A stretch of 64,000 nucleotides of DNA from Candidatus Borrarchaeum weybense (GCA_019057385.1 JAHQJS010000006.1:192001-256000); one strand, 5' to 3'; shown: positions 1 to 64,000, counted from the stretch's first letter. Translations and numbers: made by a program. The notes: generated from the letters alone by a model not told the origin.

Positions 1-2
1 CC

Positions 3-389
3 GCTGCAAGATTATTAGGCTTAAAGAATAAAGGACATCTTGGAATTGGAGCAGATGCTGATGTCGCTATCTACAATTTCGACCCCGTAGCTAATCCCTC
101 TGAAAATCATGTTGCCATACAAAAGGCATTCTCTAATACAGCATACACAATCAAGGACGGCGAAGTAGTTGCAAAAGATGGAAACATTTTAGCCTCGCCA
201 GAAGGAAGAACTTTTTGGCTAGATATTAAGATCCCAGCAGAACTAGAAAATGCATTGTTACCGGTTTTGGAAGAGAAGTTTCGTAACTATTACACCATTC
301 AACTCAGCAATTACCCCGTAGAACTAGACTATCTACCTCGCTCTACACCGCTCCAAATGGATGTCACTCAAAATTTTAGTTCTAACTAA
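3..389 (+). CDS. fwdA: Formylmethanofuran dehydrogenase subunit A, C-terminal part (5' truncated by window edge)
   Basis: Manual translation of frame 3: AARLLGLKNKGHLGIGADADVAIYNFDP...AYTIKDGEVVAKDG...FRNYYTIQLSNYPV, the typical FwdA/FmdA C-terminus; TAA at 387-389. Confidence 0.85.
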   Translation, partial: AARLLGLKNKGHLGIGADADVAIYNFDPVANPSENHVAIQKAFSNTAYTIKDGEVVAKDGNILASPEGRTFWLDIKIPAELENALLPVLEEKFRNYYTIQLSNYPVELDYLPRSTPLQMDVTQNFSSN

Positions 390-607
390 ACTTACATCTT
401 TTTTTTCAACTTTAAAATGATTTTATAGCGCAGGTTTTTTTCCCCGTGAAATCTTTCAAAGATAAGCCTAATGTCTCTTATCTAGTGTATGCTCAGTTTT
501 CGAAAATAGTCAATATCTTCAAAATCTGAATCATTCACGTTTCTGAGGAAATGGTTTTTAAGGATCGATAATGATGATTCATACAACGAGTCTTGGTGAT
601 GCTATAA

Positions 608-1573
608 ATGCCTTGGATACCTCTTTCAACAGTGAAACCCTTTGAAATAGATAGAGCTACACGCCAACGTCTCTATTTTGGACTTGGTGAATTTCCACCG
701 TTGAACCTTGTCGATCCTAAAGAGGTTGAAAAGTATCTGCGCTGGCATCCAAAACTGGTAAATAACGAGGAAATCATCTCAGTAACGGAAGTCTATGGCT
801 ATTATCCTGACCTCTATGAGCATTGGTCTCGGAATAAAGTCTACCTTATAGACTTTTTAACTGAGGGTATTCCCATTTCCTCTATTGAGGGTGGCGGTTT
901 AGATCTCGTAAAAGAAAATGTAGTTGGAAAAGTTGTAGACCCAGATGCTGGCATTCGAGAGCGGTCTGTGCAAACTAAACTCTACCAGAGTGGGTATCCA
1001 GTGCCTGAACCAAGAGGCTTATCGCTTCCTATGCAAGCAGAAGATGAAGAAATCTTAAAACACGCGAAACCTAAGTCTGTGCTTTGGATGGACTATATAA
1101 ATTCTAAATACACCTTTGAGAAGTATATGCTTCGACTATGCCTCGGAGAGGAAAGGGTAAACAGTTCATTCCAAGATATAAGTGACCTTATTATAGCAAT
1201 GTGGGATCTTGGTATTGCCCATGGTGATCTAAAAGGAGAGCATATTCTTAGAACAAAGAAGGATAACTGGGTAATTATTGACCTTGGAGAAGCGAAGGAT
1301 GATGAATATACAGCCCGTGTTGCCGACTTATATGTCCTCGTCACTGATACAACTGTATTTATCGAGAGACACTTACGATCAAGAAATTTGGATGAAGAAG
1401 CATTTAATCATGCCTTAACTGATTTGGGCGATGCACTAACTTTATTCTTAGAAAATATCAGTACTTCTGTACGACAAAACTTGATGACGGATGTTTGGCG
1501 ACGAATTCGAAAAGAAGCAACAATATTAGGTGATGCTTTTCGGAATATCGTTGTATCTGCCTTTCCGACGTAA
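608..1573 (+). CDS. Atypical Ser/Thr protein kinase-like protein (RIO/Bud32/Kdo-like fold)
   Basis: YPVPEP, LWMDYI hinge, HGDLKGEHI catalytic loop, IIDLGEA (DFG-equivalent); GGTGA SD upstream. Confidence 0.7.
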   Translation: MPWIPLSTVKPFEIDRATRQRLYFGLGEFPPLNLVDPKEVEKYLRWHPKLVNNEEIISVTEVYGYYPDLYEHWSRNKVYLIDFLTEGIPISSIEGGGLDLVKENVVGKVVDPDAGIRERSVQTKLYQSGYPVPEPRGLSLPMQAEDEEILKHAKPKSVLWMDYINSKYTFEKYMLRLCLGEERVNSSFQDISDLIIAMWDLGIAHGDLKGEHILRTKKDNWVIIDLGEAKDDEYTARVADLYVLVTDTTVFIERHLRSRNLDEEAFNHALTDLGDALTLFLENISTSVRQNLMTDVWRRIRKEATILGDAFRNIVVSAFPT

Positions 1574-1737
1574 TTTATTCCAGTAAAGCGATTTTTTGCC
1601 TGTCTACCTTTTCTTTTCATCTTTCTTTGTCGTTTGAGAATCTTCTTTTCTTTAATTACCGGGTTAGATTCACAAGAAATAAGAATAATGAATACGGTGT
1701 CTACTCAGAATCGAACTGAAGGCGAGGATGATTAAGA

Positions 1738-3606
1738 ATGAAAACACTAGTGCTTGGTAATTCGCTGCTAACGGTAACGATTAATGAAAATGCCGACATT
1801 TCAGAAATGTATTTCCCGTATGTAGGACTCTACCAGTTGGTAGATAAGATGTATTTGGGAGTCTGGGAGAAATCAAAAGGTATTAACTGGCTTAAGGACT
1901 CGCACCACTGGGCTGTTTCTCAGTCCTATATAGATGATTCTCAAATTGGAGTAACTCATGCCATTAATAAACATGATATTAGCCTAACGATAAGAGATTT
2001 TGTATATCCTTATCTCCCGATTTTTGTACGAGATATTGTCATTGAGAGTCCCAACAAACGGGAAATTAAACTATTCAGTTATCATGATATACATTTTACA
2101 GGTATGGCGATTCCTGATTCAGCAGTTTATGATGAAAAGATTAAAAGCATCGTACATTACGAACTTTCAAATTATGTTCTAATTGGAAGTATCCCACACT
2201 TTACACAACTGGCATGTGGTCGTGCAGATTTTAAAGATTTGCGTGGGACTTTTGTAGACGCTGAGGATGGTAATCTATCAGGCTGCCCTGCCTCACATGG
2301 ACCAGTAGATTCAGCGTTAGGGATTAATGTGAGTTTGGATCCACAAAAAAATCCATTTTCGCGGGTTTCATTGTTCTTTTGTGCTGGACAAGGATATCAT
2401 GAGGCGAACAAAGCTCGAAAAGTTGTGCTCTATAAAACAATTGATAAGTTATATGATGAGACCTTCATCTTTTGGAATCGATGGCTAAAGAATGCAAGAG
2501 ATTCAGCAAATGCCGAAAATGTAACTGACAAACGCCTTAAGAAAATTTTTAACATTTCGGCTATAATCACGGCTCTAATGTCTGATCACAAAACAGGTTC
2601 GATCATTGCCTCGCCAGATGCAGATATAGTTCGACATGGAGGAGATTCTTACCTTTACTGTTGGCCGAGGGACGCCGCCTTTGTTGTTAAGGGATATGAT
2701 TCAATCGAAAAGTTCTCGTTATCTCGCAAATTCTTCGATTTTGCAATCAATACTATTGGAAGTGGTAACTATTTTCTTCATAGATATTGTCCAGAAGGCT
2801 CATTTGGACCAACATGGCACGAACATCCCTTCATTCAGATCGATCAGACTGGAGCAGTTCTATTTGCGCTTGATAGTCATTGTAGATCATTGCCGGATCT
2901 AGAGTATCTAAGAAACCATAAATTGTGGGAAATGATAAAAGACGCAACAGAATTTCTAATGAAATGGAGAGACGAAGAAACCAAACTGCCGAAGCCTATA
3001 AGCTATGATCTTTGGGAGGAAAGAAAGGGAATCTTCACTTATTCGTCTTCTGCTGTTTATGGCGGGCTCTTAGGAGCATCTAGAATCGCCCACAATCTCG
3101 GAAAACTGGGTTTTTCAAAACGTTGGCATGAAGGGGCAGAGGAGATAAAAGAGGCGATCCAGAGATTCCTATGGAATCCAAATACCCAGAGATTTAGAAG
3201 ATCAATAAAACCAGAAGACGATACTATCGATTCATCGTTATTTGGCATTTGGTTTTTTGATGTCCTTCCACCTTCAGATGAACGTGTGCGTTCTACCATG
3301 AAAGCAATAGAAGATCATCTTTTGAAAGAACGTGGAGTTTTCAGATATCAAGGTGATAATTATCAAGGTTATGAAAATCCTTGGATTATCTGCACACTAT
3401 TTCTTGCGGAATATTATCTCTGGATTAATGAGACCAAAAAAGCTATTAGATTATTTCATCTAGTTGCAGACAATGCTTTAGAGACCTATCTACTTCCAGA
3501 ACAAGTTGATTCTAATGGAAATCCATTAAGTGTTGTGCCATTAACATGGTCACATGCGCAGTATTTAATTGCTTTTAAGCAGTTAGCAAAGAAATTAGCT
3601 AAATAA
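1738..3606 (+). CDS. Glycoside hydrolase family 15 (glucoamylase/trehalase-like)
   Basis: YCWPRDAA, QIDQTG, YDLWEE, LPEQV and PLTWSHA GH15 motifs. Confidence 0.9.
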   Translation: MKTLVLGNSLLTVTINENADISEMYFPYVGLYQLVDKMYLGVWEKSKGINWLKDSHHWAVSQSYIDDSQIGVTHAINKHDISLTIRDFVYPYLPIFVRDIVIESPNKREIKLFSYHDIHFTGMAIPDSAVYDEKIKSIVHYELSNYVLIGSIPHFTQLACGRADFKDLRGTFVDAEDGNLSGCPASHGPVDSALGINVSLDPQKNPFSRVSLFFCAGQGYHEANKARKVVLYKTIDKLYDETFIFWNRWLKNARDSANAENVTDKRLKKIFNISAIITALMSDHKTGSIIASPDADIVRHGGDSYLYCWPRDAAFVVKGYDSIEKFSLSRKFFDFAINTIGSGNYFLHRYCPEGSFGPTWHEHPFIQIDQTGAVLFALDSHCRSLPDLEYLRNHKLWEMIKDATEFLMKWRDEETKLPKPISYDLWEERKGIFTYSSSAVYGGLLGASRIAHNLGKLGFSKRWHEGAEEIKEAIQRFLWNPNTQRFRRSIKPEDDTIDSSLFGIWFFDVLPPSDERVRSTMKAIEDHLLKERGVFRYQGDNYQGYENPWIICTLFLAEYYLWINETKKAIRLFHLVADNALETYLLPEQVDSNGNPLSVVPLTWSHAQYLIAFKQLAKKLAK

Positions 3607-3611
3607 AAAAA

Positions 3612-3639
3612 GAATGAACTCTCAAAGAGAGAATTCATC
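3612..3639. terminator. Hairpin between convergent genes, possible terminator
   Basis: ATGAA-CTCTC-AAA-GAGAG-AATTCAT imperfect inverted repeat with an A-run on the left, between the stops of the GH15 gene and the 451-aa ORF. Confidence 0.4.
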
Positions 3640-4995
3640 TTAAGCTTTAACTTTTCGTATCAAATATCTTTGGATAAACTTGTAAAAGAAGAAGCTTGCA
3701 GGTGACGCAAATACGCGAAAGATCTTTTGGCCGAGCGGAGCCTTTTCTGGGTATGCCCAATCCCATAAAGTTTTGTTGAAAAGCGTGTCAATTGCACTTG
3801 GAACGGCTATTTTTGCCCAGACACTTAGATCTGCAAATTTATTAATAGCATCCAAATTGAAATACTTGTCTTGATTCTCAAAACTCATCTTTTTCAAAAG
3901 GTCAATTCGTCTTTCAATTCTAGCAATGTATAATTCTAATTGCTCAATTGTTTGTATGTAATCATCATCAGTAAAAACAACTTGTGTTAGTTCTTCTTTT
4001 CTATATTCGCTTAATTCATTATCTTGCAGAAAAATAGGTGTCCGCCAAAGGATACTCTCAAATTTATTCAACTGCAAATACTTATTCCAAACTGTAGTGC
4101 GTTTAAACTTTTTTGCTATCCAATTCCTAAAGAAATAATAATTTTTCTTAAGTTTATACTTGAAATTTCCAATTTCTTTTATTCTCTCCTTCAATCTCCG
4201 GTCAAGGTCAAATATCTGATTCATGTATCTATCTAGGTCTATATCTAAGCCCTTTAACTCATCTGATTCCAAAAAGTAGAATTCGTAATAGCGTTTAGCA
4301 TCAAAGGGAGAATGTGGTCTTAATATCCCAGTTAATCGTCGAAAGAATCTTGCTAAGCCGTCTACGAACAGGTGTATAAAAGTAGACGAGTTGACTATCT
4401 TTGAATATACCTTTTCGAAATGGACACGAGTTGTTAACTCTTCGGGCTTTAATAGTCCCATGGCATGATCTCCTGGTTGGAGAAAAACTTCGCATCCTTT
4501 TACGGCATCTTTTAATGTTTTATGTTTTCCAAGATCGTCTTTCATCAACACTGGAAAGCCGTGCGCGGCGGTATTAAGAAAATAATAGTCTTTTAGACCG
4601 CCTGCTGCTGGAAAAACTTGGAATATTACTCTCTCAAGGTCGCCTGGGTGATCTGCATCTACAACACCTTGTATAGATATGCCTTTTGAGAAAGCGAGAA
4701 ATGTGTACATTACATATCTTTCTTCGACCTTAAGTCCAGGTAATTTTAGGAGAAATCCTATCATTTCTGAAAGGCCCTTAGCTTTCGCCCATTCATGCGT
4801 CATTATTAGATATTTTTGTCGTTCAAGATCGGATTGGATAAATTTGAAAAGGCTAAGTGTGTCACGTTCTTCCACGAGTTTTTCTAGTTGTTTGTACATA
4901 TCATCGTAGGTCGTTTCGTATTTCTCAACGACTGTATCCCTGCTTTTCTCTTCATATCTTAGTTCTCTCTCTGTGATTGCTACTTTCATCTTCAA
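3640..4995 (-). CDS. Hypothetical protein (451 aa, no family recognised)
   Basis: Long ORF with GGTGA SD before the TTG/ATG start; divergent from cdhC. Confidence 0.75.
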   Translation of the reverse strand: MKMKVAITERELRYEEKSRDTVVEKYETTYDDMYKQLEKLVEERDTLSLFKFIQSDLERQKYLIMTHEWAKAKGLSEMIGFLLKLPGLKVEERYVMYTFLAFSKGISIQGVVDADHPGDLERVIFQVFPAAGGLKDYYFLNTAAHGFPVLMKDDLGKHKTLKDAVKGCEVFLQPGDHAMGLLKPEELTTRVHFEKVYSKIVNSSTFIHLFVDGLARFFRRLTGILRPHSPFDAKRYYEFYFLESDELKGLDIDLDRYMNQIFDLDRRLKERIKEIGNFKYKLKKNYYFFRNWIAKKFKRTTVWNKYLQLNKFESILWRTPIFLQDNELSEYRKEELTQVVFTDDDYIQTIEQLELYIARIERRIDLLKKMSFENQDKYFNLDAINKFADLSVWAKIAVPSAIDTLFNKTLWDWAYPEKAPLGQKIFRVFASPASFFFYKFIQRYLIRKVKA

Positions 4996-5237
4996 TTTGT
5001 TTCTTCACCTTTGTACGAACTTATCTTTCTCGTAATGAAAATATGTTCCTTCTAAATAGAACTCAATTAATTATCTATATACTATATTCATCAAGTAATA
5101 AGAACTTACCATATAACCTTAACTTACTTTAATATCGCGTTATTTTACAGCTATATAGCCCATTCATAGTAATTAAATGCTTTTGTGATTTTGAGCGTTT
5201 TTATTGCGTTACTCGATTTAAAATCCTCAAGATGTGC

Positions 5238-5262
5238 CACTTTAAACTGCCAGTTTAAAGTG
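5238..5262. promoter_or_regulatory. Perfect 12-1-12 palindrome, candidate operator in the cdhCDE divergent promoter region
   Basis: CACTTTAAACTG-C-CAGTTTAAAGTG. Confidence 0.55.
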
Positions 5263-5407
5263 ATAGTTTGTGATCGTTTTAAAAGAATTATTCTAAAAGG
5301 TAATCCTTTTAAAAACATGGTAACTATGCAAATCCGTTGATGCTATCAACCACAAAATACATGTATCAAACTAATATAGCATATGGAAGATAAAAATTAT
5401 TTTCTCG

Positions 5408-5438
5408 ACTTCTGCTCCCATGCGTAGGAGTCAGAAGT
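5408..5438 (+). promoter_or_regulatory. Stable hairpin in the putative cdhC 5' leader
   Basis: ACTTCTGCTCC...GGAG(T)CAGAAGT, 11-bp stem with a 1-nt bulge, 34 nt upstream of the ATG. Confidence 0.45.
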
Positions 5439-5472
5439 TTCCTATTATTAGAGAATCAGAAGAGGTGTAAAA

Positions 5473-6960
5473 ATGAGTTTTGAGGATATGCCCGTTGAGG
5501 TGGGCGTCATCTATGAGGGTGAGCGCGTTCGCAAGGCGCAGATGCTTGTTGAGTTCGGAGGACCGAAGATTGAGCACAAGTACGAACTGTGCCGGGCAAA
5601 AAAGATGGATGAAATAGAGGACATGAAAGTAATCATAGAAGGACCAGATATTTCGGAATTGGAAGAAGGAAAAAGTTATCCCTTTGGAATGGTCATAGAA
5701 GTTGCAGGAGAGCAAGTCGAAGAAGAACTTGAGGGTGTCATTGAACGGCGTATGCACGAATTTTGCAACTATATCCAGGGTTTTATGCATCTAAATCAGC
5801 GTTATGACATTTGGTGTCGTGTATCAAAAGATGCGTTCAAAAAGGGTTTGAATTCTTTCCAGTACATTGGTACAATTCTGATGCGACTTTACAAAGCAGA
5901 ACTATCTATCATTGAGAAATGTCAGATGCGATTTATTACCGATCCGAAGAAAGCAGAGCAGGGCTATGAAGAGGCATTGCAGATCTATGAAGCACGAGAC
6001 GCAAGAGCTAGAGCACTCAGCGATGATGACGTTGAAGAATTCTATGGATGCGTTCTCTGTCAATCTTTTGCACCTAGCCATTGTTGTGTCATCACTCCAC
6101 AAAGAATGGCGTTATGTGGAGCTATTTCATGGTTTGATGCCCGTGCATCTGCAAGAATCGATCCTAAAGGTCCAAACTTCAAAATTGAAAAAGGAGAATG
6201 TCTTGATCCGATCAAAGGTGAATATACTGGGGCAAATGAGGCAGTGAAAGAAAAGTCGCTCGGAGAGGTAGAGCGAGTCTATTTGCATACAATCTTCGAA
6301 TATCCTCACACGAGTTGCGGCTGTTTCGAAGCTATCGCGTTCTACATCCCAGAAGTCGATGGAATCGCACTTGCTCACAGAGATTTTCGTGGACCAACCG
6401 TCAACGGTTTAGCCTTTTCAACAATGGCGACATCTGTTGGTGGAGGTCTCCAGACTGAAGGTTTTCTTGGAATCTCTATTGAATACATGCGGTCACCTAA
6501 GTTTCTCCAAGCAGATGGAGGATGGTCGCGTGTTGTATGGGCGCCCGCAGACATAAAAGAGCGTGTAAAGGACGGAATACCAGAAGAACTCTTTGACAAA
6601 GTAGCAACAGAAAATGATGCAATGGCCGTAGAAGACCTAGAAGCATTTTTGAAAGAGAAACAGCACCCAGTAGTTGAAAAATGGGTTGAAGAAGCAATCG
6701 AAGAAGCGCCAGAAATACCGGCAGAAGCAGCAGCACCAACTCCTGAGATGCAATATAAAATGCCTCAGCCGATGCAAGTTCCTCAGATGAACGTGCCGAT
6801 CACAGCAATGCCTGGAATGGGTGGCATCCAACTTCAAGGATTTATCTCTCTCCCAGGATTAGTTCCACCAGGCGGCGGCGAAGATAAAATCACCTTAGTC
6901 TTGAAAGGCGTCAAGATTTTTGCAGAGAAAGCGTATATTAAACGAGAAAAGAAGGGATGA
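5473..6960 (+). CDS. cdhC: CO dehydrogenase/acetyl-CoA synthase complex subunit beta (acetyl-CoA synthase)
   Basis: YEGERVRK, FYGCVLCQSFAP, HTSCGCFE A-cluster cysteines; Pro/Met/Gln-rich linker and short C-terminal domain. Confidence 0.95.
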   Translation: MSFEDMPVEVGVIYEGERVRKAQMLVEFGGPKIEHKYELCRAKKMDEIEDMKVIIEGPDISELEEGKSYPFGMVIEVAGEQVEEELEGVIERRMHEFCNYIQGFMHLNQRYDIWCRVSKDAFKKGLNSFQYIGTILMRLYKAELSIIEKCQMRFITDPKKAEQGYEEALQIYEARDARARALSDDDVEEFYGCVLCQSFAPSHCCVITPQRMALCGAISWFDARASARIDPKGPNFKIEKGECLDPIKGEYTGANEAVKEKSLGEVERVYLHTIFEYPHTSCGCFEAIAFYIPEVDGIALAHRDFRGPTVNGLAFSTMATSVGGGLQTEGFLGISIEYMRSPKFLQADGGWSRVVWAPADIKERVKDGIPEELFDKVATENDAMAVEDLEAFLKEKQHPVVEKWVEEAIEEAPEIPAEAAAPTPEMQYKMPQPMQVPQMNVPITAMPGMGGIQLQGFISLPGLVPPGGGEDKITLVLKGVKIFAEKAYIKREKKG

Positions 6961-6964
6961 TAAA

Positions 6965-8203
6965 ATGGCAAGCACATCGTTAGAAGAACTACTCGCACTT
7001 CTAGGTAAAGTTGAAGAGATTGAACTGGAAAACGTTAAACTTGAGGCAGATGAGTTAATTCTATCGCTTGCAACGCGTATGCTTCTCCCTTCGGCAACGA
7101 AATCTCCCGTACAAATGCCTATAGTACCTCAGCAGGCTATGCTTAAACCAGAACTTGAAAAACCTAGATTGCCAGAATTTCAGGAGATAGAGTTTGAGCC
7201 TCCTGCTATAGAGTATCCCGGGGAGGTTGTTGAGGTTCAAATTGGTGCAACAAAATCAGAAGGTGGCACCCGCGACTATTCAGTAAAACTTGGCGGACAA
7301 AACATCATGCCCTTCTATAAATGGTTACGCGAAACACCTAATCCTCCCGTCGTTAGCTTAGACGTGTTCGATATGCCTATCACACTCGCTAAGGCTGTTC
7401 GCACGCATATAGATGACGTCATAGAAGATCCTGGGGAATGGGCAAAAAGATGCGTTGATAAGTTCAACGCTGATATGGTTACAATACATTTGATATCAAC
7501 AGATCCTTATCTACAGGACACATCTGCAAAAGATGCTGCAAAAACAGTCGAAGAGGTACTTCAGGCTGTGAAGTGTCCAATAATTATTGGAGGATCTGGA
7601 AATAAAGATAAAGATCCAGAAGTATTAACAAGGGCGGCAGAAGTTGCAGATGGAGAAGCAGTATTACTTAATTCAGCTGATATGCATATCTATAAACCCG
7701 TTGTAGATGCTGCAAAGAAATATGGTCATGTCGTGCTTAGTTGGACGCAGATGGAAATAAACGATCAGAGAAAACTTAATACACTAATAATGGAGGAAGG
7801 ATTTCCTAGAGAAAGAATGATTATCGACCCAACAACCGCATCATTGGGATACGGTTTGGAGTATACCTACTCGATCATGGAGCGAGTAAAACTTGCGGCA
7901 CTTAAAGGTGATGAGATACTTCAGATGCCCATATCTTCTGGAACTACAAATGCATGGGGTGCTCGAGAAGCGTGGTTAAGTGACAAAAAATGCGCGCAGT
8001 TCGGCTTGCCATGGGGCTCACGGGATTTGAGAGGACCACTATGGGAGACATTGAGTGCTATGTCCGTGATGCTGGCGGGAGCTGACCTGCTAATGATGAT
8101 GCATCCAGGTGCAGTTGCAGGGTTCAAGGAACTCGTGAAAGCATTCTTAGATACAACAGAGAGGGATTTGCCGCCAATCGGCGAATGGATAACAATGAAA
8201 TGA
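6965..8203 (+). CDS. cdhD: Corrinoid iron-sulfur protein small subunit (ACDS delta)
   Basis: IGATKSEGGTR, DPTTASLGYGLEY, NAWGAREAW, MMHP motifs; probable start ATG at 6965. Confidence 0.95.
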   Translation: MASTSLEELLALLGKVEEIELENVKLEADELILSLATRMLLPSATKSPVQMPIVPQQAMLKPELEKPRLPEFQEIEFEPPAIEYPGEVVEVQIGATKSEGGTRDYSVKLGGQNIMPFYKWLRETPNPPVVSLDVFDMPITLAKAVRTHIDDVIEDPGEWAKRCVDKFNADMVTIHLISTDPYLQDTSAKDAAKTVEEVLQAVKCPIIIGGSGNKDKDPEVLTRAAEVADGEAVLLNSADMHIYKPVVDAAKKYGHVVLSWTQMEINDQRKLNTLIMEEGFPRERMIIDPTTASLGYGLEYTYSIMERVKLAALKGDEILQMPISSGTTNAWGAREAWLSDKKCAQFGLPWGSRDLRGPLWETLSAMSVMLAGADLLMMMHPGAVAGFKELVKAFLDTTERDLPPIGEWITMK

Positions 8204-8218
8204 AGTGAGGGATGAAGA

Positions 8219-9631
8219 ATGAGCAAGAGATTAAAACCGCTGGATATTTTCAAATACCTTCCAAAAACGAATTGCAAAATTTGTGGCGAAGAGACGTGCA
8301 TGGCATTTGCCATGAAACTCATCGAACGCGGAGTAGAATTAAAAGATTGCACACCACTATTCGAAGAGCCAAATTATCAAGAAAATAAGGATACTTTGAT
8401 AGCAATACTTCGACCTCCAGTTCAACCTGTTAGAATCGGTACTGGTGAGAAGTCAGTTATTATTGGAGGAGAAGAGGTCGTATATCGTCATCAATTAACA
8501 TTTTACAACGAAACAAAATTCTTTGTAGATGTTCATGACGAAATGGAGAATAAAGAACTGACTGAGCGTGTGAAATTTGTTGATGAATATAAATTGTTTA
8601 GAATTGGTGAATATCTGAACCTCAATGGGATCGCAGTACGCTCCGTTTCAAAAGATCCTACTAAATTTGCAAATGCTATCAAAGAGGTACTCAAACTAAC
8701 AAAGATGCCTATTATGTTGTGCAGTTTTGACCCTAAAGTAATGAAAGCAGGTTTAGAAGCTGCAAAGGACAGACTTCCTCTTATATACGCCGCCACATTA
8801 GCAAATTGGAAAGACATGGCACAATTAGCACGTGAATATAATTGTCCCCTAGCAGTCTTTTCTACCGATCTAACCATGTTACAGTCCGTAGTAGTCGCAC
8901 TTCGCAAAACTGGACTTGATGATCTCGTACTTGACCCTGGTACTTACGGTGGCGAGAATATAGGTCGTACGTTAAATAATTTCACTATGCTTAGAGTGGC
9001 AGCGATTCAAGCTAGTAACGAAAACGTTGGACATCCATTAATAGCAGTCCCAGCTACAGTGTACTTAGAAGCCGATAAAGGTGTTGAAACAGCATGGAAT
9101 GAAACGATTGTAGGAGCAATGTTAATTAATAGATTCGCAAGCTTGATGGTTATTCATAATATTGAACTTTGGTCTCACCTAGCACTTCAAACCCTAAGAC
9201 AATCTATCTATCAAGACCCACGAATACATCCTTCAGTAGAACCTGGTCTAACTGTAATTGGTAACCCCGATGAAAACAGTCCTGTTTTCTTGACGACGAA
9301 CTTTGCGCTTACTTTCTACACAGTAAAATCAGATCTTGAGCAGGCTAAGATAGATAGTTGGTTGTTAGCGGTAGATACTGAAGGGATTGGTGTTGAGAGT
9401 GCGGTGGCAGGCGGACAACTCAGTGCAGAAAAGGTAGCTGACCTATTTAAAGACACGGGTATCGAGGACAAAGTCAAACACAGAAAAGTTATCATTCCAG
9501 GAATGGCTTCGCGAATTAGCGGAGAAACTGAAGATGCTACAGGAGGCTGGACGGTTTTAGTAGGACCGCGTGATTCCAGTGGTATTCAGAAGTTTTTGAA
9601 GGAAAAATGGACCGCTGAAGCTACCGCCTAA
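8219..9631 (+). CDS. cdhE: Corrinoid iron-sulfur protein large subunit (ACDS gamma)
   Basis: LPKTNCKICGEETCMAFA Fe-S motif, TTNFALT, VGPRDSS. Confidence 0.95.
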   Translation: MSKRLKPLDIFKYLPKTNCKICGEETCMAFAMKLIERGVELKDCTPLFEEPNYQENKDTLIAILRPPVQPVRIGTGEKSVIIGGEEVVYRHQLTFYNETKFFVDVHDEMENKELTERVKFVDEYKLFRIGEYLNLNGIAVRSVSKDPTKFANAIKEVLKLTKMPIMLCSFDPKVMKAGLEAAKDRLPLIYAATLANWKDMAQLAREYNCPLAVFSTDLTMLQSVVVALRKTGLDDLVLDPGTYGGENIGRTLNNFTMLRVAAIQASNENVGHPLIAVPATVYLEADKGVETAWNETIVGAMLINRFASLMVIHNIELWSHLALQTLRQSIYQDPRIHPSVEPGLTVIGNPDENSPVFLTTNFALTFYTVKSDLEQAKIDSWLLAVDTEGIGVESAVAGGQLSAEKVADLFKDTGIEDKVKHRKVIIPGMASRISGETEDATGGWTVLVGPRDSSGIQKFLKEKWTAEATA

Positions 9632-9656
9632 TTTCTTTTCTCTTTTCTTTTTTTAT

Positions 9657-9704
9657 AGGAAACGGCACAAGAAAGCCTCACAGCTTGAGCCTGAGGTAGT
9701 TCAC
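9657..9704 (+). mobile_element. 48-bp IS200/IS605-type mini-element (single hairpin, PATE/REP-like)
   Basis: Preceded by TTTAT (9652-9656); ...CACAAGAAAG, imperfect hairpin CCTCA-CA-GCT-TG-AGC-C-TGAGG, then TAGTTCAC end; same target and terminal motifs as the 17278-17456 element. Confidence 0.6.
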
Positions 9705-9710
9705 TTTGCT

Positions 9711-11048
9711 CTATTTGAATTCATCTAGGCTCAATTGTCGAGTTGTTTCTTTTTTAAGCGGTGGAGGGACATAATCAAGTACTTCATTCTTGTTAGACCT
9801 TCCCTCCAGCAGTAAGCGACCATATTCCCCATCATATCCTGGAGAAATATGTAATTGATTTAGACGCGTTTTTAAAATTGTATTTGCAATGTCTGCTGTG
9901 GTAACTTCAAGTAATTCTTCTAGAGAACTATTTAATAGAACTTCAAACTCGTTACCGAATGCATATATTAGTTTTTGATATTCTGACCATACACTTTTAG
10001 CATAAATTGTAGCAATATCTTTGGCTACAGCAATGATTTCTGAAAGTGGAATTAACGTCTTAAAATCTTGTTTCTTTTCTGGTTTATATCCTTCTTCTCG
10101 ATCTGCAAGTTCTTCTATTCGATGAAGAACTCCAACTGTGAAAGGTTTATTACAAATTGGACAAAGGCAATTATTTCGCTCAATAGCATAATTAGGGTGC
10201 ATTCTGACACCATATTCATGTTCATTTTTGTTTCCATCTTTGTAATAAATCCGTCCTTTTCTATGACCATCATAATGGTATTTTCCATAAGCAGGATTAA
10301 CTTCTATAGTCATTGGAAATTCTAGGATATTTTTATTTCTTATAGCATTAATCAAATTTGTATAAGTCAATTCATTTAAGTTGAAAACATTGGCTTCTCT
10401 TCCGATACGCCAGGGCCAAGGTGAGTGACAGTCGCTATTGCTAACGAATATGTATTTATCTAAAGCTGAAATCCTCCAATTCATAGCCAAATCAGAAGAA
10501 AGACCTGTTTCAAGCGCATGAATTTCATCAATTTTGTCTTGATAACATTCTTCTAGGGAATTAAAGCCACGTGCTCCTAAAACAGAAAAATAAGTTGTCC
10601 AAATATGAGCAGGAATGCATTCGATCTCTTTATCAGTTTCTTTCATTATTTCAAGTAGTTCAGCAGGAGTCATCCTTAAATCTGGGCGACCATCACTAGA
10701 CAGCTTCCCATATTTGGATAGAACATCATTTAATTGTATAGCAGCATCAAAACTTGGGACAAGTAAATGTTGGTGAATCTGCTTGCTTTTTCCTTCATAC
10801 TCAAAAATAGTATTGACTTCTCCAGTTAAGATAAAATTCATACTATTATATGAGAATAATTTACTGCCTTCGAGTGGAGTCAATTTTTCTCTTAATTCTG
10901 CAAGCCAATTAGGATGAGTAATGTCTCCTGTTCCAATTAAGTCTAGTCCTTTAAGAGGTCCGTAATGGGCTAAATTCTCCAAATCCATTTTTTTTGAAGT
11001 ACCGCCAGAATATTTCGAATGAACATGAAAATCGACAAAGAAAACCAA
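9711..11048 (-). CDS. endoQ: Endonuclease Q family PHP-domain DNA repair protein
   Basis: DFHVHSKYS, GTGDITHP, PAHIWT, ETGLSSD, SNSDCHS, GKYHYDGHR, CPIC and PGYDGEYG motifs. Confidence 0.9.
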   Translation of the reverse strand: MVFFVDFHVHSKYSGGTSKKMDLENLAHYGPLKGLDLIGTGDITHPNWLAELREKLTPLEGSKLFSYNSMNFILTGEVNTIFEYEGKSKQIHQHLLVPSFDAAIQLNDVLSKYGKLSSDGRPDLRMTPAELLEIMKETDKEIECIPAHIWTTYFSVLGARGFNSLEECYQDKIDEIHALETGLSSDLAMNWRISALDKYIFVSNSDCHSPWPWRIGREANVFNLNELTYTNLINAIRNKNILEFPMTIEVNPAYGKYHYDGHRKGRIYYKDGNKNEHEYGVRMHPNYAIERNNCLCPICNKPFTVGVLHRIEELADREEGYKPEKKQDFKTLIPLSEIIAVAKDIATIYAKSVWSEYQKLIYAFGNEFEVLLNSSLEELLEVTTADIANTILKTRLNQLHISPGYDGEYGRLLLEGRSNKNEVLDYVPPPLKKETTRQLSLDEFK

Positions 11049-11116
11049 ATAAAGATCGCTCCATGCAATTGTATTATATATTCTTCGTTGTTTGGGGTCT
11101 TTTGTTTAAATTTTTT

Positions 11117-13237
11117 TCACGAAGGATATTCTAATTTATTTTCGAGATCAAATTTGAAATACACAAAACAACAGCTCAAGATTGCGATAATAGAAACAGA
11201 AAATGGAACGATTCGTTGCCAAAGTGGATATTTATAGAATAACAGAATTTCAAATGCCATATTTTCAGAATCTATGGACAATTCAATAAATCCAATTTCA
11301 CTCATTTTGATTTCGACAAGATTTTCAGTAGTCTCAACTTGCCAATAGGGAAAATACACTTCTTTAACAAGGAGTTCTATTCGGGGAGTATTTTTTGTTA
11401 CTTTAATCAAGATCTTATCTGGATCTGGCCGTTCATAAGTTATTTCAGCATGACCTATTTTTACATCTATGAATGACACATTAAAGTTTGCTTCATAGAG
11501 ATAGAGTGAATCAATATTTAGTATAAGGTGAAATTGATGTGCTTGAAGCAACTGGAGTTTTTCTTCTGATCCGATTAACACCCATTTTATCCCGTAAAGA
11601 GAAGCTCGTTCAAGTAAATATTCGTAAACCCATTCTTCTGAAGGGACAAGATCATTGATGGTATATGATGTAAGATTCTGAAAAGGATGGAGAAACCGTG
11701 CTTGCGGGAACCAACCATCTAATAAGGGTTTATCAGTGTAATATGGGAGAGAATAGATCCAAGAGGGGCTTTTTATTGAGAGAATTCGTCCATATGCCTC
11801 AGAGTCTCTTAAATATGTGATAAGCTGTTGTGGGATCTCTTGGTTCTTTTGAAATATATCTTCAGCATAAAGTGTTCCTCCTTGTCCATACCTTGGTTGA
11901 ATAAATGGTACTATAAAAGAAAAGATGATTAGAGATAGGAGTAAAGATGATACAAGCCTATTTGAGAATGAAATAGTATGGTAATTATCCTTGAAGAAGG
12001 TCACAAGAAAGAGGAACATTCGAGCCCCCAGCAACGAAACTGGTATAGAAGCATAGAGCATAAATCGTAAAATATCTAAATTTTGATTTAAAGGAAAAAT
12101 CGAGAAAAGAATCGCACGAGGACCTAATGTCAGCCAGAAGAATAATACAAACCAACTAAAGCAAAAAATCATGTTTATATCAAAGGTAAACTGAGATTTT
12201 GTGAATTGAGGGGAAATATAGATAAAAAGTATGAGAGTTACGCAAATAAGCAGAAGCAACATGTGCTTTATGGTAACAATAAACCCATTGTTTAAAAAAG
12301 CGTAAAACGTGTAGGAAATAATAATCGCAAAAAATACTAAAGCAAACACTATTCTGATTCTTTTATCTTTTTTTGAAGGTAATATGCTATATAAGACCAA
12401 AAAAAATAACACTGCGCTCAGTAAGATGTGAGATAAGCCAATTATCGAAATATAAAATCTAAGAAGTACTTTAAGTGATAGAATAGGTGCTGAAGGATTC
12501 AAGAAATTACCATAATAGTTGATATTTACAATGAATGGTATAATCCATACTGCAGCAATTGCCAAAGCTGCCAGTGTCACCAAAGATAAGAGTTTAACAA
12601 TTATAAGATTGCGAGAATATACAACTTCGAATATTGAAAACATGCACAGTAAGAAAAATCCGATAAACGCACTTAAATGATGTATAAGAATTAAGGATCC
12701 CAGTAGAAGACCTGGAATCACAAAAGAGCCATTCTTTTTGTATGAATGAATAAATTTTCCTAAAGTAAGACATACTAAAGGAAACGCTACAACATTCGGA
12801 AATCTACCGTAATATAATAAATTCATAATGAAAACTGGAGACAGTCCTAAAAGAAAAGCGGCTAAAATTGATTCATTCTCATTAAAACTTAGATTTTTTG
12901 CAAGATAATAGGCACAAAAAGGTGTTGAAGAAAAGAAGATAATAGAGAGAATTTTGAAAGAAAGAAGTGCTGATGAGCCTGTTGATAAACTTGCTGATAA
13001 ATAATAACTTGCTGGAGGATAATAAAGAAGAAATGGATACCCTGCATACCAGGCGTGACACCAAGGTTTTAAAAGACCATATCTAGAGAGATATAGAATC
13101 TTAAATATATGTGAATTGGTATCAACACCACCTGGAATACCAGGGGGGAGTATCCAGGATGCTATTGCAAAGAAATAGAGAGAAATAAAAAAAAGCCAGT
13201 AATGACATTTTTCTAGTTGAATAAATCTGGTCCTCAT
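11117..13237 (-). CDS. Multi-pass membrane protein, 'PTPS-related' / GT-C glycosyltransferase-like
   Basis: DTNSH...WYAGYPFLLYYPP N-terminal loop, many TM segments, extracellular C-terminal domain; directly downstream of the Dol-P-Man synthase gene. Confidence 0.7.
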   Translation of the reverse strand: MRTRFIQLEKCHYWLFFISLYFFAIASWILPPGIPGGVDTNSHIFKILYLSRYGLLKPWCHAWYAGYPFLLYYPPASYYLSASLSTGSSALLSFKILSIIFFSSTPFCAYYLAKNLSFNENESILAAFLLGLSPVFIMNLLYYGRFPNVVAFPLVCLTLGKFIHSYKKNGSFVIPGLLLGSLILIHHLSAFIGFFLLCMFSIFEVVYSRNLIIVKLLSLVTLAALAIAAVWIIPFIVNINYYGNFLNPSAPILSLKVLLRFYISIIGLSHILLSAVLFFLVLYSILPSKKDKRIRIVFALVFFAIIISYTFYAFLNNGFIVTIKHMLLLLICVTLILFIYISPQFTKSQFTFDINMIFCFSWFVLFFWLTLGPRAILFSIFPLNQNLDILRFMLYASIPVSLLGARMFLFLVTFFKDNYHTISFSNRLVSSLLLSLIIFSFIVPFIQPRYGQGGTLYAEDIFQKNQEIPQQLITYLRDSEAYGRILSIKSPSWIYSLPYYTDKPLLDGWFPQARFLHPFQNLTSYTINDLVPSEEWVYEYLLERASLYGIKWVLIGSEEKLQLLQAHQFHLILNIDSLYLYEANFNVSFIDVKIGHAEITYERPDPDKILIKVTKNTPRIELLVKEVYFPYWQVETTENLVEIKMSEIGFIELSIDSENMAFEILLFYKYPLWQRIVPFSVSIIAILSCCFVYFKFDLENKLEYPS

Positions 13238-13280
13238 TTAATAAGGCCTCTCTCTCATTTAAGGAAAATTCTTGAGTAAG

Positions 13281-14018
13281 TTATAAACGTAACTTTTTGA
13301 ATCTAACTCTCAGCACCGTTAAAAAAAAGCCCAAAATGTCATTTAATCCAAGTTTTGACTCCCCGATACGACGATCTATAAAGGTAATTGGCACTTCTTT
13401 CACTTTAAATCTATTTCTCAAGGTTTCTACTAACATGTCAAGTTGAAAAGCATAGCCTGAGCTTTTTACAGCGGACATATCAATTTTATTCAGGACTTTA
13501 GCACGATAGGCCCTGTATCCACTTGTAACATCTTTTGCAAATCTATTTATTTGCAGTATTAATGCTGCTAAAGTATTGGCACCCTTCGAGACCATTTTAC
13601 GGTAAATTCCCCAGCCTACAATGTTTCCACCCACGATGTAGCGCGAGCCAATAGCTAGATCATAACCTTTAAGTACTGCATCTACAAGTCTTGGAATGTC
13701 TCGCGGATTATGCGAGTGATCAGCGTCCATTTCCATGGCAATTTTGCCAGATGCCTTTTTGAATCCCGCTTTATACGCTGATCCAAGGCCAGACTTAACT
13801 TTTCGGTGGATTACCGTAATATTTGGGAATTTTTTTGCTAAAGTGTCCGCAAGCTCTCCAGTTCCATCCGGACTATTATCATCAACAATAATTAGTTCAC
13901 CATGAAGATCATTCTCCTTAAAAACGTCAATTATCTTTGGAACAAGAGTTTCAATGTTCTCTCGCTCGTTGTACGTGGGTAAAACAATTGAAACTAACGG
14001 ATTCTCACGATCATTCAT
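13281..14018 (-). CDS. Dolichol/polyprenol-phosphate mannosyltransferase (DPM1-like GT2)
   Basis: LPTYNERENI, VDDNSPDGT, MDADHSH, DVTSGYRAYR, GYAFQ, GESKL. Confidence 0.9.
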   Translation of the reverse strand: MNDRENPLVSIVLPTYNERENIETLVPKIIDVFKENDLHGELIIVDDNSPDGTGELADTLAKKFPNITVIHRKVKSGLGSAYKAGFKKASGKIAMEMDADHSHNPRDIPRLVDAVLKGYDLAIGSRYIVGGNIVGWGIYRKMVSKGANTLAALILQINRFAKDVTSGYRAYRAKVLNKIDMSAVKSSGYAFQLDMLVETLRNRFKVKEVPITFIDRRIGESKLGLNDILGFFLTVLRVRFKKLRL

Positions 14019-14135
14019 GGAACTATCACTTATCGAATCTATGCTCTAATCATATTTCATTGAAGAAGAAAATAAACACTAGAGAACTAATTACAAGTAT
14101 GCAAAATTTAAAGTTTGCCACGTATTTCGAAAAGC

Positions 14136-14969
14136 CTAATGATCTTCATTTCGATGATTGTTTTCTCTTTTAATCATGTTAGTAACTTTTTCTTTCCCTT
14201 TTCGGAGATATTTCGTCCAGTCAACCATAATCACTAAGAGCATTACTGAGATTGTGATAATTAGAGTAACTACTGGGACGATTGGATCTTGAGAAGAAGT
14301 TATTTGTCCATTTCGGATAGCTTCAATGTCGATTCCATAAAGAAGAAGGACTTGTCTACCTGCTTCTGTTTCCGCAGCACTACGAACAAGATATGCAATA
14401 CCAACTGCAAGTAACACTTTGCCAATGAAACAAGCAACTAGTGCATATCCTATATTATAGTTCACCATACCTAAAACAATTAGAAGCAGATCGTCAGGCA
14501 GTGGTGTTGCGGCAAAGAATATTATAAGAGGGATTCCATAGCCTTTTTTCACCAATTTCGCGAGTGAATCAAGTCGTTTTCCGTAAGAAGTATCTTCAAT
14601 CATTTCGCTCGTACCTCTTCCCAGGAGCCATGCACTAAGTTCGCCTATGGATGCTCCAAATCCAGCAGCTACGCCTACGAGTAATGGGTTGATAGGAAGT
14701 ACCACAACAATAATTGCCAGAGCAATTATGTAGGGGACTGGCATGATCACAGAGACGTTTCCAATAATCGAGATTAAAAAGATGGCTACGTAAACGCCAA
14801 GATCGCCGTAGTTGGAGTGGAAATAGAGCACGAAGCGTACCATGAGTTCGCCAATGTTTATACCTATTAGAGCGATTGCAATCATCCCACCAAAAAAGGC
14901 AACAAACAATCCAGCAATTATCAGATTTTTTACTCGTTTACTACGCAAGAGCTCTTTGTCAAAAGGCAT
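14136..14969 (-). CDS. DedA/VTT-domain membrane protein
   Basis: GASIGELSAWLLGRG and FAATPLPDDLL motifs; multiple TM helices. Confidence 0.75.
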   Translation of the reverse strand: MPFDKELLRSKRVKNLIIAGLFVAFFGGMIAIALIGINIGELMVRFVLYFHSNYGDLGVYVAIFLISIIGNVSVIMPVPYIIALAIIVVVLPINPLLVGVAAGFGASIGELSAWLLGRGTSEMIEDTSYGKRLDSLAKLVKKGYGIPLIIFFAATPLPDDLLLIVLGMVNYNIGYALVACFIGKVLLAVGIAYLVRSAAETEAGRQVLLLYGIDIEAIRNGQITSSQDPIVPVVTLIITISVMLLVIMVDWTKYLRKGKEKVTNMIKRENNHRNEDH

Positions 14970-15086
14970 TCATATCACAATTTTCTGATTTTTGCGAAGA
15001 AGACTGTTAGTGAAAACTCGAAACGGCCATATATAACTCATTCGCAAAGAACGGTAAATAGTGAAAAAAGGAGTGAAAGCCGCAAT

Positions 15087-16349
15087 TTACATATCTGTCT
15101 CTTGGATAGCTTGATTAACAAAGACACGTTTATTTGGTGCGATATCTTTATCTATTACAACTCCTGGTCCTACCCACACTTTATTGCCAATTTTTCGTCC
15201 AGGCATAATGCTACAATTTACTTCAAGAGTTGTTTGGTCTCCAATAATTGCGCCCAATTTAGTTCGTCCGGTATCTATTTTATCTCCGTTAACAAGGGCA
15301 TATATCGTCTCTCCTGCGCTATAGTTGATGATGTGCGTTCCTGCACCTATGTAAACGTTATTTGCAATAACACTATCGCCAATGAAGCTCAAGCGATTGA
15401 TAAATGAACTGCCGAGTATTACTGAATTTTTGATTTCGACGCCAAAACCAATTACTACATTGCTTTCAATAGCCGTGTGATCACGGATCAATGAGTTATC
15501 TCCAATAAACGTGTCTTTCCCAATGTAAACCGGTCCTTTAATAACTGCTCCTGGGCGAATTTTTACGCCGTCTGAAATCCAAACAGGTCCTTCTACTTTC
15601 CCATCTATCTCGGCATCTTTAGAGATGTATGACCCTTCTTTCATTAATCGATCCATAACAAATTGAGCAGCAGTCAATGTATCCCATGGATACTCTACAT
15701 CAATCCATTGTCCTTCCCAGATAGCAGCATATACATTTCCACGTTTACATAGTTGATTAATCGCCAGATCTAATTGCTGATTTTCCTTAAGGAGTTTAAA
15801 AATCTCAGGACGGAACATATACAAACTTGAAACCGCATATTTACTTAATTCTGATCCTGGGACAGGTTTCTCTATAATTTGCTCTATTCTTCCATCTGAT
15901 ACGTCAAGTGCTGCGACACCATACCGACTCACATCAGGAGCAAGTGTTAGTGCTATAGTGCTATCAGCATTAAATTCATTAAAGGTGTCTATCGTTCGTT
16001 GAACCATCTCCTTATCGACAAAGAAGTCAGCATGAGCAAGTAGAAAATAAGTTTCATCTTTTAATTCGTTTTCTGACTTTAAAATAGCATCTTCTATTCC
16101 AATTTGGTTTTCTTGGACTATATATTTTATATCTACTTCAAAATCAAACCCTGACCCGAAATAATCTATAATGGATTCCTTTTGGTAACCTACAACCACC
16201 ACAAGATCCGTAATACCCACAGACTTAAGCAAATCTATAATATGTTCGAGGATTGGTTTGCCACAGATGTTGAACATAGGTTTAGGTCTGTTTACAGAGA
16301 GCGGTCTTAGTCTGCTTCCTTCACCTGCAGCAAGGATTAATGCTTTCAA
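15087..16349 (-). CDS. Bifunctional sugar-1-phosphate nucleotidylyltransferase/acetyltransferase (archaeal GlmU-like)
   Basis: LAAGEGSRLRPL...PKP N-terminus, hexapeptide repeats, TGRTKLGAIIGD. Confidence 0.85.
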   Translation of the reverse strand: MKALILAAGEGSRLRPLSVNRPKPMFNICGKPILEHIIDLLKSVGITDLVVVVGYQKESIIDYFGSGFDFEVDIKYIVQENQIGIEDAILKSENELKDETYFLLAHADFFVDKEMVQRTIDTFNEFNADSTIALTLAPDVSRYGVAALDVSDGRIEQIIEKPVPGSELSKYAVSSLYMFRPEIFKLLKENQQLDLAINQLCKRGNVYAAIWEGQWIDVEYPWDTLTAAQFVMDRLMKEGSYISKDAEIDGKVEGPVWISDGVKIRPGAVIKGPVYIGKDTFIGDNSLIRDHTAIESNVVIGFGVEIKNSVILGSSFINRLSFIGDSVIANNVYIGAGTHIINYSAGETIYALVNGDKIDTGRTKLGAIIGDQTTLEVNCSIMPGRKIGNKVWVGPGVVIDKDIAPNKRVFVNQAIQETDM

Positions 16350-16350
16350 T

Positions 16351-16623
16351 TTATTTCTCCTCCATTTTTTTAATAAGTTTGACTTCGTTTTTGGCTAAGA
16401 TATATGTTCTTATAAATCCTACCAAGCTAGGAATCAGGATTATACATGACGCAATGGCTACATAAAGGTAAAGTTGTAATGGTTTAAAAAGAAGATAGGC
16501 AAGGAACATTCCAATAAACAATCCTGTCGCTAAGACAAATATCATAAAATAGTTTAAAGAAAGAGTGTAAAGCCTAAATAATCTTTTTTTGTCAGTTTCC
16601 TTATTTTCTTGTGAATCTGCCAT
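16351..16623 (-). CDS. Small two-TM membrane protein
   Basis: 90 aa with two hydrophobic segments; GAGG SD; abuts the GlmU-like gene. Confidence 0.65.
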   Translation of the reverse strand: MADSQENKETDKKRLFRLYTLSLNYFMIFVLATGLFIGMFLAYLLFKPLQLYLYVAIASCIILIPSLVGFIRTYILAKNEVKLIKKMEEK

Positions 16624-16756
16624 TTAAATAGCCTCATTGAATTTCATTTTGATGGATCACGGACATAAAAAATGATGTCATGATGGAACTCCTAGTCAAA
16701 TGGCGGAATATTATCGAATAAAAATATTTTGAGAGGAAATTGGAAAATTAAGAAGA

Positions 16757-17239
16757 CTAAAGCTTGTAGCCAATCTTTCTAAGAAATTCTTTTCGTTCTT
16801 TCTTTTCTTGTTCCCCTTCGATTCCTTTTGGAGAAAAGCCATCAATAACGCCCAATATTCCGTTTCCCTGTTCAGTAGTAGTAACAATGATCTCTACAGG
16901 ATTAGCAGTTGCACAGAAAATTCCACATACCTCTGGAACGAGTTTTATTCGATTGAGGACGTTGATCGGATAACCATTTTTCATATGTATGACAAAAGAA
17001 TGTCCTGCTCCAATTTTCATCGCATTTTTTGCCGCGATTTGTATCAAGTTTTCATCATTCCCCTCCGTACGTATCAGGCATGGTCCAGATGCTTCACAAA
17101 AAGCAATTCCAAATTTTATGGTTGGGGCAGAATCGGCTAAAGCCTCATACAAATCTTCGATCGATTTGATAAAATGTGTCTGCCCAAGAATGCAATTAGT
17201 CTCCTCTGGAATATCAAGTTTAACAGTTTTTAATTCCAT
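16757..17239 (-). CDS. Adenosine-specific kinase family protein
   Basis: [45 protein letters not shown]. Confidence 0.9.
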
Positions 17240-17277
17240 TTGGATCGCCCTTTAGGATGTGCTTTTAGAAACTTTAT

Positions 17278-17456
17278 AATACTTTCCGCAAGAAGACCCC
17301 CCAACTTGTTGGGGGGATGAATTGCGTGTTTTACGTGTTTCACTTTCACCGTAGTGTCCCTCAGCTTTAAATAGCTTTTTACGTATAGTACATCTAGTAA
17401 AATGAATTTCAGGGGAACACAGGGAGAAGTCTGATTGTAGGGTGGTGGTAGTTCAC
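17278..17456 (+). mobile_element. Non-autonomous IS200/IS605 MITE (179 bp, non-coding)
   Basis: TTTAT target at 17273-17277; left end CCGCAAGAAGA, hairpin CCCCCCAAC-TT-GTTGGGGGG, ATGAATTGCG; right end GGTGGTAGTTCAC. Confidence 0.75.
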
Positions 17457-17576
17457 GTATGTAATATTTTTTAACTTGATCGGCAGGAAGTACCAGATTT
17501 AGATCAATCACAGTAATAAAAACCAAATGTCTATAATCATTTAAAGGTTAAAAATTTCAAAAGGAAGAGGATCTTC

Positions 17577-17957
17577 ATGTCTTCTGAAGAAAAGGATGAA
17601 AAAATGAAGAAAATTGAAACAATGATTAAAAAAACCATAGACTATGCAAAAAAGAAAAGAATAGAACATAAAAGATTTGATGAAGTTCAAGAACCATTAC
17701 GTTGCTCTAAATGTGGCAAAATAGTCTTTCGTTATAGTACCCTGCCATATAAGAGTGTGGTATGTCCTGACTGCAGTAGAGACAGAACGAAGATAGATGT
17801 TAGCACAAAAATAAAAACCTTTGAAAAAGAAAGTTCGAAAGTGGAGAACAAGGAGACAATTACAAGAAAAAAAACATTTGAAATTATACGAACAGAATCT
17901 GGAATTAAGGTAAGACAAAAAGTGATTGAACAAGATGAGCAAGATGAGCAAGAGTGA
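17577..17957 (+). CDS. Small Zn-ribbon protein (CSKC...CPDC), Lys/Glu-rich
   Basis: Two CxxC pairs; GAGG SD. Confidence 0.65.
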   Translation: MSSEEKDEKMKKIETMIKKTIDYAKKKRIEHKRFDEVQEPLRCSKCGKIVFRYSTLPYKSVVCPDCSRDRTKIDVSTKIKTFEKESSKVENKETITRKKTFEIIRTESGIKVRQKVIEQDEQDEQE

Positions 17958-18522
17958 TGATGACAAATTTCCTTGCGAAGAAGAAGCGTTAGAGTTGCTT
18001 AACAAATATGGTGTAGATAAAAACATCATTGAACATTCAAAAGCGGTGTGCAAAAAAGCACTTGAAATTGCTGAAAAAATTATTCAGAAAGGATTAACGA
18101 CTGTAAATATCGGCTTAATAAGGGCAAGTGCACTTCTCCACGATATTGGACGTTATAATGAAAACAGTATACGACATGGGGTTGTAGGAGGAGAACTAAT
18201 TCGAAAATTAGGATATTCTTCTAAATTGGCAAGAATAGTAGAAAGACATGTATTATGTGGCATCTCAGAAAGATTTGCTAAAAAATTCGAATTTCCTAAT
18301 AGAAAGTTCATCCCTGAGACCGTAGAGGAACTCATAATATGTTATGCTGACAAACTAGTTGCTGGTAGAAGAGTAGTTGATTTAAAAAAAAGGTTTTCTT
18401 ATTGGATACGAAAATATGGTAGGACCCAGTTACTAGATGAAAGCATCAGAAGAACGAAACGTGTAGAGAAAAAAGTTCTTGAGTTAATGGGAAATTACAC
18501 TGAAAAAAATCCCAACAAATGA
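17944..18522 (+). CDS. HD-domain phosphohydrolase (archaeal HDIG-type)
   Basis: EHS...LLHDIGR...HGVVGGE...ERH...PETVEELIICYADKL; start at 17935 or 17944. Confidence 0.85.
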   Translation: MSKSDDDKFPCEEEALELLNKYGVDKNIIEHSKAVCKKALEIAEKIIQKGLTTVNIGLIRASALLHDIGRYNENSIRHGVVGGELIRKLGYSSKLARIVERHVLCGISERFAKKFEFPNRKFIPETVEELIICYADKLVAGRRVVDLKKRFSYWIRKYGRTQLLDESIRRTKRVEKKVLELMGNYTEKNPNK

Positions 18523-18760
18523 GAATATTTTTTGTTATTATCTAAAAGAGACAGCAAGTTACTCTTGGTTTCTTTTTTCAATGTACTCAGTCTTTATAAT
18601 TGTCACTCTTCAAAATTATTATTTTTCCCTTTTTCTCGTAAAAGACGGAAAGTTTTCTTTGTAAAAAGAAGCACGTATTTGTATATGAAACTGGACCCTA
18701 GAGATCCGATGCCTCAAATGAGGGCTACGAATGACAAGCAAAAGGATGAGAAAATATTTA

Positions 18761-19894
18761 CTAAGCCAAAGTCACTTCAAATTTACATACAGGATCGCCC
18801 AATGTTTTGCACTGAACTTCTCTTACATAAGCTTTCGATGACCCCTTATAATGAACTTTATTTATAATACGTTCAAGGCTTGCTTCGAGTTCTCCTGCTA
18901 TAACATCACAAACAGGTATAAATGCTCCTTGGGGAAAACCAAGTGTATAAGGGCTTTCTTGAAGTACTAAAAACGCTTTTTTTTCCGTTAAAAACTGAAG
19001 TTCTACATCCACATCTGAAAGACCCACTAAAACTTCTTGGACAAAAGCTTTTAGAAGGGACATCATATTCTCGAACGTTTCGGGCAATTTTATCGCACTG
19101 TGATCGATATATTCTTGATATGCTTGTTGCCCTGCACGCCGACCTGTTGCATGCAATATTCCTTGCGTAATTTCATTTAATCCCATAATTCGCAGAATTG
19201 AACTCCAAACATAAATTATCCAATTGCGATAAGCTTCATCAAAACGGGTTCTTTTCTTAATCCAGTTGACAACTGAGGATTGGATTTCCGAAAGTTTTGA
19301 AGATTGAGTTGGATCTTCTATCAGATCTTCAGTTGTAGTTGCTACACCCTCTATAGGTTGTTCACGTATCTTGATTTCGAAGTTACACGAGGGGTTATTC
19401 ATGGCTTTGCATTTTCTCTCAACCACATGAGCAAAGTATTCTTTATGGCGCAAATCTTTATAATAATTAAGCATACGCTCCAATAAAGCCTCAATAAAGC
19501 CTGATATGAAACTACATAAAGGTATCCTTGAATTTTGTACCTCATACGTAAAAACACTTTCTCTTAAATCAAGTATAGCTGATGTTTCATTCGTTGGAGT
19601 TAATGATATCTTGCTCGAAAGAGGAGTAATTATTGTAGTTAAGAACCTTTGAATAAACTTCAGGACATCTTCAAAATTAGGTGGCGGGACAACTTCAGTT
19701 TCTTCAAACTTATTTTCTATAAAATAATCATTGAACAGAGCATGCGCAGCATATCTCCCTGAACTGTGTAATAGACCAACAGACCTTTCAGTATAGCCTA
19801 AAATTTCCACAAAAGATCTAAGAACCCATCTCAGCCAGTCACGGTAAATATTTTTTATGGAGACCCTTCCTTTAAACACACTGTCATAGTTCAT
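18761..19894 (-). CDS. Tandem V4R-domain protein
   Basis: Two repeats of LH(S/A)(S/T)GR...ES(V/P)(F/Y)T...P(L/V)C...G...E..CK.(M/L)..P.C.FE. Confidence 0.8.
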   Translation of the reverse strand: MNYDSVFKGRVSIKNIYRDWLRWVLRSFVEILGYTERSVGLLHSSGRYAAHALFNDYFIENKFEETEVVPPPNFEDVLKFIQRFLTTIITPLSSKISLTPTNETSAILDLRESVFTYEVQNSRIPLCSFISGFIEALLERMLNYYKDLRHKEYFAHVVERKCKAMNNPSCNFEIKIREQPIEGVATTTEDLIEDPTQSSKLSEIQSSVVNWIKKRTRFDEAYRNWIIYVWSSILRIMGLNEITQGILHATGRRAGQQAYQEYIDHSAIKLPETFENMMSLLKAFVQEVLVGLSDVDVELQFLTEKKAFLVLQESPYTLGFPQGAFIPVCDVIAGELEASLERIINKVHYKGSSKAYVREVQCKTLGDPVCKFEVTLA

Positions 19895-20337
19895 TTTTCC
19901 GCCTCTAAACTGACATTAATATTTATTTATTGAGTTATGAGATAGTATCACAAATGTACCTCTGCTTATTTACTATTATGTCTTGACTTTTGTTAGAAAA
20001 TTCCCTTGTTGAAAGTCATATCTTGCAAATCTTGATTATGAGAATATAAATCAAGGACTGAGATAAACTTTTTGTAATATATTAATTCATTAACTAATAT
20101 TTTTAAGATGAGAAAATAGGCAGAGAATCACAAAATAACTGTTCTATAAAACCTTTAAAATAAAATATTTGCAAGCAATAGATTTCTTCGGATTGGAACT
20201 TTGTATTTATGGCTTCAAAACACAATATGCATTTAGATTTCAAGACGCATATCCACATAGCGGATAACTTATGACAAATATTTGAATTTGATTAGAGATC
20301 TGGGCTAAAAAAAGATTTTAAATGTTCGTGATTAATT

Positions 20338-21534
20338 TTGAGAATAATACAGGTATGCTCATATTTCCCAAGTACAAAATGGATGCCATATTATGGAGGC
20401 ATTGAGTCTTATATCCTAAATTTATCGAAATTTCTAGTTAAGAATGGACATAAAGTCACGGTTATAACATCGAAAATCCCTCGAAACTCCCCGAGATTAG
20501 AAAACAAAGAAGGCGTAAAAATTGCCCGTTTAACCACACCTGCCATAGTTAGTGGTTTTCCATTGATGCCACATCTCTTTTTTAAATTATTTGCTATATC
20601 CAAAAATGCGGATATAATTCATGCACACATCAATTCGCCAAGTATTATAGAAATTGCCGCTTTTGTAAGTAAGATTTCAAATAAACCTCTTGTGGTGACT
20701 TACCATGCCGATCCTATAATACAAGACCTAAATACCGAAGCCTCTAGATATGTTAAACCTATTTTAGGAACCTATCTTAACAAATCCATGGATTTGATCT
20801 TGAAAAGGGCTCATAAGATCATAGTTACAACTCCACTTTATATGGAGAAGTCAAATTTCTTACAAAATTATTTGCACAAGGTCGTTGTAATTCCTAATAG
20901 TATTGATATCGATTTTTTTAGCGAACAGAATTCACAAGTTATTCAGGATCTTGAGAGAGAATACAATATAAAAAACAACAGAATAATACTTTTCGTTGGT
21001 AGACTTGTGAAGTACAAAGGTATTGAGTATCTTTTTAAGGCAATGAAAACCGTAATATCGACTTTTAAAAATACTTGCCTGTTAATTGTAGGAGATGGCC
21101 CTTTAAGGAACAATCTTGAATATTTATCTAATAAAATGAACCTTGAGGGTAATATAGTCTTTGTTGGTAATGTAAATAGCCGAAAATTGCGGAATATCTA
21201 TAGAATTGCAGATCTTTTTGTTCTTCCCTCAATTTCTAATTCCGAAGGATTTGGAATTGTTCTACTAGAAGCTATGGCACATGCTAAACCTGTAGTTGCT
21301 TCAAATGTAGGTGGCATTCCGCATATAGTCAAAAATGGGTTTAATGGACTACTGGTAGCGCCAAGAAATTATAAAGAATTAGGAAATAGAATAATTGATT
21401 TACTCTCAAATCATGTTAACTCTCAGAAATTAGGACAAAGAGGACAAGAATACATCATTAAAAATTATTCCTGGGAACAAACAGTAAAGCAAATAATTGA
21501 AGTCTATCAAGACATCAGCGAATCACAAGAATAA
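20338..21534 (+). CDS. Glycosyltransferase family 4
   Basis: FVGRLVKYKG, VGDGPLR, FVLPSISNSEGFGIVLLEAMA. Confidence 0.92.
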   Translation: MRIIQVCSYFPSTKWMPYYGGIESYILNLSKFLVKNGHKVTVITSKIPRNSPRLENKEGVKIARLTTPAIVSGFPLMPHLFFKLFAISKNADIIHAHINSPSIIEIAAFVSKISNKPLVVTYHADPIIQDLNTEASRYVKPILGTYLNKSMDLILKRAHKIIVTTPLYMEKSNFLQNYLHKVVVIPNSIDIDFFSEQNSQVIQDLEREYNIKNNRIILFVGRLVKYKGIEYLFKAMKTVISTFKNTCLLIVGDGPLRNNLEYLSNKMNLEGNIVFVGNVNSRKLRNIYRIADLFVLPSISNSEGFGIVLLEAMAHAKPVVASNVGGIPHIVKNGFNGLLVAPRNYKELGNRIIDLLSNHVNSQKLGQRGQEYIIKNYSWEQTVKQIIEVYQDISESQE

Positions 21535-21559
21535 ATTCTCAAAAATTGAAAGTCGAGAA

Positions 21560-22522
21560 TTAAATCTGCCCTTTTTGATCTACAAACCATTCAAAGGTCT
21601 CTTTTATGCCAAGATCAAAATTATACTTTGGTTGATAACCTAAAACTTCCTTTGCCTTAGAGATATCTGCTAAACTATCCTTTACATCTCCTGGTCGAGG
21701 TGCAATGAATTTAGGCTCTAAGTATTCTTTTTTGAATAATTTAAGAAGTTTCTTCGCAACTTTGAGCAATGAAATGTTTCGACCGCTTCCAATGTTGAAT
21801 GTTGCATTCGAAATATTTGGAGTAAATGCTGCTAAAAGATTTGCATCAACAACATCTCTTACGAAAGTGAAATCGCGAGTTTGAAGTCCATCACCGTGGA
21901 TTAACGGTGGTAAATCTCTTAAGATTCGATTGATCCAGATAGGAATCACGCCACTATATTCACTCACGGTCTGCCTTGGACCATAAACATTGAAATATCG
22001 AAGTGAAACACATTGGAGTCCATATATAGGATAATAAATCTCAGCATACATTTCACCGACACATTTTGAAACCGCATACGGAGAAATTGGACAACGCTGC
22101 ATTGTTTCTCTCTTTGGAAGTTCTAATGTATTACCATAAACTGAGGAACTTGAAGCGAATACAAAGCGTTTGACGTCTGTATTCTTTGCTGCAGTTAATA
22201 AGTTAAGTGTTCCATTTATATTGACAGTAGCGGTCTCCCTTGGAAATTCAATCGAACGATCAACACTGGCTAATGCCGCTTGATGAAAAATAATATCTAC
22301 ATCTTTTAGAAGACTGACAATTAGATCATAATCCCTGATGTCTCCTTCAACGAACTCAAATCCATCGTTTTTCATAGCAAATAATAAATGCTCCAATTTT
22401 CCGACAGAAAGGTTGTCAATACCAACAACTTTTGCACCACGTTGAAGTAATTTATCTACCATATGACTACCAATAAAGCCTGCAGCGCCTGTAACCAAAA
22501 CCTTATAGTCAGTTAGATCCAT
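21560..22522 (-). CDS. NAD-dependent nucleotide-sugar epimerase (UDP-GlcNAc/UDP-Glc 4-epimerase-like SDR)
   Basis: TGAAGFIGSH, SSSSVYG, YAVSK, RYFNVYGPRQ. Confidence 0.9.
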   Translation of the reverse strand: MDLTDYKVLVTGAAGFIGSHMVDKLLQRGAKVVGIDNLSVGKLEHLLFAMKNDGFEFVEGDIRDYDLIVSLLKDVDIIFHQAALASVDRSIEFPRETATVNINGTLNLLTAAKNTDVKRFVFASSSSVYGNTLELPKRETMQRCPISPYAVSKCVGEMYAEIYYPIYGLQCVSLRYFNVYGPRQTVSEYSGVIPIWINRILRDLPPLIHGDGLQTRDFTFVRDVVDANLLAAFTPNISNATFNIGSGRNISLLKVAKKLLKLFKKEYLEPKFIAPRPGDVKDSLADISKAKEVLGYQPKYNFDLGIKETFEWFVDQKGQI

Positions 22523-22534
22523 AATTACTTTCTC

Positions 22535-23914
22535 CTATGAAATTGGTACACCTAGTCCACGATATGCAAAGCCTGCATTTGTTACTTCATTTGAATCAAA
22601 GATATTTCGTGTATCAACAATTACGGCAGGTTGCCTTACACACTTTGAGAGATTCTCTAAATTCAGTTGCTTAAATTCAGCGTGTGCGGTGCAAAACACT
22701 AGAGCATCCGCGTTTTGAATTGCATCTTCTACGGATAATTCAGTTAGCATACCAAAAACAATCTCATTTTCAAAGAGTGGATCATAACATGCTATCTCCG
22801 TGTCATATTTCTTAAGAGCGTTAATAATTCGTTCAGCGGGGGCATATTGAACATCTTTCACGCCTGATTTATAAGATATTCCTAAAACGACAATCTTTGA
22901 ACCTTTTATCGGCTTTCCAATCCCATTTAGCGCTTCGAAAATTAGATTAACTATGTTATCTGGCATTCTGTCATTAATTTCTCTGGCCAATCGAACGAGA
23001 TATGGAATATAACCAACTCTATTCGCCACTTGAATGAGGTAATAAGGATTTGCGGGAAGACAAGGACCTCCTACACCTGGACCTGGATAATGTGGAATAA
23101 AATTCCATTTTGTTGTAGCGGCATCTATTGTTTCAATAATATTTATTCCGATTTTTTCAAACAAAATTGCTAATTCATTAATTAAAGCAATGTTTACATC
23201 CCTGAAGATGTTTTCAGTTAATTTTACTGCATTTGCTGTTCTAGGATTACTTACTTTTACAACTTTGACACCCATTGCAGCTTTGTATAAGGCTGCAGCG
23301 ATATTACTACTGTTTTCGTTAATACCACCGACTATTCGAGGGATAGTTTTTAAACATTCGAAAATTTTGCCAGGATCCGCACGTTCGGGACAACTTACGA
23401 TCCCCAAATCTTTCCCTAACACAAGATTTGTTTTTTCTTCAATAAATGGTGCAATTATTTCTTCTACAATGCCAGGCGCAATAGTGCTTTCAACAATGAC
23501 CAGTGATCCTTTCTTGAGTCCTTTTACAAGATCTCGACATACAGCCATGAGATCAGAATAATTTGGGTTTTTATTGTTATCGACAGGAGTAGGTACACAT
23601 ATTATAATGGCATCTGCTTCATTTATCGCGCTAGGTACATCTGTAGATGCAATGAAGTTTCCTGAGGATATAGAGTCCTTTAAAATTTCCTCAATGCCCG
23701 TTTCATCTATATAGGTAATGCCTTTATTAATATTCTCAACAACTTCTTCAGAAATATCTGCACCTATTACTTTTGCTCCTGCCTGAGCAAAAACTAGTGC
23801 GGTAGGTAAGCCAATTCTCCCAATTCCAATTACACAAACTTTGATTTTACCATCTTTGAGTTTATCAGCAATTTCAGTTTCTTTAAGGCTTAAAAAGTCC
23901 ATAAAGGTCACCAT
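22535..23914 (-). CDS. UDP-N-acetyl-hexosamine dehydrogenase (WecC/WbpA-like)
   Basis: GIGRIGLP, CVPTP, CPERADPG, GPGVGGPCLP. Confidence 0.88.
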   Translation of the reverse strand: MVTFMDFLSLKETEIADKLKDGKIKVCVIGIGRIGLPTALVFAQAGAKVIGADISEEVVENINKGITYIDETGIEEILKDSISSGNFIASTDVPSAINEADAIIICVPTPVDNNKNPNYSDLMAVCRDLVKGLKKGSLVIVESTIAPGIVEEIIAPFIEEKTNLVLGKDLGIVSCPERADPGKIFECLKTIPRIVGGINENSSNIAAALYKAAMGVKVVKVSNPRTANAVKLTENIFRDVNIALINELAILFEKIGINIIETIDAATTKWNFIPHYPGPGVGGPCLPANPYYLIQVANRVGYIPYLVRLAREINDRMPDNIVNLIFEALNGIGKPIKGSKIVVLGISYKSGVKDVQYAPAERIINALKKYDTEIACYDPLFENEIVFGMLTELSVEDAIQNADALVFCTAHAEFKQLNLENLSKCVRQPAVIVDTRNIFDSNEVTNAGFAYRGLGVPIS

Positions 23915-24269
23915 AGATATTGAAATATATCTCCCAATTACATCTTAAGGGTAGCCACATTTTACTCTTTCGTGGTACACAAAGAAGATTCTATTTTCGT
24001 AAAGGTATTTATGTATTCAACCTAACAGGGCCTTTCTTATTTATAATTAGCCTAATTCATGGCCTTTATATAATATTTGAAATATTAAAGGGCTGGAGTG
24101 CTTTTTGGAACAGGATTCAGTAGCCTAGTAGCTATACTTATCCTTTCAAGTTTTCAATTGGTTCTTTTTAGATTCTTATCTAACATGATAAAAATGATTG
24201 AAACAAAAACACCTGAGGACTAATTAGAGACCTGAAATTATGACAGAAAGATCATTTTTATTTAAGAAC

Positions 24270-24962
24270 TCACATTTGTTGACTAACTTTCAGGACAATT
24301 TTTTCATTCAAACTTTTTTGAACAAGAGCGTCTATATCTATCATAGCTTCGATCTCTAAAATCTTCTCAAGACGTCCTCTCGTTACAGGTTTTTTTGGAG
24401 GTAAAGTACAAGGAGCCGATTGGCGAGCAGCAATATCATAGGTACCAATTTCCTTAGCTTTATCTACTACCTCTTGTTTATCCCATGCAATTAATGGTCG
24501 AAATATAACACAACTTTTGATTGCCTGATGAAGGATTACCAAATTATCTAACGTTTGACTGGCCTGTTCACCTATTATCTCACCTGTTGCGATCGCACAC
24601 CCACCTTCAATCCTTGCGATCTTTTCTGCAATTCGGTACATCATTCTTTTACAGAAAATGCATGTATATTTTGCAGAAGTCTTCAAGGAGTTTTTCAAAA
24701 AAATATTCATAGTAAAACCTTGAGGGACTATGTACAGTTTTGCTTCTTTGTCTGGAATGATGAATTCGGTTAGTTTTCTTGCAATGCCAATAGTATTCTG
24801 TCTTGTTGATTCCCCAGTATATGGACTATTATCAAGATACAGAAAAATTGGTGTAAATCCTTTTTTAATTAGTGTATAGCACGCTACTGGGCTATCCAGT
24901 CCACCAGAAAGCAAACAGATAACATTCTTTGCATTAAACAGGTCAATATCTAGTTCTGTCAA
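24270..24962 (-). CDS. thiI: ThiI-like PP-loop sulfurtransferase, catalytic domain only (no THUMP)
   Basis: LLSGGLDSPVA, CIFCKRMMY, TGEIIGEQASQTLDNL, RPLIAWDK. Confidence 0.75.
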   Translation of the reverse strand: MTELDIDLFNAKNVICLLSGGLDSPVACYTLIKKGFTPIFLYLDNSPYTGESTRQNTIGIARKLTEFIIPDKEAKLYIVPQGFTMNIFLKNSLKTSAKYTCIFCKRMMYRIAEKIARIEGGCAIATGEIIGEQASQTLDNLVILHQAIKSCVIFRPLIAWDKQEVVDKAKEIGTYDIAARQSAPCTLPPKKPVTRGRLEKILEIEAMIDIDALVQKSLNEKIVLKVSQQM

Positions 24963-25235
24963 GGAATTCTCCTCTTGGCTTAATAAGCATCTCTCCGTGT
25001 CTTTCTAAAACAATGCTGAGTTTTAATATCATTCTTACTGAGATATATACCAAAGAGAAAATTGTAATAATAAATAAAGTGATAGAGACTCCTGTCATCT
25101 CCCATCATACTTAAAAACACTTCGTGAGTTTTAAGGCTAAAGATTAGATTATAACTCTTGTTTCAGCAAAATAATAATGTTTTGATAGATCACTTATATC
25201 CTTAAAGACGTTGTATTTTCAAGGCGGATATTTTC

Positions 25236-26306
25236 ATGCGAAAGTACTTAAAAAGATTAACGCTTCTTATTGGTGGATTAGTTCTTTTTATAATAAGTTT
25301 TTGGTATATTGGCCTTTCTGAAGTCTTTAGTGAACTTTTAAAGGCAGATCCTCTTCTCTTATTTATTGCATATGTACTATTCTTCATTATGATGGGGATT
25401 CGAACCATTAGATGGAAAATGCTTCTAAGACATCTAAATATTTCGGTCGGATACAAAGAGGTACTTGGAACGTTATTAAGTTCCTACTATGTACATGCCG
25501 TCTCCCCTAGGGCACTTGGAGAGATGTATAGAGCATATATGATTTCTAAAATTGATCTAAATGTATCCAAAACCTCCTCTCTTGGAAACACTTTTGCAAC
25601 AGTAGTAATAGAAAAAGTTTTTGATGTCCTTCTTGTCATTGTAACAGGAGTAATTGGACTTATTTGGTTGCTTCTTTATTCAACAGGCGATCTTACGACT
25701 ATCATCCTCTTTTTTGGCTTAGCTATTCTTATTGCGTGTTTGATAATTGGCGCATGTTTTAATAAAGGCATTTTCTTGAAAATCTCGAATTTTTTACAGG
25801 CCATCCTGGGTATTTGGCCAAAAAAACTAGGAAGAGAAAGATTGCAGCACTTTGTTCAAGTCAATTTAGACAGGTTTTCTACGTCACTTGAGGTTTTAAG
25901 AGGTGACAGAACAATTTTGATTAGGACGATCTTAATCTCTACTGTCATTTGGCTGATTGAAGTATTAAAATTAAGCTTTATCTTTTTAGCTCTTGAAATC
26001 CCTCTTTCTTATTTTGAAACTGGGTATATTTATTCAATTTCTGCGATTATAGGCTTTGTTAGTATGATACCTGGGGGCATAGGGTCTCAAGAAATAGCAT
26101 TTATATTACTTTGTAGTCTAAGAGGAGTTTCAACAGAATCATCAGGCGCTGCAGTTTTACTATATCGCTCAATTTTTCTCATTGGTAATGTTATAGTTGG
26201 TGGAATAGCCTTCTTTTTAATTGGCTCAAGAGTGCCAATAAAATCTACGATAGAAAGCAAATTCGATGAAAACGCAACTGAATCAAACCAAACTATTAAA
26301 CCTTAA
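25236..26306 (+). CDS. Lysylphosphatidylglycerol-synthase-TM / flippase-like membrane protein
   Basis: RW..LL, GEMYRAY, EKVFD, PGGIGSQE and LYR motifs. Confidence 0.85.
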   Translation: MRKYLKRLTLLIGGLVLFIISFWYIGLSEVFSELLKADPLLLFIAYVLFFIMMGIRTIRWKMLLRHLNISVGYKEVLGTLLSSYYVHAVSPRALGEMYRAYMISKIDLNVSKTSSLGNTFATVVIEKVFDVLLVIVTGVIGLIWLLLYSTGDLTTIILFFGLAILIACLIIGACFNKGIFLKISNFLQAILGIWPKKLGRERLQHFVQVNLDRFSTSLEVLRGDRTILIRTILISTVIWLIEVLKLSFIFLALEIPLSYFETGYIYSISAIIGFVSMIPGGIGSQEIAFILLCSLRGVSTESSGAAVLLYRSIFLIGNVIVGGIAFFLIGSRVPIKSTIESKFDENATESNQTIKP

Positions 26307-26621
26307 CTATGTACGCTTCCTCTCTTAGAATGGTATAGATGGTATAATCTTAAACTGTATTAGTATTTGTGGAATGTTCACTGTTATTTTTCTGCTAACA
26401 ATGGCCATAGTCTTCCTTTTAAAAAAAGATCGTTTTAAATGACTTAATCCAAATTATCCCAAGGATTTTTCGGCGATAAAGTTAAAAACGCTGTTTGGAT
26501 TGAATTCCCAAATACTTAACAGGATTATAGTTATCTAGAATTTAGAAACGCCGAAATATAAGACGATCTCTCCAACTAAAGAGGGATAAGATACTAAGAT
26601 CTTAAAAATCTGTTATGTCAT

Positions 26622-27671
26622 GTGGAGTTGGTGAACACTTTGCTATTTATCCTAATTTATATCATGATTATAATAGCAGTGTTTTTGGTCGTTTTAATCC
26701 CAAAATCAAGAAAGACATGGGGGTATTTTCTCTTTTGGATAATTATTTTTCTGATAGTCGTTTTCCCGAATTTATTTCAAAGTATTTTACGTCTATTATA
26801 CTTAGAAGGTTTGCTGAGGCTAAATTTAGCAACAGAGACTATTTTGTTCTTAGTAATAATGTTTCTTCTCTTCATATATATCGCAAGTATTAATACTCAA
26901 GTTACACAATTAAGAAAAGGAATTTTATCTCTTTTAAGGAAAGAAACAGTTTCAAAAAAGATTTCAATTATTATGCCTGCATATAACGAAGCTGAAAACC
27001 TTGAAGATCTCATACCTGTCTTAGCAAAGAATGCCCCGCAACAATATGAATTTGTTTTGGTTGATGATGGAAGTATTGATAATACGAGTGAAATCTGTGA
27101 GAAATTTGCTAATATGTATGACTGTGTCAAATTCATTCGTCATCCTGAAAATCGTGGAAAAACCAAAGCTTTTGAAACTGGTGTCTTTAATTCGGAAGGT
27201 GATATTTTAGTTCTTTTAGAAACAGATTGGCAATATGAGCCAAACGATATTGAACCTCTTGTAACACCGATTGAGAAGGGATATGATATTGTAAATGGTT
27301 GGAGGATTTTAAGGGCTGATAAACTATATCGTATTATTATGTCAAAAACCTATAACTTACTTCAAAGACAAATGCTCAACACACCATTTCGAGATCATAA
27401 CTCAGGGTTTAAAGCGTTCAAACGTGAGACTATAGAATCACTGTTCAAACTCTTACCTAATTTGGAATTGATTGGGCCTCATCGATTTCTCCTCGCAATT
27501 GCAAATATTAATAACTATAGAATAACAGAAGTACCAATTCATCATTATCCTCGAAAAAAGGGTAAGTCGTACATAAGAGTTGATAAGACCCCATTTATAG
27601 TGATTCGTGATATGTTAAAATTACGTTTTTTGCTGAGTTATAAAAGAAAAAAACTACAGATAAGAACTTGA
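26622..27671 (+). CDS. GT2 glycosyltransferase with N-terminal three-TM domain (DUF2304-like)
   Basis: Hydrophobic N-terminus, then MPAYNEAENL, VDDGSID, DHNSGFKAF, HYPRKKGKS. Confidence 0.8.
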   Translation: MELVNTLLFILIYIMIIIAVFLVVLIPKSRKTWGYFLFWIIIFLIVVFPNLFQSILRLLYLEGLLRLNLATETILFLVIMFLLFIYIASINTQVTQLRKGILSLLRKETVSKKISIIMPAYNEAENLEDLIPVLAKNAPQQYEFVLVDDGSIDNTSEICEKFANMYDCVKFIRHPENRGKTKAFETGVFNSEGDILVLLETDWQYEPNDIEPLVTPIEKGYDIVNGWRILRADKLYRIIMSKTYNLLQRQMLNTPFRDHNSGFKAFKRETIESLFKLLPNLELIGPHRFLLAIANINNYRITEVPIHHYPRKKGKSYIRVDKTPFIVIRDMLKLRFLLSYKRKKLQIRT

Positions 27672-27697
27672 ATTCTTAAAGCGGAAGAGGAAAAGCA

Positions 27698-28780
27698 TTG
27701 ACTACTTCACAGAAGCAACCGGCTTCTCAATCCAACCTAAAACGCTTAGAATTCTTGCTGGGTAACTTAAAGCAATATTTAATATCACACAAATCATCAT
27801 TTTTATTATATTGTACTTTAGGTTTGATTTTTGCATTCGCAATTTACATCAGAATTAATGGACTTGGTTATTATCAGAGAGCGTCTGATAGTTTTATGCT
27901 CTATACCTTTTCAAACGAAATTTTTAACGGCCAAAATCCATATCTTAGAATTTTATCATCAGACATGATTAGAAATCGTAAATATCCCACTTATCCTCCA
28001 CTTTACTACTACTTAGGTGTAATACCTTTATACTTTGGATATTCTAGTTATCCAGCATGGATTGTATTCACAAAACTTGTCTTTTTGATACCCACAGATT
28101 TTGGCATTGCAGTCCTGATATTTATTATTTTGAAAAATCGGACAGATATTAACCCATGGTATAGCGTTTTTTCTGTTTTTGTCTGGTTTTTCAATAGACC
28201 GAATCTTTCTATATATTTTTATGCTCTAATTGATTCTTTTACTATCTTTTTTGTCCTTTTGAGTCTATATTTCTTTACTTACCGACCTAATTTCTCCTAT
28301 TTTTTGCTTGGAGTTGCAATAGCTATTAAACTCTTCCCTATTTTTTTGCTCCCACTCTATTTAATTACACACCGCAAAAAAAACATTTACACTTTGTTGG
28401 CGTATTTGTTCTATGCATTAATATGTGTCATTCTTGTTTCATTACCCTATTTGATTTGGAATATAGAGGCATATTATAGATCTTTATTATTTTCAGCAAC
28501 AAGAGCTGAATCTAGATTCTCAACAGCTACTTTAACGATGGCACCGTGGATCGAAAAATACACTTTTTTAAGTCGACTTCCCATGTTGTTTGCATACTTT
28601 TTAGTTTATTACATTCATTGGAAGAAACAATTTGATATTTATCTATTCTCAGCAATAAGTTTTTTGATCTGGCCTCTAATAAATCCAGTTGTATTCAATC
28701 AATATTTTGTGTGGTTCGTCCCTTTTGCTTTAATCTCGTTTGGAATTCATCTCGACATGATTATATCTAAGCACTCTTGA
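27698..28780 (+). CDS. GT-C mannosyltransferase-like (GT87/PIG-M-like) membrane protein
   Basis: YPTYPPL, TDFGIA, LLGVAIAIKLFPIFLLP, QYFVWFVP. Confidence 0.7.
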   Translation: MTTSQKQPASQSNLKRLEFLLGNLKQYLISHKSSFLLYCTLGLIFAFAIYIRINGLGYYQRASDSFMLYTFSNEIFNGQNPYLRILSSDMIRNRKYPTYPPLYYYLGVIPLYFGYSSYPAWIVFTKLVFLIPTDFGIAVLIFIILKNRTDINPWYSVFSVFVWFFNRPNLSIYFYALIDSFTIFFVLLSLYFFTYRPNFSYFLLGVAIAIKLFPIFLLPLYLITHRKKNIYTLLAYLFYALICVILVSLPYLIWNIEAYYRSLLFSATRAESRFSTATLTMAPWIEKYTFLSRLPMLFAYFLVYYIHWKKQFDIYLFSAISFLIWPLINPVVFNQYFVWFVPFALISFGIHLDMIISKHS

Positions 28781-28940
28781 GAAACATTCTCCGGCTAAAA
28801 ATTTCCACAAAAGTATTATTATTAATTGGAATTATTCTATTTCGTTAGTACTTATTTTAGCATTTATAGAGTTTAGTTTAGACTATCAGCGTTTCATAGA
28901 AACACATACAAATGCTTATATGCAAAATATAATTGTGAAT

Positions 28941-30335
28941 TCAATTCCTTTTTGCATGAAGACGTCTAACTACTGTTGGAACTATGCATATAAGAATTAA
29001 AACAATTGGGAATAGTATTGTAAGTGGAGAAATAAAGAAAAGACGACTATCTATTCCTCCACCATTTAGTAAATACATAAGGTTATGCAAAAGAGGATTT
29101 TCTATTCCTTGATCTACATGATAATCTGCTAGTACCCCCATAGCATTCGCAAAGATACTGTAGCCCATGAGAATGAAAAAGAGTACAAAAAACCGTCTTT
29201 GGTCTTTATATTTTTCGATTACCTGAAATAATGGCAATGTAAAAACGGGGATTACATTTAGTAAATATCGAGGTCCATAGCATGCTCCTCCATGCCAATG
29301 AATAAACACAGAATAAAACAAATTGATAATTATAAATGACGAGAGAAAGAGAACTGTTTCTGGTTTATATTTTTTATAAAGAGAGAAAAATCCAAAGGGG
29401 GACAGTAATAAAATCGGAGAAAGATAGAATAAGCCACGATAAGGGCTAAATAGTAGCCCATAGAGGCCAATATGAACTGGATTTGAAAAGGTACTTATGC
29501 CCTGCATATTTCCTTCGGACGTATGAGAAATATAAGGGGTAATAAAAGGACTTTCAAAGCAAACATAATGATATATGCCCAAAATCATAAGAAAGAGGGC
29601 TACTGGAACACTAAAATAGATTATTTCTTTTTTAGTATTGTAGAATATAAAATAAAATAAAAATGGAACTAAGAGAAGGAGGTTTGGATATTCTACAAGA
29701 AATGAATAGCCCATAGCAACTCCTGAAAGAAAAATGAATGTTTTTTTGTTTTCTTGAATGAATAAGCGTGCACAATATATCGAAAGTAAAATTAGAAACG
29801 CAGAAAATCCATGTGCAAAGAAGGTTTTTGAATATACCCATGTAATTGTGCCAAAGGCATAAGTGAGTGCCGTGAGGAGCTTCGAAGTCTTGTTACCGCC
29901 TAGAAATCCTGATATTTCATATACTAAAATAACCGATAGAGCTGAAACGATAGCAATAAGAGAAATGAGCAGATATCGAATCCGCCACCACTCAATTAGA
30001 AATTTTGCAGTGAAATAAATAGGTACTCCTACAAATGAAAGACCAGGAGGCTTGTCCGAATAATAATGTCCGTTATAATAACTGACATCACGCCAATCCT
30101 TAACATAGCCGTCGATAACGAATGTCTGTTCTTCTACTATCGCTTGTATTAGCGAATGTCGACTCCACTCGTTTGCTGAATGAAAACCACTGATGAAATA
30201 CAAATATATTCCCAACACTACAATGAAGAGTTTAACACGTGTGGAATTAAGCCTTTTAAGAATTTGTTTTGCAAAGACAAGTCGCTTATTCCACTTACCC
30301 ATACGCTCACCAATTCTGAACGTACTTGATAGCAT
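28941..30335 (-). CDS. Multi-pass membrane protein, GT-C-like
   Basis: YYSDKPPGLS, GLLFSPYRGLFYLSP, WHGGACYGPRYL; many TM segments. Confidence 0.7.
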   Translation of the reverse strand: MLSSTFRIGERMGKWNKRLVFAKQILKRLNSTRVKLFIVVLGIYLYFISGFHSANEWSRHSLIQAIVEEQTFVIDGYVKDWRDVSYYNGHYYSDKPPGLSFVGVPIYFTAKFLIEWWRIRYLLISLIAIVSALSVILVYEISGFLGGNKTSKLLTALTYAFGTITWVYSKTFFAHGFSAFLILLSIYCARLFIQENKKTFIFLSGVAMGYSFLVEYPNLLLLVPFLFYFIFYNTKKEIIYFSVPVALFLMILGIYHYVCFESPFITPYISHTSEGNMQGISTFSNPVHIGLYGLLFSPYRGLFYLSPILLLSPFGFFSLYKKYKPETVLFLSSFIIINLFYSVFIHWHGGACYGPRYLLNVIPVFTLPLFQVIEKYKDQRRFFVLFFILMGYSIFANAMGVLADYHVDQGIENPLLHNLMYLLNGGGIDSRLFFISPLTILFPIVLILICIVPTVVRRLHAKRN

Positions 30336-30589
30336 AGCAGTCTTTTTTTATATTTTGTAAACCTTCAAAATAGTTGCTAACCTTTCGAAGGATTTAGATC
30401 AAAAAGTTCTTTGATCTTTATTCTACGTTAATAAATCAACTAATAAACTGCCAGTTATGAAAGGGATGGTTAAATTGACCTCTGAACATGTTTCATTTGA
30501 ATTGTATTGATAAATTACTTACGGAAATATATGATATAGAAGGAAACCAAGTATTTAGAATTGTATGAATATCCAGATAGTTAATTATC

Positions 30590-30645
30590 GTTGGAACTAT
30601 ACTTATAAGAATTACAATAATCAGGAACAATATCGTAAGTGGTGA
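30590..30645 (-). pseudogene. Relic of a paralog of the 28941-30335 gene (3'-terminal fragment)
   Basis: 46/56 nt identical to 28975-29030 by manual alignment; encodes SPLTILFLIIVILISIVPT versus SPLTILFPIVLILICIVPT. Confidence 0.7.
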
Positions 30646-30859
30646 CACAACAAAATAAAGAAGGCCGTAAAGGAATAACCCATAGAATGCGAAATATATA
30701 TATGAAAATCACGGCCGAACGGATATCTAACATAACGGAGTTTAAATGGAGTTCATCAAGAAGGTAGAAATTGAGAAGTATAAGAAAATGCACGATCATA
30801 ATTGCTTCGTTTTCTTCTGTTTTATGCTTCATACCCACTGCAACAATACTTTAACTTAA

Positions 30860-31696
30860 ATGATGAGGTTGCCATTATTGGACAAAAGAATGATCCTTCT
30901 TCAGACGAGAACTAAAAAAAGCTGTATAAGATGTGGAAAGTGTTGCCAAATTGGATTGATATTGACTCATAAAGATGTCAGACATATCGCTGAGTTTCTC
31001 GAAACGATACCTTATGATACTTGGAAACAATTTGCATTTGATTGTTGGACTGCGTTTCGACCACATCTCTTCAATGTACCTGATATAGAAAAGAAAGTTG
31101 AGGAATTCATAGAAATCGTTAAAACTAAATTTCATGCGATTTCAATATATCAACTCTCTGAAACTGATCAAAACCTTGTATTTGGGCTTGATCATTCGTT
31201 ATCTGCAGCGTATAAAACGATTTGTAGATTTTTTAATCCTATAACAAGCGATTGTCTTGTTTATTCGGTGCGTCCAGACATTTGTAGGTTATATCCCTAT
31301 CTAGTTCACTATAGCGATCAAAAAAAGGAGATAATGATTTCTATAGATAAAGGATGTCCTGGAGAGGGTATACCTATGACTAAAGAATTCCAAAAAGAAT
31401 TGTTTAAACTAGCCTACCAACGAGTTCAACGAATGCGCCTATATTATGCAAAATTGTACAAATTTGTCAGTGAAAACTATCCCATGGAAAAAAACCTTCT
31501 AAAAGCAACCTTAGACGCTCTTCATGGTTTTGAAAAAGTTTCAGAACGGGTTGCACAAAAAGCTGTAGAAAGATTAATCACAGCTTTTCGAGAAGGGAGA
31601 CACATCGGTTCAGATGATCTCTATGAAAAGATTAGTTGCAAAAAAATGAAGATAATAGATCTTTTTAATGAAACCTATGGCTCTCACCTTCCTTAG
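30860..31696 (+). CDS. YkgJ-family cysteine-cluster (CxxCxxCC) protein
   Basis: CIRCGKCC...CRFF...CLVYSVRPDICRLYP...CPG. Confidence 0.85.
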   Translation: MMRLPLLDKRMILLQTRTKKSCIRCGKCCQIGLILTHKDVRHIAEFLETIPYDTWKQFAFDCWTAFRPHLFNVPDIEKKVEEFIEIVKTKFHAISIYQLSETDQNLVFGLDHSLSAAYKTICRFFNPITSDCLVYSVRPDICRLYPYLVHYSDQKKEIMISIDKGCPGEGIPMTKEFQKELFKLAYQRVQRMRLYYAKLYKFVSENYPMEKNLLKATLDALHGFEKVSERVAQKAVERLITAFREGRHIGSDDLYEKISCKKMKIIDLFNETYGSHLP

Positions 31697-31807
31697 AAAC
31701 TGAGATGTTGCTTCTTAGCTGTGGATATGTCACATACAAAAGCTAATTAAAAAAATTTAAATTAGATATGTATTTGCTGAATACAACTCAAAATTGGAGG
31801 ACTAATT

Positions 31808-33493
31808 TTGTCAAAAAGACCTTTACCCGCATCACGCGCAACGAAGCCATTACTTCTCGTTTCTAAGAAAAAAGGCGACACAACACACGTAAAAAAAGAT
31901 GAAGCTAGAAGAAATAATATCATGGTCGCCAAATTAATTAGTGAATCTCTGCGTACAACCCTAGGGCCCAGAGGCCGAGATAAACTGATAATAGGTGTGC
32001 TTAAAGATGAACTGGTTACTAATGATGGAGCAACAATCATGGAGAAGGTAAACCTTAAGCACCCCATTGCCAAATTAATGACGTATGTAGCAAAAACACA
32101 GGATCTAGAAACTGGGGACGGTACAACCACGGCAGTTATATTAATAGGAGAATTGCTCAAACAGGCGGAATCTTTGCTGGAACAAAAAATTCATCCAACA
32201 AAAATTGCAGACGGATATACTTTGGCGTTAGCAAAAGCGCTAGAACTTCTCAAAACAAATTCAATAAAAATTGATCCAGATGATGACGAGCTCTTGGAAA
32301 AAATAGCGGTAACTTCAATTAATAGCAAGAACGTTGTAATTGATCTTCTCGCAAGAATTGCAGCAAAAGCAGTGAAAGGTGTGATGACCCACAGAAATGG
32401 TAAACCATACATTGATACTGAATATATTGAGATTGAAAAAAAATCTGGCAAGAGTTTAAGGGAATCCGAGTTAATAAAGGGTCTTATAATTAATAGAGGC
32501 GCAGAACGAGACGACATGCCAAAAAAGATGGAACATCTAAGGATCGCGGTGATTAACCAGGAATTTGATGTACCCAAGTCAAAAACTGATGCAAAGATAA
32601 GAATCAACTCTCCCGAACAGATGGCGACATTTCTGAATCAAGAGTACCGATTAATTAAGGGAATGGTAGATAAGCTAGTGGAAGCAGGTGCAAACGTTTT
32701 ATTAACCCAGAAAGAGATCGACCCAGTAGCTGCTGATTTAATGGCGCGAGCTGGTATGGTGGGACTAAAAAACTTGCGTCGGAGATATATGCCTAAAATT
32801 GCAAAGGCTGTAGGGGCTACAATCGTCAATACTGTAAACGAAATTACCCCAGAAGACTTAGGGGCTGCCGATCTACTCGAAATAAAAGTTATAGAAGATA
32901 GATATGTGACCTTCATAACAGGTTGCAAAGATTCAAAAACCATGACAATTCTTTTGCGAGGCTCTGGGAAACATATGATGGAAGAGGCAGAACGGTCCCT
33001 TCGGGATGCTATGTATGTTGTTAAAGACGTTATAGAAGATGAATTTGTTGCAGTCGGCGGAGGTGCGATTGAAGAGTCCATTGCAAGTGGACTACGCGAT
33101 TACGCCCGGTCGATAGGAGGACGCGAACAATTTGCTGTGGAGGCTTTCGCAAAAGCCCTAGAAATAGTGCCAAAAACCCTCGCCGAGAACGGTGGCTATG
33201 ACGCCATATCACTTTTAGCACAATTGCGGGCAAAACATCACGAAGAAAATGGTAAATACTATGGTATGAACCCTTTTACTGGCAAAATTGAAAATATGTA
33301 TGAGAATGGTGTATTAGAGCCCGTGCGCGTAAAATTGCAGGCTATCTCCTCCGCAACAGAAGCTGCAGTAACAGTGCTACGCATCGATGAAATATTAGCA
33401 GCAAGACGCTTCGAAGATTATGCAAAAGACCTAGCCCAAACCGGTGAATTGTCTGAAGAGCATGACACATTTGAGTCAGTGCCATCATTGTAG
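31808..33493 (+). CDS. Group II chaperonin (thermosome) subunit, divergent paralog
   Basis: TTLGPRGRDK, TNDGATI, GDGTTTA, GGGAIE, LAENGG; GGAGG SD before TTG. Confidence 0.92.
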   Translation: MSKRPLPASRATKPLLLVSKKKGDTTHVKKDEARRNNIMVAKLISESLRTTLGPRGRDKLIIGVLKDELVTNDGATIMEKVNLKHPIAKLMTYVAKTQDLETGDGTTTAVILIGELLKQAESLLEQKIHPTKIADGYTLALAKALELLKTNSIKIDPDDDELLEKIAVTSINSKNVVIDLLARIAAKAVKGVMTHRNGKPYIDTEYIEIEKKSGKSLRESELIKGLIINRGAERDDMPKKMEHLRIAVINQEFDVPKSKTDAKIRINSPEQMATFLNQEYRLIKGMVDKLVEAGANVLLTQKEIDPVAADLMARAGMVGLKNLRRRYMPKIAKAVGATIVNTVNEITPEDLGAADLLEIKVIEDRYVTFITGCKDSKTMTILLRGSGKHMMEEAERSLRDAMYVVKDVIEDEFVAVGGGAIEESIASGLRDYARSIGGREQFAVEAFAKALEIVPKTLAENGGYDAISLLAQLRAKHHEENGKYYGMNPFTGKIENMYENGVLEPVRVKLQAISSATEAAVTVLRIDEILAARRFEDYAKDLAQTGELSEEHDTFESVPSL

Positions 33494-33533
33494 TAGTTAC
33501 CGAGAAGAATAACCGTGCTGTTTTTAATGATCC

Positions 33534-34121
33534 TTACTCAATTTTTACTAGAACATCACCAGAACTGACTTTTTCTCCCTTGGTGACCTTTAGTTCTTTT
33601 ATAGTACCAGATTTTGGAGCACGAATTTCATTTTCCATTTTCATTGCTTCTATAATCAGTAGAACATCCCCTTGACTTACAGAATCGCCAGGATTAATCT
33701 TTATTGACACGACTGTGCCAACCAACGGAGCTTTTACTATACCCTCTGCAGCACCTTCTACACCATCATTAGAATTCATTAAATGTGTCGTGTCGGAATC
33801 GATATAATTGATATGAGCGGAAGAAATTTGATCTTTTGCTATAATTGGGACGGCATTCACAGTATGGGGTTTTCCGTCAAGTAAAATCGAAAATGATGAA
33901 CGATGAACATCTGATTGTTCCAACTCAACAAGATGTGCTTTATTGTCAATTACAACAGAAAAAATTGAACATTCAGTATCCAAATTCTCCAATTCTAAAT
34001 TCTTTTTGATTTTGCTTCCGCTTTCTGTTTCTATAACAACGGAGATTAAACCACCATCTGTTTCTTCAAGTTCAATAAGATAAGTTTTTTCATGTACTTG
34101 AAGCTTATATTTTTTGTTCAC
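33534..34121 (-). CDS. Biotin carboxyl carrier protein of acyl-CoA carboxylase
   Basis: EAMKMENEI biotinylation motif. Confidence 0.92.
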   Translation of the reverse strand: MNKKYKLQVHEKTYLIELEETDGGLISVVIETESGSKIKKNLELENLDTECSIFSVVIDNKAHLVELEQSDVHRSSFSILLDGKPHTVNAVPIIAKDQISSAHINYIDSDTTHLMNSNDGVEGAAEGIVKAPLVGTVVSIKINPGDSVSQGDVLLIIEAMKMENEIRAPKSGTIKELKVTKGEKVSSGDVLVKIE

Positions 34122-34153
34122 GGTGTATCAGTCCCTTCTAAAAACATTAAAGT

Positions 34154-35701
34154 TTACAACGGTATGTTTCCATGTTTTTTAGGTGGTAAAGTTTCTCTTT
34201 TCCCACTTAGCATCTCTAGCGCCTTTATAAGAACTGGTCTCGTATTCTTGGGTTCAATGACAGCATCTATAAAACCTTTTGCAGCAGCGATATATGGGTG
34301 GGCAAAGGTTTTTCTAAATTCTTCAATCTTTTGTTGTCTCATTGCTTCTTGATCTTTTGCCGCTTTTATTTCTTTCCTGAAGATAATATTTGCCGCTCCT
34401 TCAGCTCCCATAACTGCGATTTCGCTCATGGGCCATGCAAAAACTTGATCTGCTTTCAAGTGTTTTGATCCCATAACCACATATGCGCCACCATATCCCT
34501 TTCGAGTGATTACTGTAATCAATGGAACGGTAGCTTCCGCATATGCGTAAAGGATTTTCGCACCATGGCGAATAATGCCTCCCCATTCCTGCGCGGTACC
34601 CGGTAAAAAGCCCGGAACATCCATGAATGTCACAACTGGGACGTTAAATGCATCACAAAAACGAACAAATCGTGCTATTTTATCTGAGGCATTAATGTCG
34701 AGCGTTCCTGCAAGATAATTCGGTTGATTAGCTACTACACCAATGGAACGTCCATTCAGCCTAGCAAAACCCACAACTGCATTCTGTGCAAAGAATGGGT
34801 GTACCTCAAAAAAATCACCAAGATCAACCACCTTTCGAATGATTTCTTTGATGTCATACGGTTTCGTGGGAACATCAGGAATAATAGTATCCAATTCTTC
34901 GTCGATTCTATTGGGGTCATCACCAGTATCAATTATAGGTGGATCCTCTAAGTTATTTGAAGGAAGATAACTCAATAACTTCCTAATCATTTCCATGCAT
35001 TCTTTCTCATCTTTTGAAATGAATTGTGCGACACCGCTGCGCGAGTTATGAACCATAGCGCCACCTAACTCTTGATGAGTTACTTCTTCTCCCGTTACAG
35101 CTTTAATGACATCTGGTCCGGTAATAAACATATTACTAGTCTGATCAACCATAAATGTGAAATCGGTCACGACGGGTGAGTAAACTGCACCGCCGGCACA
35201 AGGACCTAAGATTGCAGAAATCTGTGGAATAACTCCCGAAGCGATGACATTCCTCCAAAAGATATCACCGTAGCCTCCTAAACTTGATACACCCTCCTGA
35301 ATCCTAGCTCCTCCACAATCATTGAGACCAATGACAGGTGCTCCAACCTCAAGCGCATGATCCATGATTTTGCAGACTTTAAGAGCAAACATTTCTCCTA
35401 GTGCCCCACCCCAGGAAGTGAAGTCTTGGGAAAAGATGAAAATCAAACGTCCATCAATCGTTCCATAACCCGTAACTACACCATCACCAAGTATTTTCCT
35501 TTTTTCCATCCCAAAATCTGTGCTACGGTGGGTAACTAACATATCCGTTTCGACAAATGAATTAGGATCTAAGAGTAATTCTATCCTCTCACGAGCCGTC
35601 AATTTACCTTGTTTATGTTGTCTTTCAATTCGTTCTTTTCCGCCTAATAGTTTTGCAGCTTCTATTTTTTCCGATAATTCCTTGAATCTGTCGTTAGACA
35701 T
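34154..35701 (-). CDS. pccB: Propionyl-CoA carboxylase beta / carboxyltransferase subunit
   Basis: [44 protein letters not shown]; start MSNDR with GGAGG SD. Confidence 0.92.
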
Positions 35702-35896
35702 TAAGCATCCTCCATTGAACTCTAAGTCCATGTATTTCGGGCATTCTTAAGTTGTAACGCAGTATCCTTATATATTAATTGTTGAAAAAACTGAGCAATG
35801 GACTTCATAGTTGTTTAAACTAAAAACACAGAACAAGAAGAGGATAAAAGATTTACACTATAGAGGGTAAACTGTTAATTATCTAGATTAACGTCC

Positions 35897-36199
35897 TTAG
35901 ATCCATCTTCTTCGCTTTTTCTTTGAGATATAAGTCAATAATGCGCCCATTCCCAACCCAACTATTGCTCCTAATACAGGCGCTTCAGTAGTAGAGATCC
36001 ATATACCTTCTAATCTTTCTTCACATTTTGGACATTTAGTATAATAGGATTTTATATCGAATCCATGCATTTCAGTATTGCACTTTGGGCATTTTTTATG
36101 ATCTTTAAGTTCCCCCACACCGCTCTCCATTAATAAACTCTTAGCCTCTTGAAGAATTTCATATTCTTCATTCGAAACTCTTAGAGTTTTTTCACGCAT
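35897..36199 (-). CDS. Small protein: RHH-like N-terminus, double CPKC Zn-ribbon, C-terminal TM anchor
   Basis: KTLRVSNEEYEIL; CPKC twice; PVLGAIVGLGMGALLTYI followed by KKKRRR. Confidence 0.6.
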   Translation of the reverse strand: MREKTLRVSNEEYEILQEAKSLLMESGVGELKDHKKCPKCNTEMHGFDIKSYYTKCPKCEERLEGIWISTTEAPVLGAIVGLGMGALLTYISKKKRRRWI

Positions 36200-36360
36200 A
36201 GAAACCCCCCAATTATTCGCGCGCATATTAGTAGACTATTGTATACGGCAGTGTACCTATATATAATTATGGCACCTTTGAAATTATTATTAAAATGGAG
36301 GGCTCTCTGAGTCAGAAATTTTCGCCCATTTTTACTGAGATCACGAAAGCCTATAATTTT

Positions 36361-37170
36361 TCATTTTTGTCTACGAATCGAAACATCGCCAGAAAAAATT
36401 TTTTCGAAAGAGCCATTATCAAGTTTAAGAATTAATGCACCACTAGCTTGATCTACATCTATCGCTTTTCCGTCAATTATTCTATTATCCATATAGACAC
36501 GTACATCTTCATTTAAAATACAGGATAATTCTTTCCACTCTTCTAGAATAGGAGAAAATCCCTTTTCTAGAAAAACTAAATACGATCTTTCAAATTCATT
36601 TAATAAACACGTGATGAATTCATTGCGATTAACAGATTCTTTTAATTCACTCTTAAGAGTTGTTGCAGTTTTCTGAATTTCAGCGGGTAATTTGTCTTTG
36701 TTAAAATTTGCATTTATTCCAATCCCTACAACAACGTAATGAAGTACATCCGTTTCGGATTCCATTTCAGTTAAGATACCACAGATCTTTCTATTGCTAA
36801 CTAAAACGTCGTTAGGCCACTTAATTTTTGCATCTAAACCTAAATTTCGAATGGCAGTAGCAACTGCTATTGCACCAATGAATGTTAGTTTTGGCGCTTC
36901 TTGAGGAGCCAGTCTTGGTCGCAATATTAAAGAAAGCCATATGCCTCCTGGAGGGGATTGCCAAACCCTCCCAAGACGTCCTCTGCCACTGGTTTGAGTT
37001 TCAGCTAGAACTAATAATCCTTCTAAAGCACCTTTTCTCGCTAATTCTTTAGCAATATCATTGGTTGATCCGGTTTCATCGAAATAGCGTATTTCCCTGC
37101 CAATAAATTCTGTACGAAGTCTATCCTTTATGATGTCTGGTGACAAAAAGTCATTCGTCAATGAAATCAC
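36361..37170 (-). CDS. birA: Biotin--protein ligase (no N-terminal HTH)
   Basis: STND, QTSGRGRLGRVW, KWPND, KICGIL, GIGIN. Confidence 0.93.
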   Translation of the reverse strand: MISLTNDFLSPDIIKDRLRTEFIGREIRYFDETGSTNDIAKELARKGALEGLLVLAETQTSGRGRLGRVWQSPPGGIWLSLILRPRLAPQEAPKLTFIGAIAVATAIRNLGLDAKIKWPNDVLVSNRKICGILTEMESETDVLHYVVVGIGINANFNKDKLPAEIQKTATTLKSELKESVNRNEFITCLLNEFERSYLVFLEKGFSPILEEWKELSCILNEDVRVYMDNRIIDGKAIDVDQASGALILKLDNGSFEKIFSGDVSIRRQK

Positions 37171-37182
37171 TAGTCGTATTTG

Positions 37183-37605
37183 CTACTGATCTTCAACTTC
37201 TTTTTCGCAGAGTTCTATAAGCACGCCCTTCATCGCCTTCGGATGTATAAACGCTATTTTGGAATTATGAGCGCCTTTCCTTGGTGTTTCGTCAACCAAT
37301 CTTATTCCTTTCTCCTTTAATTCATTCAAGCGTGCTTGAATATCCGGCACTCTTATGGATATATGGTGAATACCTTCGCCTTTTTTTTCGATAAATTTAG
37401 CTACAGGTCCCTCATTTCCTATAGCTTCTAATAATTCAAGATTTACCGAGCCACAGGGAATAAACGCTGTTGTAACCTTTTGTTCTTCAACCGCCTCAAT
37501 TGACTCGACTTTCAACCCTAAAGCCTCATAGACTTTAATTGCATCCTTTAGATTTTTTACTGCGATTCCAATATGTTCAAGCTCACAACTATTTTGTTCT
37601 TTCAT
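37183..37605 (-). CDS. mce: Methylmalonyl-CoA epimerase
   Basis: EHIGIAV, GEGIHHI, AFIHPK, GVLIELCE. Confidence 0.93.
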   Translation of the reverse strand: MKEQNSCELEHIGIAVKNLKDAIKVYEALGLKVESIEAVEEQKVTTAFIPCGSVNLELLEAIGNEGPVAKFIEKKGEGIHHISIRVPDIQARLNELKEKGIRLVDETPRKGAHNSKIAFIHPKAMKGVLIELCEKEVEDQ

Positions 37606-37634
37606 GAAAGCACCTTTTGATAAATCAGAATTTG

Positions 37635-38180
37635 CTAATACTCAATTCCTTTCCGCGCCTTAACCCCCACCGCTAGGGGATGTTTAATATTAAGCATTTC
37701 TGTAACAAGATCGGCAACTTTGACGATTTCTGGAGGAGCACCTCTCCCGGTCAAGATTAATTCTACATTTGGGGGCTTTCCTTCAATTAGTTTAAGCACT
37801 GACCCAACATCTGCTAGTTTTAGATCAATAGCCTCATTGATCTCATCTAGAATCACAATGTCAAATTTTTCACTAAGCAGAATCTTTCGAACACGCTGAA
37901 GGGCTTTTTTAATCGTCTGCATGTCAGACTCTTTCGGTTGCTCACCATTCTGAAAAAATCTTGAAGGCCCAAACTGCTCTATTACAAAATTTTCTAATTT
38001 GTTTGCCACATTGAATTCTCCCACAGAGGATTTCTTTAAAAAACATCCCATATATACCCTTAAGCCATGACCAATAGCACGTAGGGCCTGGCCAAGTGCT
38101 GAAGTTGTTTTTCCGCGCCCATGTCCAGTATAAACCTGAACTAATCCTTTTGTTAATCCTTTTCTTGAAATAGCTAACAT
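37635..38180 (-). CDS. cobO: Cob(I)alamin adenosyltransferase (CobO/BtuR type)
   Basis: VYTGHGRGKTTSALG, ILDEI, LILTGR, KHP...ARKGIEY. Confidence 0.9.
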   Translation of the reverse strand: MLAISRKGLTKGLVQVYTGHGRGKTTSALGQALRAIGHGLRVYMGCFLKKSSVGEFNVANKLENFVIEQFGPSRFFQNGEQPKESDMQTIKKALQRVRKILLSEKFDIVILDEINEAIDLKLADVGSVLKLIEGKPPNVELILTGRGAPPEIVKVADLVTEMLNIKHPLAVGVKARKGIEY

Positions 38181-38197
38181 CTCCCCTATATATTGTG

Positions 38198-39889
38198 TTA
38201 AATAATTTCAGTGGCTGTGTATTCCCCAAATACGTCTCTCAATGTATCACAAATCTCACCCAGAGTTGCATATGCCTTTACAGCATCTATTATGCAGGTC
38301 ATAAGGTTTTCATCACTTCTGGCGATTCTTTTAATCTCATTTAGGCTGTCTTGTACTTTTAAATTGTCCCTTTCTTTCTTTATTTTTGCTAATCTTTGAT
38401 GCTGTATTTTTTCAACCTCTGGATCAACACGAAGAATTTCTATTTCAGGTTCTTCTCCGATTATAAATTCGTTCACACCCACAGTAATCCGTTTTTTAGA
38501 CTCAATCTCTTTCTGATACCGATAAGCACTATCGTGAATTTCTTTCTGAATAAATCCGCGTTCAACGGCTACCACAGCACCGCCCATCTCGTCAATTTTT
38601 TCGATATATTCCATTGCACGTCTTTCAATCTCATTTGTCATCGTTTCCATGTAATATGACCCTGCAAGGGGATCTATAGTTAAAGCCACTCCGCTCTCAT
38701 GAGCAATTATTTGTTGCGTTTTCAACGCAATCTGTGCAGCTTTTTCTGAGGGTAATGCTAGTGCTTCATCCATTGAATTTGTGTGGAGTGATTGAGTACC
38801 ACCACAGGCAGCAGCCAATGCTTGTATGGTTACTCTAACTATATTATTTTCTGGTTGTTGGGCTGTTAGACTGCATCCCGCTGTTTGAGTATGGAATCTC
38901 ATTTGCCAGGATCTTGGATTTTTAGCCCCAAAACGGTCTCGCATGATTCGTGCCCACAGACGCCTTGCCGCCCTAAACTTAGCGATTTCCTCAAAAAAAT
39001 CATTATGAGAACACCAGAAAAAACTAAGACGCCTAGCGAATGTATCGAGTTCTAAGCCTTTTTTGATGGCAGCTTCAACATATGCTATAGCGTTCGCTAA
39101 AGTAAACGCCACTTCTTGGATTGCTGTACATCCCGCCTCCCGCATATGATACCCTGAGATTGAGATGGTATTCCATTTGGGCATTTTATTCCATTTTGAG
39201 CAGTATTCAAAAACATCAGTGATCAACCGCATGCTTGGTCGAGGTGGGAAAATATACGTACCTCGAGCAGAGTATTCCTTCAAAATATCATTTTGTATTG
39301 TACCCGCTAACTTATCTTGGGATATGCCTTGCACTTCAGCTACTGCAATATACATAGCGAGCAAAACAGATGCTGGTGCATTAATCGTCATAGAAGTGCT
39401 TACTTTTTCAAGTGGAATTCCCTCAAAAAGAGTTTCCATGTCTTTTAGAGTATCGATCGCCACTCCAACCTTGCCTACTTCCCCTAGAGCAAGAGGGTGA
39501 TCAGAATCATACCCTATTTGTGTTGGTAAATCAAATGCAACCGATAATCCTGTCTGTCCTTGCTCAAGCAATAACTTAAATCGTTTGTTGGTTTCTTCGG
39601 CTGTGCCAAAACCGCTGTACTGGCGGAAGGTCCAGAGCCGTCCGCGGTACATCGTTGGCTGGATGCCTCGCGTGTAGGGGTATTCACCTGGGAAACCAAT
39701 ATCTACGACATAATCAGAACCTAGCAAATCAAGAGGCGTATATAAGCGGTTAACCTGTGAACTTGAGGTAGTAACAAACTCTTCCGCACGCTCAGGGTAC
39801 TTATCAAGTAAAGGGTTCAAAGTTTTGTTTTCCCATTCTTTCTTTCGAGCCTTTATCTCATTTATTTTTTCTTGTCCAGATTGCGTCAA
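38198..39889 (-). CDS. Methylmalonyl-CoA mutase, substrate-binding (large) subunit
   Basis: [17 protein letters not shown] (specificity Tyr), [12 protein letters not shown] (specificity Arg), [14 protein letters not shown]. Confidence 0.93.
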
Positions 39890-39891
39890 TT

Positions 39892-40311
39892 TTATCCCTC
39901 TTGAAATTTCACTTTTAATACTTTTGTTAAATGCTCAATAATGACTTTTGTAGGAGTTCCAGGCCCAAATATGTTAGAAATGCCTATCTTGTTCAATTCA
40001 GGAATATCCTCCTTTGGAATAATTCCTCCAGCAAAAACGAGCAGTTGATCTGCCAGACCTTCTTTCTTTAGTAATTCCATTATTCTTGGAAATAACTGCA
40101 TATGTGCTCCAGAAAGGATACTGAGTCCAACTGCTTGTACATCTTCATGTAGGGCAGCTTGAACAATTTGTTCAGGTGTTTGACGGATGCCTGTGTAGAT
40201 GACCTCCATACCTGCATCTCTCAGTGCTCGAGCAATAATTTTTGCACCGCGGTCGTGGCCATCTAACCCTGGTTTTGCCACAAGAATTCTAAATCTAAAT
40301 GATGCTGACAT
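39892..40311 (-). CDS. Methylmalonyl-CoA mutase, cobalamin-binding (small) subunit
   Basis: [10 protein letters not shown] (DxHxxG), SILSGAH, GGIIP. Confidence 0.93.
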
Positions 40312-40392
40312 AAAATCAACCCCGTAAGAGTTTTAATTCCCCATTTTTGCCATGATTCTATCTTTCGACAGAGAAATAATAAATTCCCTATT

Positions 40393-40417
40393 GTAGAGGT
40401 TATTTATAACTCCCTAC
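40393..40417. promoter_or_regulatory. Imperfect palindrome overlapping a TATA-like box between the divergent mutase and biotin carboxylase genes
   Basis: GTAGAGGTTAT-TT-ATAACTCCCTAC. Confidence 0.35.
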
Positions 40418-40561
40418 GCACAAGATCCCAACAACTTAAATACAATTAAATGCTAGTTCAATAGATTTTGATAAAATCTGCTTCGAACGTGTCGTCTTTC
40501 TGCATATGAGGCTTATGGCTAATCATTACAGACAAAAAACTTTGAATAGGTGAAGAAAGGA

Positions 40562-42163
40562 ATGAAAAGACCCTTTGAAAGGATTTTAATTGCAAACCGT
40601 GGAGAAATTGCAGTCCGAGTTATGAGGGCATGCAAAGAACTTGGCATTGAGAGCATAGCAATTTGTTCAGAAGTAGATAGACATGCTCTACACGCCCAAT
40701 ATGCTGATAAGACTAAATGCATTGGAGGTAACGATCTTACTGATAGTTACTTGAACATGGAGAAAATTATCACAGCAGCATTAGAAATGAAGTGCGAGGC
40801 AATTCATCCAGGTTATGGATTTCTAGCAGAAAATGATGCTTTTGCGGCTTTATGTGAAAAAAACGGAATAAAGTTCATCGGACCCAGTAGTAAGGCTATT
40901 GGGAAATTTGGTAATAAAAACGAAGCACGAAAAATGTTGAAGCATGGAGGAGTGCCAATTGTACCCGGAACCAAGGATAAACTTCGAGATTTCGATGAGG
41001 CTAAACGTGTTGCAGAATATATTGGATATCCTGTTATGATAAAGGCCTCAGCAGGCGGAGGAGGAAGGGGTATAAAAATTGCCAATAATGAAAAAGAACT
41101 TGCCGATGCTTTTCATGCTGCACAAGTGGAATCGAAATCTGCGTTTGGTGATGATGAACTTTTTATGGAGAAATACTTGAGAGGTATACGTCATATCGAA
41201 TTTCAAATACTTGCGGATGAGCATGAAAATATAATCCATTTGATGGAAAGGGATTGCTCAGTTCAAAGGAGACATCAAAAATTATTAGAAGAAGCACCTT
41301 CACCTGCCATGACTGAGGAACTAAGAAAACAAGCAGGCGAAACTGCAATCCGCGCAGCAGAAGTAGCAGGGTATACGAATGCAGGAACTGTAGAATTTCT
41401 ATTTGCTGGTGAAGACTTTTATTTTCTGGAAATGAATACTCGCATTCAAGTAGAGCATCCTATTACTGAGGCAATTACAGGAATTGATTTAGTAAAGGAA
41501 CAAATCCATATAGCCGCTGGAGAACCATTAAGATACTCTCAAGCAGACATCAAGATACATGGACATGCTATTGAATGTAGAATCAATGCAGAAGATCCTT
41601 ATGCAAATTTTATCCCGTGTCCTGGGCAAGTCACATACTATTATGCTCCAGGAGGAAATGGTGTTCGAGTAGACAGTGCTATGCGGAGTGGCTATACAAT
41701 TCCACCGTTTTATGACTCACTAATCGCTAAACTAATCGTTTGGGGTGAAAATAGGCAAGAAGCAACAATACGTATGAAACGTGCTTTAGACGAATATGTA
41801 ATAGACGGGGTAACAACTACAATTCCTTTTCATCAAGAATTACTGAACCACGATCGTTTCTTGAGCGGAGATATTTCAACTGATTTTGTTGAAAATGAAT
41901 TTATTTTTAACGGTCGGCCATATAAAGACCAATACGAAGAAGTTGCGATTATCTCTGCAGTTCTATCTAAATATTTACATGAGAATCAGGTATCAAGGTA
42001 TCCTCTCAATGAGAAGTACTTGCCATCTTCATGGAAATTAATGGGTCGTGTAACAGAGTTTCCAGATAGAAATTCACTGCAAAAAAGGCGATTGGTCGGA
42101 AAGGCACAATCTATCTGGAGATTAATGAGAAATTATCGTACTTATGCACGTTTTAGAACTTAA
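40562..42163 (+). CDS. accC: Biotin carboxylase subunit of acyl-CoA carboxylase
   Basis: IANRGEIAVR, HPGYGFLAEN, GGGGRG, RDCSVQRRHQK, EMNTRIQVEH. Confidence 0.93.
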   Translation: MKRPFERILIANRGEIAVRVMRACKELGIESIAICSEVDRHALHAQYADKTKCIGGNDLTDSYLNMEKIITAALEMKCEAIHPGYGFLAENDAFAALCEKNGIKFIGPSSKAIGKFGNKNEARKMLKHGGVPIVPGTKDKLRDFDEAKRVAEYIGYPVMIKASAGGGGRGIKIANNEKELADAFHAAQVESKSAFGDDELFMEKYLRGIRHIEFQILADEHENIIHLMERDCSVQRRHQKLLEEAPSPAMTEELRKQAGETAIRAAEVAGYTNAGTVEFLFAGEDFYFLEMNTRIQVEHPITEAITGIDLVKEQIHIAAGEPLRYSQADIKIHGHAIECRINAEDPYANFIPCPGQVTYYYAPGGNGVRVDSAMRSGYTIPPFYDSLIAKLIVWGENRQEATIRMKRALDEYVIDGVTTTIPFHQELLNHDRFLSGDISTDFVENEFIFNGRPYKDQYEEVAIISAVLSKYLHENQVSRYPLNEKYLPSSWKLMGRVTEFPDRNSLQKRRLVGKAQSIWRLMRNYRTYARFRT

Positions 42164-42206
42164 ACTGTCCTCAACTATCATAAGACTTCCTAAATTACGC
42201 ATTGAT

Positions 42207-42264
42207 CAAAAGAAAAGAACCTTTTACAAAGAAAGCTTCCGATTTCAGTCGCGGAGAGAGTCAA
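42207..42264 (+). mobile_element. IS200/IS605-type mini-element or right-end relic (TCAA terminus)
   Basis: AAAGAAAG, bulged hairpin CTTCCGAT-TTCA-GTCG(C)GGAG, then AGAGTCAA; TTGAT at 42202-42206 (alternative left boundary after TTAC at 42224-42227). Confidence 0.5.
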
Positions 42265-42284
42265 TGGAATCTCAGAAGCCAACG

Positions 42285-43703
42285 TTATATCATATGAGAT
42301 AAAAATCTAATTAACCACTCCCAGAAGCGAAACCACCACAATGGTATTGAGATTATTTCTTCCGTTAAAGCATCCTCTGGTTCTTGGTCCTCTGGTTCAT
42401 CATTAGTCCCTCCGTTATTTTCTCCATCACTGCCACCATTATTTTCTCCATCACTGCCACCATTATCATTCCCAATATCGTATTCTATATCATCTCCAAC
42501 CGTTGTACCATTTTTATACAGCCATAAATAATCAAAAGTGCTTCCTGAGGAGTCTTTCGCATCAAGGTAAAGAAAATCATCGGTAACATTCATCAAAACA
42601 AAATGGTATGTTTTGTTTCCATGTGCGGTGTATGCTTGTGGATCAACGTCGTATAAAGGTGCGTCCCATGCACCTGTTGTTACGTAAACTGTTCCGTTAA
42701 TTGAAACTATTTCATTATTTCTTAACAATTTTGTTCGATGATAGTGATGAGTGTGCCCCTGAAATACCATACTAACATTATATTGATCAAACAAGGGAAC
42801 CCAATAGCTTTGCAGGTCAGTTCTGTTTCCATGCTTTCCTGAATAATAGACATTATGATGGAAAAAGACCATTGTCCACATAGACTGAGGAGTGTTTTCC
42901 AACTCAGTTTTTAACCAATCTTTTTGAGTGGTTTGAATTTGTGACGAAGACGCATCGCTATTCAAAACGAGCATTCTAACATTACCCCAATCATAATAAT
43001 ACCACTGTTCATTATTTGGCAAGGCAAATTGTTCATAATATTTTGTGCTATTGTTTTCATGGTTTCCCAGTGCTGGAATAATTGGAATGGTGTGACCGTT
43101 AGTTCCGTTCCAATTGTTATTAACATCATCAAACCAAATATCCCATTCAGCTTGATTGTCCCCATCGGTAACCATATCTCCCAAATGAACTACAAAAGAT
43201 GGACTAAACTGCGCCATAGCCTGCGAAATAAGTGTCATATTTCCCCCTAACGCTCTACTGTCAGCTCCCACTACGAAAGCAAAATTAGTTTCGGAAGTAG
43301 GGGCTGTTTTGAACAGTCTCTCTTCACTCCAGTCGCCAACGTCTCCACCACAACGAAAATAGTATACCGTGTCGGGATCAAGGTTATTTATCGAAGCCAT
43401 GTGAATATGACCACTGGCTCCGTCGTATGTGAAATCAACACCCGTTTTAGAGTAAAAGTAATCACTTAGAGGGTCTATTGAAGAACTATGTGAAACCATA
43501 TCATAGACCACATCATTTTCTGAAGATTCGGAATTTGTTTGCCAAGTTATTGTTACCGAAGAGGCAAAACTATTTTCGGATGTTATACGAATTTTTTGAG
43601 GTGGATCGGATCCTTGTGCTTTAGTTAGTCCAATCGAACCGATGTTTAAACAAAATAAGAACATTAAAAAAATCGAAATGAAAAGATATCTCTTTGATCT
43701 CAT
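42285..43703 (-). CDS. Secreted purple acid phosphatase-family metallophosphoesterase with FN3-like N-domain and C-terminal anchor
   Basis: Signal peptide; GADS, HLGDMV, GNHE, HHNVY, GHTHHY motifs; acidic Gly/Asn linker; Trp-rich tail. Confidence 0.85.
   Translation of the reverse strand: MRSKRYLFISIFLMFLFCLNIGSIGLTKAQGSDPPQKIRITSENSFASSVTITWQTNSESSENDVVYDMVSHSSSIDPLSDYFYSKTGVDFTYDGASGHIHMASINNLDPDTVYYFRCGGDVGDWSEERLFKTAPTSETNFAFVVGADSRALGGNMTLISQAMAQFSPSFVVHLGDMVTDGDNQAEWDIWFDDVNNNWNGTNGHTIPIIPALGNHENNSTKYYEQFALPNNEQWYYYDWGNVRMLVLNSDASSSQIQTTQKDWLKTELENTPQSMWTMVFFHHNVYYSGKHGNRTDLQSYWVPLFDQYNVSMVFQGHTHHYHRTKLLRNNEIVSINGTVYVTTGAWDAPLYDVDPQAYTAHGNKTYHFVLMNVTDDFLYLDAKDSSGSTFDYLWLYKNGTTVGDDIEYDIGNDNGGSDGENNGGSDGENNGGTNDEPEDQEPEDALTEEIISIPLWWFRFWEWLIRFLSHMI
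42415..42466. repeat. 24-bp tandem repeat (2.2 copies) encoding the GGSDGENN linker
   Basis: TTATTTTCTCCATCACTGCCACCA x2 plus TTAT. Confidence 0.85.
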
Positions 43704-43846
43704 AATAATCTCCAATTGAATATAAGAGGTGCAATAAGACACACTACAGCTAATTATTTTTAGGTTTCTTTTGTTGAATTTTTAAATCATCTAGATCTAA
43801 GATTCACATTCCTTTAAAGGACAAACAAAAAAGAAGGTTATTAGAA

Positions 43847-44230
43847 ATGAATGGCATATCGCTTATTCTAGAGTTTAAAGAGAACCTCAATAAAAAGGAA
43901 CTAGTAGGAACAAAATGTAGAGCATGTGGTAGCACAAGTGTATATCCTAATTTTCATTGCCGTAAATGCGGAAATACAAGTTTTGAAAAAGTCAAATTTT
44001 CAGGAAAAGGAACGCTTATCACATATACTATACTTCACGCTGTTCCTTCGGGATTCAAAGAGAATTCACCGCTTGTTATTGGTTTAGTAGAATTAGAGGA
44101 GGGGGGAAGAATCTCCGCACAATTAGATGTTTCTGAGGATGAACTCTCGGTTGGCAAAAAACTAGAAGCAATCTTTCAAGAGAGAGATGGAAGAATTTTA
44201 CTAAGATTTAAACTACTTGGAGGCATCTGA
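43847..44230 (+). CDS. DUF35 Zn-ribbon/OB-fold protein
   Basis: CRAC...CRKC, SGKGTLITYT, GLVELEEG. Confidence 0.9.
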   Translation: MNGISLILEFKENLNKKELVGTKCRACGSTSVYPNFHCRKCGNTSFEKVKFSGKGTLITYTILHAVPSGFKENSPLVIGLVELEEGGRISAQLDVSEDELSVGKKLEAIFQERDGRILLRFKLLGGI

Positions 44231-44231
44231 C

Positions 44232-45398
44232 GTGAAAGGAGAGTCTATAGTCGTCACCGGGGTTGGACAAACAAAATATGGTAAATTAAATGGACAATCA
44301 CTTTCATCGCTCATGTATGAAGCCGCATCAAATACTTTATTAGATGCATGTGTTACGCGATCACAAATTGATGCATTAGTTATTTCTAACTTAGCTTCCA
44401 ATCGGTTTAATAATCAGCAAAATTTAACGGCACTTTGCACAGACGTAATTGGGCTTTCTGGAATCCCTGCATTTAGATCAGGAGCCTCCAGTGCATCTGG
44501 TGCTGCAGCAATTCAACAAGCAGTAATGATGGTCAAGTCAGGAATATTCGAAAATGTACTTGTTATTGGAGTAGAATTAATGAATCAAGTGCCAACCGAT
44601 GTATCTACATCCATTCTTGCAAATTCAACTCATCCTTGGGAGCAAGAACAGGGTATAACTATTCCTGCCTTAGCAGCAATGCTTACTAGATTGAATATGC
44701 TTCACAATGGTTTGACAAGAGAACAATTGGCTTTAGTCGCTGTAAAGAACCATAAAAATGCTTTACTTAATCCACTCGCTCATTTTCACCACAAAACGAT
44801 ATCCTTTGAAGATGTAATGAACAGTTCAATTATTGCAGATCCTTTAAGATTGTTTGACTTCTCGCCAAGGAGTGATGGAGCAGCAGCAGTAATTATCAGC
44901 TCAGAAAAATGTGTCAAAAAATCTTGTGAACAACCAATTTACATTAAAGGGATTGGTGCTGCTACAGACATCTTTGCATATATGAACCGAGAAAATTTAA
45001 TGAGTTTAGACGCTACTCGCCTTGCAGCAGACCGTGCGTTCAAAATGTCAGAAAAAACACAAAAGCAGATCGATATACTTGAAGTTCATGATGCGTTTAC
45101 ACCATTAGAACTTGTTAACCTAGAAGATATGGGATTCTTTAAACGAGGATCCGCAGGAAAGGCACTTGAAGACGGCGTAACTGAAAGAAATGGTCAATTA
45201 CCAGTAAACGTATCAGGAGGGCTAAAAGCTAAGGGCCACCCTGTTGGAGCTACAGGTATAGGTCAGGTACTTGAACTCACTTTGCAACTGAGAAATGAAG
45301 CAGGTAAGCGTCAGGTAACTGGAGTCGATACAGGACTTGCTCATGCTATTGGCGGCTTCGGAAATAATGTTTTTGTAACAATTTTAAGTAGATCTTAG
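44232..45398 (+). CDS. Thiolase-family protein (SCP2/archaeal type) lacking the nucleophilic Cys
   Basis: KNHKNA, SDGAAA, EVHDAF, NVSGGLKAKGHPVGATG; GASSASG in place of the usual AACASG. Confidence 0.85.
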   Translation: MKGESIVVTGVGQTKYGKLNGQSLSSLMYEAASNTLLDACVTRSQIDALVISNLASNRFNNQQNLTALCTDVIGLSGIPAFRSGASSASGAAAIQQAVMMVKSGIFENVLVIGVELMNQVPTDVSTSILANSTHPWEQEQGITIPALAAMLTRLNMLHNGLTREQLALVAVKNHKNALLNPLAHFHHKTISFEDVMNSSIIADPLRLFDFSPRSDGAAAVIISSEKCVKKSCEQPIYIKGIGAATDIFAYMNRENLMSLDATRLAADRAFKMSEKTQKQIDILEVHDAFTPLELVNLEDMGFFKRGSAGKALEDGVTERNGQLPVNVSGGLKAKGHPVGATGIGQVLELTLQLRNEAGKRQVTGVDTGLAHAIGGFGNNVFVTILSRS

Positions 45399-45420
45399 TT
45401 TCTCATAACTTAGTCAATGA

Positions 45421-46212
45421 CTACTTGCTCTTGTTAGCCAATGAAATGACCATTAAGTCTTCTCCGATGATTACTTCTCCAGTGTAAGATTCTTTGATAC
45501 TTTTAACAATTTGTTCTTCCTTTCCTTCACAGGCGGGGTACATATGTGTAATAACAAGAGTTTTTACTCCCGCCTCTTCAACTTCTATTCCAAGTGGTTT
45601 TGGCTTTGTATGATCTTTTTTCTCATAATTGTAGTCATCCGGAAATGAAACTTCATGGATTAAAAGATCTGCATTTTTGGCGAAAGTCGATAAGCCTTTC
45701 ACAGGGCTGAATGTATCTCCACAAATTACTACTTTATTTTCTTCGGTTTCTACTTTATATGCAAAGCTTGAGACTCCATGTGTCAAGGGAAAACACGATA
45801 TGCTCCAACGATCGTTCTTTACGACTGGTCCTGGTTTAACGTCTGTAACACTGAGAGGGATAACCCCTTCTAAATATGGGTATGCTTTTGAAAAAAACAG
45901 TTCGCACATTTGCTTAGTACCATGCGGTCCGTATACATTTAAGGTGTTTTGTCTGCCCTGCAGCCAATTAGCTTTCACTAAAATTCCAAGATCAGAAGTA
46001 TGGTCAAGATGAAGATGTGTAATTAAGATATTATCAATTTTTGAAAAATCAACGTCTGCTTTCGCAATTTGCCTAAGGATTCCGTTTCCACAATCAAATA
46101 AGAATAAGGTGCCGTCGTCAAGATTGACTAACACTCCAGGTGCATTACGATCTTTTGAAGGGATAGTTACTCCCGTTCCCAACAAAATTACTTTACTAAT
46201 TCTGTGTCCCAT
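45421..46212 (-). CDS. MBL-fold metallo-hydrolase (RNase Z/AtsA-like)
   Basis: LGTG, DCGNG, THLHLDH, GDT, LIHE, H...TH. Confidence 0.85.
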   Translation of the reverse strand: MGHRISKVILLGTGVTIPSKDRNAPGVLVNLDDGTLFLFDCGNGILRQIAKADVDFSKIDNILITHLHLDHTSDLGILVKANWLQGRQNTLNVYGPHGTKQMCELFFSKAYPYLEGVIPLSVTDVKPGPVVKNDRWSISCFPLTHGVSSFAYKVETEENKVVICGDTFSPVKGLSTFAKNADLLIHEVSFPDDYNYEKKDHTKPKPLGIEVEEAGVKTLVITHMYPACEGKEEQIVKSIKESYTGEVIIGEDLMVISLANKSK

Positions 46213-46358
46213 CCAAACATCCTCCTTTTCTGCTTATTATAGAACTATAAGAATCATAGATGGTCGTGATCATAAATCTCAAAAATACCTTAGAGTTAGT
46301 TTATACTTGTAACTCTCATTTAAACATCGTGTTTATTATTTTGTGAGATGAGGCTTGA

Positions 46359-47465
46359 TTGAAAGGACTTATTCCAGCTGCAGGATTAGGTAGACGAATG
46401 TTCCCTCTTACATTGACACGCCCAAAAACGCTTCTTTCTATTCTCGGAAAGCCAATACTTCATTACGTCTTGCAGGTTTTTAACAGAATAGGTATCAAAG
46501 AAATAGGTATTATCGTAAATGCTACTCATCGAAAATCAATCGAGTCATATGTTTCCAGTCACTACGAACATATGATAAACTTCATTGAACAAAACAAGGC
46601 CTTAGGTTTAGCTAATGCAATCTTAACTGCAAGGGATTTTATAAACAATGAATCTTGCCTTATAATTAATGGGGATGCAATTTTAGAAGGAAATTGGCAA
46701 GATTTAATAAACTCTCATCACCGTATGAGCGCTAAAACAACTTTAGGTCTTTGTAAGATACCTCGACCAGAGCGGTTTGGAGTAGTGCAATTGAAGGGGA
46801 ATCGTGTAATAAAAGTGATTGAAAAACCAGAAATACCTTTTAGCCCTTTAGCATCCGCAAGTACTTATTTGATAGAGCCTATTGTTCTAAACTTTATAGA
46901 GCGAATCCAAACTGGGAAAAGGGGTGAGTATGATTTCGCCGATGCGATACAGTTACTGATCAGAGAGAATGAATCTGTCATAGGCTACGAATTGGATAAC
47001 TGGATTGATTTAGGTCGCCCATGGGACTATTTAGATGCTAATTTATACTTTCTTCAGAGAGTATCTCAAGATGTAGACGACTCAGTAATGATCGGGACAG
47101 GCACAGAAATTCAAAACTCATTTATCGATAGAGCTTGTGAAATTGCTGAAAATTGTAGAATTCTCCATAGTTCTGTTGATAAGAATGTCACTATTGGTAG
47201 AAGTTCTGTTATAGAACGAAGTGTAGTATTAGCGTCTACAACAATTGGTGAAAATGTTATTATCAAGAACAGTGTAATTGGTGAAAATTGCATTATTGGA
47301 AATTCTGTGAGATTTTTAGATAAAAAAAACGATAATCAAGAGATTCATACAAGTTTTGAGGGGAAATTAGTAAATACACATCGAACTTGTCTTGGATCCA
47401 TTCTTGCAGACAATGTTACTATTAATGAAAACCAAGTGATTCCTCCTGGCTCAATTTTTGGTTAA
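46359..47465 (+). CDS. Sugar-1-phosphate nucleotidylyltransferase (Glc-1-P thymidylyltransferase-like) with hexapeptide repeats
   Basis: PAAGLGRRMFPLT...PK, GLANAI, EKP, RGEYDFAD, WIDLGRPWD. Confidence 0.85.
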   Translation: MKGLIPAAGLGRRMFPLTLTRPKTLLSILGKPILHYVLQVFNRIGIKEIGIIVNATHRKSIESYVSSHYEHMINFIEQNKALGLANAILTARDFINNESCLIINGDAILEGNWQDLINSHHRMSAKTTLGLCKIPRPERFGVVQLKGNRVIKVIEKPEIPFSPLASASTYLIEPIVLNFIERIQTGKRGEYDFADAIQLLIRENESVIGYELDNWIDLGRPWDYLDANLYFLQRVSQDVDDSVMIGTGTEIQNSFIDRACEIAENCRILHSSVDKNVTIGRSSVIERSVVLASTTIGENVIIKNSVIGENCIIGNSVRFLDKKNDNQEIHTSFEGKLVNTHRTCLGSILADNVTINENQVIPPGSIFG

Positions 47466-47487
47466 GTTAAAAATCATACCTAGGATT

Positions 47488-48891
47488 CTACTTTATCGAT
47501 TCTTTGAATTTCTTGTAGACATATAGTGCCTTTAGTGCTCTAACGCTTTCAGATAGGGTTAGAAAAACAGGAATCCTATGATCTTCAAATCTATCTCGCC
47601 ACTTGCTGATTATTCTTGGATCTCCGAAAAGCCAGACAACCATAGGTTTTCTATTATTTACCTGCATGTTGATTATCATGTCGATATCTATTTGCTCCAA
47701 CTCTTTCAAAGCCATTAGTATGAACAGAATACAGTCAACTGATTTATCATCAATAACAGATTGTAACACTAGACCATGAACTTCATTTAATCCATGTTTT
47801 GCCACTGATATGGCTGGCCAAATATCTATCGGGTTCGCAGGTGGCATCCATTCCGGAAAAACTTCTGATAATTTACTTACGGTCGTGGGTGAAAGACTTA
47901 CTACATTTAGTCCTTGTTGGGCGCATTGATCTGCCGATAACACACCACCACCGCCGGAAGCTGTGAAAATAGCAACTCTATTTCCATTAGGTAACTCAAG
48001 CCAATCTAATGCTTTAGAAAAACCAATCAAATCTTCCAGAGTTTCAGCCTGAAGAATTCCTATTTGTTTAAACGCTGCTTCTACGACTTCACCCCGTCCT
48101 GCAATTGAAGCCGTATGTGAGAGTGCTGCTTTAGCTCCTGCGTCAGATCTTCCTCCTTTAAGAATAATTATGGGTTTCTTTTTTGTGACATCTTTTGCGA
48201 CTTGGATTAGTCTACGTCCATCTGCAATCCCTTCAAGATAAAGAGCAATAACTTGAGTATCAGGATCTTCCGCATAATATTCTATAAGATCTACTTCGTC
48301 TACATCAGCTTTGTTTCCAAAACAAGCAACTTTTGAAATCCCCAAATTCTGTGATATGAATTCGGGAATGAGGGTACCAGCGAACATACCTGTTTGTGCT
48401 ACTACAGAAACTCCACCCTTCGTGATTTCCGAAACCTCAACAAATGTAGTTATGAGATTATTGTTGGCATTAATTATACCAGTGCAGTTAGGTCCTATAA
48501 TTCGAATTCCTGCAGATTTGGCAATTCTTACGACTTCTTCTTGAAGCGCAATTCCTTCGGGTCCAACTTCAGCAAAACCAGCTGATTCTATAATAACAGC
48601 TTTGACATTTTTCTCGGCGGCATCTTTCATGATGGTAGGTAATGTCCTTGCAGGTGTTAAGACAACGACGAGATCTACTTTATCAGGTATTTCTTTCAAA
48701 CTAGGGTACGCTTTTAGATCAAGAACTTTGTCTGCACCCGGATTGATGGGATAAACTCGTTCAACGAACTTTGAATCCCATCTTTTTAAGTTTCCTACAA
48801 TTATTGAGCCACCTTTGCTAGGATCACGAGACGCACCAACGACTGCAACGCTTTGCGGTTCAAAAAAAGGTTTCAAACTTTCTGTAGTCAT
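47488..48891 (-). CDS. ADP-forming acyl-CoA synthetase (ACD) alpha subunit
   Basis: VAVVGAS, IIGPNC, GNKADVDE, SHTAS phospho-His, GGGGV, NPIDI. Confidence 0.88.
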   Translation of the reverse strand: MTTESLKPFFEPQSVAVVGASRDPSKGGSIIVGNLKRWDSKFVERVYPINPGADKVLDLKAYPSLKEIPDKVDLVVVLTPARTLPTIMKDAAEKNVKAVIIESAGFAEVGPEGIALQEEVVRIAKSAGIRIIGPNCTGIINANNNLITTFVEVSEITKGGVSVVAQTGMFAGTLIPEFISQNLGISKVACFGNKADVDEVDLIEYYAEDPDTQVIALYLEGIADGRRLIQVAKDVTKKKPIIILKGGRSDAGAKAALSHTASIAGRGEVVEAAFKQIGILQAETLEDLIGFSKALDWLELPNGNRVAIFTASGGGGVLSADQCAQQGLNVVSLSPTTVSKLSEVFPEWMPPANPIDIWPAISVAKHGLNEVHGLVLQSVIDDKSVDCILFILMALKELEQIDIDMIINMQVNNRKPMVVWLFGDPRIISKWRDRFEDHRIPVFLTLSESVRALKALYVYKKFKESIK

Positions 48892-49044
48892 TGAAAATCC
48901 CCGATAATTGTGCCTAGACTTTTTTCATATTTAAATCTCTCTTCTGATTTCAAATCAAGAGTCAAAGTTTAGTTATGAAGAAGCATTCTTTTAGAACATA
49001 CTTTATATGTTCTTCTCCAAAAGCATCTTCAACTTGAAGGCAAC

Positions 49045-49356
49045 TCATGTTTCTTTTATTAGGTTATATTCCTCTTCAGACATCCCGAAAGTCCAGGCAA
49101 TTGCCTCTTTACAAGTTTTGGCTGATAATGGAACTCGTAATATATAGAAATCTCCCGTTGATGGATCTTTCACCTTAACCAATTTTAAAGCTTCTTCGTA
49201 ATCGCCCCATTTTATTAAGAGTAATTCAGAGTCTCCATCCCGATGAACAACAGTTCCCTTCAATTCCATAACAAATCTTTCATAACTAAAGCGCATTAGT
49301 AGAATTCTTCTGATTTCAGCATTTCTACAGCGTATTATAACATTTTGAAGTTTGTA
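49045..49356 (-). pseudogene. DUF6745-like domain fragment (5'-truncated)
   Basis: Frame extends upstream of the ATG as ...RCRNAEIRRILLMRFSYERF...VKVKDPSTGDFYILRVP...EAIAWTFGM...ET; no proper start before an upstream stop. Confidence 0.6.
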
Positions 49357-49659
49357 TTCGACTTTAATAATAGCTGTTGCGAATCCATTTGAAAATAAAA
49401 AATAGTATAAAAAACAGTCTAATGTTTAGACATATTTGGTTCCATTTCTTAAAGGAAACGGAGAGGCGGGGAAGTTAGTTCGTTTTATTCCTTTAGGTTA
49501 TTTTCCTGTTTTCTAGATGTTTCCCTCTTTCTGGATGTAGTTAGGTCCGTATTCTCTTTTAGAGGAAGCAAACCAGTATATACTTGCACTAACTCGAAGA
49601 ACTATTGTTTTCAATGCTTATTACTTTCAGATCTTTATCACGTTTTTCTTGATTTCGCC

Positions 49660-49854
49660 TTAAGTACCTTCCATCTCACTTATCATCTCTTCATTTAACT
49701 TAACGGACTCCTTCAATGCTTTAACGCTTTCTTTCAGTAACTTGGCTTCATCCGGATTATTCTTTTTGGCTATAGCGAGCTGTTTTTTCATTTGAGCAAG
49801 TTCTGCATTCATTTGAGCAAGTTCTGCTCTCATTTGATCCATCCCACTCTGCAT
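49660..49854 (-). CDS. Small coiled-coil protein with heptad duplication
   Basis: GGGGGTGA SD; MRAELAQ/MNAELAQ repeat. Confidence 0.55.
   Translation of the reverse strand: MQSGMDQMRAELAQMNAELAQMKKQLAIAKKNNPDEAKLLKESVKALKESVKLNEEMISEMEGT
49788..49837. repeat. 21-bp tandem repeat (about 2.4 copies)
   Basis: TCATTTGAGCAAGTTCTGC-NN x2 plus TCATTTGA. Confidence 0.8.
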
Positions 49855-50198
49855 ATCATATTCACCCCCTTATCAGGTTTTATCTAGACTCTACCTGTTG
49901 TATCGAAAACTAGCGTTGAGTAATAGTTTCTTAGATTTAATAGTATTGTTTGATCTACTGAATTAAAAAACATTTGGTTGTATGCAAATATTCACTTTTT
50001 CTTCGTGTATAGTACTATATACTCCCAATCCAATGAAAACCAATTAAATTCTCTATCTTCCTTTTTTAACTTGTGATCTGTAAATTAAAACAGGTGTTGA
50101 GGAACTTTTTTTCAACTTGTTTAGTATTTTTACATGTTCACTCAACTTGATCTTTTTCTAATTGAATTTGGTGTAACTTCTCATCAATTCTTACTCGA

Positions 50199-51935
50199 TT
50201 AAGCAGTTTTGATTTTAGCCACTTCTTCAAGCCCCAATTCTTTGGTATATTGCTCGCGCATTATGTATTTTTGGACTTTCCCCGTCACGGTCATAGGAAA
50301 TAAGTCAACGAACTTGATGTATTTGGGTATTTTGAAGTAAGCGATTTCGCCCTTACAGAACTCACGAATTTCTTCTGCTGTGGCGGACTTCCCTTCCTTT
50401 AATTGTATCCAAGCGGCTACTTCTTCCCCAAATTTCTCACTAGGAACTCCTATAACTTGGACATCTTTGATGGCAGGATGGCGGTACAGAAATTCTTCTA
50501 ATTCGCGTGGATAAATGTTTTCACCCCCACGAATAATCATATCGGTCAATCTACCTGTGATATTGCAGTAGCCTTGCTCATTCATTGCTGCAATGTCACC
50601 TGTGTGAATCCAGCCTATCTCATCTATGGCGTTATTAGTAGCTTCTGGGCTTTTATAATAGCCATGACGCATCACAAGATAACCTCTGGTGCAAAGTTCA
50701 CCTGGAGTTCCCACAGGAACTATCTTGCCTGTTTCTGAGTTAATGATTTTTACTTCAACATGAGGCAAAGGTTTGCCAACTGTTTCTGTCCTTAATTCTA
50801 ATGAATCATAGGGTGTAGTCTGGGTAATGACTGGGGAAGTTTCTGTTTGTCCATACGCTATCGTGATTTCATTGGCGTTCATTAAATTGTTTACTTTCTT
50901 CATAACTTCAACAGGACAAGGCGATCCAGCCATAATTCCTGTTCGTAAAGTAGAGAAATCATATTTGCTGAAGTCTGGATATGAAAGTAAAGCGATCCAC
51001 ATAGTCGGAACACCATGACAAGCTGTCGCCTTCTCTTCTTGGATGCAATCTAAGACTTCTATGGGATTAAATGACTCCCCAGGGATGAGCATTGTTGCGC
51101 CGTGACTGACACATACGAGATTGCCTAGAACCATGCCGAAACAGTGGTAAAAAGGTACAGGGATACAAAGTCTATCCTGATCAGTGAATTTCATTGCTCT
51201 GGCGATAAAATAACCGTTATTGAGAATATTGTGATGCGAAAGTGTAACCCCCTTTGGAAATCCTGTCGTTCCACTCGTATATTGAATATTTATAGGATCA
51301 TCAAACTCTAAACTCTCTTCCCTATTTGCAAGTTCTTCATCAGAAATTTCATCGCCCATTGCCATTAACTCGTCCCATGTAAGCATTCCTGGTAGTTTTT
51401 CCTTTCCGATAAATATCGCAGTTTTTAAGAAGGGAAATTCTTTTGATTTAATGTCGCCAGGAGCATCAGTTTTTGCCTCTGGGCAGACCTCATAGAACAT
51501 TTCCACATATTTTGAAGTTTTAAATTCTCGAATAAGCAATAAGGTTTGTGTTTCAGATTGTTTCAATGCAAATCGAAGTTCACGAGGCCTATAGGCTGGA
51601 TTGATGTTCACGAGGATGGCACCAATCAATGCGGTAGCAAATTGTGTTATTACCCACTGGGAATTGTTTGTGGACCAGATCGCCACACGATCGCCCTTCT
51701 GAACGCCTAATTTCATAAAGCCCTTTGCTGCTTGGCGACAAACCTCGTAAAATTCTTTGTAAGTATATCTTAGGATTTCACCACTGGCGTCTCGTTCATG
51801 TCTGCATACGAGGGCATCATTATTTGGATATTTCCCAGTTATTTCGGCGAGAAATTCTCCAATAGTTTTTCCAATCAATCCAGTATCTGAACATTCAGAA
51901 TAATAACTCATGGTTAACTTCTCTTTTTCTAACAT
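50199..51935 (-). CDS. AMP-forming acyl-CoA synthetase (ACSF2-like)
   Basis: YTSGTTGFPKG, YGQTETSP, TGD, RGGENIYP, TGKVQK. Confidence 0.92.
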   Translation of the reverse strand: MLEKEKLTMSYYSECSDTGLIGKTIGEFLAEITGKYPNNDALVCRHERDASGEILRYTYKEFYEVCRQAAKGFMKLGVQKGDRVAIWSTNNSQWVITQFATALIGAILVNINPAYRPRELRFALKQSETQTLLLIREFKTSKYVEMFYEVCPEAKTDAPGDIKSKEFPFLKTAIFIGKEKLPGMLTWDELMAMGDEISDEELANREESLEFDDPINIQYTSGTTGFPKGVTLSHHNILNNGYFIARAMKFTDQDRLCIPVPFYHCFGMVLGNLVCVSHGATMLIPGESFNPIEVLDCIQEEKATACHGVPTMWIALLSYPDFSKYDFSTLRTGIMAGSPCPVEVMKKVNNLMNANEITIAYGQTETSPVITQTTPYDSLELRTETVGKPLPHVEVKIINSETGKIVPVGTPGELCTRGYLVMRHGYYKSPEATNNAIDEIGWIHTGDIAAMNEQGYCNITGRLTDMIIRGGENIYPRELEEFLYRHPAIKDVQVIGVPSEKFGEEVAAWIQLKEGKSATAEEIREFCKGEIAYFKIPKYIKFVDLFPMTVTGKVQKYIMREQYTKELGLEEVAKIKTA

Positions 51936-52099
51936 TTCTTACACCCCAAAGTGATATGCGCTAAAATAATCGCTTTTAATAGGTGAAATTTAGTAATTTT
52001 GAACAATTTCTGATATTAGTACTTTATTTTTTTATGAGCAAAGTATATTGCCCACGATTATTCGAAAGAGTTATCTCTAATCTAACTGTACATTAACGA

Positions 52100-53293
52100 T
52101 TACACAATATTGAACGACTGTTCTAGATCTGAAATTATATCATTAGCATCTTCTATTCCCACAGCCAATCTTATCATGCCGTCAGTGATTCCAAGTTTCA
52201 ATCTTTCTTCTCTTTCAATGTAAAAGTGGCTAGATGTAGCGGGTTGTGTAACTAGACTTTCAACGCCTCCAAGACTAGGCGTTAACGCACAGAGTTTTAG
52301 GTTTTCCACAAACTTGATGGCTGTCTCTAAGTCGCCTTTAATTTCAAAAGTTACTACGGAACCAAAACCTCTCATCTGCTCTTTCGCCACGCTAAAATGC
52401 GGGTGACTAACAAGGCCTGGATAGTACACTTTCTCAACTTTTGGATGACTTTCAAGATATCTTGCAACTCTTGTCGCATTGTGATTGAGCCTTGCCATCC
52501 GTGGCACTAACGTTTTCATCCCTCGGATGAGCAACCATGCAGCATGAGGGTCCAAGACACCCCCAAGAAGTTTTCTAGTCGCTGTAAGGGAATTAATAAA
52601 TTCTTTTGATCCTGAGACTACACCCGCAATTATATCATTATGCCCTCCAAGATACTTTGTAGCACTATGAATAACTACGTCAATGCCCATTTTGTATGGT
52701 TGTTGATTGAATGGCGAAGCGAAGGTATTATCTACAATCGTAATTATACCCTTCTCCTTGCCGATCTCAGCGACCTTCTTTAAGTCTACAACCTTTACTG
52801 TGGGATTCGTAGGCGATTCGGTATAGATGGCTACCGTGTTCGACTTTATTGCTGACTCGATGCCTTCATAGTCAGTGGGGTCAACCATGCTTATCTCTAC
52901 GCCGAATTTTGTCAGGATATTGTTGAAGAACGAAAGAGATCCACCATAGAGTTCATTAGTAGAAACGATGTGGCTACCAGAAGAAGCAAGACTCAATATC
53001 ACGGTGGTTATGGCTGCCATACCTGAAGAGAAAACTGCAGCATCCTCAGCACCTTCAAGTTCAGCTACTTTCTTCTCTGCAACTCTCAAAGTAGGATTGC
53101 TAATTCTGCTGTAAATATGTCCTTCAATCTCTTTGCCGGACATCACAGCTATTAAATCTTGGGTACTGGAGAATGCAAATACACTTGTTTGATAAATTGG
53201 TGTAATTACAGATCCACTAGAAGGATCTCGTTTCTCACCTGCATGTACAGCTTTAGTAGACATGCCTTTTTCTTTTTCATTCATCTTTTTCAC
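52100..53293 (-). CDS. PLP-dependent Cys/Met metabolism enzyme (methionine gamma-lyase / cystathionine gamma-synthase family)
   Basis: PIYQTS, YSRISNPT, SSGMAAI, DNTFASP, HSATKYLGGH, SLGG. Confidence 0.88.
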   Translation of the reverse strand: MKKMNEKEKGMSTKAVHAGEKRDPSSGSVITPIYQTSVFAFSSTQDLIAVMSGKEIEGHIYSRISNPTLRVAEKKVAELEGAEDAAVFSSGMAAITTVILSLASSGSHIVSTNELYGGSLSFFNNILTKFGVEISMVDPTDYEGIESAIKSNTVAIYTESPTNPTVKVVDLKKVAEIGKEKGIITIVDNTFASPFNQQPYKMGIDVVIHSATKYLGGHNDIIAGVVSGSKEFINSLTATRKLLGGVLDPHAAWLLIRGMKTLVPRMARLNHNATRVARYLESHPKVEKVYYPGLVSHPHFSVAKEQMRGFGSVVTFEIKGDLETAIKFVENLKLCALTPSLGGVESLVTQPATSSHFYIEREERLKLGITDGMIRLAVGIEDANDIISDLEQSFNIV

Positions 53294-53318
53294 TTCTTTA
53301 GTTAACGAGTTTGTTCAG

Positions 53319-54239
53319 TTAAGAGGTATTTTTTGCGGACGTCCATTCGACGTGCGCCATTATATCATCCCATCGTTCGTCTATCAGTCTTTGATATTCA
53401 CCCATTTGCTCCTCTGTCATCTTAGCGAATCTTCTTTGTTCCTTTATGAATTCATTAACAGGACGCCTTCCCTTATCAAGGACCTTCTTTGAAGGGGTAC
53501 TAAGTTTGTAAACTCCGTCTTCTATTTCATAAAGAATATGGACGCCTGTTTCGACTGCTAGTCTTCCAATTTTGATCGTCTCGTTTGTTGGGAAGCCCCA
53601 ACCAGGAGGGCAAGGTGCGAAGATCTCAATATACCTAAATCCTTCCTTATCTTTGGATTTTGTGAATTTCTTGAAGAGATCATGTGGATAAGACGGTGAA
53701 CCTGTAGCTAAATATGGAATCTTGTGTGCCGCAACGATGGCTTGCATATCCTTTTCTGCGACAATTTTGCCTGTTTGAGTCGTTGTCGTATATGCACCAA
53801 AAGGAGTTGCACCACTTCGCTGGGTACCAGTATTCATATACGCTTGATTGTTGTAACAGACATAAATCATAGGATCTTTACGTTCTGCTGCACCTGAAAG
53901 TGTTTGCAGTCCAATATCAAAGGTTCCACCATCTCCTGCCCAACAAAGCACGTTAGTTTCCTTATCTCCTTTTATTTTCAATGCAGCAGCTATTCCTGTT
54001 GCTGTTGATGCAGTTGCAGTAAAGGCTACAAACATCATTGGGACTTTAACAGCAGTCTTTGGGTATAAACTGGTCATTGGTACGCTGCACGAAGCAGGCA
54101 TAATAATAATTACTTTGTTTCCTAATGCTTTCAGCGCAGTTCGTAAAGAAAGTGCGCTTGTGCAAGCTGGGCAACTTGCCAGTCCAGGGTATACGAGTTC
54201 GTTTTCTGAAAATATGGTTTGCTTTTCCATCTCAATCAC
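53319..54239 (-). CDS. porB: 2-oxoacid:ferredoxin oxidoreductase beta subunit
   Basis: CPAC, GDGGTFDIG, YMNTGTQRS, PCPPGW. Confidence 0.88.
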   Translation of the reverse strand: MIEMEKQTIFSENELVYPGLASCPACTSALSLRTALKALGNKVIIIMPASCSVPMTSLYPKTAVKVPMMFVAFTATASTATGIAAALKIKGDKETNVLCWAGDGGTFDIGLQTLSGAAERKDPMIYVCYNNQAYMNTGTQRSGATPFGAYTTTTQTGKIVAEKDMQAIVAAHKIPYLATGSPSYPHDLFKKFTKSKDKEGFRYIEIFAPCPPGWGFPTNETIKIGRLAVETGVHILYEIEDGVYKLSTPSKKVLDKGRRPVNEFIKEQRRFAKMTEEQMGEYQRLIDERWDDIMAHVEWTSAKNTS

Positions 54240-55402
54240 CTATGAAGTCCGATCCACTTTTCGACAGTTTTTCCTTCAAGAAATCTGTCCATTGTCGTAT
54301 ATTGCTGTTCTATGCTTACATTGCGCCCACCGATCCCAGCTATCACTCCTTGAACACTTGGTCGTGAGCCACCATCGAAATTATATAGTGCAGCCTTCAA
54401 GTCAGTAAACATTGCACCGCCTTCCATCCCAAAGTTGATGTTCTTATCGAAAACTAAGAATTTATCAATTCCTGAATTTGCCAATTCTCTGAATTCTTCA
54501 GTTGGAAAAGGTCTATAAGCCCTAATTTTAACAGAACCGATATTTTTTCCATCCTCGCGCATTTTATCTACTGCTAATTCCGCTTGATCTGATAACATTC
54601 CAGCTGAAACAAAAACGGCTTCTGCATCTTCACATCGATAAGTATTGATAAGATCTCCATGAAACCTGCCAAAATGTTCTTTAAAACGTTTAGCCACTTT
54701 AGCAATTTTTGCTTTTGATCTTTGGACGGCTTCCGATACTTTGAATTTATACTCCATGAAACTTCGTTCTGGCAAAATTACGCTGTTGAATGTTGCTGGA
54801 TTATCTACGTCAAGATAAACATTAGGTCTATTAGTAAGAAATTCGTCAACTTTTGCTTGTTCTGGCACTTCGACTCGGGTGCTTTTATGACTCAAATTGA
54901 ATCCGTCTACACAAACCATGCATGGTATATGGATCGAACTATCCTCCGAGATCTCATACGCTTGAATCACGGTATCTAATACATCTTGTTGATTCGAGGC
55001 GAACATGATATTCCATCCAGTAAGTGCCATTGATACCGCATCTTGATGATCAGACCAAATTGACCAGGGCGGTCCAATCGCTCTGTTTACTAATACCATA
55101 ACAATTGGAACGCGCTGTCCGGCAGCCCAGTGTACCATTTCATCCATGTAAAGTAAGCCCTGACTGCTTGTAGCCGTAAAAGTTCTACTACCAGCCATAG
55201 CCGCCCCAATAAGTGCAGCAAGCGCTGTATGTTCTCCTTCTACTCTAATAAAATCTGCTTTGAGGCTACCATCCGCAATAAATCCAAAAATTGTCTCCAC
55301 AATCTCACTCTGTGGAGTTATTGGGTAAGCTGCTACAACTTCAACTTTAGAGAGCCTTACAGCTTCAGCAGCAGCCCTGTTCCCGCTAAGAATCTTTTTC
55401 AT
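54236..55402 (-). CDS. porA: 2-oxoacid:ferredoxin oxidoreductase alpha subunit
   Basis: AAYPITPQ, EGEH, TATSSQGL, DGFNLSH. Confidence 0.9.
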   Translation of the reverse strand: MKKILSGNRAAAEAVRLSKVEVVAAYPITPQSEIVETIFGFIADGSLKADFIRVEGEHTALAALIGAAMAGSRTFTATSSQGLLYMDEMVHWAAGQRVPIVMVLVNRAIGPPWSIWSDHQDAVSMALTGWNIMFASNQQDVLDTVIQAYEISEDSSIHIPCMVCVDGFNLSHKSTRVEVPEQAKVDEFLTNRPNVYLDVDNPATFNSVILPERSFMEYKFKVSEAVQRSKAKIAKVAKRFKEHFGRFHGDLINTYRCEDAEAVFVSAGMLSDQAELAVDKMREDGKNIGSVKIRAYRPFPTEEFRELANSGIDKFLVFDKNINFGMEGGAMFTDLKAALYNFDGGSRPSVQGVIAGIGGRNVSIEQQYTTMDRFLEGKTVEKWIGLHR

Positions 55403-56352
55403 CGTTTTACCTCCACCATCTCTATGGCATCTTGTTTGCATTCTTCCGCGCAGATACCACAGCCTTTGCAGTAACGTAGATCGATTTTAGGAACGCCTTC
55501 TTTTCCTTTTGTCCAAATAATACAGTTATCAGGACAGTAAATAAAACAGGTTCCACAATTATTACACAATTCTTCTTTAATTTTAGGCTGAATAAGGGCC
55601 CATAAGCCGGTAGGTCCACCTACACCCTCTGTTGGGAAACATAAGGCTATTTCGTTCAGTTCATCGACAGGAGTGCGTTCCATTTCTATAATCGTTGTAT
55701 CCATCCCTTTCTTAGAGGACTCTATTACCAGAGCCTTATTATAAGCGAAAATTGCCGCTTGTTTATTAATGTCACCTATTCTTCCTCCCCATTTACTTTC
55801 AATAATTTTTAAAAAAGTTTCAAGTGAAGCAAGACCGGTGATGTTAAACAAGGCTGCAATTGTTGGCACATTTGGACGTATTTCTTCAAAAGTCGTCGCC
55901 CTACCAAATGCTTCGTTAAAAACTTCACTAAAAATCCCTGAGGCATCAACTGTGGCGACGTTAAAATATCCTAGTTTCCCATTTTCTTTTACTAATTCCT
56001 CTGGGCTTTTCGGTGTATTAAACAGAACAATTCCATCTTCTCTTAATCCATTCAAAAGTTGCTCCTTTCCAACTGAAGCTGGATCGAAGACAACGAGTAC
56101 GTCCTTCTCCACTAACATTTCATAACTTTTAGTCTTTTTTGGGTCATTGTACAGCCCTACAAAACAAGAAATTGGTTTGCCACGACGTTCGGCACCAGGC
56201 GAGTATACTCCAGTAAGGTGCCAATTTGAATCAGACAATCCTTCTAAGAAAAGGGTTGAACCAGTCACTACTCCTTGTCCCCCGATTCCGTAGAAGTAAA
56301 ATTCATTATTTTCTTTTAATTTCTCTTTGAATGATTCAAACGTGCCTTCCAT
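55399..56352 (-). CDS. 2-oxoacid:ferredoxin oxidoreductase gamma-delta fusion
   Basis: GIGGQGVVT and GAERRG gamma domain, followed by CNNCGTCFIYCP / CKGCGICAEEC 2x[4Fe-4S]. Confidence 0.88.
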   Translation of the reverse strand: MEGTFESFKEKLKENNEFYFYGIGGQGVVTGSTLFLEGLSDSNWHLTGVYSPGAERRGKPISCFVGLYNDPKKTKSYEMLVEKDVLVVFDPASVGKEQLLNGLREDGIVLFNTPKSPEELVKENGKLGYFNVATVDASGIFSEVFNEAFGRATTFEEIRPNVPTIAALFNITGLASLETFLKIIESKWGGRIGDINKQAAIFAYNKALVIESSKKGMDTTIIEMERTPVDELNEIALCFPTEGVGGPTGLWALIQPKIKEELCNNCGTCFIYCPDNCIIWTKGKEGVPKIDLRYCKGCGICAEECKQDAIEMVEVKR

Positions 56353-56494
56353 TTTTTCATCACCGGTAACTGCGGTTTTCTAGTGTGCATATTTTATGTG
56401 ATCTTGGATTTTAGAACGGTAATACATTTTGAAAATATAAGTGTTAAGTACCTTATGAGCAAAAAAAGTTGATCATACTAATGCGATATTCGCG

Positions 56495-56546
56495 AATGAG
56501 TTTTAGGCAATGAGTTTCTTCTCATTCTATGCAATGAGTTTCTTCT
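56495..56546. promoter_or_regulatory. Direct-repeat cluster in a divergent promoter region
   Basis: GCAATGAGTTTCTTCT at 56507 and 56531 (24-bp period), plus AATGAGTTT at 56495. Confidence 0.45.
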
Positions 56547-56667
56547 TGCCTCAGATGAAATTCAAATAAAGAGTAAGAACAAATATACCAAAAACAAGCT
56601 TGGATTAAAGAAACATTCATTAACAGATAATCTAAGGGTATATTGCTGGATTTGAATGGTGCGGTAA

Positions 56668-58578
56668 ATGACACGGAGTTTAGCGAAACTCAGTACTTCA
56701 GAAACAAAAACTGTTGCTGAGCAAGCATTTAAAAATGTGGTGGGACGAAAAAAAGAGATACTATTGATATTAAGCTCATTATTAGCTGGAAAACCCATAC
56801 TCCTCGAAGGTCCTCCAGGAGTTAGTAAAACTACAATTTTACGAACTCTAAGTGATATCTTAGATGTACCATTTTACTTTGTTGAAGGTAATGAAGATCT
56901 TACAGCCTCAAAATTAATTGGCTATTTTGATCCTGCTATGGTATTGCAAACTGGGTATATTCCAGAAAATTTCAGAAAAGGTGCTCTTGCTCAAGCTATG
57001 AGAAATGGAGGGATACTTTACATAGAAGAATTAAATCGTGCCCCTCCTGATGCTCTTAATAGTCTAGTCGTAGCCCTTTCAGAAAGACAAATTCATGTCC
57101 CCCGATATGGCAGAATTAGCGCAGAAGAAGATTTTCGCATTGTAGCAGCTATGAATCCTTATGATGACATTGGGGTTCAAAGAATTAGCCGTGCAATTCT
57201 CGATCGTTTTACTAAGCTTCGTTTGGATTATCAGTCAAAGGATGAAGAATTAGAAATTGTGCGAGTAAATACAGGCAGTGATAATGAGTTATTAATTGAA
57301 CTAGGAGTAGAAATCGGTATACAGACCCGAATACATCCTGATCTACGTTTAGGAGCAAGTGTGAGGGGAGCAATAGATTTCGTTTTATTGTGTACAGAAA
57401 AACTGACACTAAAGGATCATCATCTCACTACCGAAGACATTATTGATTGTGCATGTCTGACATTTTCGTCCAAAATATGGCTTTCGGCGACTTCGGAAAA
57501 AACTGAGGAAGAAATCATTCGCGAAATTGTTCAAGGGATTTTAAAGAATAAAGAAGATGAATTAAAGGAAGAATTTGAAAAAGAAGAAAAAAAGGAATCA
57601 CCATCTGAGCCTTCTTCTTCCACATCAGAAACTGATACATGGATTCCAGAAGGAGACGCGATTCAACAAGAGATTGAAGCAGCTATCCAAAATGCAGATA
57701 CAAAAGCATTACTGCAATTCCTTCTTTCAAAGAGATCCTTAAAACGAAAGGTAGGCGATGATCTTTCTGAGATAACAAACCAGTCGTTTAATGAAATCTT
57801 CAACAGACCAGAGGCTCCAGAACTTTATAGTCTGTTAAGAAAAACTCTTAATCGGGAACGTGAGTTGCTAGCGCGAAAATTATCAACACGTATAATCCTT
57901 TCACGTGCACAAATGGTTGCTCCGTATGGACAGAGAAATGGTAAATTTCATCCATCAAGGTTTGACGGGGAATGCCAAATTGATTTACATCGTACAATTG
58001 AAAAATTTGTAGAGAATCGCCCGTCTTTCACGCAGGATGAAATTCTTGTCCGTAAAAGAAAACGAGTCAAACGCACTTACGTCCTCCTCCTTGACGCGTC
58101 AGAATCAATGTACGAACGAAAAATAGGTTTAGCTGCATTGGCAGCCTCAGTTCTGGCCTATAGTCTATTCCGTAAGGACGATTATTACTCAATCATTGCG
58201 TTTCATTCGAAACCGTTTTTAGTTAAGCCTATAAACCAAAATCTGGCCGTGGAACAAGTTGTTAACGATGTGCTGACTATTGAAGCAGGTTATCTAACGA
58301 ATATAGCTTCAGCATTGCAAATGGGCATAGATGAGACAGCTAAAGTAAAATACACGCAGCGTGAAGCATTTCTATTGACAGATGCTGTTTGGACTGAGGG
58401 GAGGGATCCCCGTCCGATTGCTCATGCTGGACTATTTGATAGGATCAATGTTCTTCTCGCAACGGATGGAGACCCTGAATTCGCTGACGAGTTAGCTTAT
58501 AACGGAAATGTTTATCCCATCGAAACTTGGAAGGACATTGTTAAAGCAATAAATAAAGCTCTAACGCCCAACTGTTAA
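56668..58578 (+). CDS. MoxR-type AAA+ ATPase fused to a VWA domain
   Basis: EGPPGVSKT (Walker A), YIEELNR (Walker B), AMNP, LDRF, GASVRG; C-terminal LLDASES MIDAS motif and LLTDA. Confidence 0.88.
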   Translation: MTRSLAKLSTSETKTVAEQAFKNVVGRKKEILLILSSLLAGKPILLEGPPGVSKTTILRTLSDILDVPFYFVEGNEDLTASKLIGYFDPAMVLQTGYIPENFRKGALAQAMRNGGILYIEELNRAPPDALNSLVVALSERQIHVPRYGRISAEEDFRIVAAMNPYDDIGVQRISRAILDRFTKLRLDYQSKDEELEIVRVNTGSDNELLIELGVEIGIQTRIHPDLRLGASVRGAIDFVLLCTEKLTLKDHHLTTEDIIDCACLTFSSKIWLSATSEKTEEEIIREIVQGILKNKEDELKEEFEKEEKKESPSEPSSSTSETDTWIPEGDAIQQEIEAAIQNADTKALLQFLLSKRSLKRKVGDDLSEITNQSFNEIFNRPEAPELYSLLRKTLNRERELLARKLSTRIILSRAQMVAPYGQRNGKFHPSRFDGECQIDLHRTIEKFVENRPSFTQDEILVRKRKRVKRTYVLLLDASESMYERKIGLAALAASVLAYSLFRKDDYYSIIAFHSKPFLVKPINQNLAVEQVVNDVLTIEAGYLTNIASALQMGIDETAKVKYTQREAFLLTDAVWTEGRDPRPIAHAGLFDRINVLLATDGDPEFADELAYNGNVYPIETWKDIVKAINKALTPNC

Positions 58579-58654
58579 GAAACTCAACTTAATCTTTTGC
58601 TGATTGATTTTTAAGTTTAAAAAGAGCGCTAGAAAAAAAATGGTTAATTTAGAT

Positions 58655-59998
58655 CTATTTTTTCAAACCGATTCTTCTGTAGGTCACTCCTGCATTGAGA
58701 AATGTTTCAGCATCTACAGTTTTTCGTCCATCAATGACAATCGGTGTCTTCATAAGGGTCTTGACGTCATTTGGTTGTAATTCCGTAAATTCCTTCCAGT
58801 TTGTGACAATGATACATACATCAGTATCTCTCAAGGCTGCTTCTTTGCTCTCAGTGAATTGAACTTTTTCACCAAAAAGTTGTTTCATATTGTCCATTGC
58901 CTCTGGATCGTACGCCTTTATTGTTGCGTTATTCTTCAGAAGTTCATCGATTACAATAATAGAGGGTGCTTCACGGATATCATCAGTATCTGGTTTAAAG
59001 GCAAGACCAAGAATAGCAAATTGCTTTCCAGAGAGATCGTTACCGATTACGTCTTTACACATGGATATTAGGCGCAAAGGTTGTCTCTTATTTACTTCAA
59101 TCACAGAATTGAGTAATAAGGGATCATAATTTGCCTTTTTTGCTGCTGCAATGATAGCTTTGACATCTTTTGGAAAACAGCTGCCACCAAACCCAGCACC
59201 TGCTCTGAGAAAATAAGGGCTAATTCTGAAATCAAGTCCAATACCTTCTGCTACATCGTAGACGTCTTTGACACCAAGTGCCTCGCACATATTTGAAATA
59301 GTATTGATAAACGAGATTTTTGTAGCTAAAAAGGAATTCGCGCCATATTTAATCATTTCTGCGGTTCTAAGGTCAGTCTTAAGAATGGGGGTCTCTTTGG
59401 GAACCCAATCAAATAACTCACGAACTGTCTCATACGAGCGTTCATCAATTGCGCCAATAACTACTCGATCTGGTTTTAAGAAATCTTCAATAGCATTTCC
59501 CTCACGAAGAAATTCAGGACAAAAAGCAATACCAAAATCTTTTCCTGCCTCTTTTCCTGATTCAGCTTCCAGGATAGGCGTAATTACAGAATCTGTTGTA
59601 CCCGGCACAATTGTAGACTTTGCTGTGACAACAAAATATTCATCTTTTTTCTTTAGAGCCTTGCCAATATCTCGTGCGGCTGACTCAATCCACACAGTGT
59701 CCATTTCTCCGCTCTCTTTAGATGGTGTACCAACGCATATAAATGCTACATCTGAGTTTAATATAGCTTCTTCGGTGTTAATAGTTCCTTTAAGCATTTC
59801 AGTGCTTACCATTTCTTTTAAAAGTTCGTCTAGACCCTTTTCATAAATAGGTGGTTGAGCTGAATTGATCGCCTCAATTTTCTCAGGTATTATATCCACA
59901 CATTTAACAGAAAAGCCTTGTTTGGCGAAACAAACGCCACTTACCAAGCCTACGTATCCTGTACCGATCATTGTAATTTGTTTAGATCTATTTTTCAT
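58655..59998 (-). CDS. ugd: UDP-glucose 6-dehydrogenase
   Basis: GTGYVGL, CVGTP, PEFLREG, GFGGSCFPKD, LAFKPDTDDIRE. Confidence 0.92.
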   Translation of the reverse strand: MKNRSKQITMIGTGYVGLVSGVCFAKQGFSVKCVDIIPEKIEAINSAQPPIYEKGLDELLKEMVSTEMLKGTINTEEAILNSDVAFICVGTPSKESGEMDTVWIESAARDIGKALKKKDEYFVVTAKSTIVPGTTDSVITPILEAESGKEAGKDFGIAFCPEFLREGNAIEDFLKPDRVVIGAIDERSYETVRELFDWVPKETPILKTDLRTAEMIKYGANSFLATKISFINTISNMCEALGVKDVYDVAEGIGLDFRISPYFLRAGAGFGGSCFPKDVKAIIAAAKKANYDPLLLNSVIEVNKRQPLRLISMCKDVIGNDLSGKQFAILGLAFKPDTDDIREAPSIIVIDELLKNNATIKAYDPEAMDNMKQLFGEKVQFTESKEAALRDTDVCIIVTNWKEFTELQPNDVKTLMKTPIVIDGRKTVDAETFLNAGVTYRRIGLKK

Positions 59999-60099
59999 AG
60001 AATCCCCTAAATGCATGCTAATTGATAGATAAAAAGTTAACAACTTGAGTAGAGATTCACATTATCACTGAATTTTTCAATATTTCGCTTATTAAGTGA

Positions 60100-60942
60100 T
60101 TAATTCTCATTAAGTTTGTTCGAAACTAATTTTTCTAGAGCCTCGAAAATCTTCAAGAGTTCGTCCTCAAAAGTAGTTAGAAAACTGTCAAGTAATGTAA
60201 TACGAATTTGATTTTCTGTTTCATCCAAGGAATTTGTGCAGCGATTAAAGTAAAAGCCTTCTAATGTAGCCCTAGTTTTATTGAATAAACTTAGATTTTT
60301 TTCCGAAATACTGTCTGAAAGTTTCTCTAGTAGAGCAAAAAATGAATTATCATTGGACTCAAAATAATCAGATACGAAAAGATCTTCTAACTTTTTGAGT
60401 CTATTTAGATACTCAGTAATCCTTTCAGTATCATTATCCAATATGGAGCTAAAAAAAGAGAAGACAGATGAACTAAAGCCAAATGTTAGCAGTTCTGATT
60501 GAAGAGGTGTTATACCCACAATATCTTTAATTTGAGGATCAATTAAATTAGAGAAATAATCTTTATGATCTTTTAATATTGAATTTGCCATGTTTAGTGG
60601 CTTATGGCTCTCGATGAAGAATATTTTTGCTAAAGAGGGCTTCTGAAGTAAGATATGGATGAGACCTAAATTAAGAAGACAGGCATTCTTTGCAAGAAGT
60701 AATTTATACAGGTTTGAGATTTCTCCACTATCTAACATCTCATTGTCTGATGTTTCTTGCTCAATTATCCGCAAAGCTGATGTATAGTATTTTGCAGCGT
60801 TTTGTAAATCCTGCAAATCCTCCTGATAAGCTGCTGCAGCCCGAATATAGTTATCGACTGCTCCAGTCGGGTCATCGTTCTTGAGACAAAACTCTGCGGA
60901 ATTTAAAAAATGGGTGGGTTGATTAAACCCTTTTTCGCTCAT
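60100..60942 (-). CDS. Alpha-helical TPR/SNAP-like hypothetical protein
   Basis: GAVDNYIRAAAAY...NAAKYYTSAL...CLLNLGLIH helical-repeat pattern. Confidence 0.55.
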   Translation of the reverse strand: MSEKGFNQPTHFLNSAEFCLKNDDPTGAVDNYIRAAAAYQEDLQDLQNAAKYYTSALRIIEQETSDNEMLDSGEISNLYKLLLAKNACLLNLGLIHILLQKPSLAKIFFIESHKPLNMANSILKDHKDYFSNLIDPQIKDIVGITPLQSELLTFGFSSSVFSFFSSILDNDTERITEYLNRLKKLEDLFVSDYFESNDNSFFALLEKLSDSISEKNLSLFNKTRATLEGFYFNRCTNSLDETENQIRITLLDSFLTTFEDELLKIFEALEKLVSNKLNEN

Positions 60943-60988
60943 AAGCACCACCGTTGTTATGTAGCAACGCATAATGTTTTAGTGTAAC

Positions 60989-61516
60989 TTAGATAGGCAT
61001 AGAAGGCAAAAACTGATGCGCCAGTAATATAGTAAGTACAAAGAAAATTGCAACAATAATCCCTGATACCTTTAACCAATTTCTCTCATATTTTTCTGGT
61101 ATACCTCGAAGATCTCCAGGAGCTCCTCCTTTCAATCGTTGTTCAAACCATTTTGAAACGCGAGATCCAAAGGCTGATCCTGTAGGTGGAATTAAATCGA
61201 GGAAAAGATGCGAGCTATAACCGATGAAGAAAGCGGCTAAAAGAAACAAAACCCCGAACTCAAAACTCGTCAAAAAATAAAATACGAATAATACAGCAGG
61301 GATTAGAGGCGAATGAGTGATGGGAGATCGATGATACTTTATGCCAAAATCGAGATCCACATCGGGAGCATGAGAAGCCGCGATAACTACCAGATATCCA
61401 AGAACAGATCCGTTTATAGCTGCCAGTCGAATAACTCCACTACCAAAAAAGAAATATGCAAGAAAAAATACGGTAAACGCTATGCATGCCCAAAATTTGT
61501 GTTCAAATCTATTCAT
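60989..61516 (-). CDS. Membrane-bound metal-dependent hydrolase (YdjM-like)
   Basis: H...PDVD...HRSPITHS...SHLFLD motifs with TM helices. Confidence 0.8.
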   Translation of the reverse strand: MNRFEHKFWACIAFTVFFLAYFFFGSGVIRLAAINGSVLGYLVVIAASHAPDVDLDFGIKYHRSPITHSPLIPAVLFVFYFLTSFEFGVLFLLAAFFIGYSSHLFLDLIPPTGSAFGSRVSKWFEQRLKGGAPGDLRGIPEKYERNWLKVSGIIVAIFFVLTILLAHQFLPSMPI

Positions 61517-61525
61517 AGAATCACC

Positions 61526-62569
61526 TCAAGAATATTCACTATGAAGTGGGGATAGGAATTGTGTTCTAAGCGAAATTCGGGTTAAGATCGTACAATCTTC
61601 TTTTTTAGCGTTTTGCGTTAGACGTTTTCCGGTTTTTAGACAATGCAGGCTTAAACGATTTTTTAGATTACCACCGATATAACACAACCCTAAGGTTTTA
61701 TGAGTTACGAGTGTTCCTTTTTTCAGCCCAAGTGATAGCGTACCACCATATCTTCTTTTTATGCCCCCTTTCGCGAATTGAAAACGATGTAACTGTCTCC
61801 TGTGAAATTGTAGCGGTGTTATATAGTAAATACTTATTGTGGTCGGAAATTTTGCTCTGGTTGTAGCGGCTGCCAGTACCCAGGCATCTACACAATGAGT
61901 TTCAAAGATAGGTTGTGATTTGCTCTTCTTTTTGTGCAATCCAAAGTGTTGTCTTAACTGCTGTGTCTCGTTCCCTTGTGCTAGTATCACATTTAATTTA
62001 AGTTTTTGTAACTCGCTATAGAAATACCACTTGCCCACTTCTAATGGGCTAAAATTAGTGTTCCATCTCTTATGATGTCTCTTTTTTGTAACTGCTTGAA
62101 TATCCTCTACCACCACGTTTTGGATAGGAATGATAGTGCAGAGTTGTTTGATGATCCTTAGTTTTACATCCCATCGTGCTCTGGTGGATGGTGGTAACCT
62201 ACGTTGATTTGCTATTCGGTTTTTCTTGTTTTTTCTACGGCGAGTATTCCTTTTTCGGCGTGCCTTCCGCGCATTTCGTCTTTGTTCGACCTTTCTTTTC
62301 ACCCAAGTTATCGCTTCTGACATGATATTGACTACCGTATCACCTGTACCAACGATTGAGAACCCTTCGTACTTCGTACCTGGATCTACTCCAATGGCGA
62401 GCGGTTGTGTGACGGGTATGTGTGGATCGAATTGTAAATGAAGATAAAAGATGCCTATTTTATTCCGTTTCTTGATGGCCTTTCCTTGAGCAATGAGTTT
62501 TCGAGCTTTTGCAGGTCGACACGGCATTAATGGAGTGCCATTTTTACTAACGACAGGTATTCTACCGAT
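61526..62569 (-). CDS. isrB: IsrB RNA-guided nickase (OMEGA; RRXRR/PLMP family, no HNH)
   Basis: GTPLMPC...ARKL (PLMP), GVDPG (RuvC-I), Arg-rich bridge helix, LPPS, VVEDI (RuvC-II), HCVDA (RuvC-III), RRQLH; about 347 aa; no HNH or CxxC insertion; start non-canonical (ATC 62569) or further upstream. Confidence 0.9.
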   Translation of the reverse strand: MGRIPVVSKNGTPLMPCRPAKARKLIAQGKAIKKRNKIGIFYLHLQFDPHIPVTQPLAIGVDPGTKYEGFSIVGTGDTVVNIMSEAITWVKRKVEQRRNARKARRKRNTRRRKNKKNRIANQRRLPPSTRARWDVKLRIIKQLCTIIPIQNVVVEDIQAVTKKRHHKRWNTNFSPLEVGKWYFYSELQKLKLNVILAQGNETQQLRQHFGLHKKKSKSQPIFETHCVDAWVLAAATTRAKFPTTISIYYITPLQFHRRQLHRFQFAKGGIKRRYGGTLSLGLKKGTLVTHKTLGLCYIGGNLKNRLSLHCLKTGKRLTQNAKKEDCTILTRISLRTQFLSPLHSEYS

Positions 62570-62574
62570 TGCGG

Positions 62575-62801
62575 TCTCCCTGTCAGAGTCATGTTTCCCT
62601 TCGCCAGGGTATATAGGACATAGTCTAGTACTATTGTTGCTAGACTTGGAATTAAGTGATTCTTCCGAAGCGGGCTGGACTAGGGAGGCATCCAACCATT
62701 CTTGTAGTCCTATACACGTAGTTCCCGAAGAACTGAGGCTAGTCAACTCTTGCGTTGGTATCACCATCCCATGCCCTGTCCTCTTGGACAGGGTAGCTGA
62801 C
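62575..62801 (-). ncRNA. omegaRNA (HEARO-like) scaffold of IsrB
   Basis: GTCAGCTACCCTGTCC...GGACAGGGCATG...GTTGACTAGCCTCAG...CTACG...GGATGCCTCCCTAGTCC...GGCGAAGGGAAAC, the ordered conserved blocks of IscB/IsrB omegaRNAs directly 5' of the PLMP ORF. Confidence 0.85.
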
Positions 62802-63046
62802 AGAAACATCACCAAACAAATTCATTTTTGAATTCATTTGTTGCTTAATTCGATTGATCTAATGCAGAAATTAAGTTATACCAAATATTTAACGTTTCTC
62901 ATAAACACATTGAATTGAAAAGTTCAGACCCCTCACACCTTTATAGTGGTATAAACCTTTAAAAGCAAAATTTGCTAGTCACAGTAACCACTCCAAAGAT
63001 TTAAGTAGTGATTCATGAAACTGGTTCTCTAGAAGTTTAATGAAAG

Positions 63047-63658
63047 GTGCAGAAAGTGAGACATAAGTGGGCACTCTTTTTCATAGTAATATTGTGTTTT
63101 ACGATTCCTATCACACCAATGCAAAAAATTGAACTGGTAGCTGGCCAAGAGGAGGAAGTACTAAGTGGAAAGGATTTTCTGAACGTAACGAAAACTGTAA
63201 AACCGAAAGAAACTTTTGTCGACTCCAATGTAACAGTTACAGTTGAAATCAAGAACCCTGAAGTCGTAAATGAAACAATCTTTGATCTGGCAATAACAGA
63301 AGCAGATCTTCCTTTCTGGAGCTTTACAGAAATAGATCCAGGTAATTTAAGTCTTGTCGATGGGATTGAACTTAGTGTTAAGGAGAATGTTTCTGCGTAT
63401 TATATCCTTCGCCCCGAGAAATCTGGAAATTATACATTACCTGGGGCAAAGATTACATTTATGGATGAGAACGATACTCGTTATGAGTTTTTCACCGATC
63501 CAGTAGTGCTTAATGTACTTCCCAAGCTAACTACAATAGAGTGGAGAGATATTCTATTGCTTTCTATCTTAGCAATTGGAATCCCAGGTGTTCCTTGGGC
63601 ACTGTTATTCTTCACAAAAAGGAAGACATTTAAAGTCAGAAAGAAAAGCAAAAGATAA
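63047..63658 (+). CDS. Secreted/membrane-anchored protein with Ig-like (BatD/DUF11-like) domain
   Basis: Signal peptide, NVTKTV...VTVTVEIKN...GNYTLPGAKITF, C-terminal TM and basic tail; several N-x-S/T sequons. Confidence 0.7.
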   Translation: MQKVRHKWALFFIVILCFTIPITPMQKIELVAGQEEEVLSGKDFLNVTKTVKPKETFVDSNVTVTVEIKNPEVVNETIFDLAITEADLPFWSFTEIDPGNLSLVDGIELSVKENVSAYYILRPEKSGNYTLPGAKITFMDENDTRYEFFTDPVVLNVLPKLTTIEWRDILLLSILAIGIPGVPWALLFFTKRKTFKVRKKSKR

Positions 63659-63767
63659 GATTTTTAGATGTACGGGATTAGACCTTATGAATTTCATAGA
63701 TTTTAATGTACCTTACTTACGGTAGGGATTTATTACTAATTTCTTATAAGCTAAAAAGGATTGATAA

Positions 63768-64000
<233 letters not shown>

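Follow-up and report, generated by a model that had tools for sequence, protein, structure and literature searches.

Cas9 descends from IscB and IsrB, and HEARO elements have reportedly been found adjoining ATGA or GTGA before. The closest relative with a solved structure of the protein described here, DtIsrB of Desulfovirgula thermocuniculi (PDB 8DMB), has the motif NTGA/TTGA (Hirano et al. 2022, PMC9581776). The ISC elements use N|ATGA targets, start with a 5'-GTCA terminus, share ends with antisense tnpB elements, carry subterminal hairpins and make no duplication, and their boundaries have been proven through empty sites (Kapitonov, Makarova, Koonin 2016, PMC4810608). Because the guide is located beyond the right end, its transcription has to begin in flanking DNA; an orientation bias with upstream genes and a motif common to transposase and nuclease have been reported (Meers et al. 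2023 preprint, 10.1101/2023.03.14.532601). With the IscB/IsrB guide placed outside the transposon, the way in which outside transcription is secured without harm to the host is of some importance, and published work offers only the orientation bias. Here we describe an IsrB element in a stretch of 64,000 nucleotides from Candidatus Borrarchaeum weybense (GCA_019057385.1, JAHQJS010000006.1:192001-256000), referred to as the window. We consider it probable that this ISC1 IsrB element, inserted at an N|ATGA start codon, borrows host transcription and, by means of a Shine-Dalgarno (SD) sequence of its own, keeps the host ydjM-like gene usable.

The occupied site and its empty alleles

Subtraction of the empty from the occupied allele places the whole IsrB (ISC1-type) element at window positions 61517..62801 on the minus strand, with a length of 1,285 bp and no target-site duplication. 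On that strand, TTTGGTGATGTTTCT (62816-62802) is followed at the 5' junction by GTCAGC from 62801, and at the 3' junction TCT-TGA (61528-61526), GGTGA (61525-61521) and TTCT (61520-61517) lead into the ATG at 61516-61514. Every junction sequence quoted in the initial annotation is present on the minus strand, and the empty site predicted there, GGTGATGTTTCT|ATGAATAG, was found exactly in three sister species. The ydjM ortholog was located in four species of the genus (G001-G004, the window genome being G000), and the site is empty in G004 (TTTGGTGATGTTTCT|ATGAATAGG), G003 (TTGGGTGATGTTTCT|ATGAATAGG) and G002 (TTGGGTGACGTTTCA|ATGAATAGA), giving a consensus of TT(T/G)GGTGA(T/C)GTTTC(T/A) followed directly by ATGAATAG. 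The flanks of these alleles are syntenic, align on both sides and are 78-90% identical. The empty alleles therefore set the limits of the element at 62801 and 61517 and identify the ydjM-like ATG as host sequence that begins with the first base after the element. A 4-nt microhomology said to blur the boundary is indeed there, as TTCT, and the empty site is unaffected by it. The ATGA at 61513..61516 (minus strand), host sequence in the empty alleles, is both the target-adjacent motif and IS200/605 target site and the start codon of the host together with one further base. In G001 the identical site is occupied by the same element, and contigs from four metagenomes (three studies) bridge both junctions of the occupied form; a joint skipping 61517-62801 was sought in the four metagenomes and none was seen, which is not evidence of absence. 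The element is a non-autonomous IS200/IS605-type (ISC1) transposon with an omegaRNA and IsrB, placed between the native SD and the ATG of its host gene.

The element closes with GGTGATTCT, which is similar to the 5' flank, GGTGATGTTTCT, and direct repeats of 7-10 nt occur at the same two places in two other copies, as might be expected if the terminal GGTGAT..TTCT were a target-site duplication copied from the host SD region instead of part of the element. The copies at C6:820072, L107 and L060, however, also end in GGTGATTCT, and that at L110 in GGTGAGTCT, with none of these ends repeated in its own 5' flank, and no duplications are made by this transposon family (PMC4810608). These family ends at unrelated sites contradict a duplication, which we hold to be improbable in the extreme, and leave the terminal bases as part of the element.

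The omegaRNA scaffold, which is also the transposon right end, occupies 62588..62801 (minus strand), where Rfam model HEARO (RF02033, model positions 1-211) aligns with position 1 at 62801 and its end at 62588; the score of 83.2 bits (E=1e-16) just reaches the curated cut-off of 83 bits. The right-end subterminal hairpin is present as the first omegaRNA stem. Directly 5' of model position 1 lies the guide position (62802..62817, minus strand), which corresponds to the final 16 nt of the host 5' leader (GTTTGGTGATGTTTCT), with the native SD GGTGAT at 62813-62808 among them. In the empty alleles these bases stand in front of the ATG, in keeping with the earlier proposal that the host leader and ribosome-binding site furnish the guide. 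The isrB gene (61526..62569, minus strand; 348 aa) ends with TGA at 61528-61526 and probably starts at a non-canonical ATC (62569-62567), upstream of which lies GGGAG (62580-62576). An ATG, GTG or TTG near the PLMP motif is absent from five of five isrB copies examined, and GGGAG-N6-ATC is kept in five of five. In Pfam searches the ORF matched RRXRR alone (E=2.6e-34), with no match to an HNH domain. The closest solved structure is DtIsrB (PDB 8DMB; E=6e-48, residues 2-300), and the alignment spans GVDPG, VEDI and THCVDA with the RuvC catalytic D/E/H/D residues aligned. With the HEARO omegaRNA, an RRXRR domain lacking HNH and the DtIsrB match, the assignment to IsrB made in the initial annotation is solid; guide-dependent nicking next to an NTGA-type motif is a putative activity of the window protein.

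The history of the insertion can be examined through the flanking host genes, by which G000 is close to G002 and G004, with a dS of 0.25-0.40, and distant from G001 and G003, with 0.87-1.02; G001 and G003 are separated by a dS of 0.20. Hence G000 and G001, the two occupied genomes, are not sister genomes, and the site is empty in a close relative of either one. The isrB genes of G000 and G001 differ by a dS of 0.39 (89.4% nucleotide identity), and the G001 flanks are G003-like right up to both junctions, so that a second capture of the same site is preferred over an old insertion with three precise losses. It is possible that the same start-codon site has been captured repeatedly in different species, a scenario to which the dS of one gene points weakly.

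The host gene and a candidate element-borne Shine-Dalgarno sequence

The gene behind the element (60989..61516, minus strand) is intact and encodes a ydjM-like membrane protein of 175 aa with a weak Pfam YdjM match (30.6 bits, cut-off 29); its orthologs in G001-G004 have 172-175 aa. The insertion might have silenced or crippled this gene, both by polarity and because its native SD context was lost, with the ORF remaining intact owing to dispensability and slow decay. YdjM-type genes are generally non-essential, and the ydjM dS of 0.84-1.17 among G000, G002 and G004, against 0.25-0.40 for flanking genes, could be read in the same sense. High ydjM divergence, however, is also seen between the empty alleles of G002 and G004, and dN/dS stays at 0.08-0.24 in every pair, that of G001 (occupied) and G003 (empty) among them. 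The ORF is also full length in G000, G001 and strains from four metagenomes (three studies), and genes for a Rad50/SMC-type ATPase and an FKBP lie behind the same type of end. Silencing of ydjM is thus very unlikely, and continued use of the gene is the reading that we prefer.

A candidate archaeal BRE/TATA of the ydjM-like gene (GAGAAACG-TTAAATAT) is found at a conserved position, 62885..62900 (minus strand), and its TTAAATAT box is kept upstream of the site, occupied or empty, in all five species (G000-G004). This candidate is the presumed source of a transcript that would carry the guide, omegaRNA, isrB and ydjM.

The 16S rRNA 3' end of this genome is GGATCACCTCCT, which gives the SD consensus AGGAGGTGATCC. 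The element carries an 8-nt match to this consensus, GAGGTGAT (61520..61527, minus strand), 4 nt (TTCT) before the host ATG and overlapping the isrB stop codon, as the initial annotation had described; the native GGTGAT matches over 6 nt. Among 2,535 putative starts in the genome, 31% have an SD match of at least 5 nt at -20..-7, compared to a background of 7%. The genome-wide SD peak falls at about -13..-9, and the 5-mers of the element start inside it, at -11 and -9; with the element removed, GGTGA stands at -12, a spacing also typical of the genome. In the metagenome strains X5 and X6, a 61521 T>A change shortens the SD to GAGGTG. Given its complementarity to the 16S tail at native spacing, GAGGTGAT is a candidate ribosome-binding site, and we infer its use in initiation. 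The further suggestion that the element serves as a regulatory cassette is unsupported by the evidence gathered.

In the arrangement that we propose, the host promoter would make a single transcript consisting of the leader with the guide, the omegaRNA, isrB and ydjM, and ydjM would be translated by way of the SD that the element brings. The TGA within GGTGA serves as the isrB stop in the sister copies of G001 and C4, 4-5 nt before the junction ATG; the window copy, owing to a frameshift in its decayed left-end hairpin, stops at an earlier TGA, 9 nt before it. Of the five family copies examined, three have a stop-to-ATG distance of 4-9 nt. This would be the spacing of translational coupling, which may help the translation of ydjM. 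This would supply the outside transcription needed by a 5' guide while the host gene stays usable. The guide and ATGA would also match the empty allele, and in the published model the nuclease cuts the excised donor site and the element is restored. IsrB is a nickase, so restoration through a double-strand break is not assured.

Distribution of ends and junctions

The IsrB family was sampled as four copies in G000, three in G001 and more in metagenomes, reducing to about ten independent sites. ATGA adjoins 9 of 10 independent sites, with ATGG at one site and TTGA at one fragment. Most ends read TTG-N-GGTGA(T/G)TCT, and GGTGA is found in the last bases of all copies except C8, so ATGA junctions and a conserved terminal GGTGA are both features of the family, in keeping with the initial annotation. 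Long ORFs (YdjM, a DUF362 protein of 329 aa, and ORFs of 249 aa, 132 aa and at least 47 aa) adjoin at least five of the about ten sites (binomial p=0.002 versus 10.5%). The pair C6:820072/L060 was considered as an independent second insertion shared by G000 and G001 and was rejected, since 92.5% identity across a 2.6-kb region including the flanks makes it one shared segment.

Across the whole genome there are 36 HEARO matches, and an nhmmer profile of the ends located about 80 left ends, which divide into those at NTGA-type and those at ATAAA-type targets. Several ATAAA-type junctions have an ATG 0-2 nt after the ATAAA. A junction ATG or GTG was scored as a start codon if it opened an ORF of at least 119 aa closed upstream within 19 codons. 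By this measure, 10 of the 32 NTGA-type ends abut a start codon (9 of 22 among those with an omegaRNA), another four are situated within 30 nt of one, and 22 of the 32 are off start codons. The corresponding frequency is 3.1% for all ATGA/ATGG/GTGA sites and 10.5% for those outside coding interiors; the excess expected by the initial annotation was thus found (p=3e-8 and p=0.001, respectively), although copies of one subfamily have inherited common ends, so that the tests overstate independence and are descriptive. Pfam domains are located at the very N-terminus in 8 of the 10 junction ORFs, among them Rad50/SMC, FKBP, HEPN, SF1 helicase, GT2, MBL and others. Domains that begin at the first residues (SMC_N/Rad50 at residue 3, FKBP at 8, HEPN at 11, a Zn-ribbon at 3) indicate that these N-termini are real. 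The start-codon excess fits target preference and retention by selection alike. The three outcomes named in the initial annotation as fatal to it did not appear, and its reading is supported as far as sequence and comparison go.

The tnpB elements of this genome allow a comparison, as they possess a homologous left-end hairpin in antisense orientation, and outward transcription through the left end is limited to the omegaRNA elements. An SD run of at least 5 nt is found in 17 of 27 left ends with omegaRNA cargo and in 0 of 10 with tnpB cargo (Fisher p=5e-4); other left ends have it in 5 of 32 cases, and the genome background is 6.5%. The omegaRNA subfamilies attain this likeness by different sequences, namely GAGGTAAT, GGAGGTGA, GGTGAT and GGGAG. 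Outward SD-like left ends and start-codon junctions thus recur in the omegaRNA elements of this genome and not in tnpB elements with homologous ends. The single Y1_Tnp gene of the genome resides in a tnpA-tnpB element without an omegaRNA, the ends of which differ.

The left end of the window element, read outward (61517..61570, minus strand), was delimited from aligned family ends, and its hairpin has decayed, folding no better than shuffles (z=-0.45); this copy may therefore no longer move and is perhaps fixed in place. The G001 left end keeps a CCCC/GGGG pairing. In intact mini-elements, TTGAGG forms the 3' arm of the outer left-end stem, fully paired as CCTCAA/TTGAGG, and as RNA the hairpin has a folding energy of -28.3 kcal/mol (z=-3.3). 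Since this TTGAGG core is paired in mini-copy RNA, part of the SD likeness may be structural.

The SD-like end could then be a by-product, with GAGG/GGTGA kept for the outer stem of a left-end hairpin recognized by TnpA and for the isrB stop, and with start-codon junctions arising from an ATGA target and the purging of intragenic insertions. The full pairing of the outer stem, the pairing of TTGCG-type ends with CGCAA and the use of the TGA in GGTGA as the isrB stop are all consistent with this explanation. So are the 44% of putative starts in the genome that are ATGA, which makes such sites common, and an enrichment that is only about threefold over the non-coding null. The tnpB elements, however, have a homologous hairpin and in no case of the 10 the SD run, and TTGCG-type ends carry the SD (GGAGGT, GGTGAT) outside the stem. 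The subfamilies differ in sequence, yet all match the anti-SD at native spacing, and start-codon insertions would also be purged unless translation were kept. On balance we regard the by-product explanation as unlikely, though it is the strongest competitor of an end that preserves translation.

Searches of plasmids by tblastn retrieved cyanobacterial isrB genes. On Leptolyngbya, Stanieria and Dolichospermum plasmids, isrB and a hairpin are followed by GGAGA, GGAGG or GAGGT, 4-8 nt and an ATGA, with putative boundaries, and the junction ATG in all three is the annotated start of a co-oriented gene; on pLBX of Leptolyngbya boryana, isrB is followed by the DUF1257 gene. The HEARO model gave no match to the Leptolyngbya and Stanieria omegaRNAs. 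The pattern is absent from the Calothrix and Acaryochloris isrB loci examined, and at the Nostoc isrB locus the junction ATG precedes the annotated dpdE start, a GTG, by 7 codons in frame and has no SD. At the Dolichospermum locus, the end of a group II intron lies directly upstream of isrB.

Comparison with described elements

We put forward, tentatively and at slightly less than an even chance, that evolution has given the IscB/IsrB (ISC) transposons, as a class, a left end that preserves translation, with an outward SD that often overlaps the nuclease stop and abuts an NTGA that is typically a host start codon. By settling there, the element would use the host promoter for guide and omegaRNA while the host gene is translated, in archaea and bacteria alike. 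If true, a left end that bears a ribosome-binding site and sits on start codons would be a simple answer to the need for outside transcription, as it would place the element at the head of a host operon as the first cistron, from which the ribosome would pass to the host gene; it would also explain the NTGA motifs common in the IscB/IsrB family. Such a rule could be used to locate element boundaries and native guides, and start codons directly after such elements could be annotated as genuine. Testable loci are available in culturable cyanobacteria.

Many features of the window element have counterparts in described systems. Like DtIsrB (PDB 8DMB), the window IsrB is HNH-less and of about 350 aa, has the PLMP motif and a split RuvC, and belongs with an omegaRNA 5' of its gene and an NTGA-type motif (Hirano et al. 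2022, PMC9581776). It differs in being about 40% identical, in its Asgard archaeal host and in its likely ATC start, and is known here from sequence alone. The GTCA terminus, the N|ATGA target, the lack of duplication, the ends shared with antisense tnpB elements and the boundaries set by empty sites are as in ISC1/ISC2 elements such as Microcystis ISC1-1_MA (Kapitonov, Makarova, Koonin 2016, PMC4810608). What is described here in addition is an SD facing outward in the 3' terminus and a surplus of junctions at start codons, and neither "start codon" nor "Shine" occurs in the text of Kapitonov et al. (PMC4810608). Meers et al. (10.1101/2023.03.14.532601) report the orientation bias only, without insertion at start codons or a translation-preserving left end. 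The N|ATGA target, the NTGA motif and outside transcription are thus known already, and the searchable literature yielded no mention of target ATGs often coinciding with start codons, nor of an SD in the left end, so the combination of the two appears new there. The IStrons, which join a group I intron to an IS200/605 element, are alike in outcome, as the element is harmless to the gene, but they splice themselves from the RNA (Tourasse et al. 2014, PMC4227781), whereas the remedy proposed here would be translational, through a new SD and possibly coupling, and the two are not of the same class. Compared with these systems, the window element fits a known family without being unusual in it, and its arrangement of start codon and SD is the testable feature that sets it apart from earlier descriptions.

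Element ends, solo copies and mini-elements

Two copies of the IsrB family, one in the genome of the window (C8:111870-113149, minus strand) and one at metagenome locus L109, carry a direct repeat of 7-10 nt (CGTCATATTT; ATTCGCA): one unit directly adjoins the omegaRNA on its 5' side, and the other forms the terminal element bases preceding ATGA. The second repeat unit stands in place of the usual GGTGATTCT at the element end. These occupied loci therefore hold a seed match to their own guide adjoining the motif.

Shorter derivatives are also present in this genome. Five "solo" elements of 47 nt (C7:27582-27628, C6:128718-128764, C6:735023-735069, C6:291643-291689, and C7:400083-400129) consist of the first omegaRNA stem (GTCAAT...) joined to the left-end hairpin and the SD-like linker, and adjoin GTGA or ATGA. 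Apparently they arose by deletion between the two end hairpins, which resemble each other. A long ORF starts at the junction in none of these five listed elements. Approximately half of the HEARO matches are mini-elements of 377-420 bp that lack the nuclease and comprise the omegaRNA and the left end (C4:1252928 and others), and several of these occupy start codons, among them those of genes for HEPN, FKBP, and Zn-ribbon proteins.

A second IsrB copy (C6:820072-821363), together with 1.2 kb or more of the sequence flanking it on the 5' side, is 92.5% identical to locus L060 of the congeneric genome G001, and the rest of the two genomes differ by 20-25%. This stretch is probably a portion of a larger mobile segment that was recently shared. 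The isrB gene of the C6 copy contains an internal TGA.

Variation at the ydjM locus

In marsh-metagenome strains (runs X5 and X6), a substitution at window position 61521 (T>A, plus strand) turns the element-borne SD GAGGTGAT into GAGGTGTT; 61508 T>C, within ydjM, is a synonymous change. The ydjM gene itself (60989-61516, with orthologues L048-L051) is strongly diverged among G000, the genome of the window, and its relatives G002 and G004, with dS values of 0.84-1.17, far above the 0.25-0.40 of the genes flanking it on both sides. High divergence is also seen between the two empty alleles, those of G002 and G004, and is therefore not tied to insertion.

The region upstream of isrB and its start codon

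At Dolichospermum plasmid locus L121, a group II intron 3' end (RF00029, positions 1112-1189) and the intron's reverse-transcriptase gene lie directly upstream of isrB, at the place expected for the omegaRNA.

Throughout the present isrB family (window 62558-62580, minus strand, and four sister copies), neither ATG nor GTG nor TTG occurs close to the PLMP motif. The arrangement GGGAG-N6-ATC-GGT-AGA is conserved in all five copies. The isrB gene probably starts at a non-canonical ATC or ATT; the position held by GGT in this family is TTG in other subfamilies.
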